Shown here one piece after another: positions 1 through 64,000 of a stretch of DNA of 64,000 nt (position 1 is its first letter; the number at the start of each line of letters is the position of its first letter). The notes beneath the pieces were generated by a model. The model saw only the letters and a program-made list of their open reading frames with translations, was not told the DNA's origin and ran no database searches. Both the position numbers and the translations under genes were made by a program. The stretch is taken from NCBI RefSeq assembly GCF_003334815.1, contig NZ_QOWO01000016.1; one strand, 5' to 3'. Source of the stretch: Escherichia coli (GTDB taxonomy: Bacteria; Pseudomonadota; Gammaproteobacteria; Enterobacterales; Enterobacteriaceae).

Positions 1-77
1 AAAAAATCGGCTCAAACATGAAGAAATGAAATGACTGAGTCAGCCGAGAAGAATTTCCCCGCTTATTCGCACCTTCC
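1..77 (-). mobile_element. IS5 terminal fragment (the window starts inside the element; 16-bp terminal inverted repeat at 62-77)
   Basis: The reverse complement of 1-77 reads GGAAGGTGCGAATAAGCGGGGAAATTCTTCTCGGCTGACTCAGTCATTTCATTTCTTCATG..., which I recognise as the IS5 end. It is followed by CTAA (78-81), which fits the IS5 YTAR target. Confidence 0.8.
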
Positions 78-223
78 CTAAAGTCGGTCGACTGATGGCG
101 GAAGGGAAAATCACTGCTGACATGATGTTAACCCATCGCTATCCGTTCGCCACGCTGGCAGAAACCTACGAGCGCGATGTGATTAACAATCGTGATTTGA
201 TTAAGGGTGTAATTACTTTCTGA
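78..223 (+). pseudogene. lgoD: 3' fragment of L-galactonate-5-dehydrogenase gene lgoD (yjjN), cut by IS5
   Basis: The open frame encodes ...KVGRLMAEGKITADMMLTHRYPFATLAETYERDVINNRDLIKGVITF* with TGA at 221-223. The frame is closed upstream by IS5 sequence. The position next to opgB matches the K-12 gene order. Confidence 0.75.
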
Positions 224-318
224 TAAGGCGAGATTATTAAAGTTGCCATGCAGCGTCCGGGGAAGTGTTGGGCGCTGTTTTTTTGTTTCTTAATAATGTG
301 TTGTAAGCCGTAGAAGGT

Positions 319-347
319 GTGTAGGTCGCACCTTATGCGACCTACAC
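319..347. terminator. Bidirectional hairpin between convergent lgoD and opgB
   Basis: Perfect 12-bp stem gtgtaggtcgca / tgcgacctacac with a 5-nt loop. Confidence 0.6.
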
Positions 348-359
348 ATCAGTCAGGAA

Positions 360-2651
360 TTACCCTTCACGTTCTACCACTTTAATTTCCACCATGCCGA
401 TCCCGAGCTTACGCGGCGAGTGTCCGAGGATATTCCCTTCGTTGGTTGAGACAGGTTCCGGCGGCACAATTACCAGTGTGTCGGCATCGGTTGGGTTATC
501 GAAATGCAGTGTGGTGGTGGTCACTTCATTGCCCAGCACAAGAGTTTGTTCTTCATTGCCTACGCGTACCGGAATAGGACGGCTGGCGTTATTGCCGTAT
601 GCTTTGGCGGTAATCACCAGGTCAAATTTCTTCGGCAGCGGATGCTTGTACTCGATTTTTACTTCATCGCCCAGCTGCGCGTTGGACCAGCGGCCCCACG
701 ACTCCGGACGGGAAATCCCGCTAAACTGTTTCACCTCTTCTGGCGCACCGGCGACGTTAAAGATGAAACTGTCGGCTTTGTAGCGAATATCGTTATCAAC
801 AATCTTCAGCGTATCGACATTGCCTTTGTAACGCGCCATGTCGATGACCGTATCTTTAAATGCCGTTTTGCCCTTCCATGTTGTTTTGTCAACATGCTGA
901 ACAATTTGCTGACCGCCAAGCTGCCCCTGCGAGACACACCAGTCGGTGGAAAGTGCCAGTTCCGGAGCCCAGAGTTGTGCCATCTTGTAGCAACGGTCAA
1001 CCCAGACGAAATTGTCGCGTGGAGCGAAATCGGCCAGCTGGAAACGCAGCGGTGCTGAGTATTCGCTTTCCGGCAGCGGTTCCACGCGTTTGTCTGAAAC
1101 CCGCAACAGCAGCGGCAAACGGAAATGGCTACCCGAGAAGGCAATCATGTTTTTCTGCTGGTCGATGGTGAACTCTTTCATCTCTTTAGGGAATTTCCAC
1201 AGGCGGATGATATCTGGCTTCCACGCCAATGTTTTCTCTTTGATATTGAGGAAGATTTCCGACATCGACTGCCCGGATAAACTGCTACGACCAAGTCCGA
1301 GATAGTTATCGCCACCGAGAATGTCCAGCACCGTCGCGCCGTTATCCATCGTGTTACGCTTCACTGCCAGCGTCTCTTGCTGCGGCTTGTCGCCACGAAT
1401 GACAAAAAACAGGTTATTGCGATCCTGCTTATTGAGGTATTTCCACGCCGTGTTGTTCATCGCTAAATGGTCAGAAGAGACGACGATGACGGTATCTTTA
1501 AACCACGGTGATGCTTTGATTTTGTTGATAAACGTCGCGATGTTCTCCTGGCTGCAACTTACCGCGCTGAATGACTGATTAGGCTTACCGTCAAAATCAT
1601 ATTTTTTGCGGTTACAGGTGCGCGAGATAAAACCATCCGGGTGATGGGTATCGACCGTCAGGGTAAACAGTGAGAATCGCTGACCTGAGCGGGAAAGCTC
1701 TTCAAACTTTTTCCACGCTTCATCGAGAACGGTATCGTCGTAGAATCCCCAGTCGTTGCGATAGTGCGGGTCGGCCACCACGCTTTTCAGCTCTTCTGAG
1801 CCGTATAAGTGGTCGAAGCCGTGCGATTTCAGGAACACATCTTTACCGGCAAAACGCAGATTCGCGCCCTGCACGAAATAGTTCTGATAACCCGAGTTTT
1901 TCAGGATATCGCCCAGACAGATGTTCTGCGGGAAGAAGCTGGAGACAGAGGCGGAGGCGTTGCCTTCAAAGGGGGCAAACAGCGGTATGCCGCACTGAGA
2001 AGCCACCATGCCCGCAATCGTGTAATCCGTTCCTGGCAGCTGCTGCGTGTGGCTGAAATCCAGGCCTTCATTTTTCAACGCGCCCAGTTCAGGCGTGAGA
2101 TCCGGGAAAGCTTCGTTATCAAAATAGGTTCGCTCGAGACTTTCGCCGTAGATATAAACCAGGTTGAGTTTCGGGTCAGGGATAGTTTTCGACGGCTCTT
2201 TATAATAAGCCGCAAAGTCCGGGTCGCCGTCGCGTGACTGGGATTTCACCAGTTCCGTTATCTGACGAAATGCCGGGCTGGCATCCACTGAACCCAGCGC
2301 CAGTAAGAGCGCCAGCAGGCTGTAACCAAAATGGTGCGGATGATGACGACGACGGCGCAGGATCCAGCCCAGCGCACCGAACACCGCTGTCAGCCCCAGC
2401 ACAATGCCGATACCCGGCAGGATGTATTTGCTGACGCCAGCACCGGTCAGGCTGTTGGTTAAGGTATAGAGAACCGCGTCGTTAATACCATCGCCAGTAA
2501 AATAGTCGCTGGCAAACAGGGTGATATTTAAAACGACAAATAGCCCCAGCACCGTTAATGTGGCTGCAAACCACCAGGTGTTACGTCCCGCTTTCCATGC
2601 GTAAATCAGCACAGAGGCGAGAAAAAGGGCGAAAGAGAGTAGTTCTGACAA
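360..2651 (-). CDS. opgB: Phosphoglycerol transferase I (osmoregulated periplasmic glucan biosynthesis)
   Basis: 763-aa ORF with N-terminal TM helices followed by a sulfatase-like domain. The sequence is recognised as MdoB/OpgB. Confidence 0.95.
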
Positions 2652-2904
2652 CGGGCGATCCTCACTAAACCGGGCCGTTTAGCCAACGTTTAAGCTTTTT
2701 GAGAAGCACAATGTAATGGCGTCGCCATATTGCTGCAATTCTAGTGTCAAAAAAATGCGATGTTGTTAGGAATTAGTTTATAAACAGACTTTTTTGATCG
2801 CGGTCGCTTCCCGTGTAACAGGGGGAAAACCGTCCAGGAGCAGGGAAAAGGGCAGGAGAGAGCCGCGTCAGCCGGGTAACAGCTAAAACGCGGCGTTTCG
2901 CGGT

Positions 2905-3402
2905 TCAGGAAATGAAGTTCAGCCCCTGCTTTAACACCAGATCGCAGGCTTTGGTTTTCACCTTTTCTGCCAGCGGAGTCGTTCCGATGTTATCCAGATT
3001 GAGTTGCTGACCATCTTTGGTTTTCAGCAAACCCTGAATACCGTCCAGATAGTTGGTGTCTTCTTTTTGCTCTTCACTGTTCAGGCCCAGCTTTTCCAGC
3101 ACCTGATTCTTGATGTTTTCGGCATCGGTTACCGAAGCCAGCTTTTGCTTCGCGCAGTATTGCAGAATGCCTGCGGCGTTGTTCATGTTATCTGCGCTTA
3201 AGGCCTGGTTCCCGCTGCTAAGCAAGTTAGTTAATGACGCGAGCGACCAACCGCCTTCCTGTGTCGTGCTGTTTTGGTTGCCAAGTTCGCTGGCGGCGCT
3301 GGAGAGCGCATCTTTCCAGGACGCAGCATGCACCCCGGTGGAAATTAATGCGCTGGCGGCAATGGCACAGCACAGAAGATGTTTAACAGTTTTCATCATC
3401 AT
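2905..3402 (-). CDS. yjjA: DUF2501 secreted protein YjjA
   Basis: 164-165 aa with a signal peptide (..STGVHA/AS). Synteny with dnaC. Confidence 0.9.
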   Translation of the reverse strand: MMMKTVKHLLCCAIAASALISTGVHAASWKDALSSAASELGNQNSTTQEGGWSLASLTNLLSSGNQALSADNMNNAAGILQYCAKQKLASVTDAENIKNQVLEKLGLNSEEQKEDTNYLDGIQGLLKTKDGQQLNLDNIGTTPLAEKVKTKACDLVLKQGLNFIS

Positions 3403-3447
3403 TACTCAAGGTGGAATTGTGTCGCAGTATACCGCCAGAAACGGGGA

Positions 3448-4185
3448 TTAATACTCTTTACCTGTTACACGGCTACGGTAGCTATCCCAGTTGAAGATCA
3501 CCCACAAACTGTTACCCAGGCGCATACGGTCCATCACGCGTTCGCCCAGCAACTTGGTCATCTCTTCCATATTACTGTTGGTCAGCATCCCGGTTGGGCG
3601 TTTGGAAGAAGAGCGGCGATCGACGATCTGGTTGATGATCACTTTTTCGTATTTCGATTCGGTCTGCACGCCGATCTCATCGATCACCAGCAGATCAACG
3701 TTGCTCAGATCGTTAAGCAGTTGTTCTTCGCTGGTACCGCTATTCCTGAAGGTATCTTTCATCGCCGACATAATATCGGCCACGGTGATGATCAATACGG
3801 ATTTACCGCGTAGCAGCAGCTCGTTGCAGATTGCCGCCGCCAGATGGTTTTTGCCGGTTCCTGGCTTACCAGAAAAGATGAAGCTGGCGATGTTGCCGTC
3901 AAACTCTTCGACATACTGGCGCGCTTTGCTTAACGCATTCATCTGCCCTTCACACTCAACGCGATAGTTCTCAAAGGAGCAGTTCTGATGCAGTGGACGA
4001 ATACCGGAGCGGTTAAAGGTGCGCTGCATTTTCATCGCCCGATTTTCACGTTCGAGAGCGGCGGAGCGGATCGCCCCTTGTTCTTTCTGCCAGGCCAGTA
4101 GTTCTTCACCCGTTTTAAACGCAGGTTTGATATGGGCAGGCATCATTTTTTGCAGGCGTTGCATCAGGTCGCCAACGTTTTTCAT
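3448..4185 (-). CDS. dnaC: DNA replication helicase loader DnaC
   Basis: 245 aa with Walker A GKPGTGKNHLAAA. The sequence is recognised. Confidence 0.97.
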   Translation of the reverse strand: MKNVGDLMQRLQKMMPAHIKPAFKTGEELLAWQKEQGAIRSAALERENRAMKMQRTFNRSGIRPLHQNCSFENYRVECEGQMNALSKARQYVEEFDGNIASFIFSGKPGTGKNHLAAAICNELLLRGKSVLIITVADIMSAMKDTFRNSGTSEEQLLNDLSNVDLLVIDEIGVQTESKYEKVIINQIVDRRSSSKRPTGMLTNSNMEEMTKLLGERVMDRMRLGNSLWVIFNWDSYRSRVTGKEY

Positions 4186-4187
4186 CG

Positions 4188-4727
4188 TTACCCTCTGAAT
4201 CCTGGTGGAATTTGGCTGTCAGGTTCGCTGACCGTATTCACATCTCGTTTCGGCAGTCCGCCGTTGCTGGCACGGCCGATTTGCAGGCTGCGCGCCAGTT
4301 TTTGTTGCCACTGTACATGGTGAAAGACTTTACCTTCCGCCTGCCAGTAGGCAATGAATGAGGCCAGTTCTTCGGTGGTCACCGGCTCTCTTAGCGCCAC
4401 GCCCCATAGCGCCGCCAGGCGGATAAAGTCGGCATCGGGTTGCCAGTCCGGATACATGGCGAATTTCCCCATGGGTACAGCAACGGGAGCGGCTTGCGGT
4501 TCCTGATAGAGTTGATCGTCCAGAGCGACATCGCTTCCCGGACGCGCCAGCTTTTCTTCCAGCGCCAGCAGTTCAGCCAGGCGTGCAGGCGTGACGGCAT
4601 AAAACGCCGGGGCATTGTTAGCAAATACGGCAACCACACCGCCTTCAGCTTTTGCCAGAACGGTTTGGTGATCGTGTACCAGGGCGTCAATACCAACGAC
4701 GTCCGGGGTCAAAACTCTGGAAGACAT
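4188..4727 (-). CDS. dnaT: Primosomal protein DnaT
   Basis: 179 aa counted from [12 protein letters not shown]. The track ORF starts 4 codons earlier. Confidence 0.95.
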
Positions 4728-4834
4728 ACTGTTTCTCAAATATGGAACGATGAACGAGAAGGGAGATAACTTTTATAGTAACACATGGAGGAGAGGAGGC
4801 TGTCTCTCATCCGTGTGCTTTAAGCGAGGCAATT

Positions 4835-5308
4835 TTATACGCGAGGGCGCTTGCGGTACAACCATAATCCAGGAATGGAAAGACCGATGGATAACGCACC
4901 AACAATCGATGAAGCTGTAAGAAAGTTGGTTAACAGGGTAATCATCAATGACTCGCTGTAACCTAACTGGCTGATTTTTACCGCCGAAATCATTGCGGTA
5001 TAAGCCGATATGCCAGGGAACATAGGGATAACGGCCGCCACGGTAAACACTTTCGGATGCGCCAGATACCAGCGCGACCATTGAATACCAATGGTGCCGA
5101 CCAGCATAGAAGCCATAAAAGTTGACCACTCAATATTCAGCCCGCTGGTCATTAAGATCATTCGTGAACCATGACCAATCGCGCCAAGCAGCGCACACCA
5201 GCGTAACGCCCGAACGGGAACGTTGAACACCATCGCAAAGCCGACCGCTGGAATGGCGGCGAGGATCATATCCTGCGCCAATGTAAACAGAAACTCGATC
5301 ACACCCAT
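4835..5308 (-). CDS. yjjB: ThrE-family inner-membrane protein YjjB (YjjPB exporter subunit)
   Basis: 157 aa from MGVIEFLF..., polytopic membrane protein. It overlaps the yjjP stop. Confidence 0.9.
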
Positions 5309-6069
5309 CCGCGTAGCCCCCAAATCGTCAGTGCCATCACCACGCCGACGCAGGTAGCCAGTGTCAGCAGACTGGCGATCGCCCAGCGTGCCAGTCCGGT
5401 ATTGATGTGGCCTTTAAACATATCGGCGACGGCATTAATCAACGGAAAGCCCGGCACCAGCAGCAGAACGCTGGCGGCCATCGCGATGGTGGGGGTATTG
5501 CTGAAAGTAGGGAGTTGCAAAAGCAATCCGGAAATGGTGGTGGCGGCGAAAGCGGTAAGGCAAAAGTTGATCTGTGGATGAAGATGACGTTGTGCCAGCA
5601 GCTGGCGGATATACATCGCGGCCGTACTGGCAAAGAAGGTGATGACGGCACCATCCCAGCCACCTTTATTGAGTTTACAGAAACAGGCGCAGGAAAGGCC
5701 AACCATTAAGGCTACCAGCCATCTTGGGTAACGTAATGGCTGAATTTGGCTAAATCGTTTCTCTACGCCTTTGTAATCCAGCAGATGGTGCTCCGCCAGA
5801 ATCACAATGTGCTGGACTTCAGTCACCACATGCATATTAATGCCGCGATCTTGATTTTTACGTGTCGATGTCAGGCATTGCCCATCTTTAATGGTTGTCA
5901 GCACTATGGCGTTCGAAGAGATAGAACTTTCGACGCTGTCCATCCCCAACGCCCGACCCAGTCGTGAGGAAAGCTCATCAACCAACGCGCTTTCCGCACC
6001 ATGTTGCAAAAGAAATAATCCACACTGGATACAAAGCCGTGTTACGGCTCGCTGTTGCTCAGTTTGCAT
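5299..6069 (-). CDS. yjjP: ThrE-family inner-membrane protein YjjP
   Basis: 256 aa from [12 protein letters not shown].... The track ORF is 21 codons longer. Confidence 0.9.
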
Positions 6070-6687
6070 AACTCGCCCTTTGTCATAGACGTGCTGCGTA
6101 TTGTTCAGATAATGAGAATCCATTTGTATCATGAAGCACGGTAGTTTTGCGGTAGGTTAAGATCAAAATTGCGCTGATTAATCCTGGTTATCGGGACAAG
6201 CTCGGTGATAAAAAGGGAATTATCTCTCGCCGCAAACAAATTATCACATGAATATTATCACTATAATGAATTTATTCTTTAGCCTTTACGAATCAGGATA
6301 AAAGATAACTGGGCGCGTTTTTTAATTTTTACAAGTTAAAACTATCAGATTTTATTGAACAAATATTGATTGTGTGATTTTGCATTCTGCGGGAAGGGAT
6401 ATCAGTTAATTATAAATTAAATGAATGAGAACTCTGTTTTTCATTAAGTATTTCTAACAACTTAATGTAGATATTTTAAATGTCTCCAGGCTATTTCAAC
6501 AGGTTATCATTTGATGCTAACCTTCTGACACATGCTGTGGAGTTGTTGTGCAGCAGGAGTATGCTGATATGAAAGTGAATGCTAAGGATAATTTATTCGC
6601 TTAATCTATTAATTTGCTGGAAACATTTAAGGAATGAATATCCTGAATAAACCATCATGATTTTTAGACAGTGGATGTGGAGGAAAT

Positions 6688-7413
6688 ATGTTGCCAGGAT
6701 GCTGCAAAAATGGAATTGTTATCAGTAAAATACCTGTTATGCAAGCAGGGTTAAAAGAGGTCATGAGGACTCACTTCCCTGAATATGAAATAATATCCAG
6801 CGCCTCTGCGGAGGACCTTACCTTATTACAATTACGTCGTTCCGGATTAGTCATTGCTGATTTAGCCGGTGAAAGTGAAGATCCACGTTCTGTTTGTGAA
6901 CATTATTATTCTTTAATCTCACAATATCGGGAAATTCACTGGGTTTTCATGGTGTCACGCTCCTGGTATTCCCAGGCAGTAGAACTGCTCATGTGCCCTA
7001 CGGCGACGTTATTGTCTGATGTTGAACCCATTGAGAATCTGGTCAAGACCGTACGTTCCGGCAATACGCACGCAGAGCGTATCAGCGCCATGCTGACCTC
7101 TCCGGCAATGACTGAAACTCATGATTTTAGCTATCGCTCCGTCATTCTCACTCTTTCAGAGCGCAAGGTACTGCGGCTATTAGGTAAAGGATGGGGCATC
7201 AACCAGATAGCTTCATTGCTTAAGAAAAGTAATAAAACTATCAGCGCCCAAAAAAACAGTGCGATGCGTCGACTGGCAATTCACAGCAACGCTGAAATGT
7301 ATGCATGGATAAATAGCGCGCAGGGTGCAAGAGAACTTAACTTGCCTTCTGTTTATGGAGATGCCGCAGAATGGAACACAGCCGAATTAAGAAGAGAAAT
7401 GTCGCACTCATAG
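6688..7413 (+). CDS. yjjQ: LuxR/FixJ-type transcriptional regulator YjjQ
   Basis: 241 aa with a C-terminal LuxR HTH ([34 protein letters not shown]). It is preceded by a 555-bp very AT-rich intergenic region. Confidence 0.93.
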
Positions 7414-8048
7414 AAAAATGCGTCATGAGCAGTATCGGTATTGAGAGTTTATTCAGAAAGTTTGCAGGTAACCCTTATAAGCTCCATACCTATACCAGTC
7501 AGGAGTCATTTCAGGATGCCATGTCGCGGATCTCGTTTGCGGCGGTCATTTTTTCTTTTTCTGCCATGAGAAGTGAACGCAGAGAGGGATTATCTTGCCT
7601 GACTGAACTGGCGATTAAGTTTCCGCGTACCCGACGTTTAGTTATTGCGGATGATGATATTGAAGCTCGGCTGATCGGTTCATTGTCGCCATCACCGCTG
7701 GACGGTGTATTAAGTAAAGCGTCAACGCTGGAGATTTTTCATCAGGAACTCTTTTTGTCATTAAATGGTGTACGTCAGGCGACCGACCGACTGAACAATC
7801 AGTGGTACATTAACCAAAGCCGGACGCTAAGCCCGACGGAGAGAGAAATATTGCGCTTTATGTCGCGTGGCTACTCAATGACACAAATTGCCGAGCAGCT
7901 TAAACGCAATATTAAAACGATCCGTGCACATAAATTTAATGTGATGTCGAAACTGGGCGTCAGTTCTGATGCAGGGTTGTTGGAGGCCGCAGATATTCTG
8001 TTATGTATGCGGCATTGCGAAGCAAGTAATGTGTTGCATCCCTATTAA
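7371..8048 (+). CDS. bglJ: LuxR-type regulator BglJ
   Basis: 225 aa with a C-terminal LuxR HTH ([36 protein letters not shown]). It overlaps the yjjQ 3' end. Confidence 0.93.
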
Positions 8049-8085
8049 TTTGCATGATGCCGGGTTTACTTCCCCGGCAGTGCTT

Positions 8086-8874
8086 TCATTTCAGCGTACA
8101 ATCGCCACATTGCTGCACATCCGGTAAGCGATAACGCTGGCAGCAAGTGCGGCGCACCAGCAGGCCGTCGCGCAGCACCACGGTACGCCAGAGTGGATTA
8201 TCTTCACCGTTCGTGAGCGTTTTCTCAAAAAAGAGGGCATGGCGCAGCGATTCAACCGTCGCCTCGCCGAGCAGCTGTTTCATCTCAGTCAGATACCAGT
8301 TGATCAAATAACCGGTATTGCTCCAGATAAGTTTACCGTTAATCTCTCCCGTTGCTTCTAGTGCCTGCACAACCGGAACAAGCGCCTGGCTGATTAACGT
8401 TTCCATTCGCTGCTGCGGCGAATGTAGTGTTGCGTTTTTATCTTCACACACATCGACCCAGAAACAGGCGGCGCGTCCGGTTTCGTGAAACTCAACGTGG
8501 AAATGTTCCGGCGTCACATCTAATGCTTTTTCCTGCGTCAGCAGCGCCAGCATTAATGGTGGCACCATCAGGCCGATATACCATTGTGCCCACAGTGAGA
8601 TCAGCGGCTTGTTCTCGCGGATCATCGTTGGTTGGTTGCGGTAGATATGATCGGAATAGACCGCCAGTAGGGAACTTAGCGTATTCGGTGATGACCATTG
8701 CGCCAGCGTCATGGCGCGAAGCGGGGCGGGTTCATCCAGACGGATAAACTCCAGCAAATGTTCACGATGTTCGGCGATCGTCGCACGTACGGCTTGTGCA
8801 AGCCCAGCATCCTGTGGCTGGAGATGCGTTCGCCAGATGATATCTTCATAGAGCGGTGCGGAACGATAGGCCAT
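8086..8874 (-). CDS. fhuF: Ferric-siderophore reductase FhuF (2Fe-2S, C-terminal CC-x10-C-x2-C)
   Basis: 262 aa ending ...RRTCCQRYRLPDVQQCGDCTLK. Confidence 0.95.
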   Translation of the reverse strand: MAYRSAPLYEDIIWRTHLQPQDAGLAQAVRATIAEHREHLLEFIRLDEPAPLRAMTLAQWSSPNTLSSLLAVYSDHIYRNQPTMIRENKPLISLWAQWYIGLMVPPLMLALLTQEKALDVTPEHFHVEFHETGRAACFWVDVCEDKNATLHSPQQRMETLISQALVPVVQALEATGEINGKLIWSNTGYLINWYLTEMKQLLGEATVESLRHALFFEKTLTNGEDNPLWRTVVLRDGLLVRRTCCQRYRLPDVQQCGDCTLK

Positions 8875-8954
8875 AATCGGGATAGTAATCTAAATGATAA
8901 TGATTGCTAATCCTAGCGATAGGTTTACCCGATAGCAAGGGATTTCTCTGGCTT

Positions 8955-8996
8955 GCAAATGATAAAAATTATCATATGATATTGGTTATCATTATC
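8955..8996. promoter_or_regulatory. Fur boxes in the divergent fhuF / yjjZ promoter region
   Basis: gcaaatgataaaaattatcat and gatattggttatcattatc; the latter matches 16 of 19 positions of GATAATGATAATCATTATC. A further aaatgataatgattgc lies at 8892-8907. Confidence 0.75.
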
Positions 8997-9014
8997 AATG
9001 AAAGAGATGAAACC

Positions 9015-9251
9015 ATGTTGCAACGTATGCTGGGCAGTGGCTGGGGAGTGTTGCTGCCGGGATTGCTGATTGCAGGGCTGATGTATGCGGATTTATCGCC
9101 GGATCAGTGGCGGATTGTCATTCTGATGGGATTAGTATTGACGCCTGTGATGCTGTATCACAAACAGTTGCGGCATTACATTTTGCTACCATCGTGCCTG
9201 GCGCTTATTGCTGGCATCATGCTGATGATAGTGAATTTGAATCAGGGATGA
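9015..9251 (+). CDS. yjjZ: Small membrane protein YjjZ
   Basis: 78 aa from MLQRMLGSGWGVLL.... The track ORF begins upstream at a non-native start. Confidence 0.8.
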   Translation: MLQRMLGSGWGVLLPGLLIAGLMYADLSPDQWRIVILMGLVLTPVMLYHKQLRHYILLPSCLALIAGIMLMIVNLNQG

Positions 9252-9289
9252 CAAAACAGGGAAGAAACAAGAAAGGAAGTAAAGATAAT

Positions 9290-9376
9290 TGGTGCGAGGG
9301 GGGGGACTTGAACCCCCACGTCCGTAAGGACACTAACACCTGAAGCTAGCGCGTCTACCAATTCCGCCACCTTCGC
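9290..9376 (-). tRNA. leuV: tRNA-Leu (anticodon CAG), single copy
   Basis: The reverse complement reads GCGAAGGTGGCGGAATTGGTAGACGCGCTAGCTTCAGGTGTTAGTGTCCTTACGGACGTGGGGGTTCAAGTCCCCCCCCTCGCACCA. This is a type-II tRNA with a long variable arm and encoded CCA. Confidence 0.95.
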
Positions 9377-9498
9377 ATACCATCAATTCTTAAAAAGAAT
9401 TGCTACCACGGAGGCGCATTCTAGTGGTTTTCAGCTTTTCGTCAATAGTTAATTATCGCCGGAGGTGTAATTGCTGGAAAAATGTCCATCAGGAAACT

Positions 9499-9665
<167 letters not shown>

Positions 9666-9676
9666 CGGCGGGATAC

Positions 9677-10708
9677 TTAACCTTTCTTCGCCTGGCGGGT
9701 CATAATGGCGCGATACACCTTGAAGCGCCCGGTTTGCGCGATCACTTCATGGAAGCCAAATGTCTCATCCAGCACGTCCGGATAAGGCAGGAAGGCGTTC
9801 GCTACAATTCGCAGCTCGCCGCCGCTGTTAAGGTGACGCACCGCGCCGCGAATCAGCGTTTGCGCCGCATCGAGGCTGGTTTGCATCCCATCGTGGAACG
9901 GCGGGTTGGAGATGATCATATCAAAACGACCTTTCACCTCGGAAAAGACGTTACTGGCAAAGACTTCACCTTCAACACCGTTGGCCGCAAGTGTTGCGCG
10001 GCTGGCTTCTACCGCTGGCGCAGAGACATCGCACAGAGTGAGACGAATTTTCGGTGAATGGCGCGCAAAGGCAACCGAAAGCACGCCCGCGCCGCTGCCG
10101 ACATCCAGCACTTTACCTTTCGTGTGCGGAGTTAACGTCGAGAGCAGCAACTGGCTACCGACATCCAGACCGTCGCGGCTAAACACGCCAGGCAGCGTTT
10201 TGACCGTCAGGCCATCGACGCTGTATTCGCCCCAGAATTTATCGGCATCAAATACCGGCTGTTTTTCCAGACGACCAAAATAGAGGCCACAGCGACGGGC
10301 GCTGTCGACTTTATTCAACGGCGCATAATCTGCCAGCATCTGTTCGGCGCTGCGCACGCCGCTGCGGTTCTCGCCAACGACAAAAATATCCGTCCCCACC
10401 GGCAGCAGAGAAAGTAAATTCATCAACTGGAACTGGGCTTCCGGTTTGTTCTTCGGCCAGTAGTAAATCAAAGTATCGCAATCTGCGACGTCATCCGCCG
10501 TGGCGACCAGACTAAAACGGGCGTTATCACCCATCTGGCGGCTTAACACCTGCCAGTGGTGGAATTGCTGGGTATGAGCACGGCTGGCCGCGGTATCTAA
10601 ACGCGCGGGCAGGTCATCCTGTAAGTCTCCGGCAAAAAGAATACGGCTTTGTTCGAAATCATCACTGTGACGCAGCAAGACTTCACTTGCCGGGGTAAAT
10701 GCAGACAT
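9677..10708 (-). CDS. rsmC: 16S rRNA m2G1207 methyltransferase RsmC
   Basis: 343 aa with SAM motif [12 protein letters not shown] and NPPFH. Confidence 0.96.
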
Positions 10709-10810
10709 GGAATGCTCCTCAATTGATACTGGCGGCGATTATAGCCATATGTTGGCGCGGTATCGACGAATTTGCTATATTTGCGCCCCTGACAACAGGA
10801 GCGATTCGCT

Positions 10811-11224
10811 ATGACATCCCGACGAGACTGGCAGTTACAGCAACTGGGCATTACCCAGTGGTCGCTGCGTCGCCCTGGCGCGTTGCAGGGGGAGATTGCC
10901 ATTGCGATCCCGGCACACGTCCGTCTGGTGATGGTGGCAAACGATCTTCCCGCCCTGACTGATCCTTTAGTGAGCGATGTTCTGCGCGCATTAACCGTCA
11001 GCCCCGATCAAGTGCTGCAACTGACGCCAGAAAAAATCGCGATGCTGCCGCAAGGCAGTCGCTGCAACAGCTGGCGGTTGGGTACTGACGAACCGCTATC
11101 ACTGGAAGGCGCTCAGGTGGCATCACCGGCGCTCACCGAATTACGGGCAAACCCAACGGCACGCGCCGCGTTATGGCAACAAATTTGCACATATGAACAC
11201 GATTTCTTCCCTCGAAACGACTGA
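10811..11224 (+). CDS. holD: DNA polymerase III psi subunit
   Basis: 137 aa, recognised sequence, overlaps rimI. Confidence 0.95.
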   Translation: MTSRRDWQLQQLGITQWSLRRPGALQGEIAIAIPAHVRLVMVANDLPALTDPLVSDVLRALTVSPDQVLQLTPEKIAMLPQGSRCNSWRLGTDEPLSLEGAQVASPALTELRANPTARAALWQQICTYEHDFFPRND

Positions 11225-11639
11225 TTTACCAGCGGCTTTCCACATTGAACAACGCGCCCACGCCTTTCCGTGGAGTGAAAAAACCTTTGCCAGCAACCAG
11301 GGCGAGCGTTATCTCAACTTTCAGTTAACGCAAAACGGCAAAATGGCGGCGTTTGCGATTACGCAAGTGGTGCTGGATGAAGCTACATTGTTCAATATTG
11401 CGGTCGATCCCGACTATCAGCGTCAGGGACTGGGAAGGGCGCTGCTGGAACATCTGATCGACGAACTGGAAAAACGCGGCGTGGCGACGCTATGGCTGGA
11501 AGTCCGTGCCTCAAACGCTGCCGCCATTGCACTGTACGAAAGTTTAGGCTTTAACGAGGCGACGATTCGCCGCAATTACTACCCCACCACGGACGGTCGC
11601 GAAGACGCCATCATCATGGCGTTGCCAATCAGTATGTAA
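11193..11639 (+). CDS. rimI: Ribosomal protein S18 alanine N-acetyltransferase
   Basis: 148 aa with the GNAT motif [13 protein letters not shown]. Confidence 0.95.
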
Positions 11640-11653
11640 GACAAGGTGGAATA

Positions 11654-12331
11654 ATGAAGTGGGACTGGATTTTCTTTGATGCCGATGAAACGCTGTTTAC
11701 CTTTGACTCATTCACCGGCCTGCAGCGGATGTTTCTTGATTACAGCGTCACCTTTACCGCTGAAGATTTTCAGGACTATCAGGCCGTTAACAAGCCACTG
11801 TGGGTGGATTATCAAAACGGCGCGATCACTTCATTACAGCTTCAGCACGGGCGGTTTGAGAGCTGGGCCGAACGGCTGAACGTCGAGCCGGGTAAACTCA
11901 ACGAAGCCTTTATTAATGCGATGGCGGAAATCTGTACGCCGCTGCCGGGAGCGGTTTCTCTGCTTAACGCCATTCGTGGCAACGCCAAAATCGGCATCAT
12001 CACCAACGGTTTTAGCGCCTTGCAACAGGTGCGTCTGGAACGCACGGGCCTGCGTGATTACTTCGATTTGCTGGTGATTTCCGAAGAAGTTGGCGTTGCT
12101 AAACCGAATAAGAAAATTTTCGATTATGCGCTGGAACAGGCGGGCAATCCTGACCGTTCACGCGTGCTGATGGTTGGCGACACTGCCGAGTCCGATATTC
12201 TCGGTGGCATCAACGCCGGGCTTGCGACCTGCTGGCTGAATGCGCACAATCGCGAGCAACCAGAAGGCATCGCGCCCACCTGGACCGTTTCTTCGTTGCA
12301 CGAACTGGAGCAGCTCCTGTGTAAACACTGA
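11654..12331 (+). CDS. yjjG: HAD-family pyrimidine 5'-nucleotidase YjjG
   Basis: 225 aa with the HAD motif I FFDADETL. Confidence 0.95.
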
Positions 12332-12421
12332 TTGCCTCCCCCCCGTTGATGGGTAAAATAGCCGCAATTTTTCGTTTTCAACAAGCGCGGCGCGATGCCG
12401 CTTACTCAAGAAGAAAGAATT

Positions 12422-12496
12422 ATGACGTTGTCTCCTTATTTGCAAGAGGTGGCGAAGCGCCGCACTTTTGCCATTATTTCTCACCCCAATAATTAA
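12422..12496 (+). pseudogene. prfC: Orphaned native 5' end of prfC (first 22 codons, then 2 phage-derived codons and a stop)
   Basis: Encodes [24 protein letters not shown], the K-12 RF3 N-terminus as I recall it. It diverges from prfC after ...tctcaccc at 12486. Confidence 0.9.
12473..12486. repeat. attL core
   Basis: attatttctcaccc, identical to 54397-54410. Confidence 0.8.
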
Positions 12497-12650
12497 GCCC
12501 AAATTAAAGCTCTTTTACTCTTTCAAAATCCTTTCAGTTAATTGAGGTTGAGCTATATAACTCATTTAAATACATTTGGTTATGTAGCTTCTTTAATTGA
12601 AAATTCTTTCATGTAACTTTAAATCGATCAGTTTGCTTTCATCAAAAATC

Positions 12651-12707
12651 TGTACATATGCTTGTACATAATGTACAAAACAGCAGAGGTGTTTTGCGAT
12701 TTGTACA
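12651..12707. promoter_or_regulatory. Cluster of four TGTACA motifs upstream of int (candidate integrase arm-type or regulatory sites)
   Basis: TGTACA at 12651, 12663, 12672 and 12702. The same hexamer is clustered at the other prophage end. Confidence 0.4.
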
Positions 12708-12716
12708 AGGTGAGTA

Positions 12717-13940
12717 ATGGCGCTGTCTGATGCGTGGTTGCGTTCAGTCGTTGGAAAGGAACGTGATAAGGTTTTGGTTAAATCCGATCGTGATGGTCTG
12801 TCTGTCAGAGTATCACCGAAAGGTCGCGTAGTGTTCCAATATCGTTATCAATGGGCAGGGAAAGGTGAGCGTCTTGATATCGGAACTTACCCGGCAACTG
12901 GATTAAAAGAGGCCAGAGAAGAAGTTATCCGTCTCCGTGGTGAACTTGAGTCAAACCGTAATCCACGATTGGTCAAGCAGGCTGAAAAACGAAAAGCTAC
13001 TGAAGCCATGACGGTAGAGTCTGTGATCCGTGCCTGGTATGAAGCATATTGTGTAAAAAATAAAAAAGGTTCTGAACAGATACTCCGCTCGTTTGAGCTG
13101 CACCTGTTCTCTAAAATCGGGAATATCCCTCACGATGCAGCTACATTGCATGATTGGTTAGAAGTCCTGGAGCCTCTTAGCACTAAGACTCCAGCAATAG
13201 CAGACCGATTGCTAATTAACGCAAAGCAGGCCCATGTCTGGGCGTATAAGAGAAAGCTCATTGAAACTCGCCCGCTGTCGGATATCACGGGTAAAGATAT
13301 GGATATCCGTAAAGGTCAGAAGAAACGGTTTCTGACACATGATGAAATTAAAATCCTTTATGCTGCGATCGATGGTTCTCGAATGGTTCCTAAATACCGG
13401 GCCTTCATTAAGCTATTGCTGCATTTTGGCTGCCGTAGTTCAGAGCTAATTACTGCCAGGGTGGACGATTTTGATTTCATTAATAAGGTATGGACTGTAC
13501 CACCAGAACGACATAAGACTGGAGAGATAACAGGCGAACCGCTAAAGAGGCCCATTATTGAACCGGTGGAGGAGCTTATAAAGAACGCTATCTCTATGAA
13601 CAATGGTTCCGATATGCTTTTTACTAAGGAAGGAAGCAGGGAACCCGTTGGTCGAACATCATTGCAGTCGCTGCCTTACAATTTAATGCAGTACGCATGG
13701 AGGCGTTTGGGGCATCAATTCCCTCATTGGTCTCTTCATGATTTGAGGCGAACAGCACGAACAAACTTTTCTGATCTTACTGCTCCTCATATTGCAGAAA
13801 TAATGCTCGGCCATAAACTGCCAGGGGTTTGGCAGGTTTATGACAAGAGCGATTATCTAGAAGAACAGCGTAAAGCATATCAGGCATGGTGGGAGAGAGT
13901 TGAATCGATCGTTACTTGTACTGGCCCAGAATCTACCTGA
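12717..13940 (+). CDS. int: Tyrosine integrase, P4-type
   Basis: 407 aa. The N-terminal arm-binding domain pattern is (DGLSVRVSPKGRVVFQYRY). Catalytic residues are R (GCRSSEL), H-x-x-R (HDLRRTART) and Y (VYDKSDY). Confidence 0.92.
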   Translation: MALSDAWLRSVVGKERDKVLVKSDRDGLSVRVSPKGRVVFQYRYQWAGKGERLDIGTYPATGLKEAREEVIRLRGELESNRNPRLVKQAEKRKATEAMTVESVIRAWYEAYCVKNKKGSEQILRSFELHLFSKIGNIPHDAATLHDWLEVLEPLSTKTPAIADRLLINAKQAHVWAYKRKLIETRPLSDITGKDMDIRKGQKKRFLTHDEIKILYAAIDGSRMVPKYRAFIKLLLHFGCRSSELITARVDDFDFINKVWTVPPERHKTGEITGEPLKRPIIEPVEELIKNAISMNNGSDMLFTKEGSREPVGRTSLQSLPYNLMQYAWRRLGHQFPHWSLHDLRRTARTNFSDLTAPHIAEIMLGHKLPGVWQVYDKSDYLEEQRKAYQAWWERVESIVTCTGPEST

Positions 13941-14190
13941 CAGCTTGCGTAGCCCTGACAGTCTGTTTTGAGCGAACAGTGGACATTTTCAATGGCATTC
14001 TTGAGTAGGTTACGCTTAGACCAGAAGTAAGAGGTGATAGAATTATCAACAATACATAAAACATAGGGGATCCTTATTGATTTATTGATCTTGACCAACT
14101 TATGTGATGCAGTATGTCTTTAACTTGTATTACTATTATCTTTATCTTGTTGTTTCTAATAAACTTATCTTATTTCAGAAAGGAGTTTTT

Positions 14191-15891
14191 ATGCATTTAG
14201 TCACGAAATCTTATTTCGATGCCTTTTGCAAAGCATTCGCTGCGCCCTATGAGGAGACCAAAAATTTTGAGGCGTTTGTGAACTATTGTGCTTTTTCAAA
14301 ATACTCAGGCGACAAAGTTGAGGTCAGTGATCTTGTGTATGAAGGCCCGGACCCTGGTATTGATGGCGCATTTTTATTTTTAGACGACAGAGCAATTTTT
14401 TCAACTGAAGAACTTCAGGAGATTTTCCAAAACTCACGTCGCGAGTTTCAAGTTTCATTAATATTCACGCAAGCTAAGTCATCGGAGAAGTGGAGCAAAC
14501 AGGAAATAGACTCTTACATTGCGTCAATAAGAGATTATCTTTCACCAGCGCCACAACAACCCCACAGTGAATATCTAGCGGACTTTAAAAAAATGTTCAA
14601 CTTGATATTTGCTAATATCGGCAGAGTCAAAAATGGCCTTCCAGACTTATACGCATATTTTTTTAGTGCTGCACAAAATACAGAGGCCAGAGAAATAAAA
14701 GCTGCATTTGCATCGGGTGAAAAAAGCTTAAAGTCACTCGGGTTTTCACATGAAACATCCTTCATTATGGCTCACAAAGACATGATTCATGAGCTTTGGC
14801 TTGCTGCGGAAGGTCCAATAGAAGCTAAACTTCCTACAATAGGCTATGCTCCATTCCCAGCGGCCCCTAATATTAATAATGCCTATGTAGCTACAGTCAA
14901 AGCTCGTAGTTTTATTGATTCTATACTTAAAGACAAAAATGGAAACCCTCGAAAAAAATTATTCGAAGAAAATGTTAGAGATTTTCTGGGAATTGATGGT
15001 GACGTAAATTCAGAAATTGCAGGAACACTAGATACTGATGGAAAAAAAGCAAGATTTGGTTTAATGAATAATGGAGTGACAATAGTTGCATCAAGCGTGA
15101 GGCCTGCAGGACAAGAAATTTTTATACGAGATTTTCAAATTGTTAATGGATGTCAAACGTCTAATGTTCTTATATCAAAAGACATTCAAGTAGATGAATC
15201 AGTTAGTTTAATGATTAAATTAATTGAAACCGATGAGCCAGCGATCCTTGATGACATTGTACGAGCTACGAATAGACAATCTAAAGTTGAAGATGCACAG
15301 TTCATTTCAACGCTAAAAAAATTAAGGGAATTAGAGCATTATTTTAATGCTAAAGGTGCTATTGAAGGAAATAAAATTTATTTTGAGAGAAGAAAGGGGC
15401 AGTATAGTTCAGAAAGTATAGCTCCAGTACGCATATTTGATATCAGAGAAGTTGCGCGAGCATATGCTGCTATTGTTATGATGAGACCAGATTATTCCAG
15501 TCGTTATCCAAATAGGTTAACTGGTGACTTACTTAATGAGGTTTTCTCTTCCGATGCCCTCGAGGATGATTATTATATATCTTGCTATTGCTTGTATAGG
15601 CTAAAGGCTCTTATCTCAAATAAGAGGTTTGATGGGAAGTATTCAAAATTACGCTGGCATATTCTAACTGCTGCGTCAAAATACTGTGGTAATAATTATA
15701 AGGTTTGGGGGTTCAAAAATAAAAATGAAGCTCTTCATAACTTATTCTCAATGAATGATGGGGAGTGGTTTGAAAAACTTGAGAGTTTAGTAAAAATAGC
15801 TATACCAGATCCGGATATTTCTCGAGACTTACTAAAGTCGCAGCCTTTAACATCAACGATTCTCAAAAGTGTTGATAGCGTACCTAAATAA
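14191..15891 (+). CDS. AIPR-family (abortive infection phage resistance) protein, putative
   Basis: 566 aa from the ATG preceded by aaaggag. The central ..NNGVTIVA..FQIVNGCQTS.. matches my memory of the AIPR family signature. It is very AT-rich relative to the flanks and is followed by the hairpin gggaagc-ttatt-gcttccc. Confidence 0.6.
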   Translation: MHLVTKSYFDAFCKAFAAPYEETKNFEAFVNYCAFSKYSGDKVEVSDLVYEGPDPGIDGAFLFLDDRAIFSTEELQEIFQNSRREFQVSLIFTQAKSSEKWSKQEIDSYIASIRDYLSPAPQQPHSEYLADFKKMFNLIFANIGRVKNGLPDLYAYFFSAAQNTEAREIKAAFASGEKSLKSLGFSHETSFIMAHKDMIHELWLAAEGPIEAKLPTIGYAPFPAAPNINNAYVATVKARSFIDSILKDKNGNPRKKLFEENVRDFLGIDGDVNSEIAGTLDTDGKKARFGLMNNGVTIVASSVRPAGQEIFIRDFQIVNGCQTSNVLISKDIQVDESVSLMIKLIETDEPAILDDIVRATNRQSKVEDAQFISTLKKLRELEHYFNAKGAIEGNKIYFERRKGQYSSESIAPVRIFDIREVARAYAAIVMMRPDYSSRYPNRLTGDLLNEVFSSDALEDDYYISCYCLYRLKALISNKRFDGKYSKLRWHILTAASKYCGNNYKVWGFKNKNEALHNLFSMNDGEWFEKLESLVKIAIPDPDISRDLLKSQPLTSTILKSVDSVPK

Positions 15892-16129
15892 AGAGAAGGG
15901 AAGCTTATTGCTTCCCAATAAATTAACACACTTATAGAACCCTTGACTTAAACTTTTTACTGGTTCTCTCAGATATCGATAATTTTATAGGTTGTATCAT
16001 AGCGTGATCGTCTTCAAGAGAAACAACTTAACATTAAATTAGCAACGTTTGCTCTTGGCACAGACTTGACTGTCAGATTAGTTTGGTCTGTGCCATAGAT
16101 ATGTCAGCTCCCATCTGAGATAATACACG

Positions 16130-16324
16130 TTACTCAATAACTCCAGCAAATCTGTATATCTTGCATGATGCCCATTTATTTGGGCAGGATTTAATATCAG
16201 GATCTGGAAAGTCAGGCCTGTATTTCTGGCCAGTTCTCCTGTTTACGCTGTTCCAGCGAAGAACAGTCGATACTGAAACGCCACAGAAGTCGGCGACTTG
16301 TTTAGTTGTCATTAAGTTGTTCAT
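16130..16324 (-). CDS. Excisionase/AlpA-like HTH protein
   Basis: 64 aa with HTH TTKQVADFCGVSVSTVLRWN. It is the last gene of the leftward operon, next to int. Confidence 0.5.
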   Translation of the reverse strand: MNNLMTTKQVADFCGVSVSTVLRWNSVNRRTGQKYRPDFPDPDIKSCPNKWASCKIYRFAGVIE

Positions 16325-16944
16325 TACTTCACCTCCTGCGGCGGCTCCGGTAGCGGCATCCAGTGGGTTACTTTCGATGCCGGTTCTTCCCCATCGTCAG
16401 TAACTGCCCACCATTTGTTTCTCGACCAATCGTAATACCCTTCGAAGGTATCGCACTCAGTCCAGCCGTAAGGCTTCCCCCAACACCAAACATACTGTTT
16501 ATCGTTCGGCATTCGCTCACTACAGCTTATCCAACCATCCGGAGTTACCGGAGAGTTGCCCGACAGCTTGTTCAACTTGTAAGTCTGGCTTACAGGTTCG
16601 GCACCATGAAGCATGGCGGCGCGGCAGGCGTTCCAGCCTTCATTAAAACCGACTATGCCATTATTTAAAGACGGACGAGCATCTGGCACCACCGGCACTG
16701 GCTTGGCTATATATAGCGGCTGAACATACCAGCCCTTTGATAACCAACTGTCAGCAATGTTTTTACTCCTCGTTATTGCCGGAATACCTAAGCCATTTTC
16801 TGAATGCAGCCATGCCACCGGCTCCTCTTCTAGCGATGCCAGAGCAATTTCATAAGCACGGCGCTCAATATCGTCTCGAACCTCTAGGCTGCTGATTCGT
16901 TCTTTGATTTCTTTAATCAGTTCTTTATTGGTAAATGTGGTCAT
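16324..16944 (-). CDS. DUF551-like phage protein
   Basis: 206 aa with a C-terminus ...KVTHWMPLPEPP typical of DUF551. Confidence 0.5.
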   Translation of the reverse strand: MTTFTNKELIKEIKERISSLEVRDDIERRAYEIALASLEEEPVAWLHSENGLGIPAITRSKNIADSWLSKGWYVQPLYIAKPVPVVPDARPSLNNGIVGFNEGWNACRAAMLHGAEPVSQTYKLNKLSGNSPVTPDGWISCSERMPNDKQYVWCWGKPYGWTECDTFEGYYDWSRNKWWAVTDDGEEPASKVTHWMPLPEPPQEVK

Positions 16945-17306
16945 TATGCTCCAGCCTCCGGTGCTTTTGGCATTACTGCCCAGTGAGTGATATTGACGTT
17001 TTCAAGGTCCCCGACCTGAAATGTCCACTGCCATTCTCCGGTTTCTTTTTGTCCCCAGGTGTACCATAGAGAACGCCAGCCAATCAGCCAGCCTTCTCCA
17101 TTAGCATCAAATAACAGAACACTTTCATTTGCTGGTGGCAGTTCAGCTGACACTGGTATTATTTTGTTTTCCAGTGCCGCACATTTAGCTTCAAGCGCGT
17201 CGAATTTACGTACCAGGTACTCAGCATTTGTTTCGTTCACTTTCAGATCTCGCGGTACACATTTCCCGCGAAGAAACCCTTCCATTTCGAAAACATTCAT
17301 GCGCAT
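16944..17306 (-). CDS. YfdS-like phage protein (DUF551-like C-terminus)
   Basis: 120 aa with ...NITHWAVMPKAPE. It resembles CPS-53 YfdS as I recall it. Confidence 0.5.
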   Translation of the reverse strand: MRMNVFEMEGFLRGKCVPRDLKVNETNAEYLVRKFDALEAKCAALENKIIPVSAELPPANESVLLFDANGEGWLIGWRSLWYTWGQKETGEWQWTFQVGDLENVNITHWAVMPKAPEAGA

Positions 17307-17833
17307 TTGCGTAACTCCGATAAATCGTTAAAACGTTCCATAAACATCCCGTAGGCATGACCCGGTGCCAGTGGAATCACGTTGAACATCTCTGTTGCCG
17401 GGATGCCTTCCAGTACAGGCCAGAAAGAGCCATCATCAAGCCCGAGATCGCGGCGTTCGGTTGCCAGCATGATGAGATCGGCATATTTCACAGGCGTACT
17501 CATAACTGGGGGTAACCCGTATTTCTCACGGATTACGGCGTCTATTTTTTCTTCCATCCGTTTATAGTCAGGAAGAAGTCGTTTCAGTGGTGCGGGGATG
17601 TCCTGGCAATATGCTTCTGTTGCATCATGCATTAACGCTTCAAAAGCAAATTCCTGCGGTACCAGCTGGCTGCAAAGCACCGCATGTTGGGCGACGCTGT
17701 AGAAGTGTGAAAGATGCCCTGCAAAGCGACAGATATTTGAAAGGGAAACCGCGATATCGTTAATAACGATGTCGTCTTTATTTATCTTGTCATAATAAAA
17801 ATGCTTCCCGGAAAAAGTTTTAATAAATGACAT
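17297..17833 (-). CDS. HD-domain 5'-deoxynucleotidase (YfdR-like)
   Basis: 178 aa from MSFIKTFSGKHFYYD. HD motif residues are (SVAQHAV..HDATEAY). The track ORF is 21 codons longer. Confidence 0.7.
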   Translation of the reverse strand: MSFIKTFSGKHFYYDKINKDDIVINDIAVSLSNICRFAGHLSHFYSVAQHAVLCSQLVPQEFAFEALMHDATEAYCQDIPAPLKRLLPDYKRMEEKIDAVIREKYGLPPVMSTPVKYADLIMLATERRDLGLDDGSFWPVLEGIPATEMFNVIPLAPGHAYGMFMERFNDLSELRKCA

Positions 17834-17961
17834 TTTGTTCTCCACGTTATGTGCGCTGCACCGCACTGAATTTTGGTAAAAAGAAGCCCTTACCATCCGG
17901 CGATTATTGAGTTAATTACGTTTCCATAAATGCCCCCGCAGGGGCATTTGCAGTAATGAAA

Positions 17962-18786
17962 TCAGGCGGTGAAAGTACCAATAAAGGTTTCTACTTTGCT
18001 GTCTTTGAATTTCTCAACAAGCAGATCACGAAATTCGTTAGCCATTTCTTCCTGGACTGCTTCCAACTGAATAATGCGCAGAACCAGTACAGGACGATCG
18101 CCAGTGATAATGCTGAGGCGTAATTTAAACGGACGTTCTTTCAGACCTTCAAACGGAACGCATTTAAATTCAAATGCCACTGGCATAATATCTTTGGTTT
18201 TCGCCTCGACAGACTCCATCAGGGAGCGTTTTCCGCTGAAGTCATTATCTTCAAAATCAGCGGTCTGGTTTGCTTCAATCGTGATTTTACGGACAGCCGC
18301 AGCCGCTTTTGTTGCCTGAATAGCGTCACCATTAGCATCAAAGCCTACAAGGTAGTCGGCCCAGTCTTCAATCCATTCTGCCAGTGACTTCTGGGAGTTA
18401 CGCTCGCCGTTAACAGACAACAGAGCAGAGAACGGTGCTGTCTTTTTCAGTTTGAGAGTGGCGGTGTTATCTGCGTGACCTGGTTCATCAATAGTACCCA
18501 GGTTAAGCACACTGACGGCACGCATATTATCAGCATCGATAAAGCAGCGGGTGCCTTCATCTGCAAGATCTTTAGAATAACGGGTAAAGTCATCGATGCT
18601 GGCAGTGGAAAGCGCACCACGGAAACGGAAGCGATTTAAATTAAATTTTTCCAGATCATGAATGCGGAAGTTCTCAGGCAATGCCACAGCATCGGCACCA
18701 ATCTTACTGATAATTTCATTAACACCCTGAGCAGAAATAAGGGCATGGATTTGATTAATTGCGGTTGCGTCTAAGTTCTGAGACAT
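17962..18786 (-). CDS. DUF2303 / YfdQ-like protein
   Basis: 274 aa. It is the same length as, and sits in the same context as, CPS-53 YfdQ. Confidence 0.6.
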
Positions 18787-18851
18787 AATAAGTCCTCACT
18801 ATATAAAGATATTCAGTGATGAGATAAATAATCAGTTTATTAAAAACGATA

Positions 18852-19214
18852 TTAACGACCAGCTGCGCGGAGTTTTCCGTCAGGTTCACCGGCAAGAGTC
18901 AGTAATTGTCCCTGGTCTTCCTGCAGAATAGTCAGGCGACCACCGCGATTGACATACATCGGCGTTTCGGTGGTGTCTTCTTCGGAAATTTTCCCGCGGT
19001 TAGTTGGGCGAACATATGAGAGTTTGTGTTTGATTTTCACACGGTTCTCATCAAACGGTTCGATTTCCAGATTGAGTGAGACCTTCCCTTTGGTTTTCGT
19101 GTTCATCACACCGGAAGCGACTTCACTTAGAACTGCGCCGATTTTGGTTTCAAATACGCCGCCGTCCAGCTCCCCGATAAATGCCTGCACATCAGTACTG
19201 CGTTCACTAGCCAT
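18852..19214 (-). CDS. YfdP-like protein
   Basis: 120 aa from MASERSTDVQAF.... The in-frame upstream extension in the track (to 19532) is Cys/Arg-rich and not protein-like. Confidence 0.55.
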   Translation of the reverse strand: MASERSTDVQAFIGELDGGVFETKIGAVLSEVASGVMNTKTKGKVSLNLEIEPFDENRVKIKHKLSYVRPTNRGKISEEDTTETPMYVNRGGRLTILQEDQGQLLTLAGEPDGKLRAAGR

Positions 19215-19651
19215 TTTGCTGCTCCTCATCATATCGACCCTGCAAGGTCGGTTAGTTTCTCCACAAAACAGAGAAGAACACCTGCGGTGGCAGCCGCCCG
19301 GATGGATTGGGTTATGAGCCCGTCGTCCGATGATGCTCTTCTCTGTTTTGTAAAAAGAGCGGTACCAGCCGGAAGCAAGTGTACAAACTGGTACCGCCAA
19401 GACTACACACAGCATAAAGTTGTGGTGCCGGGTGCCTCCCGGTGCCTGGCGAAGGTTGCACACCAGGCTGGTGGGTATCCACAGAAGGTCGACTGTCAGC
19501 CTCAACCTTATCCCGCGTGCGCTGAGCCGCATTCACCACAACGCTAAGGATTCTCTCTGGTTGAAAATACTTAGCTGTTATGTGCCTGTCTTTTCACCAC
19601 TTCAGGCTCGGTGGTATCCTTTTAAGCCCGTATACATAAAAGGAAAATCAA

Positions 19652-19897
19652 ATGACTTTTGATGAAAAAGAACTTGATAATGCAATTAATAAAATCATCG
19701 TAACGTCGCTCTTTTCCTGTCTCAGCGACACTCAGCAAAAACAGTTCTACGAATCGGCTTTCAACATGATCGAGCGTTGTTGTTTCTGCGATGCCGACGA
19801 GTTACCTGAAAAAATCAGGAAACAGTTGGCTGATGCTCTTCGAGTGCGACTTTCTGACCAATTTTCTGAAATGTACTCTCCGAATTTGGACAAATAG
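19652..19897 (+). CDS. Hypothetical 81-aa protein
   Basis: The ATG is preceded by aaaagga. The 3' end overlaps the convergent ORF 19815-20111 by 83 nt. Confidence 0.35.
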   Translation: MTFDEKELDNAINKIIVTSLFSCLSDTQQKQFYESAFNMIERCCFCDADELPEKIRKQLADALRVRLSDQFSEMYSPNLDK

Positions 19898-20111
19898 AAA
19901 AAGGCCATTTCCATTCAGGGTCTGATGGAAAGACTTCAGCCTGTTCTAAAGCACGGCGTAAAGAGAATACAACTCCAGCCATAATCTGATGTTTCCCATT
20001 GGCCCAGCTATCGCCGCTCTGATCTACATGGGCGGCTATGTCGTATGACCAAACGACTTCACAGTTATTGTTTAAAATCTGGACTTTCATTTCATACACC
20101 TGCTTTAACAT
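19815..20111 (-). CDS. Hypothetical 98-aa protein, first ORF downstream of the putative PL
   Basis: ORF only; no clear SD. Confidence 0.35.
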   Translation of the reverse strand: MLKQVYEMKVQILNNNCEVVWSYDIAAHVDQSGDSWANGKHQIMAGVVFSLRRALEQAEVFPSDPEWKWPFSICPNSESTFQKIGQKVALEEHQPTVS

Positions 20112-20214
20112 GAGTGCCTAGTGGCACAACATGACTCAACGAATCATCCTGGACTTCATATGCCCCAGGCGGCTACTTCGTGGGCGTCCTGCCTGTTCGT
20201 TATCTTTGACATAA

Positions 20215-20243
20215 AATCTAACTTAACTTAGTTTTTAAGGCAA
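20215..20243 (-). promoter_or_regulatory. Putative PL with overlapping operator
   Basis: On the minus strand: TTGCCT, 17 nt, TAGATT. The 14-bp operator-like ctaacttaacttag (20218-20231) covers the -10 and spacer. Confidence 0.45.
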
Positions 20244-20276
20244 GAGAAAACACCAAACTTTTCTTAGCTTGGTGCC
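20244..20276 (-). terminator. Rho-independent terminator after cI
   Basis: On the minus strand: CACCAA-gctaagaaaagt-TTGGTG followed by TTTTCTCTT. Confidence 0.6.
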
Positions 20277-20296
20277 TTAGTTAGAGAAGGGAGGTA

Positions 20297-20923
20297 CTAG
20301 AGTTCGTATTGAACTCCTTTGACTACACCAATGATCAGGCAATTACCATTGATCGGGATGTTGGGATACCGGGGATTCAATGGTACTAAAAACTTTTGAT
20401 GACCATCGATGACTAATTTTTTTACTGTAGCTTCGTTCGTTCCATCAAGTCGAGCAATGACTATTTTTCCATGACGGGGTTCTGCATCAGGATCTACAAT
20501 CACTGTTGCACCTTCTGGTATTGTTGGGAGGCCATTAGGGTTAGTCATGGAGTCGCCTTTAACTTCTAATGCAAATGAGTTATCACCAATCTTTAAAGAT
20601 GTATCTACCCACTTGTCCACTTCACTAAACACTTCTGCTGCCCTGCACTCAGTAAACTGCCCAGCCTGAACCCACGAAATTACAGGAACTCTGCGCATGT
20701 TTGTGACGAGTTTGCCTTCAAACTCAGCACCATAAAGAATGTAATCTATTGACGTATTAAAGAACTTCGCTAATTTCGAAAGTGCTTCCCCGCCAGGGAC
20801 ATTGATGTCTTTTTCCCAGTACCCCACAGCAACGTCACTTACCCCACAAAATTTACCCAATTCTTTCTGGGACGTTCTGGTAACCCTTCTCAGAGCTTTT
20901 ATACGCTGACCAACCGTTTCCAT
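20297..20923 (-). CDS. cI: CI-like repressor (XRE HTH plus S24 LexA-type autopeptidase)
   Basis: 208 aa with HTH TSQKELGKFCGVSDVAVGYWE, an Ala-Gly site (VQAGQF), Ser (GDSM) and Lys (TVKKL). Confidence 0.9.
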   Translation of the reverse strand: METVGQRIKALRRVTRTSQKELGKFCGVSDVAVGYWEKDINVPGGEALSKLAKFFNTSIDYILYGAEFEGKLVTNMRRVPVISWVQAGQFTECRAAEVFSEVDKWVDTSLKIGDNSFALEVKGDSMTNPNGLPTIPEGATVIVDPDAEPRHGKIVIARLDGTNEATVKKLVIDGHQKFLVPLNPRYPNIPINGNCLIIGVVKGVQYEL

Positions 20924-20945
20924 AGGAGCACCATTTCTTGAATTG

Positions 20946-21008
20946 CTAAGTAATCTTAGTTTTTATTGACCTAAGATAGATTGATAATTAACATCTAATA
21001 AAACTTAG
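20946..21008. promoter_or_regulatory. OR region: three ~14-bp operators spaced 24-25 bp apart, plus putative PR
   Basis: ctaagtaatcttag (20946-59), ctaagatagattga (20971-84, weaker) and ctaataaaacttag (20995-21008). PR is TTGACC (20966-71), 17 nt, TAACAT (20989-94). Confidence 0.55.
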
Positions 21009-21021
21009 TTTTGGAGGGTGT

Positions 21022-21222
21022 ATGACAACTGACGATATCGAAAGCTACTTCGGCAGTATTGAGAAAGTTGCTGATTTTTTCGGCATAACAACTGAAGCCG
21101 TTTATCAGTGGCGAAACCGTCCGGGCCGGTTAATTCCAAAAGGACGTGCAGCAGAAGCTGCATATAGAACTTGCGGACGCTTGCCATTTAAACCTGAGCT
21201 TTATGAAAAATCTAATGGATAA
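21022..21222 (+). CDS. cro: Cro-like HTH regulator
   Basis: 66 aa, divergent from cI, SD ggaggg, HTH KVADFFGITTEAVYQW. Confidence 0.75.
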   Translation: MTTDDIESYFGSIEKVADFFGITTEAVYQWRNRPGRLIPKGRAAEAAYRTCGRLPFKPELYEKSNG

Positions 21223-21817
21223 ATCGATTAACAGAAACCACAGAACGATGAGGCTAACCGTGGGTAATCATCACTGGAAAATAGAAAAACAGCCTGTGTG
21301 GTACGTGAAAGCTGTCAGAAAAACTATCGCGGCGTTGCCGGGTGGTTACGCTGAAGCGGCTGACTGGCTCGATGTAACAGAAAACGCTTTATTCAACCGC
21401 CTTCGTGCAGATGGCGATCAGATTTTTCCGCTGGGATGGGCAATGGTTTTACAGCGTGCTGGTGGCACTCACTTCATTGCTGATGCTGTGGCGCAGTCTG
21501 CAAATGGCGTCTTTGTGTCTCTTCCTGACGTCGAGGATGTGGACAACGCCGATATTAACCAGCGTCTGCTGGAAGTCATTGAACAGATCGGCAGTTATTC
21601 AAAACAGATTCGTTCAGCAATCGAAGACGGTGTAGTGGAACCGCATGAGAAGACAGCAATTAACGACGAGCTGTATCTCTCAATTTCGAAGCTGCAGGAG
21701 CATGCAGCACTTGTCTACAAAATTTTTTGCATTTCAGAAAGTAATGACGCCCGCGAGTGTGCAGCTCCGGGCGTCGTGGCGTCGATTGCTTCTGGTTGTG
21801 GAGAAACTAACGCATGA
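21203..21817 (+). CDS. CII-like regulatory protein (putative)
   Basis: About 204 aa directly after cro. The assignment rests on position and loose resemblance to phage CII/CP76-type proteins. The start is uncertain (21203 or 21215). Confidence 0.4.
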
Positions 21818-22152
21818 ACAGTTTAACAACACACTACCGTCGCTCGCAACTGATTGCGCTTCCTGTACCGGGTGGAAAAGCGAAGGTGGAATATTGCTAT
21901 GCAGTGAATGTACCAGGTGACAGGGAAATTGTAACCCACAGCTTTGCAGAGTGGGCTGTGGGTGATTTCAACCGGCAGAAGGAGACAGTCCTTTGCGACA
22001 AGTTAACCGCTGGTTCAAAGATCACTACGGAGTGCCCGTCAGAGTCATTCGTTGGGAGCCGGAAACACAACGGGTTATCTACCTCCGCGAAGGTTATGAG
22101 CATGACTGCTTCAGTCCGCTCGAACAGTTTCGTCGTAAATTCAGGGAAATAG
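21814..22152 (+). CDS. Hypothetical protein; the 3' half is doubtful (see the alternative frame 21993-22172)
   Basis: 112-aa ORF. The second half is Ser-rich and unlike the first half. Confidence 0.35.
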
Positions 22153-22161
22153 AGGTCGGTC

Positions 22162-23103
22162 ATGAGCACTAAATTAACCGGCTATGTATGGGATGGTTGC
22201 GCAGCGTCAGGCATGAAATTATCCAGCGTGGCAATTATGGCCCGCCTGGCTGATTTCAGTAATGACGAAGGTGTGTGCTGGCCATCAATTGAAACCATTG
22301 CCCGTCAGATTGGCGCGGGGATGAGTACCGTCAGGACGGCTATCGCACGGCTGGAAGCAGAAGGCTGGTTAACGCGTAAGGCGCGTCGCCAGGGTAACCG
22401 CAATGCGTCGAATGTTTATCAGCTTAACGTTGCGAAGCTTCAGGCAGCGGCATTTTCTCAACTGTCAGATTCTGACCCGTCAAAATCTGACGCATCAAAA
22501 TCTGACCCGTCAAAATTTGATGCGTCGAAATCTGGCAAAAAAGCGGGTTTTCACCCGTCAGAATCTGGCGGGGATCCGTCAGTAAAATCAAAACATGATC
22601 CGTCAGATAAAAAAACTTCTCGTCCGGACGCTTCGCAACCGGACACGCAGAAGGCTGAACAGGATTTTTTAACTCGCCATCCTGATGCGGTTGTATTCAG
22701 CCCTAAAAAGCGCCAGTGGGGGACGCAGGATGATTTGACCTGCGCACAGTGGCTCTGGAAAAAAATCATCGCCCTGTACGAGCATGCCGCCGAATGTGAC
22801 GGCGAGGTGGTTCGTCCCAAAGAACCGAACTGGACAGCCTGGGCAAACGAAATTCGCCTGATGTGTGTGCAGGATGGTCGTACTCACAAACAAATCTGCG
22901 AGATGTACAGCCGCGTCAGCCGCGATCCGTTCTGGTGCCGTAACGTGCTCAGCCCGTCGAAGCTGCGGGAAAAATGGGATGAGCTTTCCCTGCGCTTATC
23001 GCCGTCCGTCAGCACGTACACAGAAAAACGCGAAGACCCGTACTTCAAAGCCAGTTACGACAATGTGGACTACAGCCAGATCCCGGCAGGATTCAGGGGG
23101 TGA
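22162..23103 (+). CDS. Replication initiator (O-like; N-terminal winged-helix, internal iterons)
   Basis: 313 aa with an N-terminal HTH (WPSIETIARQIGAGMSTVRTAIARLEAEGWL) and a repeat-encoded DPSKSDASKSDPSKFDASKS linker. Its position after cII is as in lambdoid phages. Confidence 0.7.
   Translation: MSTKLTGYVWDGCAASGMKLSSVAIMARLADFSNDEGVCWPSIETIARQIGAGMSTVRTAIARLEAEGWLTRKARRQGNRNASNVYQLNVAKLQAAAFSQLSDSDPSKSDASKSDPSKFDASKSGKKAGFHPSESGGDPSVKSKHDPSDKKTSRPDASQPDTQKAEQDFLTRHPDAVVFSPKKRQWGTQDDLTCAQWLWKKIIALYEHAAECDGEVVRPKEPNWTAWANEIRLMCVQDGRTHKQICEMYSRVSRDPFWCRNVLSPSKLREKWDELSLRLSPSVSTYTEKREDPYFKASYDNVDYSQIPAGFRG
22462..22612. repeat. Iteron array (putative ori) inside the initiator gene
   Basis: About seven copies of ccgtca(a/g)aatctg(a/g)c-like units, for example cccgtcaaaatctgac, gcatcaaaatctgac, ccgtcaaaatttgat, gcgtcgaaatctggc, cccgtcagaatctggc. 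Confidence 0.65.
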
Positions 23104-23594
23104 GCATGAGTCTTTTGAATGACGTTCAGAAATTCATTGAAGCCCATCCGGGCTGTACTTCCGGAGACATTGCGGATTCTTTTGCAGGTTACTCACGGCA
23201 GCGCGTTCTGCAGTCAGCAAGCAAGTTACGTCAGAGTGGGCGTGTGGCTCACCGTTGTGAAGGAGATACACGCAGACATTTCCCGCGCCTGACTGAGAGA
23301 GCGCAGGATCCGGAACCACAACCAGTTCGTGAAACCAGACCTGTGCGCAATTTCTATGTCGGCACTAACGACCCGCGGGTGATTTTGTGCCTGACCCGCC
23401 AGGCGGAAGAACTGGAGTCCAGGGGCTTATACCGTCGTGCTGCAACGGTGTGGATGGCGGCATTCCGTGAAAGCCACTCCCAGCCAGAACGAAACAATTT
23501 TCTGGCGCGTCGTGAGCAGTGCTTACAGAAAAGCAGCAAGCGCGCTGCATCGGGTGAAGAGTGGTATCTGTCAGGGAATTACGTGGGGGCTTAA
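23100..23594 (+). CDS. YfdN-like protein (winged-helix N-terminus), possible replication accessory
   Basis: 164 aa, translationally coupled to the initiator gene. Confidence 0.4.
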   Translation: MSMSLLNDVQKFIEAHPGCTSGDIADSFAGYSRQRVLQSASKLRQSGRVAHRCEGDTRRHFPRLTERAQDPEPQPVRETRPVRNFYVGTNDPRVILCLTRQAEELESRGLYRRAATVWMAAFRESHSQPERNNFLARREQCLQKSSKRAASGEEWYLSGNYVGA

Positions 23595-24247
23595 TGAGTA
23601 ATAAATATTGCCGGGCGCTGGTGGAACTGCGGAACAAACCAGCCCATGAACTGAAGGAAGTGGGCGATCAGTGGCGCACGCCGGATAACATTTTCTGGGG
23701 AATTAACACCCTGTTTGGTCCGTTTGTTCTGGATCTGTTCACTGACGGTGATAACGCCAAATGTGCCGCGTATTACACGGCGGAAGACAACGCGCTGGCG
23801 CATGACTGGTCAGAACGTCTTGCGGAGCTTAAAGGTGCTGCCTTTGGTAATCCCCCATACAGCCGCGCCAGTCAGCATGAGGGGCAATACATCACCGGCA
23901 TGCGTTACATCATGAAGCATGCCAGTGCCATGCGTGATAAAGGCGGGCGCTATGTTTTCCTGATCAAAGCTGCCACCAGCGAAGTGTGGTGGCCGGAAGA
24001 CGCAGACCATATTGCTTTTATTCGCGGGCGTATTGGTTTTGAACTGCCTGCCTGGTTTATCCCGAAGGATGAGAAGCAGGTGCCGACAGGCGCTTTCTTC
24101 GCTGGTGCTATTGCTGTTTTCGACAAGACCTGGAAGGGACCGGCAATCAGCTACATCGGGCGCGATGAACTTGAGGCATGTGGTGAGGCGTTTCTGGCGC
24201 AGGTTCGCCAGCAGGCGGAAAAACTGGTCAGGGAGATGGCGGCATGA
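23594..24247 (+). CDS. Phage DNA N6-adenine methyltransferase (Dam-like)
   Basis: 217 aa with the catalytic motif FGNPPYS. The TAATG overlap with the upstream gene marks the start. Confidence 0.8.
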   Translation: MSNKYCRALVELRNKPAHELKEVGDQWRTPDNIFWGINTLFGPFVLDLFTDGDNAKCAAYYTAEDNALAHDWSERLAELKGAAFGNPPYSRASQHEGQYITGMRYIMKHASAMRDKGGRYVFLIKAATSEVWWPEDADHIAFIRGRIGFELPAWFIPKDEKQVPTGAFFAGAIAVFDKTWKGPAISYIGRDELEACGEAFLAQVRQQAEKLVREMAA

Positions 24248-24570
24248 CGACGTTAACTCAATGCCAGCAGCAGGTGCTGGATATGCTGATTTCTTACCAG
24301 CAAGAACGTGGCTTCCCGCCAACCAATCAGGAGGTGGCAACCATGCTGGGATACCGTTCAGTGAATGCAGCAGTGGAGCATCTTCGCGCACTGGAGAAAA
24401 AAGGCGTCATCACGATAAAGCGTGGCGTGGCCCGGGGCATCACGCTTCATACCGCGGTGAAGGACGACGACAGCGAGGCGGTCGGGATTATCCGCTCACT
24501 GCTTGCCGGTGAGGAAAACGCCAGGCTGCGTGCAGCCCACTGGTTACATGAGAGGGGCCTGAAAGTATGA
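24244..24570 (+). CDS. LexA DNA-binding-domain-only protein
   Basis: 108 aa. QQVLDMLISYQQERGFPPTNQEVATMLGYRSVNAAVEHLRALEKKGVITIKRGVARGI matches the LexA N-terminal winged helix. There is no S24 domain. Confidence 0.75.
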   Translation: MTTLTQCQQQVLDMLISYQQERGFPPTNQEVATMLGYRSVNAAVEHLRALEKKGVITIKRGVARGITLHTAVKDDDSEAVGIIRSLLAGEENARLRAAHWLHERGLKV

Positions 24571-24956
24571 AGCTGATTCTGCCGTTTCCGCCCAGCGTGA
24601 ACACGCACTGGCGACACCCCAACAAAGGGGCGTTTGCTGGTAAGAGCCTGATAAGCACGGCGGGACGAAAATTCCAGAGCGCGGCGTGTGCCGCCATCAT
24701 TGAGCAGTTACGTCGTCTGCCGAAACCAACGTCGGCACCTGCTTCAGTGGAGATCGTGTTGTTTCCTCCGGATAACCGGATCCGCGATCTGGACAACTAT
24801 AACAAGGCGCTGTTTGACGCCCTGACCCACGCGGGTGTGTGGGAAGACGACAGTCAGGTGAAAAGAATGCTGGTTGAGTGGGGATCGGTTATCCCGGGAG
24901 GGAAGGTCGAGATCACTATCAGTAAGTACGAGAAAACGGCGGGTGCAGCCGCCTGA
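24567..24956 (+). CDS. rusA: RusA-family Holliday junction resolvase
   Basis: 129 aa with MKLILPFPPSVNTHWR...DLDNYNKALFDALTHAGVWEDDSQV. Confidence 0.9.
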   Translation: MKLILPFPPSVNTHWRHPNKGAFAGKSLISTAGRKFQSAACAAIIEQLRRLPKPTSAPASVEIVLFPPDNRIRDLDNYNKALFDALTHAGVWEDDSQVKRMLVEWGSVIPGGKVEITISKYEKTAGAAA

Positions 24957-24975
24957 TTAAGAGGAGAAACGAAGT

Positions 24976-25785
24976 ATGAATAATCTGATGGTCATTGATG
25001 GTATTGAAGTTCGTCGTGATGCTTATGGGCGTTACAGCCTGAACGATCTGCACAGGGCAGCCGGGGGAGAACAAAAAAACCGCCCGAAATACTGGCTCTC
25101 CAATAAGCAAACCTGTGAATTGATTGAACAACTTTTCACCGAGGGTGGAATTCCGCCTCTGGAACAAAATCAACCAGTTAGCGTCATTAATGGCGGAAAT
25201 AACCAGGGGACGTATGTCTGCAAAGAACTGGTGTATGCCTATGCAATGTGGATCAGCCCGTCATTCCATCTGAAGGTGATCCGTACTTTCGATATGGTAA
25301 CCAGCGCACCGGAAAAATTATCCGGGCAGGCTGCTGACAAGATGCAGGCTGGAGTGATTCTGCTGGACTTTATGCGCAGGGAGTTAAACCTGTCTAACTC
25401 TTCAGTGCTTGGGGCCTGTCAGAAACTCCAGGAGGCTGTTGGCTTACCGAATCTGGCACCGCGCTATGCCATTGATGCTCCTGCTGACGCGCCTGATGGC
25501 TCAAGCCGCCCCACGCTGTCACTGAGTGCACTGCTGAAGCAGTATGGTATCCGCCTGACAGCTAATCAGGCATATCACCAGATGGTGAAGCTGGGGATCG
25601 TCGAGCAGCGCGAACGATACAGCCGTACCGCGATTAACAACATCAAAAAATTCTGGTCACTGACAGCGAAAGGCTGCATGTTCGGCAAGAACATCACCAG
25701 TCCCGCAAATCCGCGCGAGACGCAGCCGCATTTCTTCGAATCCCGATTCCCTGAGCTGTTAAAGCTGCTCGATACCGTTCATTGA
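24976..25785 (+). CDS. KilA-N domain protein
   Basis: 269 aa. The N-terminus GIEVRRDAYGRYSLNDLHRAAG....PKYWL is typical of KilA-N. Confidence 0.65.
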   Translation: MNNLMVIDGIEVRRDAYGRYSLNDLHRAAGGEQKNRPKYWLSNKQTCELIEQLFTEGGIPPLEQNQPVSVINGGNNQGTYVCKELVYAYAMWISPSFHLKVIRTFDMVTSAPEKLSGQAADKMQAGVILLDFMRRELNLSNSSVLGACQKLQEAVGLPNLAPRYAIDAPADAPDGSSRPTLSLSALLKQYGIRLTANQAYHQMVKLGIVEQRERYSRTAINNIKKFWSLTAKGCMFGKNITSPANPRETQPHFFESRFPELLKLLDTVH

Positions 25786-25786
25786 G

Positions 25787-26782
25787 GTGACCGTGAGAGC
25801 ACTACTGACCCCTGAAATTGCCCCGCGTATGGGGATCGTATTGTTCAGACCAGGTTCAGAGCTGATGCCCTTGTTTATGCAGGGGCGTGTCTTGCTGGAG
25901 CCTGAGCCGGAATGTTATTCATCTTTCGCCAGTGGTGCCGTTCCGGCGGCATCACAACCGCTGGCGGATGATCCTGCCGTTCGGGCCGTGTTCCGCAATG
26001 AGGCAGTGATCCGTCGTGCTGGTGGCGTGGAATGTCTTGAAAGCTGGTTACTTCGTGAAAAAGGCTGCCAGTGGCCTCATTCCGACTGGCACAGCGAGAA
26101 CATGACAACAATGCGACACGCTCCGGGCGCAATCCGTCTGTGCTGGCACTGCGATAACCAGCTGCGCGATCAGTTCACGGAACGGCTGGAATCAATGGCA
26201 ACGGATAACTGTGCCCGCTGGGTGTTGTCTGTTGTGCGTCGGGATCTCGGTTTTGATGACAGTCATGTTGTGACAATGCCGGAACTGTGCTGGTGGCTGA
26301 TTCGTAATGATCTGGCGGATGCCTTACCGGAAAGTGCAGCCCGTAAGGCACTGAGATTACCGAAGCCTGTTGTGCCGTCTGTTACCCGGGAAAGTGACCT
26401 TGTGCCTTCGGTTCCTGCCACCAGCATCATCCAGGATAAAGCGAAAAAGGTGCTGGCGCTGAAAGTGGATCCGGAGTCGCCGGAGTCTTTTATGTTACGT
26501 CCCAAACGTCGCCGCTGGGTTAACGAAAAGTACACGCGATGGGTTAAGACGCAGCCGTGCGCATGTTGTGGAAAACCTGCTGATGATCCCCACCACCTGA
26601 TAGGTCACGGTCAGGGTGGAATGGCTACAAAAGCGCATGACCTCTTTGTGTTGCCTTTGTGCAGAAAGCATCACGACGAGCTGCATGCGGATACCGTGGC
26701 ATTTGAAGATAAGTATGGCTCCCAGCTGGAGCTGATATTTCGTTTTATCGATCGTGCGCTGGCAATAGGCGTACTGGCGTAA
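25787..26782 (+). CDS. DUF968 protein (YdfU-like)
   Basis: 331 aa with a GTG start. The C-terminus CACCGKPADDPHHLIGHG...LPLCRKHHDELH is an HNH-like Zn motif of DUF968. Confidence 0.7.
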   Translation: MTVRALLTPEIAPRMGIVLFRPGSELMPLFMQGRVLLEPEPECYSSFASGAVPAASQPLADDPAVRAVFRNEAVIRRAGGVECLESWLLREKGCQWPHSDWHSENMTTMRHAPGAIRLCWHCDNQLRDQFTERLESMATDNCARWVLSVVRRDLGFDDSHVVTMPELCWWLIRNDLADALPESAARKALRLPKPVVPSVTRESDLVPSVPATSIIQDKAKKVLALKVDPESPESFMLRPKRRRWVNEKYTRWVKTQPCACCGKPADDPHHLIGHGQGGMATKAHDLFVLPLCRKHHDELHADTVAFEDKYGSQLELIFRFIDRALAIGVLA

Positions 26783-26795
26783 GTGGAGAACGAGC

Positions 26796-27548
26796 ATGAA
26801 CCTTGAAGCTTTACCAAAATATTACTCCCCAAAATCTCCAAAATTGAGTGATGACGCACCGGCGACAGGCTCGGGTGGTTTAACAATTACAGATGTGATG
26901 GCTGCGCAGGGGATGGTGCAGTCGAAAGCACCGCTTGGGTTTGCCTTATTCCTGGCAAAAGTTGGTGTTCAGGATCCTCAGTTTGCGATTGAAGGTCTGC
27001 TCAATTACGCGATGGCACTGGATAACCAGACATTGAACAAATTGAGTGAAGAAACCCGGCTACAGATCATTCCTTACCTTGTGAATTTTGCCTTTGCTGA
27101 TTATTCCAGGTCTGCGGCAAGTAAGGCTCGCTGTGAGCGTTGTTCTGGTACTGGATTTCATAATGTATTGCGCGAAGTGGTGAAACACTCCAGAAGCGGG
27201 GAGTCTGTTATCAAGGAAGAGTGGGTGAAGGAACTATGTCAGCATTGTCATGGTAAGGGAGAAGTCAGCACAGCGTGCAGAGGGTGTAAGGGTAAAGGTA
27301 TTGTCCTGGATGAAAAAAGAACCCGGCTTCATGGCACGCCTGTTTATAAGATTTGTGGGCGTTGCAATGGAAACCGGTTTAGCCGTTTACCAACCACACT
27401 GGCGCGGAATCATGTCCAGAAGCTGGTACCGGACCTGACTGATTATCAGTGGTACAAAGGATATGCAAATGTCATTGATAAACTGGTTACAAAGTGCTGG
27501 CAGGAGGAATCTTACGCTGAAGCACAATTGAGAAAGGTGACGAGATAA
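26796..27548 (+). CDS. Late antiterminator Q (QuuQ-like, four CxxCxGxG motifs)
   Basis: 250 aa, near-identical by memory to Qin QuuQ (MNLE.LPKYYSPKSPKLSDDAPATG...). It lies immediately upstream of the putative PR'/tR' and the lysis genes. Confidence 0.8.
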   Translation: MNLEALPKYYSPKSPKLSDDAPATGSGGLTITDVMAAQGMVQSKAPLGFALFLAKVGVQDPQFAIEGLLNYAMALDNQTLNKLSEETRLQIIPYLVNFAFADYSRSAASKARCERCSGTGFHNVLREVVKHSRSGESVIKEEWVKELCQHCHGKGEVSTACRGCKGKGIVLDEKRTRLHGTPVYKICGRCNGNRFSRLPTTLARNHVQKLVPDLTDYQWYKGYANVIDKLVTKCWQEESYAEAQLRKVTR

Positions 27549-27579
27549 GTAATTTTCGCCGAAGATGGCGACATGATGC

Positions 27580-27608
27580 TTGCATTTTTCAAAAAATATG
27601 GTTAGGAT
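27580..27608 (+). promoter_or_regulatory. Putative late promoter PR'
   Basis: TTGCAT, 17 nt, TAGGAT, followed by the hairpin gttagg-atttc-cctaac. Confidence 0.35.
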
Positions 27609-27654
27609 TTCCCTAACGATGGGCTTTGTGTGTCTACCGTTGATAATCTTCAAG

Positions 27655-27678
27655 AAACCGCCACCGAGCGGTTTTTTA
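27655..27678 (+). terminator. tR'-like rho-independent terminator
   Basis: aaaccgc-caccga-gcggttt followed by tttta. Confidence 0.7.
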
Positions 27679-27836
27679 TTGATGTCAATTGTGTTTTTAA
27701 GGCTCTCCTTCCTTAAAGTGTGTTGTACAAAAAACTGGCAGCCAGCTACGCTCATTTTGAAAAAGTGACACCCTTCAATGTTTCTTTTGAATGGAATTGC
27801 TACCCATAAATCTCTATCAAAAACAGGAGAGCATAT

Positions 27837-28079
27837 ATGGTGGAGCGTTGTTCTGTTTGTGAGCAGTCATTAAGTTATTCACGAGAAGTTGAACAAGATG
27901 GCGTTGAATATAAATCTTGCCCAAAATGTTCTGCTGATGCCGGAGTGCACGTTTTTTATAAAACAATAGACTTTGGTTATAGGGATATGGGAGACGGCAG
28001 GCATATCGTTCAGTCATGGTGTCCGGCTTGCCGTTCTGGTGAAAAACCTTCTATACCACCAGCATTTAAATGTTGTTAA
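27837..28079 (+). CDS. Cys-rich zinc-ribbon protein (moron between Q/tR' and the holin)
   Basis: 80 aa with SD aggaga and CxxC motifs (CSVC, CPKC, CPAC). It has its own terminator downstream. Confidence 0.6.
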   Translation: MVERCSVCEQSLSYSREVEQDGVEYKSCPKCSADAGVHVFYKTIDFGYRDMGDGRHIVQSWCPACRSGEKPSIPPAFKCC

Positions 28080-28098
28080 CTCAATGAATTATAAAAAG

Positions 28099-28124
28099 AG
28101 GCTGCCTGTGGGCGGCCTTTTTTG
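28099..28124 (+). terminator. Rho-independent terminator
   Basis: aggctgcc-tgtg-ggcggcct followed by ttttt. Confidence 0.75.
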
Positions 28125-28210
28125 TGCACTACGCATCTTTTGCGACTCAGCGCTATAACCAGCTTCTTTCCCTTCACTCGTTGCACTTCCGATAACCGGA
28201 GGTGGGAATT

Positions 28211-28552
28211 ATGAAAATGCATAACGATCCTCATTCCTGGTCTGACTTACTTGAATTGTTACAGAGCTGGTGGCGTGGAGACACACCGCTGGGCGCAGTA
28301 ATTATGTCGATCGTTATGGCTGGCTTGCGCATTGCCTATTTTGGCGGTGGTGGTGGCTGGAAGCGAAAAACGCTCGAGATTTTGCTCTGCGGCGCTCTGA
28401 CGCTGACTTTTGCATCCGCTCTTGAGTATGTCGGATGGCCTAAATCGCTTTCTGTTGCCATTGGTGGTGGCGTTGGGTTGATCGGTGTCGATGCTATTCG
28501 TGGGGCTGCAATGAGAGTAATCGGTAACAAGTTTGGTGGCTCTAAGGAGTAA
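28211..28552 (+). CDS. Holin, lambda S-like class I with an MKM dual-start motif
   Basis: 113 aa beginning MKMHND.. with hydrophobic helices and a charged C-terminus. SD ggagg. It lies immediately upstream of the endolysin. Confidence 0.8.
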   Translation: MKMHNDPHSWSDLLELLQSWWRGDTPLGAVIMSIVMAGLRIAYFGGGGGWKRKTLEILLCGALTLTFASALEYVGWPKSLSVAIGGGVGLIGVDAIRGAAMRVIGNKFGGSKE

Positions 28553-28555
28553 TTT

Positions 28556-29032
28556 ATGCAGGTACTAAATTCCCAGCGTAAAGCTTTCCTGGATATGGTG
28601 GCATGGTCAGAAGGAACGGATAACGGGCGACAACCGACACGTAACCACGGTTATGACGTTATTGTCGGTGGCGAACTCTTCACTGATTACTCCGATCACC
28701 CTCGCAAACTTGTCACGCTAAACCCGAAACTCAAATCAACAGCTGCAGGCCGTTATCAACTTCTTTCACGTTGGTGGGATGCTTACCGTAAGCAGCTTGG
28801 CCTGAAAGACTTCTCTCCCAAAAGTCAGGACGCTGTGGCATTGCAGCAGATTAAAGAGCGTGGCGCTTTGCCGATGATTGACCGCGGTGATATTCGTCAG
28901 GCAATCGACCGTTGCAGCAATATCTGGGCTTCACTGCCGGGCGCTGGTTATGGTCAGTTCGAGCATAAGGCTGACAACCTTATTGCAAAATTCAAAGAAG
29001 CTGGCGGAACGATCAGAGAGATTGAGGTATGA
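28556..29032 (+). CDS. Endolysin, lambda R-type lytic transglycosylase
   Basis: 158 aa, near-identical to lambda R as I recall it ([35 protein letters not shown]...). Confidence 0.95.
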
Positions 29033-29466
29033 GCAGAGTAACCGCGATTATCTCTGCTCTGGTTATCTGCATCATCGTCTGCCTGTCATGGGCGGTTAAT
29101 CATTACCGTGATAACGCCATCACTTACAAAAAGCAGCGTGATAAGGCCGCATCCATTATTACTGACATGCAGAAGCGTCAACGTGATGTAGCAGAACTCG
29201 ACGCCAGATACACAAAGGAGCTTGCTGATGCTAACGCGACTATCGAAAGTCTCCGTGCTGATGTTTCTGCTGGTCGTAAGCGCCTGCAAGTCGCCGCCAC
29301 CTGTGCAAAGTCAACGACCGGAGCCAGCAGCATGGGCGATGGAGAAAGCCCAAGACTTACAGCAGATGCTGAACTCAATTATTACCGTCTCAGAAGTGGA
29401 ATCGACAGGATAACCGCGCAGGTTAACTACCTGCAGGAATACATCAGGACGCAATGCCTGAAATGA
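29029..29466 (+). CDS. i-spanin Rz
   Basis: 145 aa with an N-terminal TM, then a coiled coil. It overlaps the endolysin stop. Confidence 0.85.
29222..29413 (+). CDS. o-spanin Rz1 (lipoprotein) embedded in Rz in the +1 frame
   Basis: Lipobox LVVSAC followed by a Pro-rich segment ([16 protein letters not shown]). Confidence 0.8.
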
Positions 29467-29501
29467 TCGGGCGATGAAAACCAAAAAAACAGGAGCAATA
29501 C

Positions 29502-29777
29502 ATGACTAAGCTTTATCACCGCATCTCAGCTTTTCTCTCTGGGTGCTGGGCGTTTATCACGTCTATTTCGTTCGCCATCTTTAGTTTCGGTAGCACAGCA
29601 TGCTCGCTTAGTCGGGGTCTGTGGCGTGCTATTTCAGCACTAGCGCCGAAATTTTTACCTGAAAAGGTTGTTTGGCGAATTGTAGAGCGAATGTGTAGTG
29701 AGAGCGTTCGCGAGAAGATTAACGTATTTGGACGTCATCCTCGAAATACAGGCGCATTGTGCAGTTCGTTACTGTAG
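29502..29777 (+). CDS. Hypothetical 91-aa hydrophobic protein (moron)
   Basis: SD aggag with a hydrophobic N-terminal half. Confidence 0.45.
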   Translation: MTKLYHRISAFLSGCWAFITSISFAIFSFGSTACSLSRGLWRAISALAPKFLPEKVVWRIVERMCSESVREKINVFGRHPRNTGALCSSLL

Positions 29778-29895
29778 TCATTACAAAGCCCATCTTTGGG
29801 TTTGGTTTGTAATTTCGCTGCTGCAATAATCACCAGAAATATGGCATTGTTATTGGTGGTCATATGTCATACCCATCAATTACAAAGGAGCAGAC

Positions 29896-30147
29896 ATGTC
29901 ATCTACAAAATTAGTTAAAACTATCCTTTTCCATGGAGATAATAAATATGAAGTTTATGCAACCTCCGAGTACGCTGACGTAGATAGAATCATTCATTAC
30001 AAGTTACGCTCATGTAAAAACACAGATGGTTCAGATGGCAAGTCTGAATCTATATGGGTTGTATATAATCCTGCTGTTCAACTACCGGATGATCTGAACT
30101 ACAAAAAAGTTAGCAACATAGCTCCTTATCTTGAAAAGTTACAATAA
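29896..30147 (+). CDS. Hypothetical 83-aa protein (moron)
   Basis: SD aaaggag, AT-rich, followed by a strong terminator. Confidence 0.5.
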   Translation: MSSTKLVKTILFHGDNKYEVYATSEYADVDRIIHYKLRSCKNTDGSDGKSESIWVVYNPAVQLPDDLNYKKVSNIAPYLEKLQ

Positions 30148-30167
30148 ACTTCCTTTTCCACATGCTA

Positions 30168-30193
30168 AAAGCCTCGTATTCGCGGGGCTTTTT
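30168..30193 (+). terminator. Rho-independent terminator
   Basis: aaagcctcg-tattcg-cggggcttt followed by ttatt. A second hairpin aagccactc-cctaca-gagtggctt follows. Confidence 0.75.
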
Positions 30194-30359
30194 ATTGTCA
30201 TTACAAAAGCCACTCCCTACAGAGTGGCTTTGATAATGGTTTATACCCTACACGGGATAACTTAACTGATATCCCTTTTAACGGATAAACGGAGCCAACA
30301 ATGGCAGAGAATGTCGGCATTATGGCAGTTAAATTTGGATAAATCGGAGATTAGTACAT

Positions 30360-30710
30360 ATGCCGCCACGAATCCCGAAAGCCTGCCGTGCTCGAGGTTG
30401 CCGTAATACCACCACAGACCCGTCAGGCTACTGCGAAAGCCACAAAAGCGAAGGCTGGAAGCAATACAAGCCAGGCCAGTCCCGACACCAGCGCGGTTAT
30501 GGTTCGAAATGGGATGTTATCCGTGAACGTGTACTCAAGCGTGACAAAGGCCTGTGTCAGCTATGTCTGCGTGCTGGTGTGGTGCGTGAGGCGAAAACTG
30601 TTGACCACATCATCCCTAAAGCGCATGGCGGCACAGATGCCGACAGCAATCTGCAGAGCCTGTGCTGGCCGTGCCATAAGGCGAAGACGGCCCGTGAACG
30701 GCTAAAGTGA
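30360..30710 (+). CDS. HNH endonuclease (packaging-associated)
   Basis: 116 aa with ..VDHIIPKAHGGTDADSNLQSLCWPCHKAKT... It lies directly upstream of the terminase genes. Confidence 0.9.
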   Translation: MPPRIPKACRARGCRNTTTDPSGYCESHKSEGWKQYKPGQSRHQRGYGSKWDVIRERVLKRDKGLCQLCLRAGVVREAKTVDHIIPKAHGGTDADSNLQSLCWPCHKAKTARERLK

Positions 30711-30835
30711 TCATAATTCTCAACTGTCTGAGGGGAGGGGCGGGTCAAATCTCTGTGACCTGACGTCTTCCGGACTGCCCGCCCCATCGTTTTTTTATAC
30801 CCGCGAAAAATGAAATTTAACCAGGAGTGCCGCAT

Positions 30836-31330
30836 ATGGCTGGAACGGCGGGGCGTTCCGGGCGTCGCCCCAAGCCAACGGCGCGCAAGGCGCTGGCCGG
30901 AAACCCCGGCAAGCGAGCCCTGAACAAAGATGAACCTGTTTTTACGCCCATCAAAGGTGTTGAGCCACCGGAGTGGTTCGCTGAAGAAGATCTCCCTCTC
31001 GCCACGATCATGTGGCAACTGACAACCAAAGAACTCTGCGGTCAGGGCCTGCTGTGCGTGACTGACCTCGCGGTGCTTGAGCGGTGGTGCGTGGCCTATG
31101 AGTTCTGGCGACGTGCTGTGAAAAATATTGCCATACAGGGCAACACCATCACCGGCGCAATGGGCGGCAGGGTCAAAAATCCGGAGCTGACAGCCAAAAA
31201 AGAACAGGAGTCCGAGATGAGCAGCACGGGGGCAATGCTCGGACTCGACCCCAGCAGCCGCCAGCGTCTGATTGGCCTGGCGGGGCAGAAGAAAGCTACT
31301 AACCCGTTTCTGAAAATCATCGAATCATGA
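30836..31330 (+). CDS. Terminase small subunit (P27 family)
   Basis: 164 aa beginning [27 protein letters not shown], characteristic of P27-type TerS. SD aggag is 8 nt upstream. Confidence 0.85.
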
Positions 31331-33060
31331 GCCGGAAATCTTACCCCAACGTAAATGCTGCCAATCAGTATGCCCGGGATGTCGTTCGCGGAAAGATTGT
31401 GGCCTGCCAGTTTGTGATTCAGGCCTGCCAGCGCCATCTTGATGACCTGATGGAGGAAAAAAGTAAGTCGTTTCGTTACCGCTTCGACAAGGACCTGGCT
31501 GAACGGGCCGCGAAATTTATTCAGCTGTTGCCGCACACCAAGGGTGAGTGGGCATTTAAGAGGATGCCCATCACGCTGGAGCCGTGGCAGCTCTTTGTGA
31601 TCTGCTGCGCGTTTGGCTGGGTCAATAAAGGCTCCCGGCTGCGCCGCTTCCGTGAGGTGTATACCGAAATCCCCCGTAAGAACGGCAAATCGGCAATCTC
31701 TGCCGGTGTCGCCCTGTATTGTTTTGCCTGTGATAACGAGTTCGGCGCGGAAGTGTATTCCGGTGCCACGACGGAGAAACAGGCATGGGAAGTCTTTCGT
31801 CCGGCAAGACTGATGTGTAAACGCACGCCCATGCTGACGGAAGCGTTCGGGATTGAGGTTAACGCCTCAAACATGAACCGTCCGGAGGATGGTGCGCGTT
31901 TTGAACCGCTGATCGGTAACCCCGGTGATGGTTCATCACCCCACTGTGCGGTGGTGGATGAATATCACGAGCACGCCACAGATGCGCTTTACACCACGAT
32001 GCTTACCGGGATGGGGGCGCGACGTCAGCCACTGATGTGGGCTATCACTACCGCCGGGTACAACATTGAGGGGCCGTGCTACGACAAACGGCGGGAAGTC
32101 ATCGAGATGCTCAACGGCTCGGTGCCTAACGATGAACTGTTCGGGATCATCTATACCGTTGATGAAGGTGACGACTGGACCGACCCGCAGGTGCTGGAAA
32201 AAGCCAATCCAAATATTGGCGTGTCGGTTTATCGCGAATTTTTGTTAAGTCAGCAGCAGCGTGCGAAAAATAACGCCCGTCTGGCAAACGTCTTTAAAAC
32301 AAAACACCTCAATATCTGGGTGTCGGCGCGTTCGGCGTATTTCAACCTGGTGAGCTGGCAGAGCTGCGAGGATAAATCACTGACCCTTGAGCAGTTCGAG
32401 GGGCAGCCGTGCATTCTGGCCTTTGACCTGGCGCGTAAGCTGGATATGAACAGCATGGCGCGACTTTATACCCGCGAGATTGACGGTAAAACGCATTACT
32501 ACAGTGTGGCCCCGCGTTTCTGGGTACCGTATGACACGGTGTACAGCGTCGAGAAAAATGAAGATCGACGGACAGCCGAACGCTTTCAGAAATGGGTGGA
32601 AATGGGCGTTCTGACCGTTACCGATGGTGCGGAGGTGGATTATCGCTACATCCTCGAGGAGGCCAAAGCGGCGAACAAAATCAGCCCGGTCAGTGAGTCA
32701 CCCATCGACCCCTTCGGGGCGACCGGGTTGTCACATGACCTTGCTGATGAAGACCTGAACCCCATCACTATCATTCAGAACTACACCAACATGTCCGACC
32801 CGATGAAAGAGCTGGAAGCGGCAATTGAATCGGGGCGCTTTCATCATGATGGCAATCCCATCATGACCTGGTGTATCGGCAACGTGGTCGGCAAAACCAT
32901 TCCGGGTAACGATGATGTGGTGAAGCCCGTCAAAGAGCAGGCGGAAAACAAAATCGATGGTGCAGTTGCGCTGATTATGGCGGTTGGCAGAGCCATGCTG
33001 TACGAGAAAGAAGACACGCTGTCTGACCACATTGAGTCCTATGGGATCCGCTCGCTTTAA
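31327..33060 (+). CDS. Terminase large subunit
   Basis: 577 aa with Walker A-like IPRKNGKS and the position after TerS. Confidence 0.9.
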
Positions 33061-33071
33061 CTGAGGTAATT

Positions 33072-33254
33072 ATGATCATGCTGATTCTCGCGCCTCTGGT
33101 GGGCGTGCTGGGGGCGCTTTTGCTGGCGTATGGTGCCTGGCTGATTTATCCCCCGGCGGGGTTTGTTGTTGCCGGGGCGTTGTGTCTGTTCTGGTCGTGG
33201 CTGGTGGCGCGATATCTCGACCGTACACAGCCGTCTTTCGGCGGAGGTAAATAG
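33072..33254 (+). CDS. Small 2-TM membrane protein
   Basis: 60 aa, hydrophobic, between terL and portal. Confidence 0.45.
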
Positions 33255-34495
33255 TGTTCTTTTCGGGATTATTTCAACGAAAAAGTGACGCACCGATGAC
33301 CACGCCAGCAGAGCTGGCGGAGGCTATCGGGCTATCATATGACACCTATACCGGAAAGCAGATCAGCAGCCAGCGGGCCATGCGACTGACGGCGGTTTTT
33401 TCCTGCGTCAGGGTGCTGGCAGAGTCGGTCGGGATGTTGCCCTGCAATCTGTATCACCTGAACGGCAGCCTGAAACAGAGAGCCACCGGCGAACGTCTGC
33501 ATAAGCTGATCTCCACGCATCCCAATGGCTATATGACGCCGCAGGAGTTCTGGGAGCTGGTGGTCACCTGTCTGTGCCTGAGGGGAAACTTTTACGCCTA
33601 CAAAGTGAAAGCATTTGGCGAAGTGGCTGAACTGCTGCCCGTCGATCCCGGTTGTGTGGTACCGAAGCTTAACAGTAGCTGGGAGCCGGTCTATCAGGTC
33701 ACATTCCCGGACGGCTCCACGGATGTGCTGAGCCAGGAGGATATCTGGCATGTGCGCACGCTGACGCTGGACGGACTGGTGGGGCTGAATCCCGTCGCCT
33801 ATGCCCGCGAGGCAATATCGCTGGCGGCAGCGACTGAAGAGCACGGGGCCAGACTGTTCAGCAATGGTGCGGTGACGTCGGGTGTGTTGCGTACAGAGCA
33901 GACGCTGTCAGATCAGGCTTATGAGCGCCTGAAGAAAGATTTTGAGGAGCGTCACACCGGGCTTGGCAATGCTCACCGCCCGATGATCCTTGAGATGGGG
34001 CTGGACTGGAAGTCGATGGCGCTGAACGCCGAGGACAGCCAGTTCCTGGAAACCCGCAAGTTTCAGCTTGAAGAAATCTGTCGTCTGTTCCGGGTACCGT
34101 TGCACATGGTGCAGAACACCGATCGCGCCACCTTCAACAATATCGAAGAACTGGGGCTCGGATTTATCAACTATTCACTGGTGCCGTATCTGACCCGCAT
34201 CGAACAGCGGATCAACACCGGACTGGTACGAAAAAGTAAGCAGGGCGTTTATTACGCCAAATTTAACGCCGGGGCGTTACTGCGCGGGGATATGAAGTCC
34301 CGTTTTGAAGCCTACGCCACCGGGATTAACTGGGGAATTTACTCTCCCAATGACTGCCGCGACCTGGAAGATATGAATCCGCGTCCCGGTGGGGATGTCT
34401 ATCTCACACCGATGAACATGACCACGAAACCCTCCGATGGCAGTAAAGCCGGTAAGCAGAAGGATAACGCCAATGCAGACGAAACAACGTCTTGA
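33254..34495 (+). CDS. Portal protein (HK97 family)
   Basis: 413 aa with a GTG start after ggagg. Order is terL-portal-protease-capsid. Confidence 0.88.
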   Translation: MFFSGLFQRKSDAPMTTPAELAEAIGLSYDTYTGKQISSQRAMRLTAVFSCVRVLAESVGMLPCNLYHLNGSLKQRATGERLHKLISTHPNGYMTPQEFWELVVTCLCLRGNFYAYKVKAFGEVAELLPVDPGCVVPKLNSSWEPVYQVTFPDGSTDVLSQEDIWHVRTLTLDGLVGLNPVAYAREAISLAAATEEHGARLFSNGAVTSGVLRTEQTLSDQAYERLKKDFEERHTGLGNAHRPMILEMGLDWKSMALNAEDSQFLETRKFQLEEICRLFRVPLHMVQNTDRATFNNIEELGLGFINYSLVPYLTRIEQRINTGLVRKSKQGVYYAKFNAGALLRGDMKSRFEAYATGINWGIYSPNDCRDLEDMNPRPGGDVYLTPMNMTTKPSDGSKAGKQKDNANADETTS

Positions 34496-35123
34496 TGTAC
34501 CGCTGAGTCTGAAATCTGTCAGTGACTCCGGTGAGTTTGAAGGGTATGGCTCCGTCTTTGGTGTAAAGGACAGCCACGATGATGTGGTGATGTCCGGGGC
34601 ATTTGCTGCTTCCCTGCGGGCGTGGAGTGACAGAAAAGCGTTACCTGCGCTGCTCTGGCAGCACCGCATGGATGAGCCCATCGGTGTTTACACCGAAATG
34701 AAGGAAGACGATGTCGGGCTTTACGTCAGGGGGCGGTTGCTCATTGATGATGATCCCCTGGCAAAACGCGCACATGCACACATGAAGGCCGGTTCGTTAA
34801 CCGGCCTTTCTATTGGGTACGTCCTGAAGGACTGGGAATACGACCGGACGAAAGAAGCCTTTCTGCTGAAAGAAATCGACCTCTGGGAAGTCAGTCTGGT
34901 GACGTTTCCGTCTAACGACGAGGCGCGGATCAGCGACGTCAAGAACGCGCTGGCCCGCGGGGAAATCCCCGAACAGAAAAAAATCGAAAGAGTCCTGCGT
35001 GATGTCGGACTCTCCCGTACCCAGGCCAAAGCATTCATGGCCGGGGGCTATAGCGCACTGTCCCTGCGCGACGCTGAGGATGTGGGCTCTGCACTGAATG
35101 CACTGAAAAATCTGAACTTCTAA
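34473..35123 (+). CDS. Prohead protease (HK97 family)
   Basis: 216 aa from MQTKQRLD with GEFEGYGSVFGVKDSHDDVV. Confidence 0.85.
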   Translation: MQTKQRLDVPLSLKSVSDSGEFEGYGSVFGVKDSHDDVVMSGAFAASLRAWSDRKALPALLWQHRMDEPIGVYTEMKEDDVGLYVRGRLLIDDDPLAKRAHAHMKAGSLTGLSIGYVLKDWEYDRTKEAFLLKEIDLWEVSLVTFPSNDEARISDVKNALARGEIPEQKKIERVLRDVGLSRTQAKAFMAGGYSALSLRDAEDVGSALNALKNLNF

Positions 35124-35137
35124 TCAGGAGAAATACG

Positions 35138-36343
35138 ATGGCGGTAGATATTAAAGATGTCGAACAGGTCGCGCAGGAGCTGCAGCAGAAGTTTGACGAC
35201 TTCAAAGCAAAGAACGACAAGCGCGTGGATGCGATTGAGCAGGAAAAAGGCAAGCTTGCCGGGCAGGTGGAAACCCTGAACGGGAAACTCAGCGAGCTGG
35301 AAAATCTCAAAAGCGATCTTGAAAAAGAGCTGCTTGAGCTGAAACGTCCGGCAGGTGGCGCGCAAAATAAACTGGCCACCGAGCATAAAGAAGCGTTTGT
35401 GGGCTTTTTGCGTAAAGGCCGTGAAGATGGTCTGCGCGATCTGGAGCGTAAGGCATTGCAGGTGGGCACCGATGAAGACGGTGGCTATGCCGTGCCGGAA
35501 GCGCTGGATCGCAACATTCTCACCCTGCTGAAAGATGAAGTGGTGATGCGCCAGGAAGCCACGGTGATCACCGTTGGCGGTTCCGACTACAAAAAACTGG
35601 TGAATCTGGGCGGCACGGCTTCCGGATGGGTGGGGGAAACGGATACGCGATCCCAGACTGCCACCTCCAGACTGGAGCTGATTGAACCTCTCATGGGGGA
35701 AATCTACGGCAACCCGCAGGCCACCCAGAAAATGCTGGACGATGCCTTCTTCAACGTGGAGGCCTGGATCAACAGCGAGCTGGCAACCGAATTTGCCGAA
35801 CAGGAAGAAATTGCCTTTACCTCAGGCGATGGCACCAAGAAGCCGAAAGGGTTCCTGGCGTATGAATCCACGGATGAAACCGATAAGGTCCGGGCGTTCG
35901 GCAAACTTCAGCATATTGTATCCGGCGAAGCGACTGCGGTGACCGCAGACGCCATTATCAAACTGATTTACACGCTGCGTAAGGCACACCGCACTGGCGC
36001 GAAGTTCATGATGAACAACAACAGCCTGTTTGCCATCCGTCTGCTGAAAGACACCGAGGGTAACTATCTGTGGCGTCCGGGGCTGGAACTGGGGCAGCCG
36101 TCCTCTCTGGCGGGTTACGGTATCGCTGAAAACGAACAGATGCCGGATATCGCCGCTGATGCGAAAGCCATTGCATTTGGTAACTTCAAACGGGGTTACA
36201 CCATCGTTGACCGTATCGGCACCCGCATTCTGCGTGACCCGTACACCAATAAACCGTTTGTCGGTTTTTATACCACCAAGCGCACCGGCGGGATGCTGGT
36301 CGATTCGCAGGCCATCAAACTGCTGAAGATTGCAGCGGCGTAA
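35138..36343 (+). CDS. Major capsid protein (HK97 family) with N-terminal coiled-coil delta domain
   Basis: 401 aa. Assigned on position and family pattern. A GC hairpin (36351-36371) follows. Confidence 0.88.
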   Translation: MAVDIKDVEQVAQELQQKFDDFKAKNDKRVDAIEQEKGKLAGQVETLNGKLSELENLKSDLEKELLELKRPAGGAQNKLATEHKEAFVGFLRKGREDGLRDLERKALQVGTDEDGGYAVPEALDRNILTLLKDEVVMRQEATVITVGGSDYKKLVNLGGTASGWVGETDTRSQTATSRLELIEPLMGEIYGNPQATQKMLDDAFFNVEAWINSELATEFAEQEEIAFTSGDGTKKPKGFLAYESTDETDKVRAFGKLQHIVSGEATAVTADAIIKLIYTLRKAHRTGAKFMMNNNSLFAIRLLKDTEGNYLWRPGLELGQPSSLAGYGIAENEQMPDIAADAKAIAFGNFKRGYTIVDRIGTRILRDPYTNKPFVGFYTTKRTGGMLVDSQAIKLLKIAAA

Positions 36344-36392
36344 TCATTCAGGGGCGCGGAACCGCGCCCCCTGTTCTGACGGGTGAAGAATC

Positions 36393-36593
36393 ATGATCCT
36401 GAAACAAGATCTGAAATGGTCACCGGACGGTATGCGTGTTGAGGTCATTCGGGCCGGTGAGTATGACGACGGAGCGCTTCCTGCCCGGGTGCAGGAGATT
36501 GCACTTCAGGCCGGGTTAGCTGAGCGCGGAACCAGTGCAAAAAGCAGTAAAGCGGCAAAAGAGAAAAAAGCCACGACCAGTAAAGAGAGCTGA
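36393..36593 (+). CDS. Hypothetical head-associated protein
   Basis: 66 aa with a Lys/Ser-rich tail. Confidence 0.4.
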   Translation: MILKQDLKWSPDGMRVEVIRAGEYDDGALPARVQEIALQAGLAERGTSAKSSKAAKEKKATTSKES

Positions 36594-36595
36594 GT

Positions 36596-36919
36596 ATGCT
36601 TCTGACAATGGAAGAGATTAAAGCCCAACTCCGGCTGGATGAGGATTTCGATGCTGATGACCGCCATCTGCAACTGCTGGCCTGTGCGGCGCAAAAGCGG
36701 ACGGAAACGTATCTGAACCGGAAGCTCTATGCACCGGATGAATCCATTCCGGACAGCGATCCGGACGGACTGCACCTGCCGGATGATATTCGTCTGGGGA
36801 TGCTGATGCTTATCAGCCATTTTTACGAAAACCGCTCGTCGGTTACGGAAGTGGAGAAACTCGACATGCCGCAGAGTTTTGGCTGGCTTGTCGGCCCGTA
36901 CAGGTACTTTCCGCAATGA
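36596..36919 (+). CDS. Head-tail connector (gp6-like)
   Basis: 107 aa with MEEIKAQLRLDEDFDADDRHLQLL, typical of gp6-like connectors. Confidence 0.7.
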   Translation: MLLTMEEIKAQLRLDEDFDADDRHLQLLACAAQKRTETYLNRKLYAPDESIPDSDPDGLHLPDDIRLGMLMLISHFYENRSSVTEVEKLDMPQSFGWLVGPYRYFPQ

Positions 36920-37326
36920 AAATTCGTCAGGCGCAGACCAGCGCAACCTACATTCTGCCGGACCCCGGTGAACTGAATAAACGCGTCCTGATCCGCCTGC
37001 GGGTGGATATGCCCGCGGATAACTTTGGCGTGGAGCCTCAATACCCGGTTACGTTCCGGACATGGGCGAAGGTTATCCAGACCAGTGCCACCACCTGGCA
37101 GGAAACCGCGCAGACAGGGGACGCCATCACCCATTACATCACCATTCGTTATCGCCGGGGGATCACCGCTGATTATGAGGTGGTCTGCGGTGACAGTGTG
37201 TACCGGGTGAAACGTCAGCGCGATCTGAACGGGGCGCGGCGCTTTCTGCTGCTGGAGTGTACGGAGCTGGGCGAATTTACGCAGAGTCACGGAGGCAGCA
37301 ATGGCGACTCCCTTTTTTCACGTTGA
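36916..37326 (+). CDS. Head-tail adaptor / head closure protein
   Basis: 136 aa, assigned on position. Confidence 0.55.
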   Translation: MKIRQAQTSATYILPDPGELNKRVLIRLRVDMPADNFGVEPQYPVTFRTWAKVIQTSATTWQETAQTGDAITHYITIRYRRGITADYEVVCGDSVYRVKRQRDLNGARRFLLLECTELGEFTQSHGGSNGDSLFSR

Positions 37327-37798
37327 TGTTCAGCAGCCCGCGGAGATGCGCTTTAACCGCGCCCGTGTCCGGCGGGCGTTTGTCACGATTGGGCAGCGTC
37401 ATATGCGTGATGCCCGTCGGCTGGTGATGCGCCGTGCGCGGTCGGCACCAGGTGAAAACCCCGGTTATCAGACTGGACGCCTGGCTCGTTCGATTGGTTA
37501 CATGGTGCCGGGAGCCAGTAAAAAGCGAGCCGGTTTTATGACACGCATTGCCCCTAACCAGCGCAACGGGAGGGGGAACCGGATGATCTCTGGTGACTTC
37601 TATCCGGCGTTTCTGTTTTTTGGTGTCCGGGGAGGAGCAAAACGTCGTCGCAGTCATCATCGTGGTGCATCCGGTGGCAGCGGCTGGCGACTGGCTCCAC
37701 GTAATAACTTCATGGTGGAAACGCTTGAAAAGAACCGCAGCTGGACACGCTATTTTCTGGCGCGGGAATTGCGTAAATCACTGAAGCCGGAGCGATGA
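37301..37798 (+). CDS. HK97 gp10-like neck protein (putative)
   Basis: 165 aa, assigned on position. Confidence 0.45.
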   Translation: MATPFFHVDVQQPAEMRFNRARVRRAFVTIGQRHMRDARRLVMRRARSAPGENPGYQTGRLARSIGYMVPGASKKRAGFMTRIAPNQRNGRGNRMISGDFYPAFLFFGVRGGAKRRRSHHRGASGGSGWRLAPRNNFMVETLEKNRSWTRYFLARELRKSLKPER

Positions 37799-38364
37799 CG
37801 CAGATGAAACTGACGCCTGTTATTGCTGCGCTGCGTGCCCGCTGCCCGTATTTTGAAAACCGGGTGGCAGGTGCGGCACAGTTCAAAAATCTGCCGGAGG
37901 TCGGAAAGCTGAAACTCCCGGCGGCGTATGTGGTACCGGGTGATGACTCTCCTGGAGAAAACAAAAGCCAGACCGACTACTGGCAGGAGCTGAAAGAGGG
38001 CTTCTCCGTGGTTGTCATACTGAGTAACGGGCGTGATGAGCGCGGTCAGTTTGCCTCGTATGATGTGGTGGACGATGTCCGGCAGATGCTCTTTAAGGCC
38101 CTGCTGGGCTGGAACCCGGAAGCGTGCGGTAACCCGATTACCTATGACGGCGGCACGCTGCTGGATCTGAATCGTCATGAGCTGATTTATCAGTTCGATT
38201 TTTCGGTCATCAGCGAGCTGACCGAAGATGATACCCGCCAGCAGGATGATCTGAACAGTCTGGATGAACTGCAAACGCTGGCGATTGATGTTGATTATCT
38301 CGAGCCCGGTAACGGGCCTGACGGCGATATCGAACATCACACCGAAATAACCCTTCCTTCCTGA
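37795..38364 (+). CDS. Mu gp37-like tail completion protein (putative)
   Basis: 189 aa, assigned on position before the sheath gene. Confidence 0.4.
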   Translation: MTQMKLTPVIAALRARCPYFENRVAGAAQFKNLPEVGKLKLPAAYVVPGDDSPGENKSQTDYWQELKEGFSVVVILSNGRDERGQFASYDVVDDVRQMLFKALLGWNPEACGNPITYDGGTLLDLNRHELIYQFDFSVISELTEDDTRQQDDLNSLDELQTLAIDVDYLEPGNGPDGDIEHHTEITLPS

Positions 38365-38372
38365 GGATCCTC

Positions 38373-38543
38373 ATGTTTGTCAAACCTGTTAAAGGGCGGT
38401 CAGTGCCTGACCCTGCCCGCGGCGACCTTTTGCCCGCCGAAGGGCGAAATGTTGACGAGAACAACTACTGGCTGCGCCGTGAAGCAGCGGGTGATATCCG
38501 GCGCGTGAATAAAAAGGTGAACACCGATGACGATAAGCTTTAA
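38373..38543 (+). CDS. Small Mu gp38-like protein (DUF2635-like); not in the ORF track
   Basis: 56 aa, MFVKPVKGRSVPDPARGDLLPAEGRNVDENNYWLRREAAGDIRRV.... It overlaps the sheath start by 17 nt. Confidence 0.6.
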   Translation: MFVKPVKGRSVPDPARGDLLPAEGRNVDENNYWLRREAAGDIRRVNKKVNTDDDKL

Positions 38544-40023
38544 CTCCATTCCGTCGAATACGCTGGTTCCGCTGTTTTATGCGGAAATGGATAACCAGGC
38601 GGCGAATACTGCACAGGACAGCGGAGCATCGCTGCTGATTGGTCATGCCAGTAACGGTGCAGAGATTGTTGCCAACAGTCTGGTACTGATGCCGTCGGCA
38701 GACTATGCACGCCAGATTTGTGGTGCGGGAAGTCAGCTGGCGCGTATGGTCGAGGCTTATCGCCAGACTGACCCGTTTGGCGAGCTGTATGTGATTGCCG
38801 TTCCTGAATCCACGGGCGCGGCGGCAACGGTTACGCTGACGGTGACCGGGGCGGCAACCGAAACCGGCACGGTGAATGTGTATGTGGGACGTACCCGCGT
38901 GCAGGCACCGGTGACTAACGGCGATAACGTCACGATGATTGCCAGCAGTATCCAGGATGCCATCAATGCCGTTCCGACCCTGCCGTTTACGGCTTCATCT
39001 TCGGCAGGCGTGGTCACACTGACCGCGCGTCATAAGGGGCTTTGCGGGAATGAAATTCCTGTCAGCCTCAATTACTACGGCTTTGGTGGGGGCGAAGTGC
39101 TGCCAGCGGGCGTACAGATTGCCGTGGCGACGGGTACCGCCGGAACGGGTGCTCCGGTTCTCACCGGCGCGGTGGCTGCAATGGCGGATGAGCCGTTTGA
39201 TTATATCGGCCTGCCGTTCAACGACACGGCCTCCGTTAACACGCTGGTGACCGAGATGAACGATACCAGCGGTCGCTGGAGCTATGCGCGTCAGCTGTAT
39301 GGTCATGTGTATACGGCAAAGATCGGCACGCTGTCAGAACTGGTGACCGCAGGTGACCAGTTTAACCAGCAGCACATTACCCTGGCGGGATACGAAAAAG
39401 AGACCCAGACGCCTGCCGACGAGCTGGTGGCAAGCCGTACCGCCCGCGCAGCGGTGTTTATTCGCAACGATCCGGCACGTCCCACGCAGACCGGTGAGCT
39501 GGTGGGTATGCTGCCTGCGCCGAAGGGGAAACGGTTCACGATGACCGAGCAGCAGACCCTGCTGTCTCATGGCGTGGCAACGGCGTATGTCGAAAGCGGG
39601 GTGCTGCGCATTCAGCGTGATGTCACCACGTACAGGAAAAACGCTTACGGTGTTGCGGATAACAGCTACCTCGACAGCGAGACGCTGCATACCAGCGCGT
39701 ATGTGCTGCGCAAACTGAAATCCGTCATTACCAGTAAGTACGGGCGTCACAAGCTTGCCAGCGACGGTACCCGCTTTGGCCCCGGTCAGGCGATTGTCAC
39801 ACCGGCGGTGATCAAAGGGGAACTGCTGGCAACCTACCGTCAGCTTGAGCGTGCGGGGATCGTGGAAAACTACGAACTGTTTAAGCAGTACCTGGTTGTG
39901 GAGCGTGATGCCAGCGATCCGAACCGCCTGAACACGCTGTTCCCGCCTGACTATGTTAACCAGTTGCGTGTCTTTGCCGTGGTTAACCAGTTCCGTCTTC
40001 AGTATTCAGAGGAGTCTGCATAA
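38527..40023 (+). CDS. Contractile tail sheath protein (Mu gpL-like)
   Basis: 498 aa, followed by tube, chaperone with frameshift, and tape measure. Confidence 0.8.
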   Translation: MTISFNSIPSNTLVPLFYAEMDNQAANTAQDSGASLLIGHASNGAEIVANSLVLMPSADYARQICGAGSQLARMVEAYRQTDPFGELYVIAVPESTGAAATVTLTVTGAATETGTVNVYVGRTRVQAPVTNGDNVTMIASSIQDAINAVPTLPFTASSSAGVVTLTARHKGLCGNEIPVSLNYYGFGGGEVLPAGVQIAVATGTAGTGAPVLTGAVAAMADEPFDYIGLPFNDTASVNTLVTEMNDTSGRWSYARQLYGHVYTAKIGTLSELVTAGDQFNQQHITLAGYEKETQTPADELVASRTARAAVFIRNDPARPTQTGELVGMLPAPKGKRFTMTEQQTLLSHGVATAYVESGVLRIQRDVTTYRKNAYGVADNSYLDSETLHTSAYVLRKLKSVITSKYGRHKLASDGTRFGPGQAIVTPAVIKGELLATYRQLERAGIVENYELFKQYLVVERDASDPNRLNTLFPPDYVNQLRVFAVVNQFRLQYSEESA

Positions 40024-40379
40024 TGGCCCGTATCGGGGGAACCTGTTATTTCAAAATTGACGGTCAGCAGCTATCGCTGACCGGCGGCATTGAGGTGCCC
40101 ATGAACAGGACGGTCAATGATGACATCATCGGCCTGGACGGTTCAGTGGACCGCAAGGAAACTCACCGTGCGCCTTATGTCAAAGGGACCTTCAAGGTGC
40201 CGAAGAATTTTCCGGTGAGCAAAATCACCTCGTCTGATGAGATGACCATCACTGCCGAGCTGGCGAACGGTCAGGTCTATGTACTGTCGTCCGCCTGGCT
40301 GCACGGCGAAGCGAACCATAATGCCGAAGAAGGTACGGTTGATCTTGAGTTCCACGGTGAAGAAGGGGATTACCAGTAA
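40023..40379 (+). CDS. Tail tube protein
   Basis: 118 aa, assigned on position. Confidence 0.75.
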   Translation: MARIGGTCYFKIDGQQLSLTGGIEVPMNRTVNDDIIGLDGSVDRKETHRAPYVKGTFKVPKNFPVSKITSSDEMTITAELANGQVYVLSSAWLHGEANHNAEEGTVDLEFHGEEGDYQ

Positions 40380-40648
40380 TGAAAGAGCTTGAGTTAAAGA
40401 AACCGATTACTGCTCATGGCGAGACACTCTCCGTACTGGAGTTTGATGAACCCACCGGGAAGGACGTCCGCGAGCTGGGGTATCCCTACCAGATGAATCA
40501 GGATGAGTCAGTCAGACTTCTGGCGCATGTGGTGTCGAAATACATTGTGCGGCTGGCGAAAGTGCCGCAAAGCTCTGTCGACCAGATGTCTCCGGCAGAC
40601 CTGAATGCAGCGGCGTGGCTTGTGGCCGGTTTTTTCCTCCAGGCCTGA
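40379..40648 (+). CDS. Tail assembly chaperone (G-like, short form)
   Basis: 89 aa upstream of the tape measure gene. Confidence 0.7.
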   Translation: MKELELKKPITAHGETLSVLEFDEPTGKDVRELGYPYQMNQDESVRLLAHVVSKYIVRLAKVPQSSVDQMSPADLNAAAWLVAGFFLQA

Positions 40649-40797
40649 CGGCTGAATACCTCACTGATCGCTTCTTTGACTGCGCCAGCTACTGGCGCAT
40701 TAATCCTTTCGAATTGCTGAATATGCCGATCAGTGAAATTCCCTTGCTGGTCAGTCAGGCAAACAGGATAGAGCAGGAGAAACGCACACATGGCTGA
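40379..40797 (+). CDS. Tail assembly chaperone, -1 frameshift-extended form (GT-like)
   Basis: Slippery T_TTT_TTC at 40630-40636 in the 0 frame (GGT TTT TTC). The -1 frame stays open to 40797 (FFPPGLTAEYLTDRFF...) and overlaps the tape-measure start. Confidence 0.6.
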
Positions 40798-42625
40798 ATT
40801 TGAGCTTAAGGCGTTGATCACCGGTGTCGACAGGCTTTCTCCCGCGCTGTCGAAAATGCAAAAGAAAATCCGGGGATTTAAACGCCAGGCGGAAGAAGCG
40901 TCACAGGGGGGGCTGGCGCTTGGTGGCGGACTGGCAGCGGGTCTGACGCTTTCCCTGAAATCTTATGCCGATCAGGAAAACGCTGCCACCGGGCTGAAAG
41001 TCGCCATGATGGATGCGAACGGCGAGGTTGGAAAGCGCTTTCAGGACATCAATAAACTGGCTATTGGCCTGGGTAACCAGCTACCCGGTACAACGGCTGA
41101 TTTCCAGAACATGATGCAGATGCTGGTGCGTCAGGGGATCCCGGCAGAAAACATTCTTGGCGGTGTGGGTAAAGCGACAGCTTATCTTGCGGTACAACTG
41201 AAAAAAACACCGGAAGCGGCTGCCGAGTTTGCCGCAAAGATGCAGGATGCTACCGGAACGGCGTCAGAAGACATGATGGGGCTGTTCGACACAATTCAGA
41301 AGGCGTTTTATCTGGGCGTTGACGATACCAACATGTTGTCCTTCTTCACTAAAACCAGCTCTGTTCTGAAGATGGTGAACAAGGACGGTCTTCAGGCTGC
41401 ACAGAGCCTTGCCCCCATCAGCGTCATGATGGATCAGATGGGGATGAACGGGGAGTCGGCAGGTAACGCCCTGCGAAAAGTTATCCAGTCCGGATTAAGC
41501 GTTAAGAAAATCAGGGACGTCAATAAAATCATGGCCCGCCAGAAACTCGGGGTACAGCTCGATTTTACTGACGGCAAAGGGAGTTTTGGCGGTCTTGATA
41601 ACATGTTCAGGCAACTGGCAAAGCTGCGAAAACTGACCGACGTTAAACGAACTGGTGTACTTAAGGCAATATTTGGTGATGATGCTGAAACCCTTCAGGT
41701 GGTCAATGCGCTGATCGATAAAGGAAAGGATGGTTACGATCAGATCCAGCAGAAGATGAATAAACAGGCCAGCCTGAATAAACGTGTTCAGGCACAGCTT
41801 GGTACGCTGTCCAACCTGTGGGAGGCAATGACGGGGACCGCAACTAACGGTCTTGCAGCTATTGGCGGCGCATTTTCTGGTGACGCTAAAAATATCACGC
41901 AATGGCTGGGGGAGTTGGGGGAAAAATTCACGAAGTTTGCGGATGAAAATCCCCGGGTTATTCGCGGCGTCGTCGGGCTTGCTGCCGGTCTTGCGATTCT
42001 GAAACTGGGATTGATGGGCGTGGGCGGTGCCATCAGTATTGTCAGCAGGATCATGTCGATGACGCCGATTGGCATGATTGCGACGGCGATAGCCCTGGCT
42101 GCGGGATTAATTATCACTAACTGGGATGTTGTCGGACCTTATTTCAAGAAGCTCTGGGAAACCATTGGTCCTTATTTTGAGGCTGGCTGGGAACTCCTTA
42201 AGAAAGTTTTTGCCTGGTCGCCGCTGGGGATGGTGATCAATAACTGGGGGCCGGTTGTTAAGTGGTTTCAGGATATGTGGGACAAGCTGAAGCCAATTAT
42301 TGAGTGGTTTACCGACAGTTCCGGTGACACGGTCGATGCCATTAACTCTGCGCAGTGGGGCGCGGGTGCTTATGATGCTTATGGGACGGGAATACCGGCG
42401 CGGGGATACACACCTTATCCGGCGGTAGAGCCGGCTCAGTCAAACAACGCCTCCGATGCCACAGGCCCGAATCCCTTCATGATCAACAAAGCTTCTGCGC
42501 CAAAAGTTGATGGTGAGATCAAGGTCTCTTTTGTGAATTCGCCTCCGGGTATGCGGGTTATGGAAACGCGATCCAGCGGTTTTGATGTCAGCCATGATGT
42601 TGGCTATACGCGCTTTGGCAGGTAA
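40790..42625 (+). CDS. Tape measure protein
   Basis: 611 aa, Ala/Gly-rich with hydrophobic segments. Confidence 0.85.
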   Translation: MAEFELKALITGVDRLSPALSKMQKKIRGFKRQAEEASQGGLALGGGLAAGLTLSLKSYADQENAATGLKVAMMDANGEVGKRFQDINKLAIGLGNQLPGTTADFQNMMQMLVRQGIPAENILGGVGKATAYLAVQLKKTPEAAAEFAAKMQDATGTASEDMMGLFDTIQKAFYLGVDDTNMLSFFTKTSSVLKMVNKDGLQAAQSLAPISVMMDQMGMNGESAGNALRKVIQSGLSVKKIRDVNKIMARQKLGVQLDFTDGKGSFGGLDNMFRQLAKLRKLTDVKRTGVLKAIFGDDAETLQVVNALIDKGKDGYDQIQQKMNKQASLNKRVQAQLGTLSNLWEAMTGTATNGLAAIGGAFSGDAKNITQWLGELGEKFTKFADENPRVIRGVVGLAAGLAILKLGLMGVGGAISIVSRIMSMTPIGMIATAIALAAGLIITNWDVVGPYFKKLWETIGPYFEAGWELLKKVFAWSPLGMVINNWGPVVKWFQDMWDKLKPIIEWFTDSSGDTVDAINSAQWGAGAYDAYGTGIPARGYTPYPAVEPAQSNNASDATGPNPFMINKASAPKVDGEIKVSFVNSPPGMRVMETRSSGFDVSHDVGYTRFGR

Positions 42626-42685
42626 TGAAAAATTAATCTGTTAATGAGTCCCACTCCGGTGGGATTTTTTATGTACGGAGTTTAT

Positions 42686-44014
42686 ATGACGTGGAAAGAC
42701 AGACTTCAGGACGCGTCATTTCGCGGTGTGCCGTTTAAGGTTGAAGAAGAAAGTGCGGGAACCGGTCGCCGTGTGGAAACACATGAATACCCGAACCGCG
42801 ACAAACCCTATACCGAAGACCTGGGGAAAATCACTTTCCGCCCGTCCATCACGGCTTATGTGGTGGGAGATGACTGTTTTGACCAGCGCGATCGCCTGAT
42901 TGACGCGCTGAATAAACCCGGTCCCGGCACGCTTGTCCATCCGACATACGGTGAGCTGAAAGTCTGTGTTGACGGGGAAGTTCGGGTCAGCACATCGAAA
43001 AGTGAAGGACGTATTGTCCGCTTTGACCTGAAGTTTGTCGAAGCGGGAGAACTCTCTTACCCCACATCAGGTGCGGCGACGGCGCAGACGCTGATGTCAT
43101 CCTGTTCTGCACTGGATGACTGCATCAGTGACAGTTTCAGTAGTTTCAGTATCGATGGCGTGGCAGATTTTGTGCAGAACGACGTCGTCGGTAATGCCAG
43201 CACAATGCTTGGGTATGTTTCTGATGCGATGAAAGTGGTGGATTCTGCCGTATCGGATGCCGCCAGGCTGTTGCAGGGGGATATCTCGGTACTTCTGCCG
43301 CCGCCATCGTCAGGCAAAAATTTCGTTGAGCAGGTGCAGAAAATGTGGCGTACCGGGAAACGCCTTTATGGTAACGCCAGCGACCTGGTCACCATGATCA
43401 AAACGCTTTCCGGTGTCAGCCTCGGCAGCGATCTGCAACCGCGCGGCGTCTGGAAAACGGACAGTAAAACCACCGCCACGGCTACGCAGCAGCGTAACGT
43501 GGTTGCCAGCACCCTTCGTACGACCGCAATCAGCGAAGCGGCGTATGCCGTCACCCGATTGCCTGCGCCAACAACTTCCGCGGTGATGCAGAATGCCGCA
43601 GTGGGGCAGGCAACAACACCTGCGCAGAGCACTGGCTGGCCTTCCGTCACGCATCCGGCACTGAACAATGCACCGGCGGTGAAAAACACAGTTGACCTGC
43701 CGACGTGGGAAGAACTGACTGACATTCGCGACACACTGAATACGGCAATTGATAAGGAGTTGTCCCGTACAACCAGTGATGCGCTGTTTCTGGCGCTGCG
43801 CCGGGTGAAAGCAGATCTGAATGCGGATATCAACACGCGCCTTGAACAGTCTGCACGGATCATTCAGCGCACGCCGGATGAGGTTTTACCCGCGCTGGTG
43901 CTGGCGGCGACCTGGTTTGATAACGCGGCGCGTGACGCGGACATTATCCGGCGTAATGCCATTACGCATCCCGGCTTTGTGCCGGTGATCCCTCTGAAGG
44001 TGCCAGTGCAATGA
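42686..44014 (+). CDS. Mu gpN-like DNA circularisation / baseplate protein
   Basis: 442 aa from MTWKDRLQDASFRGVPFKVEEESAGTGRRVETHEYPNRDKPYTEDLG, the classical N-terminal motif. Confidence 0.8.
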   Translation: MTWKDRLQDASFRGVPFKVEEESAGTGRRVETHEYPNRDKPYTEDLGKITFRPSITAYVVGDDCFDQRDRLIDALNKPGPGTLVHPTYGELKVCVDGEVRVSTSKSEGRIVRFDLKFVEAGELSYPTSGAATAQTLMSSCSALDDCISDSFSSFSIDGVADFVQNDVVGNASTMLGYVSDAMKVVDSAVSDAARLLQGDISVLLPPPSSGKNFVEQVQKMWRTGKRLYGNASDLVTMIKTLSGVSLGSDLQPRGVWKTDSKTTATATQQRNVVASTLRTTAISEAAYAVTRLPAPTTSAVMQNAAVGQATTPAQSTGWPSVTHPALNNAPAVKNTVDLPTWEELTDIRDTLNTAIDKELSRTTSDALFLALRRVKADLNADINTRLEQSARIIQRTPDEVLPALVLAATWFDNAARDADIIRRNAITHPGFVPVIPLKVPVQ

Positions 44015-45090
44015 ACGATAACGTCACGCTACGGGTAAATGGCCGGGAGTGGAATGGCTGGACATCGGTGCGCATCGGTGCCGGTATTGAACGGCTGGCG
44101 CGGGATTTCAGTGTGGAGATCACTCGCCAGTGGCCGGGAGATGAGGGTATCACCACGCTTCAGCCGCGCATTAAAAACGGTTCAAAAGTGGAAGTGCTGA
44201 TTGGTGATGAGCTGGTGATCACCGGCTGGGTGGAGGCGACGCCCGTTCGGTACGATGCCCGTTCGGTCAGCACCGGTATTGCCGGACGCAGTCTGACGGC
44301 TGACCTGATTGACTGTGCAGCCGAACCGACACAGTTTAACGGACGCTCGCTGGTGCAGATTGCGCAGGCGCTTGCTGCGCCTTTCGGTATTGAGGTGGTG
44401 AACAGCGGTGCGCCGTCGGGTGTTATTCCTGATGTTCAGCCTGATCACGGTGAAACGGTGATTGAGGTAATCAACAAAATACTCGGTCAGCAGCAGGCGC
44501 TGGCTTACGACGACCCGCACGGCAGGCTGGTGATTGGCGGTATTGGCTCAACGCGGGCACATACCGCGCTGGTACTTGGGGAAAACATCCTTTCCTGTGA
44601 TACGGAGAAGAGTATCCGGGAGCGGTTTTCTGTTTACCAGGTGGCGGGGCAGCGTGCCGGAAACGACGATGATTTCGGTGAGGCCACCACCACCGCGCTG
44701 CGGGCCCGCACAGAGGACGCATTTATTGCCCGTTACCGTCCGATGTATATCAGGCAGACAGGGCAGGCTACGGGGGCAGGCTGTATTGCGCGTGCTGACT
44801 TTGAAGCCCGGCAACGGGCGGCGCGGACGGATGAAACCACCTATGTGGTGCAGGGCTGGCGACAGGGTAACGGTACGCTGTGGCAACCCAACCAGCGGGT
44901 GATTGTCTTTGATCCGGTCTGTGGTTTTGACAATACCGAACTGCTTGTTTCGGAAGTCACGTTTACTCAGGACCAGAACGGCACCCTGACGGAAATCCGT
45001 GTCGGCCCGCCTGATGCTTATCTGCCTGAACCTGAAGCCCCCGGCGCGCGGAAAAAGAAAAAAGCCAGAGTACAGGAGGACCCGTTCTGA
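44011..45090 (+). CDS. Baseplate hub (Mu gpP-like)
   Basis: 359 aa, in Mu baseplate gene order. Confidence 0.7.
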   Translation: MNDNVTLRVNGREWNGWTSVRIGAGIERLARDFSVEITRQWPGDEGITTLQPRIKNGSKVEVLIGDELVITGWVEATPVRYDARSVSTGIAGRSLTADLIDCAAEPTQFNGRSLVQIAQALAAPFGIEVVNSGAPSGVIPDVQPDHGETVIEVINKILGQQQALAYDDPHGRLVIGGIGSTRAHTALVLGENILSCDTEKSIRERFSVYQVAGQRAGNDDDFGEATTTALRARTEDAFIARYRPMYIRQTGQATGAGCIARADFEARQRAARTDETTYVVQGWRQGNGTLWQPNQRVIVFDPVCGFDNTELLVSEVTFTQDQNGTLTEIRVGPPDAYLPEPEAPGARKKKKARVQEDPF

Positions 45091-45638
45091 TGAGGACGAT
45101 TGAAGCCATGCAGCGACAACTTCTCGGCCTGATTGGGCGGGCAGTGGTGAAAAGCATCAGTGCCGCCACGAAATGTCAGACCGTGGATGTGTCCCTGATT
45201 GCCGGTGAACCCAAAGCCGGGGTTGAACATCTTGAACCCTACGGTTTTACCGCAAGGGCAAACAGCGGTGCGGAAGCGGTGGTGTTGTTTCCGGATGGCG
45301 ACCGTTCTCATGCGGTGGTTGTTACGGTGTCGGACCGGCGCTACCGCCTGAAAGGGCTGCAGACGGGTGAGGTGGCTGTCTATGACGATCAGGGGCAGTC
45401 TGTGACGCTGACCCGGGAGGGGATCGTGGTGGACGGTGCAGGTAAAACGATCACGTTTCGCAATGCGCCCAGAGCACGTTTTGAAATGGACCTGGAAGTG
45501 ACCGGACAGGTGAAAGACCTGTGCGACTCCGGCGGCACCACCATGTCAGCGATGCGGCTTGCCTATAACGGCCATTGTCACAGAGAGAACGGTCAGGGCA
45601 GTAACACCGACAAACCGGATAAAGCGATGGAGGCATGA
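45090..45638 (+). CDS. Baseplate assembly protein V / spike (Mu gp45-like)
   Basis: 182 aa, assigned on position. Confidence 0.7.
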   Translation: MRTIEAMQRQLLGLIGRAVVKSISAATKCQTVDVSLIAGEPKAGVEHLEPYGFTARANSGAEAVVLFPDGDRSHAVVVTVSDRRYRLKGLQTGEVAVYDDQGQSVTLTREGIVVDGAGKTITFRNAPRARFEMDLEVTGQVKDLCDSGGTTMSAMRLAYNGHCHRENGQGSNTDKPDKAMEA

Positions 45639-46063
45639 TGGAACTGTGGCTGACGGTGAACGGTAAACGCACCTGCGCCAGCGCACCGCTGGATCCGCTG
45701 ACCCGCGCCGTGGTGATTTCCCTGTTTACCTGGCGGCGGGCGGAGCCTGATGACAATGCCGACGTCCCGATGGGATGGTGGGGGGATACCTGGCCTGCGG
45801 TACAGAATGACCGTTACGGCTCCCGGCTGTGGCTGCTTCAGCGCGGCAAACTGACCAATCAGCTGGTGCAGACGGTAAGGGGGTATATCCGCGAATGCCT
45901 GCAATGGATGATTGATGACGGTGTGGTGTCCCGTATTGATCTGGATATCCGCCGCACCGGGATTAATGAACTGGGTAACAGTATCACTCTCTGGCGTCGT
46001 GACGGACCGGTAATGATTTCTTTTGATGATCTGTGGAGTGCGATAACGCATGGCGGACAGTGA
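45635..46063 (+). CDS. Mu gp46-like baseplate protein
   Basis: 142 aa, assigned on position. Confidence 0.65.
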   Translation: MMELWLTVNGKRTCASAPLDPLTRAVVISLFTWRRAEPDDNADVPMGWWGDTWPAVQNDRYGSRLWLLQRGKLTNQLVQTVRGYIRECLQWMIDDGVVSRIDLDIRRTGINELGNSITLWRRDGPVMISFDDLWSAITHGGQ

Positions 46064-47108
46064 ATTTCAGCGCCCGACGCTGGCAGAAAATATCAGTATG
46101 CTCCGTAACGATTTATTCGCCAGGCTGGACGTCAGCGACACGCTCCGGCGCATGGATGAAGACGTGCGGGCAAAGGTGTATGCGGCGGCGCTGCATACGG
46201 TTTACGGTTACATCGATTATCTGGCAATGAACATGCTGCCTGACCTGTGCGATGAGTCCTGGCTGGCGCGACATGCTGCGATGAAACGGTGTCCGCGCAA
46301 GGGGGCCACGTCTGCCAGCGGGTATATGCGCTGGGAAGGTGTCAGCGATGGCCTGAAGGTGACCGCCGGGAGTGTTATTCAGCGCGATGACCTGGTTCAG
46401 TACACGGCAACTTCTGATGCAACCAGCTCAGGTGGAGTCCTGCGCGTGCCGATCGCCTGCTCAACTGCAGGCGCGGTCGGTAACGCTGACGACGGTACGG
46501 CATTAATCCTGGTCACGCCGGTGAATGGTCTGCCGTCTTCCGGTGTGGCAGATACCCTGACTGGCGGATTCGATACTGAAGATCTGGAAACGTGGCGCGC
46601 CCGCGTCATTGAGCGGTATTACTGGACGCCGCAGGGCGGGGCTGACGGGGACTATGTCGTCTGGGCTAAAGAAGTGCCCGGCATTACCCGCGCATGGACA
46701 TACCGTCACTGGATGGGAACGGGGACTGTCGGTGTGATGATTGCCGGCAGTGACCTGATTAATCCCATTCCGGAAGAATCAACGGAAACGGCGGCAAGAC
46801 AACATATCGGGCCACTGGCCCCGGTGGCAGGCTCTGATTTGTATGTGTTCAGGCCGGCGGCGCATACGGTGGATTTTCATATCCGCGTGACGCCGGACAC
46901 ACCAGAAATACGGGCTGCCATTACCGCGGAGTTGCGTTCGTTCCTGCTGCGTGATGGTTATCCGCAGGGAGAACTGAAGGTATCGCGTATCAGTGAGGCG
47001 ATTTCCGGTGCGAACGGGGAATACAGCCATCAGTTGCTTGCACCGGCGGACAATATCTCCATTGCAAAAAATGAACTGGCGGTTCTGGGGACGATTTCAT
47101 GGACGTGA
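46050..47108 (+). CDS. Baseplate J-like protein (Mu gp47-like)
   Basis: 352 aa, assigned on position. Confidence 0.75.
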
Positions 47109-47683
47109 CAAACGATGATTACATCCGTCTGTTGTCGGCACTGCTGCCGCCCGGTCCGGCGTGGTCAGCCAGCGATCCGGCGATTGCCGGTACGGCACCG
47201 TCATTAACCCGTGTTCATCAGCGTGCGGATGCCCTGATGCGGGAGCTGGATCCGCGCACCACCACCGAACTGATAAACCGCTGGGAGCGTCTGTGCGGCC
47301 TGCCGGATGAATGTATTCCTACAGGGACACAGACCCTTCGCCAGCGCCAGCAACGGCTGGATGCGAAGGTTAACCTGTCGGGTGGCATCAACGAGGATTT
47401 TTATCTTGCACAGCTTGCTGCCCTGGGCAGACCAGATGCTACCATCACGCGATACGACAAAAGCACGTTCACCTGCTCATCGGCCTGTACTGACGCGGTG
47501 AATGCGCCGGAATGGCGGTATTACTGGCAGATCAACATGCCAGCCGCCACCAACACCACCTGGATGACATGTGGCGATCCCTGTGATTCCGCACTGCGTA
47601 TCTGGGGCGACACCGTTGTCGAATGTGTGCTTAACAAACTCTGCCCGTCGCATACCTACGTAATTTTTAAATATCCGGAGTAA
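47099..47683 (+). CDS. Mu gp48 / YmfQ-like tail protein (DUF2313)
   Basis: 194 aa, assigned on position before the tail fibre. Confidence 0.65.
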
Positions 47684-47686
47684 TCC

Positions 47687-48367
47687 ATGCATCGTATAGA
47701 CACGAAAACCGCGCAGAAGGATAAGTTCGGCGCGGGTAAGAACGGTTTTACCCGTGGTAACCCCCAGACTGGCACGCCTGCCACCGATCTGGATGATGAC
47801 TACTTTGATATGTTGCAGGAAGAACTCTGCAGCGTGGTGGAGGCATCCGGTGCCAGCCTGGAGAAGGCGCGGCACGACCAGTTGCTTACCGCGCTTCGTG
47901 CGCTGCTGTTAAGCCGCAAGAATCCGTTTGGCGATATCAAATCGGATGGCACGGTGAAAACGGCTCTCGAAAACCTTGGTTTGGGAGAAGCGGCAACGAG
48001 GAACGTCGGAACGGATACCGGGCAAGTACCAGATATGAGTAGTTTTACAACGGGGTACTCTGGAGCAGCAGACTGGCCGAATAGTAAATCTGGATGGAGT
48101 AAGGGGCCGGATGGGGTAATTACACAATGGGGTATTTTCGGTTTCCCCGTTGGACAGACAGGGACGAATGTTGTTTTCCCGCTACCTTTCCCCGCGCGGG
48201 TCGAATCAATTACACTGACAATGGCAGATATCCAGGAGTCTCTGCTTTCTCCAGCAACCATGCCTGCTTATGGAGTTAACTCAACTGGTACTTCAAGAAC
48301 GGGTTTTACAGCCCGTATGTCAGGCGCCGGTGGGTTTAATCTTTGCTATATAGCGAAAGGGAGATAA
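47687..48367 (+). CDS. Tail fibre: constant N-terminal part (to ~47976) fused to the currently expressed variable C-terminus
   Basis: 226 aa. The N-terminus [22 protein letters not shown] is typical of side tail fibres. The recombination site lies inside the gene at ENLGLGE. Confidence 0.8.
47964..47989. repeat. Invertase crossover site, left (26 bp, hix/gix/pix-like)
   Basis: The reverse complement TTCTCCCAAACC-AA-GGTTTTCGAGAG fits the pattern TTxTCxxAAACC-NN-GGTTTxxGAxAA. Confidence 0.75.
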
Positions 48368-48371
48368 CAGA

Positions 48372-48815
48372 ATGAATAAAGTTAAAAGTGTTTACAGCCC
48401 GTCCGAAAATGCAATCTACAACGCAGCGCTATATGAAAGTTATATCAAGGAGGGGACATGGCCGCAGGATGGTATTGAAATCAGCGATGAGGATGCTGTC
48501 AGATTTAATGGGGGAAATAAGCCAACAGGAAAAATGCTGGGAATGGTTTCAGGGACCCTTGCATGGGTTGATGAGCCGCCGCTTTCACCAGAACAGAAAA
48601 TATCAGATGCAGAAAACATGAAAGCCACATTTCGTGCAAAAGCTGACAGTGAAATATCCTGGCGTCAGGATGCTGTTGATGCTGGTATCGCAACTGATGA
48701 AGAAACTTCAACTCTCACCCAATGGAAGAAATACCGTGTGCTGCTGATGCGTGTTGATACTTCAACAGCACCCGATATTGAATGGCCTACGCCTCCGGCA
48801 GTCCAGGCCAGATGA
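48372..48815 (+). CDS. Tail fibre assembly chaperone (Tfa), currently expressed orientation
   Basis: 147 aa with the C-terminus ...YRVLLMRVDTSTAPDIEWPTPP. Confidence 0.8.
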   Translation: MNKVKSVYSPSENAIYNAALYESYIKEGTWPQDGIEISDEDAVRFNGGNKPTGKMLGMVSGTLAWVDEPPLSPEQKISDAENMKATFRAKADSEISWRQDAVDAGIATDEETSTLTQWKKYRVLLMRVDTSTAPDIEWPTPPAVQAR

Positions 48816-49389
48816 CGTCCGGCGCTGTGCTGGTATCTGTTGCCGTCACCGCGTCAATGTAATCCAGCACGGCGTTAAGTCGGGTTGTTTCTGCCGGCGT
48901 CAACTTCCGTCCGGCCTGTAATTTCAACTGAATCAGACTGATGGAAGCCATTGCAGCATCAATCAGATACTGGCGCTGTGCTTCTGCCGCTTCTACTGCG
49001 GCGCTATGCTGTGCCTCAGTATCCGTCACCCATTTCTCACCATCCCATTTATCGTATGGCGTTAATGGGGCGATAGTGGTTGTATTATCAGGGTAATCAC
49101 CCGGAGCTGTGATTTCTTTGGCGTCTCCCGTTTCGGTGCTATAGACAATTTCACCACGATGGTCTGACACATATTCCCATGATTTTAAATCCATAGAACG
49201 GCAGATAGCATAACCCGCCTTATATGTGCCAGGTTCATCCAGACAGGAATATGCAGGGATACCGACACCAATGGCAAGATATTCATTTGAAGTAGAAATA
49301 TATTCCCGAGTTTTACCATCATAGTTATAGACGGTAATATTCCCCGCCTTCGTGGCAATAAGCTCGCTATTTAATACGGCGTTATCCAT
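48787..49389 (-). CDS. Alternative tail fibre assembly chaperone (silent orientation)
   Basis: 200 aa with the C-terminus ...DAVTATDTSTAPDVIWPGLPEA. Confidence 0.8.
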   Translation of the reverse strand: MDNAVLNSELIATKAGNITVYNYDGKTREYISTSNEYLAIGVGIPAYSCLDEPGTYKAGYAICRSMDLKSWEYVSDHRGEIVYSTETGDAKEITAPGDYPDNTTTIAPLTPYDKWDGEKWVTDTEAQHSAAVEAAEAQRQYLIDAAMASISLIQLKLQAGRKLTPAETTRLNAVLDYIDAVTATDTSTAPDVIWPGLPEA

Positions 49390-49868
49390 TATGCAGCCCT
49401 CACGATATAGTTAAATGCAATATTTCGTGGACGGGTTTCACTCCCGCCAGTATTACCGATACTCCCTCGTGAATGAAGTGTCGGTGATGGGATCAGACTC
49501 CCTCCTGTATTTGTGGCATCAAGTCCCCGTCCTTGTGTGTATGTCTTTTTGAAAATCGTAGCCAGTTCCCATTCATCTTTTGTGTCGTAACCATCATTGG
49601 CAACAACAATATGGCGGTGTTTTTCCAGCATCCCTGTCTGAATGCTCAATAAAACACGTCCTGCATCAATACCGCGCCCGTCATCCCAGCCACGAATAAA
49701 CTCACCACGTAAATCAGGCAATTTATTTGTCGGATAAGCCTTTGCCAGTTCCGGGTATTCTTCAGCAGAAAAAGCCGCACCGTTGCATTTCAGCCAGCCT
49801 GTTGGCGGTGTGGCTGAAGGCCATGGAACAGGCACACCAACAGGTAATGCAGAGCCTTCTCCCAAACC
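49389..49868 (-). CDS. Alternative tail-fibre C-terminal cassette (promoterless, collar-domain type)
   Basis: Reads GLGEGSALPVGVPVPWPS...GWLKCNGAAFSAEEYPELAKAY...LPDLRGEFIRGW from the recombination site. It has no start of its own. Confidence 0.75.
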   Translation of the reverse strand, partial: GLGEGSALPVGVPVPWPSATPPTGWLKCNGAAFSAEEYPELAKAYPTNKLPDLRGEFIRGWDDGRGIDAGRVLLSIQTGMLEKHRHIVVANDGYDTKDEWELATIFKKTYTQGRGLDATNTGGSLIPSPTLHSRGSIGNTGGSETRPRNIAFNYIVRAA

Positions 49869-49882
49869 AACGTTTATGAAAA
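49857..49882. repeat. Invertase crossover site, right (inverted relative to the left site)
   Basis: TTCTCCCAAACC-AA-CGTTTATGAAAA. The first 14 nt are identical to the reverse complement of the left site. Confidence 0.75.
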
Positions 49883-49936
49883 TGCAGAAATAACGAGCAA
49901 ATGGCATCATTCCTGCTTTTGTCAGGGAGATCTACT

Positions 49937-50491
49937 ATGCTTATTGGCTATGTACGTGTGTCAACAAATGACCAGAACACAGATCTACAACGTAATGCGC
50001 TGAACTGTGCAGGATGCGAGCTGATTTTTGAAGACAAGATAAGCGGTACAAAGTCCGAAAGGCCGGGACTGAAAAAACTGCTCAGGACATTATCGGCAGG
50101 TGACACTCTGGTTGTCTGGAAGCTGGATCGGCTGGGGCGTAGTATGCGGCATCTGGTCATTCTGGTTGAGGAGTTGCGCGAACGTGGCGTTAATTTTCGC
50201 AGCCTGACGGATGCTATTGATACCAGCACACCGATGGGGCGTTTTTTCTTTCATGTGATGGGTGCCCTGGCTGAAATGGAACGAGAACTGATTGTTGAAC
50301 GAACAAAAGCTGGACTGGAAGCTGCTCGCGCACAGGGACGAATTGGGGGACGTCGTCCCAAACTTACACCAGAACAATGGGCGCAGGCCGGGCGATTAAT
50401 TGCATCAGGCGTTCCTCGCCAGAAGGTGGCGATCATCTATGATGTTGGTGTATCGACACTGTATAAGAAGTTTCCGGTCGGAGATAAATGA
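49937..50491 (+). CDS. pin: Serine DNA invertase (Pin/Gin/Cin/Hin family)
   Basis: 184 aa from MLIGYVRVSTNDQNTDLQRNAL with a C-terminal HTH. Confidence 0.93.
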   Translation: MLIGYVRVSTNDQNTDLQRNALNCAGCELIFEDKISGTKSERPGLKKLLRTLSAGDTLVVWKLDRLGRSMRHLVILVEELRERGVNFRSLTDAIDTSTPMGRFFFHVMGALAEMERELIVERTKAGLEAARAQGRIGGRRPKLTPEQWAQAGRLIASGVPRQKVAIIYDVGVSTLYKKFPVGDK

Positions 50492-50590
50492 AACCGCAGG
50501 CTCGTCGTATGCAAGAAAGTGCTGCGGCTGGCTGGTTAACTTCCGATAGTGAGAGTATTGAATGATTTCCAGTCGTTATCGATTTTACGT
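50489..50590. repeat. Direct repeat copy 1 (~102 bp)
   Basis: tgaaaccgcaggctcgtcgtatgcaag...gattttacgt. By my hand count it differs at about 7 positions from 53774-53875. It contains the hairpin ccgcag..ctgcgg. Confidence 0.85.
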
Positions 50591-50849
50591 ATTTTTTGCA
50601 TGAGATGATTTGAACGCCCTAGCACCAACCGTTCATGATTGCACGCCACTGTCTCTAGAACTGCTATGAGCATGAAGCCGCTGTTCAAACTAAGAATTTA
50701 TATGGCACTAACAGAAAAAATGTTACATATATGTTGAGCTTTAACGCAACATAGACATGTTCTATAGTTTGTGTCTCACCACCAGTTGAAAAAAAACGAA
50801 AATAGATTAACAATGTTCAGAAGAAACCTTCATAATAGAAGAGGTATAA

Positions 50850-51104
50850 ATGGGTAAGATTATTCGGTGGATGCTTTTTTTTGTCGGATTATTTTCCGTT
50901 GCATATTCAATATATAAATATCAACAATCTCCGCAGAGTTTATTTTACATAATCGGTGCTATAGGAACACTTTTATCTGCTACATGTGGTTTACTTGAGA
51001 TAAAAAGCAAGAAATCGAATGGCAGTATAACTGCTGGCGACAACTCAAATATCGTTGTCATTAATGGTTCAGAAAACACATCAAAAATAAAAAATAGAGG
51101 GTGA
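50850..51104 (+). CDS. Small 2-TM membrane protein with a hydrophilic GDNSN-motif tail (unknown function)
   Basis: 84 aa with SD gaggt and two hydrophobic helices. The tail is ...ITAGDNSNIVVINGSENTSKIKNRG. Very AT-rich. Confidence 0.6.
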   Translation: MGKIIRWMLFFVGLFSVAYSIYKYQQSPQSLFYIIGAIGTLLSATCGLLEIKSKKSNGSITAGDNSNIVVINGSENTSKIKNRG

Positions 51105-51106
51105 TT

Positions 51107-52042
51107 ATGTTTGATAAAGAGGTTAACTTAGGAGACAACTCAAACGTAGTAAAAACAGAAGGGAATAACAACACAACAATAATAAATAATTTTGATGAGA
51201 AGTTTATAGGTCACGTTGTAAGATCCATGCTTTATGAAAGTATGCCTTCCTTTCAAGAAGAAGCTAGAAAAAAGATAATTGCGTCAACTGATGAATACAT
51301 TAGAGAGCTAATATCTGAGTTAGTAATTCAAAAAACAGATGCAGATACATTAAACCAAAAACTATCAACGCCTGACGTTCAATACTCTCTTTTTGAATCA
51401 GCTAAATGTTTTGCAAAAAATCCAGAAAGAACAGCAAAATCAACTCTGTTAAATTTAGTTGTAAAAAAAATAAATGAATTGGATGGAGATCATGAAGAGC
51501 TTTCCTCTATCGATCTGGCAATAAACGTCGCTACAAAACTTAGCGTAAAGCAAATAAGGTATATATCTTTAATATACTATATTAAAGATATTGTAAAAAT
51601 ATCACAAGATAGTGCCGGCGCTTATTGCATAATAGATCCTTCAAAAGATACAACAGAAGAAGTTGACGATTTCTTTTTATTCCCAAATGATATAAAAAGG
51701 AACAAGCAGGATGTTTATGATCTTTATATCGATCTATATAACAATCAAATGGATGTTGTATTTAAAGATGAAGAGATTGGCCCAGTTGATTATAGTATGC
51801 TTATAGCATTGGGTTGTATCATTCAACCTGCATTCCCTCAGCGAACATTTGTACAAAATGTAAAGAAAAGAACAGGATTAGATTTAAACGACAGCGAACA
51901 AAAATTAAAGCTATCGACATTCATTGAGAAAATAGAAAAAGCTATAGAGATAGATTCTGTCGATTATATAGTATTAACTACGGTTGGTAGACAAATAGCT
52001 AACGCCTATATATCAACAAGAATGAGATTAGTTAACTTATAA
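51107..52042 (+). CDS. Uncharacterised 311-aa cytoplasmic protein, coupled to the 84-aa ORF
   Basis: ATG at 51107 (or GTG 51101, overlapping the upstream TGA). The N-terminus is ..VNLGDNSNVVKTEGNNNTTIINN. I see no catalytic motif I can recognise. Very AT-rich. Confidence 0.6.
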   Translation: MFDKEVNLGDNSNVVKTEGNNNTTIINNFDEKFIGHVVRSMLYESMPSFQEEARKKIIASTDEYIRELISELVIQKTDADTLNQKLSTPDVQYSLFESAKCFAKNPERTAKSTLLNLVVKKINELDGDHEELSSIDLAINVATKLSVKQIRYISLIYYIKDIVKISQDSAGAYCIIDPSKDTTEEVDDFFLFPNDIKRNKQDVYDLYIDLYNNQMDVVFKDEEIGPVDYSMLIALGCIIQPAFPQRTFVQNVKKRTGLDLNDSEQKLKLSTFIEKIEKAIEIDSVDYIVLTTVGRQIANAYISTRMRLVNL

Positions 52043-52063
52043 ATATCTCATATTTCTTCATCC

Positions 52064-52099
52064 AAGGTGGTGGCTTCATCATCCACCGCCTTCTTTTCT
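52064..52099 (+). terminator. Rho-independent terminator of the two-gene module
   Basis: aaggtggtgg-cttcatcat-ccaccgcctt followed by cttttct. Confidence 0.65.
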
Positions 52100-52103
52100 G
52101 CTC

Positions 52104-52265
52104 TTAAGAGTAGTGAACAAACCACTCGTCAGCAAACTCCCAAGTATCTTTCAGAGTCTCCTGAACAAAAGCCTTAGCAGAATCCTTATCTGCGGTGTAC
52201 GTAACAGGAAAATCATCGCTATGGTAGCTTTGACGCTCACCCCCATACCATAAAATATCAAGAGA
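52104..52265 (-). pseudogene. dinI-like remnant (C-terminal part only, no start codon)
   Basis: The minus frame reads ...[37 protein letters not shown]. About 100 nt are roughly 90 percent identical (hand count) to the 3' end of the intact copy at 53881-54129. Confidence 0.8.
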
Positions 52266-52445
52266 TTACGACTCATTTCCCCATGACTCTTCACCAACCA
52301 ACAGTTCTATCAACATAAGATGTAAACTCATAAACTAAGCAAGATAAAAAAATTAACAGAATTTTGTTGATTTCATGTCTGTGGAGTGTTAACTTAAAAT
52401 GAGACCTGAAGTACTGAAGGTCTTTGACACACTGGAGAAGCAACT

Positions 52446-52805
52446 ATGTTAACGCCGTTTGGTAAGACAGTAAGAAAAATGCGCATAGACTTGGGGCTTA
52501 CGCTTAAAAGCATGGCTGAGGCTATGGGCATGACCTCGTCTTATCTTTCAGCGATCGAAACTGGTAAAAGGGCGGTCACTAAGCCCGTGCTTGATAGCAT
52601 CATTAGCTATTTTAATGCGGATGAAAAACAAAAAGAAAAGCTTATCAGTGCAGCTCGTGACTCTCAGCAGTCAGTAGAGATCAGCTTGTCAGGTAAGAAT
52701 GGCCACGCTCGTGAAGTCGCAATTGCGTTCGCTCGTAGTTTTGATGAATTAAATGAAGAAGACTTCCGTAATTTACGACAGATTTTGAATCGAAAACAGC
52801 AGTAG
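52446..52805 (+). CDS. XRE-family HTH regulator
   Basis: 119 aa with FGKTVRKMRIDLGLTLKSMAEAMGMTSSYLSAIETGKR. The direct repeat ctgaag-ta-ctgaag lies at 52406-52419 upstream. Confidence 0.8.
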   Translation: MLTPFGKTVRKMRIDLGLTLKSMAEAMGMTSSYLSAIETGKRAVTKPVLDSIISYFNADEKQKEKLISAARDSQQSVEISLSGKNGHAREVAIAFARSFDELNEEDFRNLRQILNRKQQ

Positions 52806-52813
52806 GAGGCGGC

Positions 52814-53335
52814 TTGAGCGGACAAGATTATCGTGTACCTCCGCAGAATCGTGAATCAATACGTTCTATCGTCACATCTCTGCGGAGCGCATTTGGTATT
52901 ACTGGGCTTAAATTCCCTGTAATGGAGGTAATTGAGTTCGCATTGCCTCAGTTGATCCCGGATTTTGAGTTCCACATTGGTGGCATGAAAGAAATGGGAG
53001 AAACGCATGGTCTTACGTACCCACAGGAACATTTATTGATTCTGCGCGAAGACATTTACGAAGGCGCTTTGAATGGGGTAGGGCGAGATAGGATGACTGC
53101 CGCGCATGAATTGGGTCATCTTCTTATGCACAGGAACATCGCATTTGCTCGTTCTGCCCCAGGGGTAAAAATCCGCCCTTTTGAGAGTAGTGAATGGCAA
53201 GCTAAATGTTTTAGTGGTGAGTTATTAGTGCCGGCTATGCATGTCAGTATTTTAAAAGGTATGACGGCTGAGGATGTTGCTAAGGCATGCGGAGTTTCAT
53301 TAGTGGCAGCGCGTTATCAGCTAGACAGAATGTAA
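52814..53335 (+). CDS. ImmA/IrrE-family zinc metallopeptidase
   Basis: 173 aa with a TTG start, the HEXXH motif AAHELGHLLMH, and pairing with an upstream XRE gene. Confidence 0.75.
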   Translation: MSGQDYRVPPQNRESIRSIVTSLRSAFGITGLKFPVMEVIEFALPQLIPDFEFHIGGMKEMGETHGLTYPQEHLLILREDIYEGALNGVGRDRMTAAHELGHLLMHRNIAFARSAPGVKIRPFESSEWQAKCFSGELLVPAMHVSILKGMTAEDVAKACGVSLVAARYQLDRM

Positions 53336-53338
53336 AAA

Positions 53339-53373
53339 CCCCTTGCTTGGCGCCAACCAGTGCAAGGGGCTTT
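53339..53373 (+). terminator. Hairpin / putative terminator after the ImmA gene
   Basis: ccccttgc...gcaagggg, an 8-bp stem with a weak T tract. Confidence 0.45.
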
Positions 53374-53492
53374 AGGTGATGAATCCAAGAGGCATCACCA
53401 CCGTGAACAGCTTCGATAGACAGCCTGAAATTAACACCTTCAGGGAAGATGTTCAAGGGAAAAATCTCTCTTGGTAAGGAGGTGTTTTATGA

Positions 53493-53642
53493 ATGGGTTT
53501 GAAATCAATTGCTTCAAAAGCGGCGCCCAAAGGGTTCCGTTGGGTTTTCTGCCGTTACCGCAAGGTGCGTGGGAAATCAAAAAAAGTCCTTGATGCTCAT
53601 GATTACGGGTACGAGGCGTGGGCATTTTTAGTGCGCTGCTAA
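53493..53642 (+). CDS. Unannotated 49-aa basic ORF
   Basis: taaggagg SD, then MGLKSIASKAAPKGFRWVFCRYRKVRGKSKKVLDAHDYGYEAWAFLVRC*, followed by a strong terminator. It is below the ORF-track size cut-off. Confidence 0.5.
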   Translation: MGLKSIASKAAPKGFRWVFCRYRKVRGKSKKVLDAHDYGYEAWAFLVRC

Positions 53643-53655
53643 GGGTTAGTATTTA

Positions 53656-53680
53656 AGGCACCTGCGGGTGCCTTTTTTGT
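53656..53680 (+). terminator. Rho-independent terminator
   Basis: aaggcacc-tgcg-ggtgcctt followed by ttttg. Confidence 0.8.
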
Positions 53681-53773
53681 ATCCTCTGACCCGATTGGTG
53701 TCTTGCTGAGCCTGATAACTACCAATTTTTGTTATTACTATTCTACTATCGCTCAATCATGATTGGCGGGAGT

Positions 53774-53875
53774 TGAAACCGCAGGCACGTCGTATGCAAG
53801 AACGTGCTGCGGCTGGCTGGTGAACTTCCGATAGTGCGAGTATTGAATGATTTCCAGCCGTTACAGATTTTACGT
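53774..53875. repeat. Direct repeat copy 2 (~102 bp), abutting the dinI-like stop codon
   Basis: See 50489-50590. Confidence 0.85.
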
Positions 53876-53880
53876 GCTAA

Positions 53881-54129
53881 TTAGTGAACAAACCACTCGT
53901 CAGCAGACTCCCAGGTATCTTTCAGAGTTTCCTGAACAAAAGTTTTAGCTGAATCTTTATCGGCGGTGCGCGTAACAGAAAGGCCATCGTTGCTGGTGGC
54001 TTTTACGATCACCTCTACATCGTCATAACGCTTACTGATGCGTCGAGTTAATTCTTCCTTTAACGCATCCACAGCACCGTTTGGCATTTTAGTCATTTTC
54101 TCTTTAGCTATGCAGATCTCAATACGCAT
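53881..54129 (-). CDS. dinI: DinI-family SOS-inducible protein
   Basis: 82 aa, [11 protein letters not shown]...[23 protein letters not shown], with LexA boxes in its promoter. Confidence 0.85.
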
Positions 54130-54144
54130 AAAAATCCCTCTACA

Positions 54145-54188
54145 CTGTGTTTGTATACAGTGTTATTTTTAACTGTATAAATAAACAG
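54145..54188. promoter_or_regulatory. Two LexA (SOS) boxes in the dinI-like promoter
   Basis: CTGTGTTTGTATACAG (54145-54160) and CTGTATAAATAAACAG (54173-54188) both fit CTGT-N8-ACAG. The second fills the 17-nt spacer between the minus-strand TTGACA (54190-54195) and TAAAAA. Confidence 0.75.
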
Positions 54189-54213
54189 TGTCAATGGAAC
54201 AAAGATTGCTGCA

Positions 54214-54328
54214 TGTACAAATGTTCTTTGGCTACAAATACACCTACTGATCATGTTCTGCTATGCTCTGATACCTCCAAAATGTACAATCAGCGGCATG
54301 AATTTTTCTTTGTACATATGATTGTACA
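54214..54328. promoter_or_regulatory. Cluster of four TGTACA motifs in the attR arm
   Basis: TGTACA at 54214, 54283, 54311 and 54323, mirroring the cluster at 12651-12707. Confidence 0.4.
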
Positions 54329-54348
54329 TAATTAAAGAGACAACAATT

Positions 54349-55935
54349 ATGACAAGCCTTTTGGCCGCAGAGGTAGCGAAAAGAAGAACCTTTGCAATTA
54401 TTTCTCACCCGGACGCCGGTAAAACTACCATCACCGAGAAGGTGCTGCTGTTCGGACAGGCCATTCAGACCGCCGGTACAGTAAAAGGCCGTGGCTCTAA
54501 CCAGCACGCTAAGTCGGACTGGATGGAGATGGAAAAGCAGCGTGGGATCTCCATTACCACGTCTGTGATGCAGTTTCCGTATCACGACTGCCTGGTTAAC
54601 CTGCTCGACACCCCGGGGCACGAAGACTTCTCGGAAGATACCTATCGTACCCTGACGGCGGTGGACTGCTGCCTGATGGTTATCGACGCTGCAAAAGGTG
54701 TTGAAGATCGTACCCGCAAGCTGATGGAAGTTACCCGTCTGCGCGACACGCCGATCCTCACCTTTATGAACAAACTTGACCGTGATATCCGCGACCCGAT
54801 GGAGCTGCTCGATGAAGTTGAGAACGAGCTGAAAATCGGCTGTGCACCGATCACCTGGCCGATTGGCTGCGGCAAGCTGTTTAAAGGCGTTTACCACCTT
54901 TATAAAGATGAAACCTATCTCTATCAGAGCGGTAAAGGCCACACCATTCAGGAAGTCCGCATTGTTAAAGGGCTGAATAACCCGGATCTCGACGCTGCGG
55001 TTGGTGAAGATCTGGCGCAGCAGCTGCGTGATGAACTGGAGCTGGTGAAAGGCGCGTCTAACGAGTTCGACAAAGAATTGTTCCTTGCGGGCGAAATCAC
55101 TCCGGTATTCTTCGGTACTGCGCTGGGTAACTTCGGCGTTGATCATATGCTGGATGGCCTGGTGGAGTGGGCACCTGCGCCGATGCCGCGTCAGACTGAT
55201 ACCCGTACTGTAGAAGCGAGCGAAGACAAATTTACCGGCTTCGTATTTAAAATTCAGGCCAACATGGACCCGAAACACCGTGACCGCGTGGCGTTTATGC
55301 GCGTGGTATCCGGTAAATATGAAAAAGGCATGAAGCTGCGCCAGGTGCGCACTGCGAAAGATGTGGTGATCTCCGACGCGCTGACCTTTATGGCGGGCGA
55401 CCGTTCGCACGTTGAAGAAGCGTATCCGGGCGATATCCTCGGCCTGCATAACCACGGCACTATTCAGATCGGCGACACCTTTACCCAGGGTGAGATGATG
55501 AAGTTCACTGGTATTCCGAACTTCGCGCCGGAACTGTTCCGTCGTATCCGCCTGAAAGATCCGCTGAAGCAAAAACAGCTGCTCAAAGGGCTGGTACAGC
55601 TTTCCGAAGAGGGCGCGGTGCAGGTGTTCCGTCCGATCTCCAACAACGACCTGATCGTTGGTGCAGTTGGTGTGCTGCAGTTTGATGTGGTGGTATCGCG
55701 CCTGAAGAGCGAATACAACGTTGAAGCAGTGTATGAGTCAGTCAACGTTGCCACTGCCCGCTGGGTAGAATGTGCGGACGCGAAGAAATTCGAAGAGTTC
55801 AAGCGTAAGAACGAAAGCCAACTGGCGCTTGATGGCGGCGATAACCTCGCTTACATCGCTACCAGCATGGTAAACCTGCGCCTGGCGCAGGAACGTTATC
55901 CGGACGTTCAGTTCCACCAGACCCGCGAGCATTAA
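54349..55935 (+). CDS. prfC: Peptide chain release factor 3 (RF3) with a phage-derived N-terminus
   Basis: 528 aa from [27 protein letters not shown].... From [12 protein letters not shown] onward it matches RF3. Codons 1-9 differ from the native [10 protein letters not shown]. Confidence 0.95.
54397..54410. repeat. attR core
   Basis: attatttctcaccc. Confidence 0.8.
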
Positions 55936-56327
55936 TTCTTGCCTCCAGGGCGCGGTAGCCGCTGCGCCCTGTCAATTTCCCTTCCTTATTAGCCGCTTAC
56001 GGAATGTTCTTAAAACATTCACTTTTGCTTATGTTTTAGCTGATATCCCGAGCGGTTTCAAAATTGTGATCTATATTTAACAAAGTAATGACATTTCTGA
56101 CGGCGTTAAATACCGTTCAATGCGTAGATATCAGTATCTAAAGCCGTCGATTGTCATTCTACCGATATTAATAACTGATTCAGAGGCTGTAATGGTCGTT
56201 ATTCATCACCCATCGCTTTTGTGATGGCGGCCATTGACTTCTGTAGAGGGTGAAGTCTCTCCCTATTCAGCAATGCAACCTCGTGTTGCCAGGCTCAAAT
56301 TATGAGCAAACATACAGGAATAAATCG

Positions 56328-56933
56328 ATGACTATGACAAGACTGAAGATTTCGAAAACTCTGCTGGCTGTAATGTTGACCTCTGCCGTCGCGACCGGCT
56401 CTGCCTACGCGGAAAACAACGCGCAGACTACCAATGAAAGCGCAGGGCAAAAAGTCGATAGCTCTATGAATAAAGTCGGTAATTTCATGGATGACAGCGC
56501 CATCACCGCGAAAGTGAAGGCGGCCCTGGTGGATCATGACAACATCAAGAGCACCGATATCTCTGTCAAAACCGATCAAAAAGTCGTGACCCTGAGCGGT
56601 TTCGTTGAAAGCCAGGCTCAGGCCGAAGAGGCAGTGAAAGTGGCCAAAGGCGTTGAAGGCGTGACCTCTGTCAGCGACAAACTGCACGTTCGCGACGCTA
56701 AAGAAGGCTCTGTGAAGGGCTACGCGGGTGACACCGCCACCACCAGTGAAATCAAAGCCAAACTGCTGGCGGACGATATCGTTCCTTCACGTAAAGTGAA
56801 AGTTGAAACCACCGATGGTGTGGTTCAGCTCTCCGGTACCGTAGATTCTCAGGCACAAAGTGACCGTGCTGAAAGTATCGCCAAAGCGGTAGATGGTGTG
56901 AAAAGCGTTAAAAATGATCTGAAAACTAAGTAA
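56328..56933 (+). CDS. osmY: Periplasmic hyperosmotically inducible protein OsmY (two BON domains)
   Basis: 201 aa from [17 protein letters not shown]. Confidence 0.95.
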
Positions 56934-57059
56934 TTCGTCGTAATTCGTCCTCCCGAACTTTGTCGGGAGGCGCGATGTGCACCACACTAAAAATATCGCA
57001 TTGAGTGATTTTCACGCTCATATCAAGCGGTGACATTAACTATGGTAAAGGAGACGCTT

Positions 57060-57221
57060 ATGTTTCGTTGGGGCATCATATTTCTGGTTATCGCGTTAAT
57101 CGCCGCCGCACTTGGGTTTGGTGGTCTGGCCGGTACCGCTGCAGGCGCAGCTAAAATTGTCTTTGTCGTCGGGATTATTCTGTTCCTGGTGAGTTTGTTC
57201 ATGGGCCGAAAACGACCCTAG
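57060..57221 (+). CDS. ytjA: Small membrane protein YtjA (DUF1328)
   Basis: 53 aa from [22 protein letters not shown]. Confidence 0.9.
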
Positions 57222-57342
57222 ATTTCAGACCATTAAGAAAATTTTATCCAAAGCCAGTCCAGCGGACTGGCTTTTGTGGTTTTAGCGAATAATAAATTGC
57301 GTTACTTTGTCATTCTTTCACAACAAAAACAGGAAGGCAGAG

Positions 57343-58416
57343 GTGGGGCAGCGAATACCTGTAACGCTTGGTAATATTGCGCCGTTGTCGCTAAGGCCGT
57401 TCCAGCCTGGACGAATAGCTCTGGTGTGCGAAGGCGGCGGACAGCGTGGAATTTTCACGGCTGGCGTGCTGGATGAGTTTATGCGCGCGCAGTTTAATCC
57501 TTTCGATCTTTATCTCGGCACATCTGCCGGGGCGCAGAACCTCTCGGCGTTTATCTGCAATCAGCCCGGTTACGCGCGCAAAGTCATCATGCGCTATACC
57601 ACAAAACGCGAATTTTTCGATCCATTGCGCTTTGTCCGTGGAGGAAATCTTATCGATCTCGACTGGCTGGTGGAGGCCACTGCAAGCCAGATGCCGTTGC
57701 AAATGGATACCGCCGCGCGGTTGTTTGACAGCGGCAAATCGTTTTATATGTGCGCCTGTCGTCAGGATGACTACGCGCCGAATTACTTTTTACCAACCAA
57801 ACAAAACTGGCTGGATGTGATTCGCGCCTCCAGTGCGATACCTGGCTTTTATCGTAGCGGAGTGTCGCTGGAAGGCATTAACTACCTGGATGGCGGGATC
57901 AGTGATGCGATTCCGGTTAAAGAGGCGGCAAGGCAGGGTGCTAAAACGTTGGTCGTCATTCGCACTGTGCCGTCACAAATGTACTACACGCCGCAGTGGT
58001 TCAAACGCATGGAACGCTGGCTGGGTGACAGTAGCCTGCAGCCGCTGGTCAATCTGGTGCAGCATCATGAAACCAGCTATCGTGACATTCAGCAATTTAT
58101 TGAGAAACCACCGGGCAAGCTGCGGATATTCGAAATTTATCCACCGAAGCCATTACATAGTATCGCGCTTGGCAGTCGGATTCCGGCGCTGCGTGAAGAC
58201 TATAAACTTGGGCGTTTATGCGGTCGTTATTTCCTCGCCACGGTTGGCAAGCTATTAACTGAAAAAGCGCCGCTTACCCGCCATCTGGTGCCAGTGGTGA
58301 CGCCGGAATCGATTGTCATTCCGCCTGCGCCAGTCGCCAACGATACGCTGGTTGCCGAAGTGATTGACGCTCCGCAGGCGAACGACCCGACATTTAACAA
58401 TGAGGATCTGGCTTGA
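57343..58416 (+). CDS. yjjU: Patatin-like phospholipase YjjU
   Basis: 357 aa with a GTG start, GGGQRG and GTSAG motifs. Confidence 0.9.
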   Translation: MGQRIPVTLGNIAPLSLRPFQPGRIALVCEGGGQRGIFTAGVLDEFMRAQFNPFDLYLGTSAGAQNLSAFICNQPGYARKVIMRYTTKREFFDPLRFVRGGNLIDLDWLVEATASQMPLQMDTAARLFDSGKSFYMCACRQDDYAPNYFLPTKQNWLDVIRASSAIPGFYRSGVSLEGINYLDGGISDAIPVKEAARQGAKTLVVIRTVPSQMYYTPQWFKRMERWLGDSSLQPLVNLVQHHETSYRDIQQFIEKPPGKLRIFEIYPPKPLHSIALGSRIPALREDYKLGRLCGRYFLATVGKLLTEKAPLTRHLVPVVTPESIVIPPAPVANDTLVAEVIDAPQANDPTFNNEDLA

Positions 58417-59195
58417 TTTGCCGTTTTATCGACACCCACTGCCATTTTGATTTCCCGCCGTTTAGTGGCGATGAAGAGGCCAGCCTGCAACGCGCGGCAC
58501 AAGCGGGCGTAGGCAAGATCATTGTTCCGGCGACAGAGGCGGAAAATTTTGCCCGTGTGCAGGCGTTAGCGGAAAAATATCAACCGCTGTATGCCGCATT
58601 GGGCTTGCATCCTGGTATGTTGGAAAAACATAGCGATGTGTCTCTTGATCAGCTACAGCAGGCGCTGGAAAGGCGTCCGGCGAAGGTGGTGGCGGTGGGG
58701 GAGATCGGTCTGGATCTCTTCGGCGACGATCCGCAATTTGAGAGGCAGCAGTGGTTACTCGACGAACAACTGAAACTGGCGAAACGCTACGATCTGCCGG
58801 TGATCCTGCATTCACGGCGCACACACGACAAATTGGCGATGCATCTTAAACGCCACGATTTATCGCGCACTGGCGTGGTTCACGGTTTTTCCGGCAGCCT
58901 GCAACAGGCCGAGCGGTTTGTACAGTTGGGCTACAAAATCGGCGTAGGCGGTACTATCACCTATCCACGCGCCAGTAAAACCCGCGATGTCATCGCAAAA
59001 TTACCGCTGGCATCGTTGTTGCTGGAAACCGACGCGCCGGATATGCCGCTCAACGGCTTTCAGGGGCAGCCTAACCGCCCGGAACAGGCTGCACGGGTGT
59101 TTGACGTGCTTTGCGAGTTGCGCCCGGAACCAGAAGATGAGATTGCCGAAGTGTTGCTTAATAATACGTATGCGGTGTTTAGCGTTCGTGGGTAG
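58413..59195 (+). CDS. yjjV: TatD-family metal-dependent hydrolase YjjV
   Basis: 260 aa with IDTHCHFDF. Confidence 0.9.
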   Translation: MICRFIDTHCHFDFPPFSGDEEASLQRAAQAGVGKIIVPATEAENFARVQALAEKYQPLYAALGLHPGMLEKHSDVSLDQLQQALERRPAKVVAVGEIGLDLFGDDPQFERQQWLLDEQLKLAKRYDLPVILHSRRTHDKLAMHLKRHDLSRTGVVHGFSGSLQQAERFVQLGYKIGVGGTITYPRASKTRDVIAKLPLASLLLETDAPDMPLNGFQGQPNRPEQAARVFDVLCELRPEPEDEIAEVLLNNTYAVFSVRG

Positions 59196-59608
59196 TTTAC
59201 CCTTCGTAGGCAGCATCCGGCAGTCGGCGCATAATGCCTGATGCGACGCTTGTCGCGTCTTATCATGCCTACAGGTTTGTGCCGAACCGTAGGCCGGATA
59301 AGGCGTTCACGCCGCATCCGGCAGTTGGCGCACAATGCCTGATGCGACGCTTGACGCGTCTTATCATGCCTACAAGTCTGTGCCGAACCGTAGGCCGGAT
59401 AAGGCGTTCAGGCCGCATCCGGCAGTTGGCGCACAATGCCTGATGCGACGCTGACGCGTCTTATCATGCCTACAAGTCTGTGCCGAACCGTAGGCCGGAT
59501 AAGGCGTTCACGCCGCATCCGGCAGTCGGCGCATAATGCCTGATGCGACGCTTGTCGCGTCTTATCATGCCTACAAGTCTGTGCCGAACCGTAGGCCGTA
59601 TCCGGCAT
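59196..59608. repeat. REP/BIME array (about 4-5 units)
   Basis: Repeated gcctgatgcgacgct..gcgtcttatcatgcctaca..gtgccgaaccgtaggccggataaggcgttcacgccgcatccggca units. Confidence 0.9.
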
Positions 59609-59609
59609 G

Positions 59610-60473
59610 TCACAAATAGAGCGCCGGAAATATCAACCGGCTCACCCCGCGCACCTTTAACGCATCAGCCAACGGCTCAACGTCTTCCGGCGTGGCGCTC
59701 GCCCAGCTTTGCGCCTCGCCATACACGCCGTGGGCATGAAACGCATTCAGGCGAACCGGAACATCGCCAAGTCTCTTGATAAACGTCGCCAGCTCATCGA
59801 TGTGATGCAAATAATCCACCTGGTCTGGAATTACCAGCAAACGCAGTTCCGCCAGCTTACCGCGCTCTGCCAGCAAACAGATGCTGCGCTTAATCTGCTG
59901 ATTATCGCGTCCGGTTAATTGCTGATGACATTCGCTCCCCCACGCTTTGAGATCGAGCATTGCGCCGTCGCACACCGGGAGTAATTTTTCCCAGCCGGTT
60001 TCGCTCAACATACCGTTACTGTCCACCAGGCAGGTGAGGTGGCGCAGTTGCGGATCGTTTTTGATAGCAGTAAACAGCGCCACTACAAACGGCAGTTGGG
60101 TCGTGGCTTCGCCGCCGCTTACCGTTATCCCTTCAATAAACAGCACCGCTTTGCGGACATGGCTAAGCACTTCGTCCACGCTCATGGATTGCGCCATTGG
60201 CGTGGCATGTTGCGGACACATCTTCAGGCAGGTATCACACTGCTCGCAGACCACAGCGTTCCACAGCACTTTGCCGTCAACAATCTGCAACGCCTGATGC
60301 GGACACTGTGGCACGCACTCTCCGCAATCATTGCAGCGTCCCATCGTCCACGGATTGTGACAGTTTTTGCAGCGCAGATTGCAGCCCTGCAAAAACAGAG
60401 CCAGACGACTGCCTGGCCCGTCAACGCAGGAGAAGGGGATAATCTTACTGACTAAAGCGCATCTGCTGTTCAT
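59610..60473 (-). CDS. yjjW: Glycyl-radical enzyme activase (radical SAM) YjjW
   Basis: 287 aa with Cys clusters CNLRCKNC and ferredoxin-like CxxCxxCxxxC. Confidence 0.9.
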
Positions 60474-61995
60474 GGCTTATCACGCGCGGCTGGCGTTCCA
60501 GAATACGAGTGTTGCGTGCGGCTTCTTCGCCCAGCCAGGTGGTGTTGGTGCGTGAACCTTCGGCGCGATATTTTTCTAAGTCCGACAAACGTACCATATA
60601 ACCGGTAACGCGAACCAGATCGTTACCGCTGACATTGGCGGTAAATTCACGCATTCCGGCTTTAAAGGCACCGAGGCAAAGCTGTACCAGTGCCTGCGGG
60701 TTACGTTTGATGGTTTCGTCGAGCGTCAGAATGTCGCTGATGCCGGAATAATAATAAGCATGATGCGGGGCGACAGTTTGCAGATGGGTGATCGGATCTG
60801 GCTCATCGCCATACGGCAAACGCGCGCCCGGCGTGGTGCCAATATCGGAACTGATCCCCGACTGTGCGTGTAACATGGCGCGTTTTTGCCAGCCATATTT
60901 CACGGGGGTATTGGCGACAAACTCCGCCAGTTGCGCGCTGATGCGATAACCCACTTCATTTGCGGCGGCTTCTTTACCGTAGCGCGCGGCAATCCCTTCT
61001 TTCTCACACAGCAAGTTAACCGCTTCCGCCAGCCCATACATGCCAAACATTGGCACAAAACGTTCAGGGTTAATCAGCCCTTCTTTCACCAGGAAGCTAT
61101 TCTCAAAGAAGTGTGATTGTTGATAGAGGAATTCACACCGCGCATCGATGATGGCGATCTGCTGCTGGCAGTAGTGCGGTAGAGTGCGCGTAAAGAAGTC
61201 ATCCAGCGATTCGCTGCGCTCGGCAATGGCTTTCAGGTTAAGGCGTACCAGCGTGCTGCCACCACCCGCCAGCGGCAGTGAGTTGTAACAGCTCACAATC
61301 CCGTAGCCCCCTTTTGTGAAAATTTTATCATGCACCGGACCGTTGGCGATGTGCGGTTTGCTACATTCACAGATGTTCTTCGCCACTTCCAGCAGCAGGT
61401 CATCAGGGGTGATTTCAGGATCGTAGATAAAGGTCAGGTTCGGTGAAACCTGCTTCAACGCTGCGTCTGCACGTAAGATCGCGCGGGTAATGGGCGAATC
61501 AGACGGGCCGATATTGGCGTGCATAAAGGCGTCTGGCAGGGTTCTGTCGAGGTAACGCCAGAAACGTTTTATTCGAACATCGATCTCGTCTTGTGTTAGA
61601 ATTCTAACATACGGTTGCAACAACGCATCCAGTTGCCCCAGGTAGACCGGCATCGATGTGACCGACGGTACGTGGTGGTAAAGAATGGTCAGCAGAGAGA
61701 GTGCGTCATCAAGATCTTTCGCGCCTTCCAGCTCCAGCCATTCGGAACCGTTCGCCAGAAAACGGGCGTAATCGGGTAAGACATAGCGCGGTTTGTACGG
61801 CGCATGACCTTCAAACATATCGCAGATTACACCTTCATCCAGCGCGCGGCGGGCTTCGGCAGGCAGCTGTGGGTAAGGCAGATTGTTTTCTGCTTCCAGT
61901 GCCAGAAAATGGCGCTTCTGCTCCGGGCTAAGCACTGGGCTGGTGACAATTTGCTGGCAACGTTGTTGCAGTGCATTTTCATGAGAAGTGGACAT
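60445..61995 (-). CDS. yjjI: YjjI (DUF3029, glycine-radical-enzyme-like)
   Basis: 516 aa from [15 protein letters not shown]. The track ORF is 43 codons longer. Confidence 0.9.
61594..61609. promoter_or_regulatory. DeoR operator (perfect palindrome) inside yjjI
   Basis: TGTTAGAATTCTAACA, 600 bp upstream of the second operator. This matches the known ~600-bp spacing of the deo O1/O2 operators. Confidence 0.8.
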
Positions 61996-62193
61996 CTTCT
62001 GTTCCTTTTTATGCCGAAGGTGATGCGCCATTGTAAGAAGTTTCGTGATGTTCACTTTGATCCTGATGCGTTTGCCACCACTGACGCATTCATTTGAAAG
62101 TGAATTATTTGAACCAGATCGCATTACAGTAATGCAATTTTGTAAGTAGATTTCCTTAATTGTGATGTATATCGAAGTGTGTTGCGGAGTCGA

Positions 62194-62209
62194 TGTTAGA
62201 ATACTAACA
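62194..62209. promoter_or_regulatory. DeoR operator at the deo P2 promoter
   Basis: TGTTAGAATACTAACA, about 45 bp upstream of the deoC ATG. The CRP/CytR-like tgtgatgtatatcgaagtgtg lies just upstream. Confidence 0.8.
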
Positions 62210-62253
62210 AACTCGCAAGGTGAATTTTATTGGCGACAAGCCAGGAGAATGAA

Positions 62254-63033
62254 ATGACTGATCTGAAAGCAAGCAGCCTGCGTGCACTGAAATTGATGGA
62301 CCTGACCACCCTGAATGACGACGATACCGACGAGAAAGTGATCGCCCTGTGTCATCAGGCCAAAACTCCGGTCGGTAATACCGCCGCTATCTGTATCTAT
62401 CCTCGCTTTATCCCGATTGCTCGCAAAACGCTGAAAGAGCAGGGCACCCCGGAAATCCGTATCGCTACGGTAACCAACTTCCCACACGGTAACGACGATA
62501 TCGAAATCGCGCTGGCCGAAACTCGCGCGGCAATCGCCTACGGTGCCGATGAAGTTGATGTGGTGTTCCCGTACCGTGCACTGATGGCGGGTAACGAGCA
62601 GGTTGGTTTTGATCTGGTGAAAGCCTGTAAAGAGGCTTGCGCAGCAGCGAACGTACTGCTGAAAGTGATTATTGAAACCGGCGAACTGAAAGACGAAGCG
62701 CTGATCCGTAAAGCGTCTGAAATATCCATCAAAGCGGGTGCTGATTTCATCAAAACCTCTACCGGTAAAGTAGCAGTGAACGCGACGCCGGAAAGCGCGC
62801 GCATCATGATGGAAGTGATCCGTGATATGGGCGTAGAGAAAACCGTTGGTTTCAAACCGGCGGGCGGCGTGCGTACTGCGGAAGATGCGCAGAAATATCT
62901 TGCCATCGCAGATGAACTGTTCGGTGCTGACTGGGCTGATGCGCGTCATTACCGCTTTGGTGCTTCCAGCCTGCTGGCAAGCCTGCTGAAAGCTCTGGGC
63001 CACGGCGACGGTAAGAGCGCCAGCAGCTACTAA
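62254..63033 (+). CDS. deoC: Deoxyribose-phosphate aldolase
   Basis: 259 aa from [29 protein letters not shown]. Confidence 0.97.
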
Positions 63034-63049
63034 GCTGCCTTTTGCCAGA

Positions 63050-63145
63050 GGGTGGATGCCGGATGCGGCGGAACGCCTTATCCGGCCTACGGGTCGAGTG
63101 CCGTGTAGGCCTTGTATGATGCGTCAGCATCGCATCAGGCAATAA
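63050..63145. repeat. REP element between deoC and deoA
   Basis: ggatgccggatgcggcg..cgccttatccggcctac. Confidence 0.8.
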
Positions 63146-63199
63146 CAACATCCGCCATCTGGCAACAACGCCTTCAAACTTATTCCACGGGAGGTTACC

Positions 63200-64000
63200 T
63201 TGTTTCTCGCACAAGAAATTATTCGTAAAAAACGTGATGGTCATGCGCTGAGCGATGAAGAAATTCGCTTCTTTATCAACGGCATTCGCGACAACACTAT
63301 CTCCGAAGGGCAGATTGCCGCCCTCGCGATGACCATTTTCTTCCACGATATGACAATGCCGGAGCGTGTCTCGCTGACGATGGCGATGCGAGATTCAGGA
63401 ACCGTTCTCGACTGGAAAAGCCTGCATCTGAATGGCCCGATTGTTGATAAACACTCGACCGGCGGCGTCGGCGATGTGACTTCGCTGATGTTGGGGCCAA
63501 TGGTCGCTGCCTGCGGCGGCTATATTCCGATGATCTCCGGTCGCGGCCTCGGCCATACTGGTGGTACGCTCGACAAACTGGAATCCATCCCTGGCTTCGA
63601 CATCTTCCCAGATGACAACCGTTTCCGCGAAATTATTAAAGACGTCGGCGTGGCGATTATTGGCCAGACCAGTTCACTGGCTCCGGCGGATAAACGTTTC
63701 TATGCGACCCGCGATATTACCGCAACCGTGGATTCCATCCCGCTGATCACTGCCTCGATCCTGGCGAAGAAACTGGCGGAAGGTCTGGATGCACTGGTGA
63801 TGGACGTGAAAGTCGGTAGCGGTGCATTTATGCCGACCTACGAACTCTCTGAAGCCCTTGCCGAAGCGATTGTTGGCGTGGCTAACGGCGCTGGCGTGCG
63901 CACCACCGCGCTACTCACCGACATGAATCAGGTGCTGGCCTCCAGTGCCGGTAACGCGGTTGAAGTACGTGAAGCGGTGCAGTTCCTGACAGGTGAGTAC
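63200..64000 (+). CDS. deoA: Thymidine phosphorylase (5' part; runs off the window)
   Basis: TTG start, then [30 protein letters not shown].... It is absent from the ORF track because of the non-ATG start and the lack of a stop in the window. Confidence 0.93.

Follow-up and report, generated by a model that had tools for sequence, protein, structure and literature searches.

The window analysed here is a stretch of 64,000 nucleotides from an Escherichia coli contig (NZ_QOWO01000016.1, assembly GCF_003334815.1), and it carries a compact two-gene module whose features are listed in Table 1. The two genes are co-oriented, and the original prediction of overlapping reading frames with a GTG at 51101 and an ATG at 51107 is borne out in both coordinates and frames. 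Both candidate starts of ORF2 open the same frame (313 or 311 amino acids respectively), and the TGA of ORF1 occupies 51102-51104. With the ATG, which is the start in the RefSeq annotation, 2 nt separate the stop of the first gene from the start of the second. The module had also been credited with its own ribosome binding sites, terminator and base composition, and each of these holds. GAGG-type Shine-Dalgarno sequences can be read ahead of both starts, and the terminator folds stably (stem 52064-52073 with 52083-52092, dG -15.3 kcal/mol, z -4.8, 0/200 shuffles as stable), having been missed by a consensus scanner because its loop exceeds 8 nt. The GC content of the module is 30-32%, compared with 45-55% in the flanks, and it drops from ~0.50 to 0.35 across the upstream region. 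Promoter-like hexamers are found there at 50741-50768, 50786-50814 and 50807-50836, in a count not above that of shuffled sequence; the evidence for a promoter is that the operon confers protection under its native promoter (Nagy et al., bioRxiv 10.1101/2025.07.02.662641). As a two-gene operon, the module thus has one gene directly upstream of the other and a folded terminator of its own, with promoter activity known from that paper only.

Table 1. Positions of the PD-T2-1 genes, motif copies and flanking features in the window.
Feature	Coordinates	Strand	Basis or remark
Upstream region, AT-rich, with native promoter	50591..50849	+	Begins directly after the 102-nt repeat copy 3' of the pin gene
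PD-T2-1A (ORF1), 84 aa membrane protein, proposed effector	50850..51104	+	Identity to WP_075861856.1
Effector-side motif copy, residues 62-80 of A, AGDNSNIVVINGSENTSKI	51033..51089	+	Local alignment to the N-terminus of B
PD-T2-1B (ORF2), 311 aa cytoplasmic Vpar_1526-family protein, proposed sensor	51107..52042	+	
Sensor-side motif copy, residues 8-26 of B, LGDNSNVVKTEGNNNTTII	51128..51184	+	Homologue conservation
Rho-independent terminator of the operon	52064..52101	+	10-bp stem, 9-nt loop, U-tract
dinI-like gene fragment, downstream edge of the PD-T2-1 cassette (context, outside the system)	52111..52218	-	

ORF1 is identical in 84/84 residues to WP_075861856.1, a coding sequence annotated in NZ_CM128598.1, and ORF2 is identical in 311/311 residues to WP_087894771.1. 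These two accessions are PD-T2-1A and PD-T2-1B of E. coli ECOR03, as listed by Nagy, Gersabeck, Conte and Whiteley (bioRxiv 10.1101/2025.07.02.662641; PMC12236752). Both proteins are the same in the window and in ECOR03, with no sequence difference, the operon layout is shared and A is a small transmembrane (TM) protein in each, so that on sequence grounds the module is almost certainly PD-T2-1 itself. It had been put forward as an uncharacterised and possibly new system; in fact it was named in July 2025, in a paper that calls both proteins uninformative and found no mechanism (bioRxiv 10.1101/2025.07.02.662641). PD-T2-1 protects against T2, T6, T4 and T5, and growth is inhibited on its co-expression with tail-fibre proteins, namely T7 gp17 or T2 gp37, gp34 or gp12 (bioRxiv 10.1101/2025.07.02.662641). 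These published experiments on identical proteins match the predicted phage-defence module of the abortive-infection type, and defence activity has accordingly been demonstrated elsewhere. As a defence system it is a rediscovery, and the window provides one more genomic instance of a rare system. AlphaFold3 gave ipTM values of at most 0.5 for A, B and gp17, and the words motif, amyloid and prophage are absent from the main text of the paper (Nagy et al., bioRxiv 10.1101/2025.07.02.662641). The accession of PD-T2-1B is printed there as WP_08789477.1, one digit short, and is partnered with RCR47253.1, which is the next accession after the RCR47252.1 of A.

A prophage integrated beside prfC carries the module as cargo close to its right end. 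The earlier placement of the module at the extreme end of the prophage has to be corrected, as prfC is separated from it by a dinI fragment, an HTH/ImmA cassette and a complete dinI. Part of this complete dinI, 53882-53989, matches the fragment at 87% identity, and an intact dinI is found directly 3' of PD-T2-1 in four E. coli genomes. A search for prophage attachment sites, at the settings used, gave no direct repeat joining the integrase end to the prfC end. PD-T2-1 is rare, being present in 4 of 5,426 complete E. coli genomes, and GenBank phage records searched by tblastn with ORF2, P0042 and P0056 returned no match.

PD-T2-1A contains the two hydrophobic segments expected of it, with the best 19-residue Kyte-Doolittle windows scoring 1.66 (from residue 4) and 1.93 (from residue 31). 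Its layout comprises hydrophobic stretches at ~4-22 and ~31-49, a Lys-rich stretch and then the C-terminal tail. Nagy et al. predicted one TM segment, compared with the two hydrophobic segments seen here; in the AlphaFold2 model of the homologue P0011, the A part forms two helices. Searches with A gave no Pfam-A, PADLOC or other family match, and the protein is a bare TM hairpin with no Bell/HeLo or other known immune effector domain.

PD-T2-1B had been described as having no family hallmark, and neither ORF matches any model in the Pfam-A copy searched. For ORF2, this is because PF28206 was absent from that copy. The protein belongs to the LPO_1073/Vpar_1526 family (NCBIfam NF045477; Pfam PF28206), with a score of 85.9 bits where the cutoff is 45 (E 3.3e-24), and PF28206 is precomputed on homologues of ORF2. 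This NF045477 match was the sole solid one in profile searches of both proteins, where PADLOC gave nothing and PHROGs gave families of unknown function only; a literature search under the names LPO_1073, Vpar_1526 and PF28206 yielded nothing useful. B opens with the N-terminal motif, continues with a conserved helical part at ~30-165 and closes with a C-terminal half that varies more and contains a small beta-sheet. No solved structural relative of the fold was found, and with no NTPase domain, repeat domain or Pfam match B is not an NLR/STAND protein. With 664 cluster representatives, the family comprises no fewer than 664 sequence clusters, and its members occur across many phyla in phages, prophages and islands. 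Homology between the PD-T2-1B subfamily and the wider family is full-length (hhalign 99.9%, E 6e-35). The Vpar_1526 family is already flagged as a defence candidate, via the PADLOC entry PDC-S47 (PADLOC-DB v2.0.0), which is matched by 28/80 wider-family members (best E 2e-11), the matches inspected spanning a short N-terminal stretch only. The window ORF2 had no match to PDC-S47 (model PDLC05026) at E <= 1. The 'S' in PDC-S47 appears to mark a single-gene candidate, with neither TM partner nor motif.

Pair linkage is a consistent property of these proteins. Every intact homologue of ORF2 whose contig was read has a small TM gene directly upstream, and the same holds for 70 of 76 wider-family loci, which were found with a 12-sequence sub-alignment and fetched. 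The other six comprise one TM-fused protein, two HNH-like-fused proteins, two loci cut by a contig end and one whose TM segment falls just below threshold. The upstream position is filled by 1-3-TM proteins, with the Vpar_1526 protein as the constant part. In fused relatives the TM partner is replaced by an N-terminal DUF4062 (E 1.5e-8), a weak Mrr_cat match or an HNH-like CxxC...H domain. The HNH- and TM-fused relatives retain one or two copies of the motif described below, while in the Mrr-like and DUF4062 fusions it is gone altogether.

The same motif had been noticed in the tail of ORF1 and the N-terminus of ORF2, and the two copies (residues 62-80 and 8-26) align locally with a score of 60; residue-shuffled tails over 44 pairs give a mean score of 21 and a 95th percentile of 30. 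The likeness is visible in the DNA, where stretches of 15 nt match at 13/15 bases, and MAFFT aligned ORF1 tails onto the ORF2 N-terminus unprompted. On the sensor side, G9, V15 and I26 are invariant and D10, T17, G19 and N22 nearly so among 16 homologues, down to 25% identity. Among the 44 sensors, the best match to the window A tail is the N-terminus of its own B. In the wider family, the tail of the upstream TM gene carries the same motif subtype as the N-terminus of its partner, with matched subtypes including GDNSNxVV..G..NT, NSxAYQxxRDINI, SxGIQAGRDxxV, NVTQVGGNV and NININSGRDT. Over 44 non-redundant pairs, the cognate tail/N-terminus score is 52.1 versus 32.6 for non-cognate combinations (0/20,000 permutations, z 13), although the pairs are phylogenetically related and independent co-variation events are far fewer, roughly 6-8 subtypes. 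The cognate partner ranks first in 14/44 pairs and among the top three in 24/44. Judged from these alignments, the presence of one motif both in the tail of A and at the start of B holds as a rule across the family, and the two copies are co-evolving.

Several properties of the motif are relevant to how it may work. Residues 1-27 of B have pLDDT < 50 in the AlphaFold2 model, a low confidence that is not in itself proof of disorder. In P0011, which reads as an A-B fusion, both motif copies are modelled as disordered and unpaired (pLDDT 21-34); its AlphaFold2 model was considered as a stand-in for the complex and set aside as uninformative. In the tail cores, G/N/Q/S/T make up 54% of residues and V/I/L/A 25%, and aromatic residues and proline are very scarce. 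A G-phi-Q-phi-G core is the signature of the RHIM, PP and BASS3 amyloid motifs (Dyrka et al., bioRxiv 10.1101/2020.01.06.895854). In the wider family, a relaxed pattern of this kind occurs in 26/44 tails and 15/44 sensors, the strict RHIM tetrad being rare (3/44 tails, 1/44 sensors), and the window subfamily has V or K at the position of the central Gln of the wider consensus.

The closest parallel in layout is Bab/Agp (BASS11) of E. coli ECOR25, which signals by amyloid templating (bioRxiv 10.1101/2024.11.07.622273). It shares with PD-T2-1 its adjacent genes, a location in prophage defence hotspots, abortive infection, and a motif of ~20 residues found both in the C-terminal end of a small membrane-targeting effector and in the N-terminal end of its sensor. 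Bab is a Bell-type helical domain, whereas A is a TM hairpin, and the two motifs are not the same, as far as can be judged by the few named BASS11 residues (I87-G88-S89-V90, Q92, D99, N100). Amyloid behaviour was shown for Bab/Agp, whereas for PD-T2-1 we only infer it. Bell/NLR systems of filamentous bacteria with BASS1-10, and fungal HET-S/NWD2 (bioRxiv 10.1101/2020.01.06.895854), likewise place the motif at the effector C-terminus and the receptor N-terminus; cognate motifs are more alike, all-in-one fusions exist, and the G-phi-Q-phi-G-like centre of the wider Vpar_1526 motif recalls RHIM, PP and BASS3. In contrast to these systems, the Vpar_1526 receptor lacks repeats and any NB-ARC or NACHT NTPase, its effector is an integral membrane protein, and the window subfamily has lost the central Gln. 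Bell/NLR systems with BASS1-10 also belong to multicellular lineages, whereas Vpar_1526 proteins are hosted by unicellular Proteobacteria and Firmicutes and by phages. Only half of the known amyloid-signalling architecture is therefore matched, since B is not NLR/STAND and A is not Bell/HeLo.

The TM effectors of CBASS and Pycsar offer a second comparison. They are short 1-4-TM proteins whose genes adjoin that of a sensor or signal generator, and presumably kill by disrupting the membrane once clustered or activated. Activation is by nucleotide second messengers via a ligand-binding domain. PD-T2-1A differs in having a tail of only ~35 residues and no such domain.

In the mechanism we propose, the folded body of cytoplasmic PD-T2-1B would respond, directly or indirectly, to late-made tail-fibre proteins. 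PD-T2-1A would be a small inner-membrane hairpin with both ends in the cytoplasm, as its Lys/Arg flanks suggest. The same G/N/S-rich, beta-prone motif, carried in the final ~20 residues of A and the initial ~25 of B, would be unstructured at rest. Activated B, probably oligomerised, may then stack its N-terminal motifs in register, and the stack could recruit or template the matching tails of A. Clustering of A would damage the membrane and stop growth before phage progeny are complete, which is abortive infection. The earlier division into a membrane effector and a cytoplasmic sensor agrees with the architecture of the family; the roles themselves we infer, and B is probably the sensor and A the effector. 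We lean towards the shared motif being a homotypic coupling device, and the overall account, up to and including this homotypic coupling, has slightly more in its favour than against it. Whether true amyloid-like templating, and not a stable contact, achieves the coupling is a point on which we are more doubtful than hopeful.

The motifs could instead form a constitutive small beta-sheet, or strand zipper, holding B on A at the membrane. The pair would then be a split membrane protein, sensing through a conformational change in a pre-formed complex without templating or polymerisation. Pair linkage and co-variation fit a stable interface equally well, and the TM- and HNH-fused relatives that retain the motif region as a linker suggest a structural role within one polypeptide. 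Their retained motif also counts against a pure inter-protein adaptor, which should not need it after fusion. However, a heterotypic interface needs complementary sequences and the motifs are near-identical; two copies kept similar, and not merely complementary, are what in-register parallel beta stacking predicts. Neither AlphaFold2 nor the published AlphaFold3 models give a confident A-B contact, both copies are predicted to be disordered, and the Mrr-like and DUF4062 fusions lack the motif. We regard permanent tethering as unlikely. It is a good deal less probable that both motifs bind the same third partner, an unassembled trimeric beta-helix fibre protomer or its chaperone, such that the trigger itself would bridge or cross-seed A and B. 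The four published triggers are all trimeric beta-helical fibre proteins, G/N-rich beta-strand elements like the motif are present in such fibres, and the motif subtypes differ among lineages, as they should if variable phage ligands are being tracked. Yet the four fibre proteins to which a single motif subtype responds are very different from one another, co-folding with AlphaFold3 gave a negative result in the published work, and an HMM of the PD-T2-1-type motif, run for mimicry of tail fibres, scored < 2 bits on every T7 protein, gp17 included.

The similarity of the two copies could also be the trace of a junction duplication or gene fission with no present function, as the DNA match and the apparent fusion in the database protein P0011 might suggest. 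P0011 was rejected as a natural A-B fusion: its +2 frame reads DKNKTRVGK followed by a stop, restoring the usual tail, and a 1-nt indel in an A-run is the likely explanation. The motif moreover persists in pairs down to ~25% identity, and cognate motifs are more alike than non-cognate ones, which independent drift after one old duplication cannot give and which points to ongoing co-evolution rather than a relic. We find an inert remnant scarcely credible, and gene fission, the origin first suggested for the motif, falls with it; the companion suggestion of exchangeable N-terminal modules comes closer to what the family shows. A different objection concerns the outcome, which might be superinfection exclusion, lysis timing or another envelope accessory function of the prophage that spares the host. 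These are prophage cargo genes with a small membrane protein, and the PD-T2-1 paper, in the text consulted, reports no MOI-dependent culture collapse (bioRxiv 10.1101/2025.07.02.662641). However, single cytoplasmic phage proteins together with PD-T2-1 block colony formation, which indicates toxicity triggered inside the cell and not a block of DNA entry, and relatives carry nuclease or NADase-type domains at the effector position. A function that leaves the host alive is very improbable.

Returning to homotypic coupling of a cytoplasmic sensor to a membrane effector, the wider implication is one we advance tentatively. PD-T2-1 and much of the Vpar_1526 family may represent a second, much more widespread class of bacterial amyloid-type immune signalling. 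In such a class, a non-NLR sensor would use a partly RHIM-like N-terminal motif of ~20 residues to template the identical tail of a tiny integral-membrane executioner. More boldly, the stacking might be nucleated directly by the beta-helical tail-fibre triggers. The value of the locus is in mechanism, which the discoverers of PD-T2-1 left open and invited others to solve. The motif would be a family-wide, co-evolving element coupling sensor to effector, in a layout that is also that of the one experimentally proven amyloid-signalling antiphage system, and since plasmids, phages and defined protein triggers already exist for PD-T2-1, its mechanism is cheaply approachable. If the account is true, amyloid-type immune signalling in bacteria would not be limited to NLR/Bell proteins or to multicellular bacteria, and partner-matched terminal motifs would serve as a search key for new sensor-effector pairs.

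The two co-oriented genes, which the original prediction had proposed as a candidate new phage-defence or exclusion system, encode the proteins of PD-T2-1, a system already published by Nagy, Gersabeck, Conte and Whiteley; the defence reading was therefore correct, and the claim of novelty does not stand. ORF2 matches the NCBIfam family NF045477 (LPO_1073/Vpar_1526) at E 3.3e-24 and 86 bits (cutoff 45), and its homologues carry the newer Pfam entry PF28206; ORF2 had no match in a local Pfam copy, which lacks PF28206. A full-text search with the RefSeq accessions of an identical E. coli locus returned one paper, Nagy et al., where the ECOR03 proteins are given as WP_075861856.1 (PD-T2-1A) and WP_08789477.1 (PD-T2-1B) (bioRxiv 10.1101/2025.07.02.662641). 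The latter, as printed, is one digit short of WP_087894771.1. ORF1 is identical to WP_075861856.1 at 84/84 residues, and ORF2 to WP_087894771.1 at 311/311.

Transposon hits in the PD-T2-1 operon have been shown to free ECOR03 from the toxicity of T7 gp17, and growth is blocked by T7 gp17 and by T2 gp37, gp34 and gp12, each expressed singly, with PD-T2-1 required (bioRxiv 10.1101/2025.07.02.662641). The authors found sequence and structure analysis of PD-T2-1 uninformative, obtained no A-B-gp17 contact with AlphaFold3, and welcome a new name after the mechanism is solved (bioRxiv 10.1101/2025.07.02.662641). The words motif, amyloid and prophage are absent from their main text, and the searchable literature yielded no mention of PD-T2-1 beyond Nagy et al. 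As far as that literature shows, PD-T2-1 is known as a defence system, and the motif-based lead on its mechanism is new.

Recomputation confirmed the sequence observations behind the prediction, namely the ORF pair, terminator, AT-richness and common motif. The ORF1 TGA (51102-51104) and ORF2 ATG are 2 nt apart, and translational coupling is plausible because a GAGGG is located within the 3' end of ORF1. The terminator folds with a dG of -15.3 kcal/mol (z -4.8), which none of 200 shuffles equalled; a consensus terminator scanner made no call at 52064-52092, solely since its loop limit is 8 nt. GC content is 30-32% in the module versus 45-55% in its flanks.

Positions of the PD-T2-1 genes and of the prophage features around them
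Feature	Position	Strand	Remarks
Prophage	integrase 12717-13940 to dinI adjoining prfC (54322 onward)		
ORF1 (PD-T2-1A)	50850-51104	+	84 aa
ORF2 (PD-T2-1B)	51107-52042	+	311 aa; in-frame GTG at 51101 adds two residues
Rho-independent terminator	stem 52064-52073 with 52083-52092	+	10-bp stem, 9-nt loop, U-tract
dinI fragment	52111-52218		3' of the module
HTH and ImmA/IrrE pair	52446-53335	+	3' of the dinI fragment
Full dinI	53881-54129		3' of the HTH/ImmA pair

The prophage lies to the right of a host HAD-family (yjjG-like) gene, and the module itself is preceded by tail-fibre genes, an invertible segment and a Pin-type invertase (49901-50491). The module had been placed at the extreme end of the prophage, but the dinI fragment, HTH/ImmA pair and full dinI stand between it and prfC. 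Judged by gene order, PD-T2-1 occupies a variable (defence) cargo slot close to that end, because the contents between pin and dinI differ among E. coli genomes: four have the order pin, PD-T2-1A/B, dinI, prfC without HTH/ImmA, and E. coli 510016 has a reverse transcriptase and an IS1-disrupted SLATT gene in this slot instead. Direct repeats of 102 nt (50489-50590 and 53774-53875, 93% identical) flank the cargo, and the dinI fragment is 87% identical to the 53882-53989 part of full dinI; this repeat and the duplicated dinI piece indicate that cassettes were inserted between pin and dinI in a nested manner.

The neighbouring HTH protein (119 aa) and ImmA/IrrE M78 peptidase (173 aa) match PADLOC capH (E 3.6e-10) and capP (E 4.9e-11), respectively, and may be DNA-damage-responsive regulators of neighbouring cargo; many E. 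coli genomes have the pair but lack PD-T2-1, and there it adjoins dinI or another prophage's integrase end. At the left end of the prophage, beside the integrase, the gene at 14104-15891 (+) encodes a 595-aa protein of the AIPR family (PF10592, E 1e-43) and may, by family name, add a second abortive-infection gene to the cargo. Within the ORF at 22162-23103, a run of about eight 15-nt tandem units (22450-22572; TCAAAATCTGACSCG-like) looks like replication-origin iterons within a replication gene.

PD-T2-1A has two hydrophobic stretches (19-residue Kyte-Doolittle means 1.66 and 1.93), and Lys/Arg at its N-terminus together with KSKK past the second stretch predict a hairpin whose two ends, tail included, face the cytoplasm. 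Nagy et al. predict a single TM domain, whereas two helices long enough to span the membrane are indicated by the hydropathy of PD-T2-1A and by AlphaFold2 modelling of a homologue; both termini would then likewise be cytoplasmic. The AlphaFold2 model of PD-T2-1B (pLDDT 82, pTM 0.77) consists of helices plus a five-stranded sheet (residues 164-199); pLDDT is <50 for residues 1-27, and no fold relatives were found among solved structures and viral models. Since family profile matches mainly span positions 5-165, the N-terminal helical part of B is conserved and its C-terminal half variable, as expected for a recognition surface.

The predicted common motif is borne out at residues 62-80 of ORF1 (AGDNSNIVVINGSENTSKI) and 8-26 of ORF2 (LGDNSNVVKTEGNNNTTII), with a local alignment score of 60 against a mean of 21 (95th percentile 30) for residue-shuffled tails in 44 pairs. 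Close relatives, sharing as little as 34% identity and found in Citrobacter, Atlantibacter, Providencia, Cronobacter, Kluyvera, Pantoea and Commensalibacter, have an 82-95-aa TM gene directly 5' with the same tail motif; a decayed Pantoea copy has lost its TM partner. Motif subtypes agree within pairs, the tail of a TM protein having the subtype of its own sensor, as in GKNSSGIQVGGNLTIG / GDNSSAIQVAGNATIG, GDNSTAYQSNGDMNIG / GDNSAAYQSQGSMTINNG and SGNDSININSGRDTKL / AGNNSENINSGRDTSI (tail / sensor). Across 44 non-redundant pairs the mean tail/N-terminus score was 52.1 for cognate versus 32.6 for non-cognate partners, and 0/20,000 partner permutations equalled the cognate score (z 13), although, as the pairs are mutually related, the count of independent events is closer to the 6-8 subtypes seen than to 44. 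Independent drift from one old duplication gives no within-pair excess, so this likeness means co-evolution or repeated homogenisation.

The family consensus on both sides is Q-x-V-G-[DN]-[NG]-S-x-[AG]-[IV]-Q-[AV]-G-[GR]-[DN]-[VI]-x-[IV], and tail cores are 54% G/N/Q/S/T and 25% V/I/L/A, with aromatics and prolines almost nil. Its centre is akin to G-phi-Q-phi-G, the signature of RHIM, PP and BASS3 according to Dyrka et al. (bioRxiv 10.1101/2020.01.06.895854). A relaxed pattern occurs in 26/44 tails. Few sequences match the strict RHIM tetrad, and V or K replaces the Gln in the PD-T2-1 subfamily. By eye, residues 352-370 of gp17 of T7 (locus L100), GGNIQLVVNGQIITQGG, resemble the PD-T2-1A tail GDNSNIVVINGSENT; the likeness is probably chance, because the motif HMM scored <2 bits on every T7 protein, gp17 included.

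An exhaustive HMMER search of the wider family gave 664 cluster representatives at E <= 1e-3. Among the 150 matches listed, most are ~260-350 aa and most have a ~20-residue G/N/Q-rich stretch ahead of the first conserved helix; the PD-T2-1B subfamily is homologous to the wider family over its full length (hhalign 99.9%, E 6e-35). Homologues proved pair-linked: in 70 of 76 wider-family loci from metagenomes and IMG/VR, a co-oriented small ORF with 1-3 hydrophobic segments ends beside the sensor start, and the other six comprise one TM fusion, two HNH-like fusions, two contig-end cuts and one TM segment just below threshold. As read from these proteins, the common motif is a rule of the Vpar_1526 family. 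Small A-type genes may be missed by annotation, concealing A-B pairing; on the Pantoea sp. X85 megaplasmid NZ_CP121109.1, the 84-aa TM partner (L014, 5747-6001) of an annotated Vpar_1526 protein is absent from the PLSDB gene table. A recurring N-terminal sequence, NKEW[VI]FSG[IV]G, unites one set of TM segments, whether in a partner or fused (P0064, P0158, P0162; loci L008, L023, L024, L027), and suggests that the family has repeatedly used a separate single-TM module.

Some relatives have an N-terminal domain instead of a separate TM partner. The motif is absent from DUF4062 (Pfam E 1.5e-8) and Mrr_cat (weak, sub-cutoff match, E 0.006) fusions, and one or two copies are kept in fusions to a TM segment or to an HNH-like CxxC...H domain, recognised by eye and with no Pfam match. 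DUF4062 proteins are described as TIR-like NADases in a 2026 preprint. With the Vpar_1526 body constant and the killing modules exchangeable, B is the putative sensor or regulator, and A the putative effector. A 404-aa A-B protein (P0011; L007, Logan SRR28819988 contig, 76-1290) was rejected as a true fusion, as the +2 frame at the junction gives the usual tail DKNKTRVGK and stop, and it probably reflects a 1-nt indel in an A-run; AlphaFold2 gives the fused chain two TM helices, with both motif copies disordered. The PADLOC candidate PDC-S47 is matched by 28/80 family members; ORF2 of the window had no match to it. Neighbours at 19 non-redundant loci include integrases, terminases, endolysin, RusA, anti-repressors, Zot, an AAA_15 ATPase, a pPIWI-associated nuclease and plain housekeeping genes, with single loci in a phage head module, a terminase-lysis interval and a small integrase-Rep element, and 3' of a holin and amidase.

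The sole worked-out bacterial system sharing this layout is Bab/Agp of E. coli ECOR25, in which a small membrane-targeting protein carries the ~20-residue BASS11 motif C-terminally and the sensor encoded beside it carries the motif N-terminally; upon T5 infection the motif turns amyloid, leading to cell death (bioRxiv 10.1101/2024.11.07.622273). Fungal HET-S/NWD2 and filamentous-bacterial Bell/NLR pairs follow the same logic (bioRxiv 10.1101/2020.01.06.895854). By analogy, activated PD-T2-1B would gather its own N-terminal motifs, which would stack in register and capture or template PD-T2-1A tails; A, once clustered, would harm the membrane.

Such homotypic stacking is preferred to ordinary docking because selection keeps the motif copies similar, not complementary. 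That the coupling is amyloid can be proposed tentatively: structure prediction yields no A-B contact, some fusions keep the motif and no subtype is less RHIM-like than that of PD-T2-1, all of which call for caution, and in contrast to known amyloid-signalling architecture neither an NLR (as B) nor a Bell domain (as A) is present. The motifs might instead form a stable beta-zipper tether joining A and B, which we regard as rather unlikely. It is improbable that both motifs bind a shared bait, either beta-helical fibre protomers or their chaperone, and the negative motif search of T7 proteins speaks against it.

The original prediction read a genuine defence system correctly and perceptively, though one already published. 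The motif-based lead on mechanism is cheaply testable, and keeps the interest of the known PD-T2-1 moderate.

Follow-up and report, generated by a model that had tools for sequence, protein, structure and literature searches.

The XRE-family and metallopeptidase genes that an earlier note had singled out in an Escherichia coli prophage were found to form, together with a gene of 49 codons downstream (S), one conserved mobile unit that is larger than the pair reported at the time. The unit lies at 52305-53677 of the window, the 64,000-nucleotide stretch of DNA that was analysed, and has six parts: a palindromic candidate operator over the -35 element, a hairpin at the 5' end, the gene for the HTH protein, that for the peptidase, a structured spacer of 157 nt, and the 49-residue ORF with its terminator. 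We consider the chances evenly balanced that it is an autonomous mobile three-gene operon, an autorepressed and protease-triggered switch with the small protein S as its output, and that it does not control the neighbouring cargo. Bacterial mobile DNA commonly carries switches made of an M78 peptidase and an XRE repressor, the targets of which are mostly not known. Here the output would be a single small gene with a clear operator, promoter and terminator, and since the system measures no more than 1.4 kb in all and is found in E. coli, it is directly testable. Control of the 49-residue ORF was among the roles that had been listed for the pair, and it fits the data. The features of the unit are as follows.

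52305-53677, + strand: whole mobile unit (promoter/operator, HTH gene, M78 peptidase gene, structured spacer, 49-residue gene, terminator), delimited by homology
52352-52371, no strand assigned: candidate operator, palindrome ATTAACAGAATTTTGTTGAT, right half overlapping the -35; conserved among loci
52367-52395, + strand: promoter, -35 TTGATT (52367-52372), 17-nt spacer, TG-extended -10 TAACTT (52390-52395), from comparison between loci
52402-52423, + strand: 5'-terminal stem-loop of the operon mRNA, AGACCT (52402-52407) with AGGTCT (52418-52423), with a compensatory change in a related copy
52446-52805, + strand: XRE-family HTH protein, 119 residues, predicted repressor (Pfam HTH_31/HTH_3, PADLOC capH)
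52814-53335, + strand: stand-alone M78 (ImmA-like) zinc peptidase, 173 residues, TTG start (Pfam Peptidase_M78, E = 5e-9)
53339-53369, + strand: P1 hairpin, hexaloop CGCCAA, weak U tract, just 3' of the peptidase stop codon (RNAfold)
53368-53498, + strand: structured leader of S (covariance model R1, pair counts)
53493-53642, + strand: gene S, encoding a basic (+9), aromatic-rich protein of 49 residues (PHROG 33859, E = 1.5e-26)
53655-53680, + strand: intrinsic terminator closing the unit, 8-pair stem and T run, with homology in a second context ending at 53677

Extent and mobility of the unit

The homology between the window and an 89%-identical copy (L002), which lies next to the integrase in a yejO prophage and is also present in phage Phi06_2987, is confined to 52305-53677. 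In a second genomic context the homology includes S and stops at 53677, at the S terminator. In the RefSeq strain E. coli 510016 the HTH and peptidase genes are identical to those of the window and are named "helix-turn-helix domain-containing protein" and "ImmA/IrrE family metallo-endopeptidase"; there the three-gene unit adjoins a different cargo, a disrupted reverse transcriptase and SLATT, and in the yejO prophage it stands beside the integrase without any cargo. In E. coli, the unit travels without the neighbouring cargo. In the window the pair sits in a cargo hotspot flanked by an invertase and dinI, and the upstream cargo, a module of 84 and 313 residues (50850-52042), is co-directional with it and is followed by a terminator-like hairpin and a dinI fragment before the unit begins. 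The earlier suggestion that the pair regulates this two-gene cargo was not supported, because the operator is present in a single copy and the unit is found elsewhere with different cargo or none.

Of 173 loci containing S, 119 have an M78 peptidase gene immediately before it, and 109 also have the HTH gene. The loci with the three-gene order, about 110-120 of the 173, come from Proteobacteria and phages, and their flanks are completely variable, those of distant loci being unrelated. When the test was reversed, S was found about 150 nt downstream in 13 of the 15 IMG/VR relatives of the peptidase (at least 41% identity).

All three genes are under strong purifying selection, with dN/dS values of 0.05-0.08 against a diverged copy (0.076 for the HTH gene, 0.049 for the peptidase gene and 0.046 for S, which has 13 synonymous and 3 non-synonymous differences). 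The idea that the pair is a relic of another element does not agree with these values, and the 49-residue ORF, in view of its PHROG match and its substitution pattern, is a real gene.

As the earlier note had held, the pair is separate from the prophage's own cI and is not its immunity switch: the prophage carries a cI with an S24 domain at 20297-20923, as well as a cII-like gene and an integrase. The unit is located at prophage ends or, in other prophages, just downstream of cI, positions that suggest an accessory function expressed in the lysogen, such as defence or exclusion. Some copies are chromosomal and have no element genes within 4-6 kb (L006, L013), and among the related loci no integrase or other element gene is conserved beside it. 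A search of the literature found no paper that cites the HTH protein or the peptidase by RefSeq accession and none that joins the key terms for such a unit.

Control region, repressor and peptidase

In most of 60 non-redundant loci a palindrome of the form T(C/T)AAC-N8-GTT(G/A)A precedes the start of the HTH gene by about 95 nt; it has a single match in the 64-kb window. The promoter call rests on the comparison between loci, because a consensus scan did not list it; the register, with a -35 inside the right operator half, a spacing of 17-18 nt and a -10-like hexamer, is repeated in L004, L020, L023, L026, L120, L122, L126 and L130. The 5' stem-loop is kept in L002 by a compensatory change (AGACCC/GGGTCT), and most loci have a hairpin of unrelated sequence at this position. 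The direct repeat ctgaag-ta-ctgaag reported earlier is indeed present at 52406-52419, but the 89%-identical copy does not share it, and it is simply the interior of the conserved inverted repeat AGACCT/AGGTCT.

The ORFs and the Pfam matches confirmed that a 119-residue XRE protein is followed, after 8 bp, by a 173-residue HEXXH protein; this order stands behind a promoter whose conserved palindrome is a candidate repressor site. The HTH domain was matched by HTH_31 (E = 9e-11) and HTH_3 (E = 2e-10) over residues 5-63 of 119, the C-terminal half is also conserved, and PADLOC capH matched over the full length (E = 3.6e-10). The C-terminal half contains the motif I93-A94-F95-A96-R97-S98, whose F, A and R each recur in 80% or more of the 60 homologues compared. 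In the peptidase, the residues H98-E99-x-x-H102 (in AAHELGHLLMH) and E127 were recognized, together with the loop I109-A110-F111-A112-R113-S114. It was matched by PADLOC capP (E = 4.9e-11, profile positions 56-147 of 242), and its nearest solved relative is CapP (7t5t, 291 residues), the match being restricted to the peptidase core, residues 81-141. Weak NCBIfam matches of antitoxin type were obtained for both proteins. The peptidase is without the GAF domain of CapP and IrrE, so that its architecture is ImmA-like.

The sequence IAFARS is identical in the peptidase loop and in the repressor motif; the co-variation of the two is loose. In CapP, the loop after HExxH covers the active site, and its segment S-F-Q-C113-S aligns with AFARS here; R113 occupies the column of Cys113, and there is no cysteine at the switch-loop position in this peptidase family. 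A cysteine-switch loop is present in a third of CapP proteins. The repressor CapH and, in Deinococcus, the repressor DdrO (partner of IrrE) likewise combine an HTH with a C-terminal domain that bears a cleavage motif of hydrophobic-Arg type (F82|R83 and L106|R107, respectively), and ImmR (127 residues) is cleaved at F95|M96, in the same relative place as F95-A96-R97 of the 119-residue protein. The sites F|R, L|R and F|M are at comparable positions in CapH, DdrO and ImmR, and the one pointer to a putative cleavage site in the present repressor is its conserved FAR motif at the expected place.

In the proposed mechanism, a dimer of the XRE protein would bind the palindrome and repress its own operon. 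The peptidase would be kept inactive by its own substrate-like loop AFARS, the counterpart of the CapP cysteine-switch loop, until a trigger, perhaps phage infection or DNA damage, frees it. The freed peptidase would then cleave the C-terminal domain of the repressor, at or beside the AFARS motif that is identical there, and derepression of the operon would allow the small basic protein S to be made as the output of the switch, at a level set by the pseudoknotted leader. The identity of IAFARS in substrate and enzyme active-site loop offers a pseudo-substrate model for how GAF-less ImmA-type peptidases may be kept off. Activation by ssDNA is unlikely, because IrrE binds ssDNA through its GAF region and ssDNA does not stimulate ImmA. 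At least one M78 relative, Rir, inhibits its repressor without detectable cleavage.

Small protein S and its structured leader

The hairpin that had been noticed after the pair is real (53339-53369) and is the first element, P1, of a conserved structured RNA leader. The other elements are the following.

53375-53381 with 53393-53399, + strand: P2, loop 53382-53392
53404-53408 with 53451-53455, + strand: P4
53424-53429 with 53439-53444, + strand: P3, loop AUUAACACC
53385-53392 with 53467-53474, + strand: pseudoknot, CCAAGAGG with UCUCUUGG
53476-53484, + strand: Shine-Dalgarno sequence (SD) of S, AAGGAGGUG
53464-53483, + strand: alternative hairpin formed locally by AUCUCU (53464-53469) and GGAGGU (53478-53483), the latter within the SD, RNAalifold consensus

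The purine loop of P2, which resembles an SD, pairs with the pyrimidine tract immediately 5' of the perfect SD, and this pairing shows strong covariation. The pseudoknot and the alternative SD hairpin are mutually exclusive; RNAfold gave -7.3 kcal/mol for the hairpin versus -11.2 kcal/mol for the pseudoknot duplex. The covariance model R1 had one match in the window, at 133 bits. In the alignments A2, A3 and A4, 82-93% of the cells of the structure were paired versus 35-57% when the partners were slid. The pseudoknot, which was not part of the model, was 85.5% paired, with double changes in 7 of its 8 pairs, and a second leader subtype follows the same pairing principle. When the pseudoknot helix was compared with shuffled sequences locus by locus, only 21 of 89 loci reached p <= 0.05, because helices of 7-8 bp easily arise by chance; the case for the pseudoknot is its fixed position and covariation across the aligned sequences, not the length of the helix. 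The spacer is 94% identical to that of L002 while the flanking genes have a dS of about 0.6, and by this comparison it is conserved far above synonymous sites. Searched at E <= 1, the leader of the window and those of eight other loci covering both subtypes matched no Rfam family. The leader is a well-supported structured RNA absent from Rfam. Pairing of the P3 loop UUAACACC with the 3' part of the SD was considered and rejected: it shows no co-variation, only the invariant CACC/GGUG can pair, and mismatches beyond these 4 bp are found in L004, L021 and L022, so that it is a possibility only.

A hairpin occurs at the P1 position in all loci examined, and its loop is C-N-S-CAA in several distant ones. 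In the window P1 has a tail of only three U residues. In L009, L051 and L063 it resembles a strong terminator, and there S may have a separate promoter.

The protein S is predicted to fold as a small four-stranded beta sheet (AF2 pLDDT 90.7). Its relatives form 89 clusters among 1.84 billion proteins, all of them short and none fused. Domain fusions were accordingly rejected as a clue to function: 89 of 89 relatives stand alone, and the one long match was to a repetitive protein over 16 residues. The gene is labelled "hypothetical protein" in the sources and is unannotated in RefSeq strain 510016, an example of a small protein often skipped by genome annotation; its exact sequence is present on 873 contigs, and close variants occur on at least 1000 contigs in Klebsiella. 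S is neither DUF2188 nor DUF3892, the small proteins tied by the literature to HTH/peptidase operons; a Pfam search at E <= 5 with 28 S homologues returned noise only. No PADLOC model was matched by S or the neighbouring ORFs. Calling S an effector is a guess, because no homologue or fold match of known function was found for it.

Pseudoknotted translational operators are found in the E. coli rpsO gene (S15) and alpha operon (S4). As in these, the pseudoknot abuts the SD of a gene for a small basic protein, and there are two alternative leader folds. The likeliest mode of action would be autogenous control through binding of S to its own leader, in the manner of S15 and S4. However, S is not a ribosomal protein, its binding to the leader is hypothetical, and the leader here has the extra helices P1, P3 and P4 and an arrangement of SD mimic, anti-SD and SD.

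S and its leader are also found 3' of unrelated genes, encoding TIR, STAND and AAA_21 ATPase proteins, DUF4411, class II RNR and two families without a Pfam match, in all at least eight gene families with the same spacing of about 150 nt. S is thus not strictly dependent on this repressor and peptidase and may be a cassette with a logic of its own. The idea that the HTH protein shares a C-terminal domain with c2 and c35, the alternative partners upstream of S, which would have made them antitoxin-like binders of S, was rejected, with hhalign probabilities below 1%. We tentatively entertain the reading, to which we give clearly less than an even chance, that S and the pseudoknotted leader are a new autonomous RNA-plus-protein cassette serving as the common output or partner of diverse sensors, namely the XRE/ImmA protease switch, TIR, STAND, ABC-type ATPases and two uncharacterised families. 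S would then act as a small effector that binds nucleic acids, and the switch between SD mimic, anti-SD and SD would gate its translation. If this is true, the window holds a prophage-borne system, responsive to stress or phage, of a class not described before, as well as a new family of cis-regulatory RNA. Leader and S are each a candidate new family that may take part in conflicts between prophage and host or between phages.

The possibility was also considered that the cassette is merely joined often to the 3' ends of genes, the XRE/M78 pair regulating only itself with no functional tie to S. The unrelated upstream families would be explained, as would the detection of the leader by R1 without a peptidase in L074, L075 and L087 and the good terminator formed by P1 in some loci. 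We regard it as unlikely, however, since the pair is present in about two thirds of the S loci and the close peptidase relatives nearly all carry S. Furthermore, no sigma-70 promoter was found in the enterobacterial spacer by scan or by conservation, and P1 in the window ends in just three U residues.

Other alternatives and related systems

Xre-COG2856 pairs have been predicted as type II toxin-antitoxin systems and studied as such in Brucella. A two-gene system of this kind, with the peptidase as toxin, the HTH protein as antitoxin and autorepressor, and the 49-residue gene as an unrelated passenger, would account for adjacent Xre and COG2856 genes on mobile DNA and in prophages, and for the weak antitoxin-type matches. 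It is improbable, however, because S and the peptidase subfamily are co-inherited in both directions, S is under the same purifying selection, and the homology in the second context takes in S and ends at its terminator. Moreover, a toxic target has been shown for none of the M78 family members; those that are characterised cleave or bind a partner repressor.

The three-gene operon, with S as its proposed output, shares its layout with ImmR/ImmA of ICEBs1 (Bacillus subtilis) and related phage pairs of repressor and anti-repressor protease: an XRE repressor is followed by a co-directional, stand-alone M78 peptidase without a GAF domain (ImmA has 169 residues, the present peptidase 173) and a third gene, behind a promoter autoregulated, here by prediction, by the repressor. 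A life-cycle switch of a mobile element, in which S would be a small excisionase, antirepressor or similar control factor, would match this immR-immA-int order and the frequent location of the unit in prophages, beside an integrase or after cI. Nevertheless, such a role is very doubtful. The host prophages hold complete cI/cro switches of their own, so that the unit is not the life-cycle switch of its carriers; some chromosomal copies have no element genes nearby; and S resembles no known excisionase or antirepressor. In contrast to ICEBs1, the hosts here are Proteobacteria, the third gene encodes a 49-residue protein behind a structured leader rather than an integrase, a divergent promoter for excision or transfer is lacking, and no integrase, excisionase or transfer gene is conserved beside the unit, the flanks being unrelated between loci.

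CapH/CapP and DdrO/IrrE gave the best matches in the defence library and in the PDB, and the earlier note had drawn the analogy with CapH/CapP. The analogy is only a partial one. The pair is indeed a module of XRE and ImmA/IrrE type. However, CapP has three domains (peptidase, HTH-like linker and GAF), whereas the present peptidase is the core only, without the central linker, the C-terminal ssDNA-binding GAF domain or the cysteine switch. CapH/CapP genes lie upstream of, and divergent from, the CBASS and other immune operons that they regulate; here the genes are co-directional with S, no divergent operon is conserved among the loci, and the proposed output is a single small gene within the same operon. 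That the pair is a CapH/CapP-type regulator coupling the 84- and 313-residue cargo to DNA damage is therefore highly improbable, in spite of the capH and capP matches, the CapP structure and the location in a cargo hotspot, as the operator has no second copy in the window (50.6-50.85 kb included), the unit occurs beside other cargo or none, the co-directional cargo is set apart from it by the hairpin and dinI fragment, and the peptidase lacks the linker and GAF domains that ssDNA sensing requires.

RosmerTA (toxin RmrT with RmrA) and PD-lambda-2 are also defence systems in which an XRE HTH and M78 module is combined with a further component. PD-lambda-2 of Vassallo et al. was rejected as an identity: it is a different system, in which the first gene is HigB-like and the third resembles a P4 antitoxin. 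No match to the RmrT toxin was found in S or the neighbouring ORFs. The PADLOC RmrA matches on the HTH protein and the peptidase were partial and weak; RmrA is a fused HTH-M78 protein of about 360-400 residues, whereas the two functions here are encoded by separate ORFs of 119 and 173 residues.

The three-gene unit and its boundaries

The two reading frames of the earlier note were confirmed in the ORF list and the sequence. The first (52446-52805, 119 aa) was assigned to HTH_31/HTH_3 by Pfam. The second (52814-53335, 173 aa), which follows after a gap of 8 bp and contains the motif AAHELGHLLMH, was assigned to Peptidase_M78, and a strong hairpin does lie 3' of its stop codon. As had been proposed, the pair is not the immunity switch of the window prophage, because that prophage already has an S24-domain cI (20297-20923); it also carries a cII-like gene, an integrase (12717-13940), a terminase and a tail sheath.

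The region 52300-53700 was present in 13 of 5426 complete E. coli genomes, in two contexts. In the first (99-99.8% identity) it lies in prophage ends proximal to prfC; one carrier is a lambdoid prophage in which the adjoining cargo is an IS1-disrupted reverse transcriptase and SLATT pair, not the module of 84-aa and 313-aa proteins that adjoins it in the window. In the second (89% identity) its neighbours are yejO on one side and the integrase of an unrelated prophage on the other, without other cargo; this version was also found in phage Phi06_2987. Alignment of the two versions placed the ends of the homology at 52305 and at 53677, the latter just 3' of an intrinsic terminator. The common block includes a third gene, S, encoding a 49-aa protein.

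Features of the unit (plus strand)
52305-53677: block common to both versions, with promoter region, HTH and peptidase genes, 157-nt spacer and the 49-aa ORF (53493-53642)
52352-52371: candidate operator, ATTAACAGAATTTTGTTGAT, a palindrome of a form common to most of 60 loci
52367-52372: -35 element, TTGATT, overlapping the right half of the palindrome
52390-52395: -10 element, TG-n-TAACTT, register conserved between loci

The order HTH, M78, a gap of about 150-185 nt and S recurred on contigs carrying distant S relatives (57-80% identity), among them a phage contig and a high-GC chromosome. Scanning IMG/VR and a set with one genome per species added 160 loci, which belong to Gamma-, Beta- and Alphaproteobacteria and, in part, to other phyla. 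When ORFs were clustered, the M78 family lay directly 5' of S in 119 of 173 loci, 109 of which had the HTH family as well, and no common gene family was found outside HTH-M78-S on either side. Conversely, S was located about 150 nt 3' of the peptidase in 13 of 15 IMG/VR peptidase relatives at 41% identity or more, and 3' of the peptidase in 15 of 34 relatives at 27-40%. Since gene order is kept in both directions while the flanks vary, sequence comparison indicates that the three genes are one inherited mobile unit. The neighbouring cargo, put forward earlier as one possible target of the pair, lies outside it.

Variants of the unit were observed. The peptidase is shortened to 127 aa in strain ECONIH4 (related locus L003, 9513-9896), and the match in E. 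coli WP5-S17-ESBL-11 stops within the S gene (query 1240, window 53539). The dS of the HTH gene was 0.14 (52446-52805 vs. 9145-9504 of L002, the copy beside the yejO prophage integrase), 4-5 times lower than that of the adjoining peptidase (0.68) and S (0.58), which suggests that the 5' part was recently exchanged or that it is under nucleotide-level constraint.

Candidate operator, repressor and peptidase

A palindrome, T(C/T)AAC-N8-GTT(G/A)A, was found about 95 nt 5' of the HTH start codon in most of 60 non-redundant loci. Its right half falls on a -35 hexamer (TTGATT or TTGACA), and a -10-like hexamer follows at 17-18 nt in conserved register. The pattern has a single match in the 64-kb window, so that no site for the repressor is evident at the cargo promoters or in the spacer 5' of S. 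Transcription is predicted to start at about 52402, where the inverted repeat AGACCT/AGGTCT (52402-52423) begins. The direct repeat ctgaag-ta-ctgaag is present at 52406-52419 as described, but it is the inside of this hairpin and a separate role for it was not sustained. In the diverged copy, changes on both sides of the hairpin keep it paired, and a hairpin of unrelated sequence occupies the same place in most loci. We read it as a putative 5'-terminal stem-loop of the mRNA.

The closest solved relative of the peptidase is CapP (7t5t), which matched over the catalytic core only (E 0.012, residues 81-141). In CapP and IrrE a linker and a GAF domain bind the activating ssDNA, whereas ImmA (169 aa) lacks both and ssDNA does not stimulate it. 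By sequence the 173-aa peptidase is ImmA-like in architecture, and ImmR/ImmA is the nearest known system, on the analogy of which the pair would work. Unlike CapP, the peptidase lacks the GAF and linker domains and the cysteine switch; the divergent placement of CapH/CapP is also absent, and the HTH and peptidase are separate rather than fused as in RmrA of RosmerTA.

In the HMMER alignment, A110-F111-A112-R113-S114 of the peptidase falls on S-F-Q-C113-S of CapP, the 'cysteine-switch loop' that lies over the active site where substrates bind. The same hexapeptide occurs in the C-terminal half of the repressor (I93-A94-F95-A96-R97-S98), and at least 80% of 60 homologues keep each of its F, A and R. 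The Arg of the peptidase loop is kept, and changes in the loop loosely track the repressor motif (FSR with FHR; LAR with LSR or LNR; FAS with LHY). The known cleavage sites are F82|R83 in CapH, L106|R107 in DdrO and F95|M96 in ImmR. We infer that the repressor is probably cut at or beside IAFARS and that the peptidase loop may be a pseudo-substrate lock. Relative to the diverged copy, dN/dS was 0.049 for the peptidase and 0.076 for the HTH gene. No description of an identical substrate-like loop in the peptidase, of an obligatory third gene with such a pair or of a structured leader of that gene was found in the literature.

The S protein and its structured leader

The 49-aa ORF is a real gene, since it matches PHROG 33859 (E 1.5e-26) and has a dN/dS of 0.046 (13 synonymous vs. 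3 non-synonymous differences), like the peptidase and HTH genes. The exact sequence occurs on 873 contigs, with close variants in Klebsiella, Citrobacter and Yersinia, and is labelled 'hypothetical protein' by the sources. Relatives are few (28 clusters at 90% identity; 89 at 50% among 1.84 billion proteins), and all 89 clusters are short, with none fused to another domain. S has a net charge of +9 and many conserved aromatic residues. AF2 predicted a small four-stranded sheet (pLDDT 90.7), for which no fold or family match was found.

Between the two versions of the unit the spacer is 94% identical vs. a synonymous divergence of about 0.6 in the flanking genes. Every locus has a P1 hairpin just 3' of the upstream stop codon and a P2 hairpin, whose purine-rich, SD-like loop is complementary to a pyrimidine tract 2-8 nt 5' of a perfect SD, UAAGGAGGUG. 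In a plain MAFFT alignment of 18 enterobacterial and Vibrio sequences (A2; helices P2, P4 and P3 plus the pseudoknot), 82% of cells were paired vs. 35-49% with the partners slid, both sides had changed in 19 of 25 pairs, and none of 500 shuffles reached the observed values. A covariance model built without the pseudoknot (R1) gave a single match in the window (53368-53498, 133 bits) and matches directly 5' of S in about 20 more non-seed loci, some without the peptidase. In the resulting alignment of 43 sequences (A3) the pseudoknot was 85.5% paired, with both-side changes in 7 of 8 pairs. The complementary segments vary widely between loci.

Pseudoknot segments (locus: P2 loop segment; tract 5' of the SD)
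Window: CCAAGAGG; UCUCUUGG
L024: CCGGGAGGA; UCCUCCCGG
L149: AACAGCGG; CCGCUGUU
L148: UGGAGCC; GGCUCCA
L087: CCCGAAG; CUUCGGG

A second leader subtype, GGAAUGG-(purine internal loop)-CCCAC...GUGGAUUCC, occurs with other upstream partners and follows the same pairing principle (90.5% of cells paired; double changes in 5 of 7 pairs). Alternatively, the tract can pair with the SD itself (AUCUCU with GGAGGU). The leader therefore contains an SD mimic, an anti-SD and the SD. Rfam has no family for the leader of the window or of eight other loci.

The hexaloop of the P1 hairpin (hairpin at 53339-53369) is conserved as C-N-S-CAA in the window, where it reads CGCCAA, and in L004, L006, L017, L053, L054 and L079, and the P1 loop of the other subtype is the reverse complement, AUUGGCG (L041, L046, L050, L095). 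P1 may serve as no more than a terminator, or it may be a protein site or recombination junction. Four nt 5' of the S start, and nearer the SD, is an out-of-frame AUG (AUGAAUG, 53489-53495). Most enterobacterial and Vibrio loci have the AUGnAUG (or AUGnGUG) pattern; the alternative frame of 34 codons is open, and its protein is not conserved.

Proposed regulation, alternatives and surrounding cargo

The likeliest scheme, to which we give about even chances, is one in which the repressor would repress its own operon, a signal would lead the peptidase to remove it, S would be the product of consequence, and the pseudoknotted leader would set the level of S translation. The S15 and S4 operators, in which a small protein binds its own leader, suggest binding of S to the S leader as the likeliest mode. 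The unit, or S with another partner, is located immediately 3' of cI in other prophages, the position of rexAB in lambda; this points to an accessory function expressed in the lysogen, e.g. exclusion or defence. The whole system is small, is present in E. coli and is directly testable.

The possibility was considered that S is an unrelated cassette. S and its leader also follow TIR proteins, STAND and AAA_21 ATPases, DUF4411, class II ribonucleotide reductase and two Pfam-less families, so that S may be a cassette with its own logic, and P1 is a good terminator at some loci; the HTH-M78-S order nevertheless predominates. A plain two-gene toxin-antitoxin pair would account for the adjacent HTH and peptidase genes and leave S aside. 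A life-cycle switch of the element would suit a repressor with a peptidase; the window prophage has its own. Regulation of the neighbouring cargo by the pair, one of the readings first offered, fits neither the unit boundaries nor the single operator.

Among the other partners, the Pfam-less family c2 (175-210 aa) replaces HTH and M78 5' of S in 28 loci (L035, L041, L046, L050, L051, L056, L156-L175 and others), directly 3' of a prophage cI in L156-L158. Family c35 (240-263 aa), which does so in 4 loci, has an N-terminal domain similar to that of the CAP12/Pycsar-type TIR protein 5' of S in L007/L008. Five loci, from Competibacteraceae and Xanthomonas, have the class II-type ribonucleotide reductase gene (719-850 aa) beside S and its leader and no HTH or peptidase; S is downstream in L074, L075 and L081 and upstream in L042 and L043.

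The upstream cargo (50850-52042) is a separate module, with promoter-like sites at 50741-50836, encoding an 84-aa predicted membrane protein and then a 313-aa protein of the NCBIfam LPO_1073/Vpar_1526 family (E 3.4e-24; also PHROG 19542). Two direct-repeat pairs surround the two cargo modules, 50489-50590/53774-53875 (93% identical) and 52111-52218/53882-53989 (87%). The second consists of a dinI 3' fragment and an intact dinI-like gene (53881-54129), and the same fragment is found 5' of the unit in E. coli 510016. The repeats look like the scar of recombination between prophages whose cargo at this hotspot differed. At the opposite prophage end, just 3' of the integrase, a second cargo site carries a 595-aa protein of the AIPR (abortive infection phage resistance) family (14104-15891). 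Just 5' of the hotspot, 48787-50491 is an invertible host-range segment, in which a Hin/Gin-type invertase (49901-50491; Resolvase and HTH_7) adjoins oppositely oriented tail-fibre C-terminal and assembly ORFs.

Follow-up and report, generated by a model that had tools for sequence, protein, structure and literature searches.

How does a host gene fare when an integrating phage takes over its 5' end? In Escherichia coli this question is raised by prfC, which encodes release factor RF3. Ogura et al. (2007), working on an Stx1 phage of O103, reported the same swap of the RF3 N terminus that we describe here, together with loss of the native prfC promoter and ribosome binding site (RBS); they left prfC expression as an open question and noted that the gene is nonessential (PMC2323221). 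One large survey lists prfC as "disrupted" by prophages (PMC3603311). We analyzed a window of 64,000 nucleotides of E. coli DNA (GCF_003334815.1, NZ_QOWO01000016.1), and in particular positions 54130 to 54420. A preliminary description of this region had proposed that the phage carries a mimic of the prfC 5' end that keeps RF3 intact, that all signals for prfC must come from the phage arm in front of it, and that RF3 expression may be influenced by LexA or by the binding of integrase or excisionase. The region is very probably the attR junction of an SfV-like temperate phage that uses the integration cassette of phage cdtI and of the prfC-site Stx1a/Stx2c phages, with the RF3 frame kept, TGTACA arm sites, a separate dinI gene, and a weak arm promoter for prfC. 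Such a feature is already known, both in kind and in this very cassette, and it is widespread.

Prophage junctions at prfC

The window holds E. coli chromosome in the gene order yjjG, prfC, osmY, split by a prophage of about 42 kb that lies between two copies of a 14-bp core, ATTATTTCTCACCC. The core occurs exactly twice in the 64 kb, at 12473 to 12486 (attL) and at 54397 to 54410 (attR), both on the plus strand; 0.03 copies are expected by chance, and none of 100 shuffled sequences contained two matches. The same 14-bp duplication is annotated in the GenBank records of 27 Stx1a/Stx2c phages. At attL, the native prfC open reading frame (ORF), with its ATG at 12422, enters phage DNA and terminates after two further codons (N-N-stop), leaving a displaced native 5' end at 12422 to 12496 on the plus strand. 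A consensus scan placed a candidate native prfC promoter (TTGCCT, 16-nt spacer, TAAAAT) at 12332 to 12359 on the plus strand. Its PWM score was 12.22, within the top 0.01% of window positions; the matrix was built from approximate classical frequencies, and its scores are uncalibrated and serve to rank sites only. This candidate is cut off from prfC and now faces the 5' fragment and int. At attR, the core supplies the codons I-I-S-H-P, with which the P-loop (G1) opens, and the match to the attP of free phages stops at 54410.

The identity with known phages was close. The free phages cdtI, 2H10, and Ayreon contain an identical segment from the ATG through the core, followed by phage DNA, and the match with the window ends exactly at 54410; the proposed mimic is thus present in the phages themselves. 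Over the att arm (54197 to 54410), identity was 98.6 to 99.5% with cdtI, 2H10, Ayreon, PhiR63_1, and 27 Stx phages, and the same att cassette was found in 36 phage records. The attP of cdtI reads ...ATGACAAGC...TTTGCA-attatttctcaccc-CAATAATTAA, and the cdtI genome segment ...AATTATGACAAGC...ACCTTTGCA-attatttctcaccc-CAATAATTAAGCCC... equals the attR arm of the window joined to its attL arm. [quoted passage not shown]

The chimeric prfC gene

The reading frame at attR begins with a phage-encoded surrogate prfC start, an ATG followed by 15 codons (54349 to 54396, plus strand), which was identified by translation and by comparison with the native start and the cdtI attP. This start is one codon shorter than its native counterpart, and the reconstituted chimeric prfC (54349 to 55935, plus strand; supported by ORF, alignment, and PGAP) encodes an RF3 of 528 amino acids versus 529 for the native protein. 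Translation and motif search agreed in this respect with the preliminary description, which had reported a phage-encoded 5' end, a deficit of one codon, and the 14-bp core. In the alignment with E. coli RF3 (PDB 2h5e), which begins at query residue 7 and chain residue 8, the only differences were A for Q at the first aligned position and a single S/A difference near residue 450; the mimic does keep RF3 in frame. The label "disrupted" is inaccurate for this cassette, since the gene is intact in these lysogens.

The ATG at 54349 is also the prfC start called by PGAP in another E. coli genome carrying the junction. An SD-like AAGAG (54335 to 54339) lies 9 nt 5' of it, and the start context AATTATGAC is common to the surrogate and the native prfC. 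An upstream in-frame TTG at 54322, which would give a protein of 537 amino acids, was considered as the start and rejected on account of the PGAP call, the SD-like sequence, and the alignment of ATG 54349 with the native start.

The last nine codons before the core (E-V-A-K-R-R-T-F-A) differ between phage and host at 8 of 27 nucleotides, and all eight differences are synonymous; among 200,000 random draws of eight substitutions, not one kept the peptide. R997, of the SXT/R391 group, retains K-R-R-T-F-A with five additional synonymous differences. Taken with the start context and the SD-like sequence, the all-synonymous divergence suggests a protein-level constraint on the phage-borne piece, from which translation of the chimera can be argued. 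This argument is supportive and not decisive, because the divergence may partly predate capture from another host's prfC. A stronger reading, in which the synonymous divergence would prove ongoing selection in the phage, was dropped to the rank of supporting evidence, as capture may postdate part of the divergence.

Integrase and putative arm-type sites

The int gene (12717 to 13940, plus strand) encodes a tyrosine integrase with an N-terminal Arm-DNA-bind_3 (DUF4102) domain. Its Pfam domains, PF13356 (E = 1.8e-16), PF22022, and PF00589 (E = 7.8e-18), place it in the IntSXT group as defined in PMC8138268. Identity was 98.5% with the Int of phage cdtI and 96.6 to 99% across cdtI and the prfC-site Stx phages (402 to 407 amino acids), compared with 46.9% for the Int of Gifsy-1 and 38 to 39% for that of R997 (SXT/R391). 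Smyshlyaev et al. (2021) grouped the integrases of cdtI and SXT into a single cluster sharing the prfC target (PMC8138268).

The phage arm proper at attR (54195 to 54348, plus strand) contains four TGTACA(W)A motifs (TGTACA at 54214, 54283, 54311, and 54323), the SD-like AAGAG, and promoter-like sites that are all weak. The int-side phage arm (12487 to 12716, plus strand) contains a strong promoter-like site (12548 to 12576) and likewise four TGTACA motifs, located just upstream of int at 12651, 12663, 12672, and 12702. Eight of the 15 TGTACA copies in the window thus fall inside 172 bp of arm sequence (binomial P of about 2e-17), and a 23-bp block with two TGTACA, TGTACATATGNTTGTACATAAT, is present in both arms (12650 to 12672 versus 54310 to 54332; 21 of 23 positions identical). 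The four attR motifs had already been placed correctly in the preliminary description. Because the motifs recur in the int-side arm and in R997, the TGTACA(W)A sequences are most likely arm-type sites of Int, a putative role suggested by their position, their repetition, and the parallel with R997.

The att arm is too uniform among the known phages (98.6 to 99.5%) for phylogenetic footprinting, and two IMG/VR scans with the integrase, one with a single sequence and one with an alignment, returned only E. coli relatives of 97 to 100% identity and no diverse attP. We examined 80 species-level loci with relatives of the integrase (43 to 98% identity) for truncated native target starts. Upstream of int, at a distance of 146 to 255 bp (nearly all at 217 to 256 bp), 35 of them had a native prfC start that was truncated and ran into a stop after a few codons, and these loci span Escherichia, Xenorhabdus, Serratia, Pseudomonas, and Acinetobacter to Burkholderiaceae MAGs. 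Another target, lepA, was represented by a truncated start (MKNIRNFSIIAHI...) in the same place upstream of int at 13 of the 80 loci. The breaks in prfC and lepA fall at homologous P-loop codons; in the literature, we found no paper noting this integrase clade at the homologous P-loop codons of these two paralogous GTPase genes.

Transcription of prfC in the lysogen

The absence of a convincing σ70 promoter for prfC, remarked on in the preliminary description, was reproduced by both of our scans. The tool promoter scan found no plus-strand promoter-like site in 53600 to 54500, and the best plus-strand PWM score in 54130 to 54348 was 7.9, at about the top 0.24% of the window, which is about chance for 220 AT-rich positions. 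By comparison, the dinI, native prfC, and int-proximal sites scored 12.2 to 12.4 (12.39 for the int-side site at 12548 to 12576). The weak plus-strand candidates were TTTTCT with a 17-nt spacer and CATAAT (54304 to 54332), TACACC with a 17-nt spacer and TATGCT (54239 to 54267), and TACAAT with a poor -35 (54285 to 54290). By PWM, the top-scoring promoter-like site of R997 and of the lepA-type arms lies 5' of the tandem arm repeats, and the equivalent zone here is at about 54230 to 54300. With SXT and the dusA islands as analogies, the most likely source of prfC mRNA would be a weak or noncanonical outward promoter in the arm, at about 54230 to 54340. An Rfam search at a permissive threshold over 53600 to 54500 gave no match inside 54130 to 54420 and two sub-threshold small RNA matches further upstream.

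The claim that the 219-bp arm must be the source of all prfC signals was borne out in part: the native promoter and RBS are left at attL and an arm origin is likely, but "must" is too strong a word, as some prfC mRNA may arise by read-through. A terminator-like hairpin (53655 to 53674) with a T-run closes the upstream plus-strand genes and is followed by the convergent dinI, and both are predicted to hinder read-through from upstream.

Of the other explanations, the one that fares best, although we consider it unlikely, is that the arm has no dedicated promoter and prfC is expressed by read-through or spurious AT-rich initiation only, in which case the lysogens would be RF3 hypomorphs, tolerated as RF3 is dispensable. 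Neither the tool scan nor the PWM gave a strong promoter in the arm, the nonessential nature of prfC and the question of its expression both go back to Ogura et al. (PMC2323221), and expression at a dusA island is below that from the native promoter (PMC8409611). This explanation does not sit well with the arrangement upstream, where the plus-strand genes stop at the terminator-like hairpin and meet the convergent dinI, nor with a surrogate that keeps an SD-like AAGAG, the native-like AATTATGAC, and an invariant KRRTFAII by synonymous change alone. In addition, SXT/R391 keeps the same design, with a promoter that PMC8409611 cites as reported there, and the junction persists in 12.6% of the complete E. 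coli genomes.

An influence of Int on prfC, as suggested in the preliminary description, is plausible. One form of it, which would be compatible with the weak arm promoter as an extra layer but which we regard as quite unlikely, is that Int, with Xis or integration host factor (IHF), binds the arm sites and gates prfC transcription, so that RF3 would track the recombination state. Two TGTACA sites lie 21 to 38 nt 5' of ATG 54349, a third overlaps the candidate -10 TACAAT, and in R997 and the lepA-type relatives tandem arm repeats separate the best promoter-like site from the surrogate ATG. However, Int levels are normally low in stable lysogens, and the placement of TGTACA may merely reflect the geometry of the recombination complex.

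If the broadest form of this idea were true, RF3 synthesis in about one-eighth of E. coli strains would be tied to phage-arm signals that double as Int arm sites, the RF3 level would be coupled to the Int and induction state of the prophage, and promoters would be swapped by recombination; we hold this to be distinctly doubtful. In that case, int would be reached from different promoters in the two states: in the excised phage from the outward arm promoter, by way of attP, and in the lysogen from the host prfC promoter left at attL. A recombination-dependent promoter swap to which the prfC/int case can be likened is that of Pcirc in ICEclc.

dinI and the LexA boxes

The gene next to the arm is dinI-like (53881 to 54129, minus strand), encodes 82 amino acids, and is directed away from prfC. 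Its product matches Pfam DinI (PF06183, E = 1.2e-19) and is named DinI in phage and E. coli records. The dinI promoter/operator (54145 to 54194, minus strand) consists of the -35 element TTGACA (54194 to 54189), an 18-nt spacer, and the -10 element AAAAAT (54170 to 54165); with a PWM score of 12.25, it was the best promoter in the attR region, and it was also found by the tool scan. Both LexA boxes of the preliminary description were recovered at the positions given there: one (54173 to 54188) fills the spacer of the dinI promoter, and the other (54145 to 54160) lies just downstream of the -10. These are the only two CTGT-N8-ACAG sites in the 64 kb, although their count by itself is not significant, with at least two sites in 11 of 100 shuffles. 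They are 28 bp apart, directly 5' of the DinI-family gene and 161 to 204 bp upstream of the prfC ATG.

The dinI segment is a module separate from the att arm. Positions 54130 to 54194 recur in O157:H7 genomes, where the same dinI region adjoins a different integrase beside dusA, and in some E. coli genomes the match to the junction does not begin until query position 51 (window 54180). The boxes are absent from related att arms; at that position, R997 has setR and the Edwardsiella relative has tail-fiber genes. Because the dinI region occurs beside other integrases and other neighbors take its place in R997 and the Edwardsiella relative, we regard dinI with its operators as a separable accessory module that is predicted to be SOS regulated, with LexA acting on the dinI promoter and not on prfC.

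Control of RF3 by LexA and the SOS response in lysogens is very unlikely, in the direct form no less than in general, whether it were exerted on a plus-strand promoter spanning the boxes or by way of coupling with dinI and its divergent promoter. The sole route for direct control would be a weak plus-strand site (TACACT, 17-nt spacer, TATTTT; 54141 to 54169; PWM score, 7.7) that overlaps box 1 and would leave a leader of about 170 nt into prfC, and both boxes are good CTGT-N8-ACAG sites. Against such control, the boxes are an exact fit to the promoter of dinI on the minus strand, with one in its spacer and the other over the start region; they lie far from the prfC ATG, and over 50 bp separate them from those plus-strand candidates that are better placed. 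The module is found beside other integrases and is absent from related prfC and lepA arms. On the plus strand, box 1 and the T-run that follows it score as a terminator-like hairpin, which would be an obstacle to a transcript begun upstream. An SOS link would have been the interesting part of the preliminary description, and the evidence speaks against it.

Discussion

In our reading, a tyrosine recombinase of the IntSXT group recombines two identical 14-bp sequences, one being the core of attP and the other the stretch of prfC that codes for I-I-S-H-P, where the GTPase P-loop begins. Just 5' of the core, the phage carries a diverged prfC start, made up of an SD-like AAGAG, an ATG, and the codons up to the core. 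On integration, prfC loses its initial 17 native codons and gains 16 from the phage, with RF3 remaining in frame and unaltered from residue 8 on, and with the native prfC start and promoter stranded at attL. The eight TGTACA motifs over both arms would be bound by Int as arm-type sites, and dinI with its LexA boxes is an independent accessory gene, the last phage gene before the arm. A weak outward promoter in the arm would start prfC in the lysogen, where RF3 would probably be made at useful levels.

The closest parallel outside phages is with the SXT/R391 ICEs, which enter the same prfC codons (I-I-S-H-P), as seen in R997, and provide a new N terminus ending in KRRTFAII. SXT supplies prfC with a new promoter according to Hochhut and Waldor (1999), as cited in PMC8409611 and PMC2791158. 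In R997, the surrogate start is followed by the core, with ATTATTTCCCACCC at the other end of the record, in the same layout as in the window; a tandem GTGTACAAA pair stands directly 5' of the surrogate ATG, and more pairs are found in the int-side arm. The two systems differ in that the SXT/R391 Int, although of the same IntSXT group, is only 38 to 39% identical (R997) to the phage Int, and in that the ICE places int at the opposite side of att, with xis separating it from the core and setR next to the surrogate start. SXT/R391 is also a conjugative element and the element here is a phage, with neither tra nor set genes among the prophage ORFs examined. Since membership of the SXT/R391 family is defined by an Int nearly identical to that of SXT (PMC2791158), an identity of 38 to 39% argues that the phage is not a member.

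The Gifsy-1-type phages at lepA have an Int that is 45 to 47% identical to ours, and their target, the paralogous GTPase gene lepA, is broken at P-loop codons homologous to those in prfC. Circular lepA-type relatives carry a surrogate lepA start (MKNIRNFSIIAHID) in attP, with a tandem arm-repeat pair 5' of it and often with dinI as a neighbor; their arm repeat is TGTCCA, compared with TGTACA here. When the lepA-type mimic was searched as DNA against E. coli, lepA was matched only weakly (E = 0.009), and the mimic is therefore identified by its peptide, which matches the start of lepA as annotated in E. coli.

A comparable solution is known from e14 and phage 21 at icd, where the phage brings a diverged duplicate of the displaced gene end and the host protein stays intact. 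There, the 3' end of the gene is replaced and the host signals for transcription and translation are untouched, unlike in the prfC case. The dusA elements (PMC4482086; IMEVchUSA3, PMC8409611) likewise enter the 5' end of a conserved gene and supply its N terminus, but they have an unrelated integrase family and target. For IMEVchUSA3 at dusA, the new promoter was shown by a lacZ fusion (PMC8409611), whereas an arm promoter for prfC is predicted here from weak sequence matches and by analogy.

The value of these findings lies mainly in annotation and bookkeeping, in that prfC should be recorded as intact in the lysogens. About 12.6% of complete E. coli genomes have an RF3 with a phage-made N terminus and without the native promoter. 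RF3 acts in termination and in translational quality control, and a strain-dependent RF3 level could affect read-through phenotypes in pathogenic E. coli, including those of STEC with Stx phages at this site.

Among prfC-integrating phages, the Stx1 phage of O103 (PMC2323221), cdtI (NC_009514), the Stx1a/Stx2c phages of CC119 (PMC10132054), 2H10, Ayreon, and PhiR63_1 share the core, the arm, Int, and the dinI neighbor with the prophage studied here. In contrast, cdtI and the described Stx phages are lambda-like and long-tailed, while the present prophage is SfV-like with a contractile tail, and the integration cassette alone is common to them. Because the backbone here is SfV-like and the described carriers are lambda-like, the integration module (dinI, attP, and int) must move between phage types. 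The backbone is closest to that of vB_EcoM-689R6 and matches phage genomes with capsid, terminase, and tail genes. Between the two cores, the prophage also carries an AbiU-like gene and a capH/capP-like pair.

Integrase relatives and their target genes

Relatives of the prophage integrase (window 12717-13940) were compared as a set of 80 species-level loci (L092-L171) together with L084-L086. Among the 80, a truncated prfC start adjoined the integrase in 35 cases and a truncated lepA start in 13. The integrase of Gifsy-1 falls in the lepA group. The cut point lay at homologous P-loop codons in both target genes, I-I-S-H-P in prfC and I-I-A-H-I in lepA, and we found no description in the literature of this paralogous target relationship among the integrase relatives. 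The remaining 32 of the 80 used sites other than prfC and lepA, and no tRNA was present near the integrase at these 32 loci. Some of them, from Acinetobacter, adjoined a sequence resembling the 3' terminus of alaS.

The dinI module was also found beside other integrases. In E. coli O157:H7 PV15-279 (L090) the same dinI and LexA-box stretch directly abuts another tyrosine integrase, which lies next to dusA. Like prfC, dusA has a 5' end targeted by integrative elements. Morganella pMM1680-3 (L083, 1310-2001) had the same dinI-attP-int layout, with an integrase 50% identical to that of the window, TGTGTACATA repeats and an additional CTGT-N8-ACAG box within the att region (1800-1815). A search for a mimic of prfC or lepA there found none.

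The surrogate prfC start

The N terminus of RF3 made by the phage (window 54349-54375) was closer to the native Pseudomonas RF3 starts (MT...) than to the E. coli start when compared with L098, L100-L102, and L104, and this resemblance hints that the phage captured its prfC 5' fragment in another host. The surrogate start also carries the rare arginine codons AGA AGA (window 54379-54384) where native prfC has CGC CGC, a change with a possible effect on mRNA structure or on the first steps of elongation.

Expression of int

The candidate native prfC promoter stranded by the insertion (TTGCCT, 16-nt spacer, TAAAAT; within window 12332-12717) is now directed toward int, and the path between them consists of a 24-codon remnant ORF followed by the phage arm. 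As no terminator-like site was found in window 12000-12800, int may be read in the lysogen by host transcription from this promoter. Another strong promoter-like site was located at 12548-12576. The ribosome-binding site of int lies immediately next to the last int-side TGTACA (window 12702-12707), an arrangement suggestive of autoregulation by Int. A 23-bp stretch, (Y)TGTACATATG(M)TTGTACATAAT, recurs in the two arms, at window 12650-12672 and 54310-54332, with identity at 21 of the 23 positions.

Accessory genes and other features

Sub-threshold Rfam matches to two enterobacterial sRNAs, STnc130 (window 53646-53758, minus strand; 30 bits versus a gathering score of 55) and CssrB (window 53775-53811), are probably chance or remnants. 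The product of the gene adjoining int (window 14104-15891) is an AIPR/AbiU-like abortive-infection protein (PADLOC AbiU, E = 4e-111). In phage cdtI this position is occupied by another gene. An HTH protein and M78 peptidase pair (window 52446-53335) resembles the capH/capP regulators of defense systems. Upstream of the pair, on the strand that encodes it, lie an 84-amino-acid hydrophobic ORF and a 313-amino-acid ORF with no Pfam or PADLOC match. The whole region (window 50850-53335) may be a regulated accessory or defense cassette.
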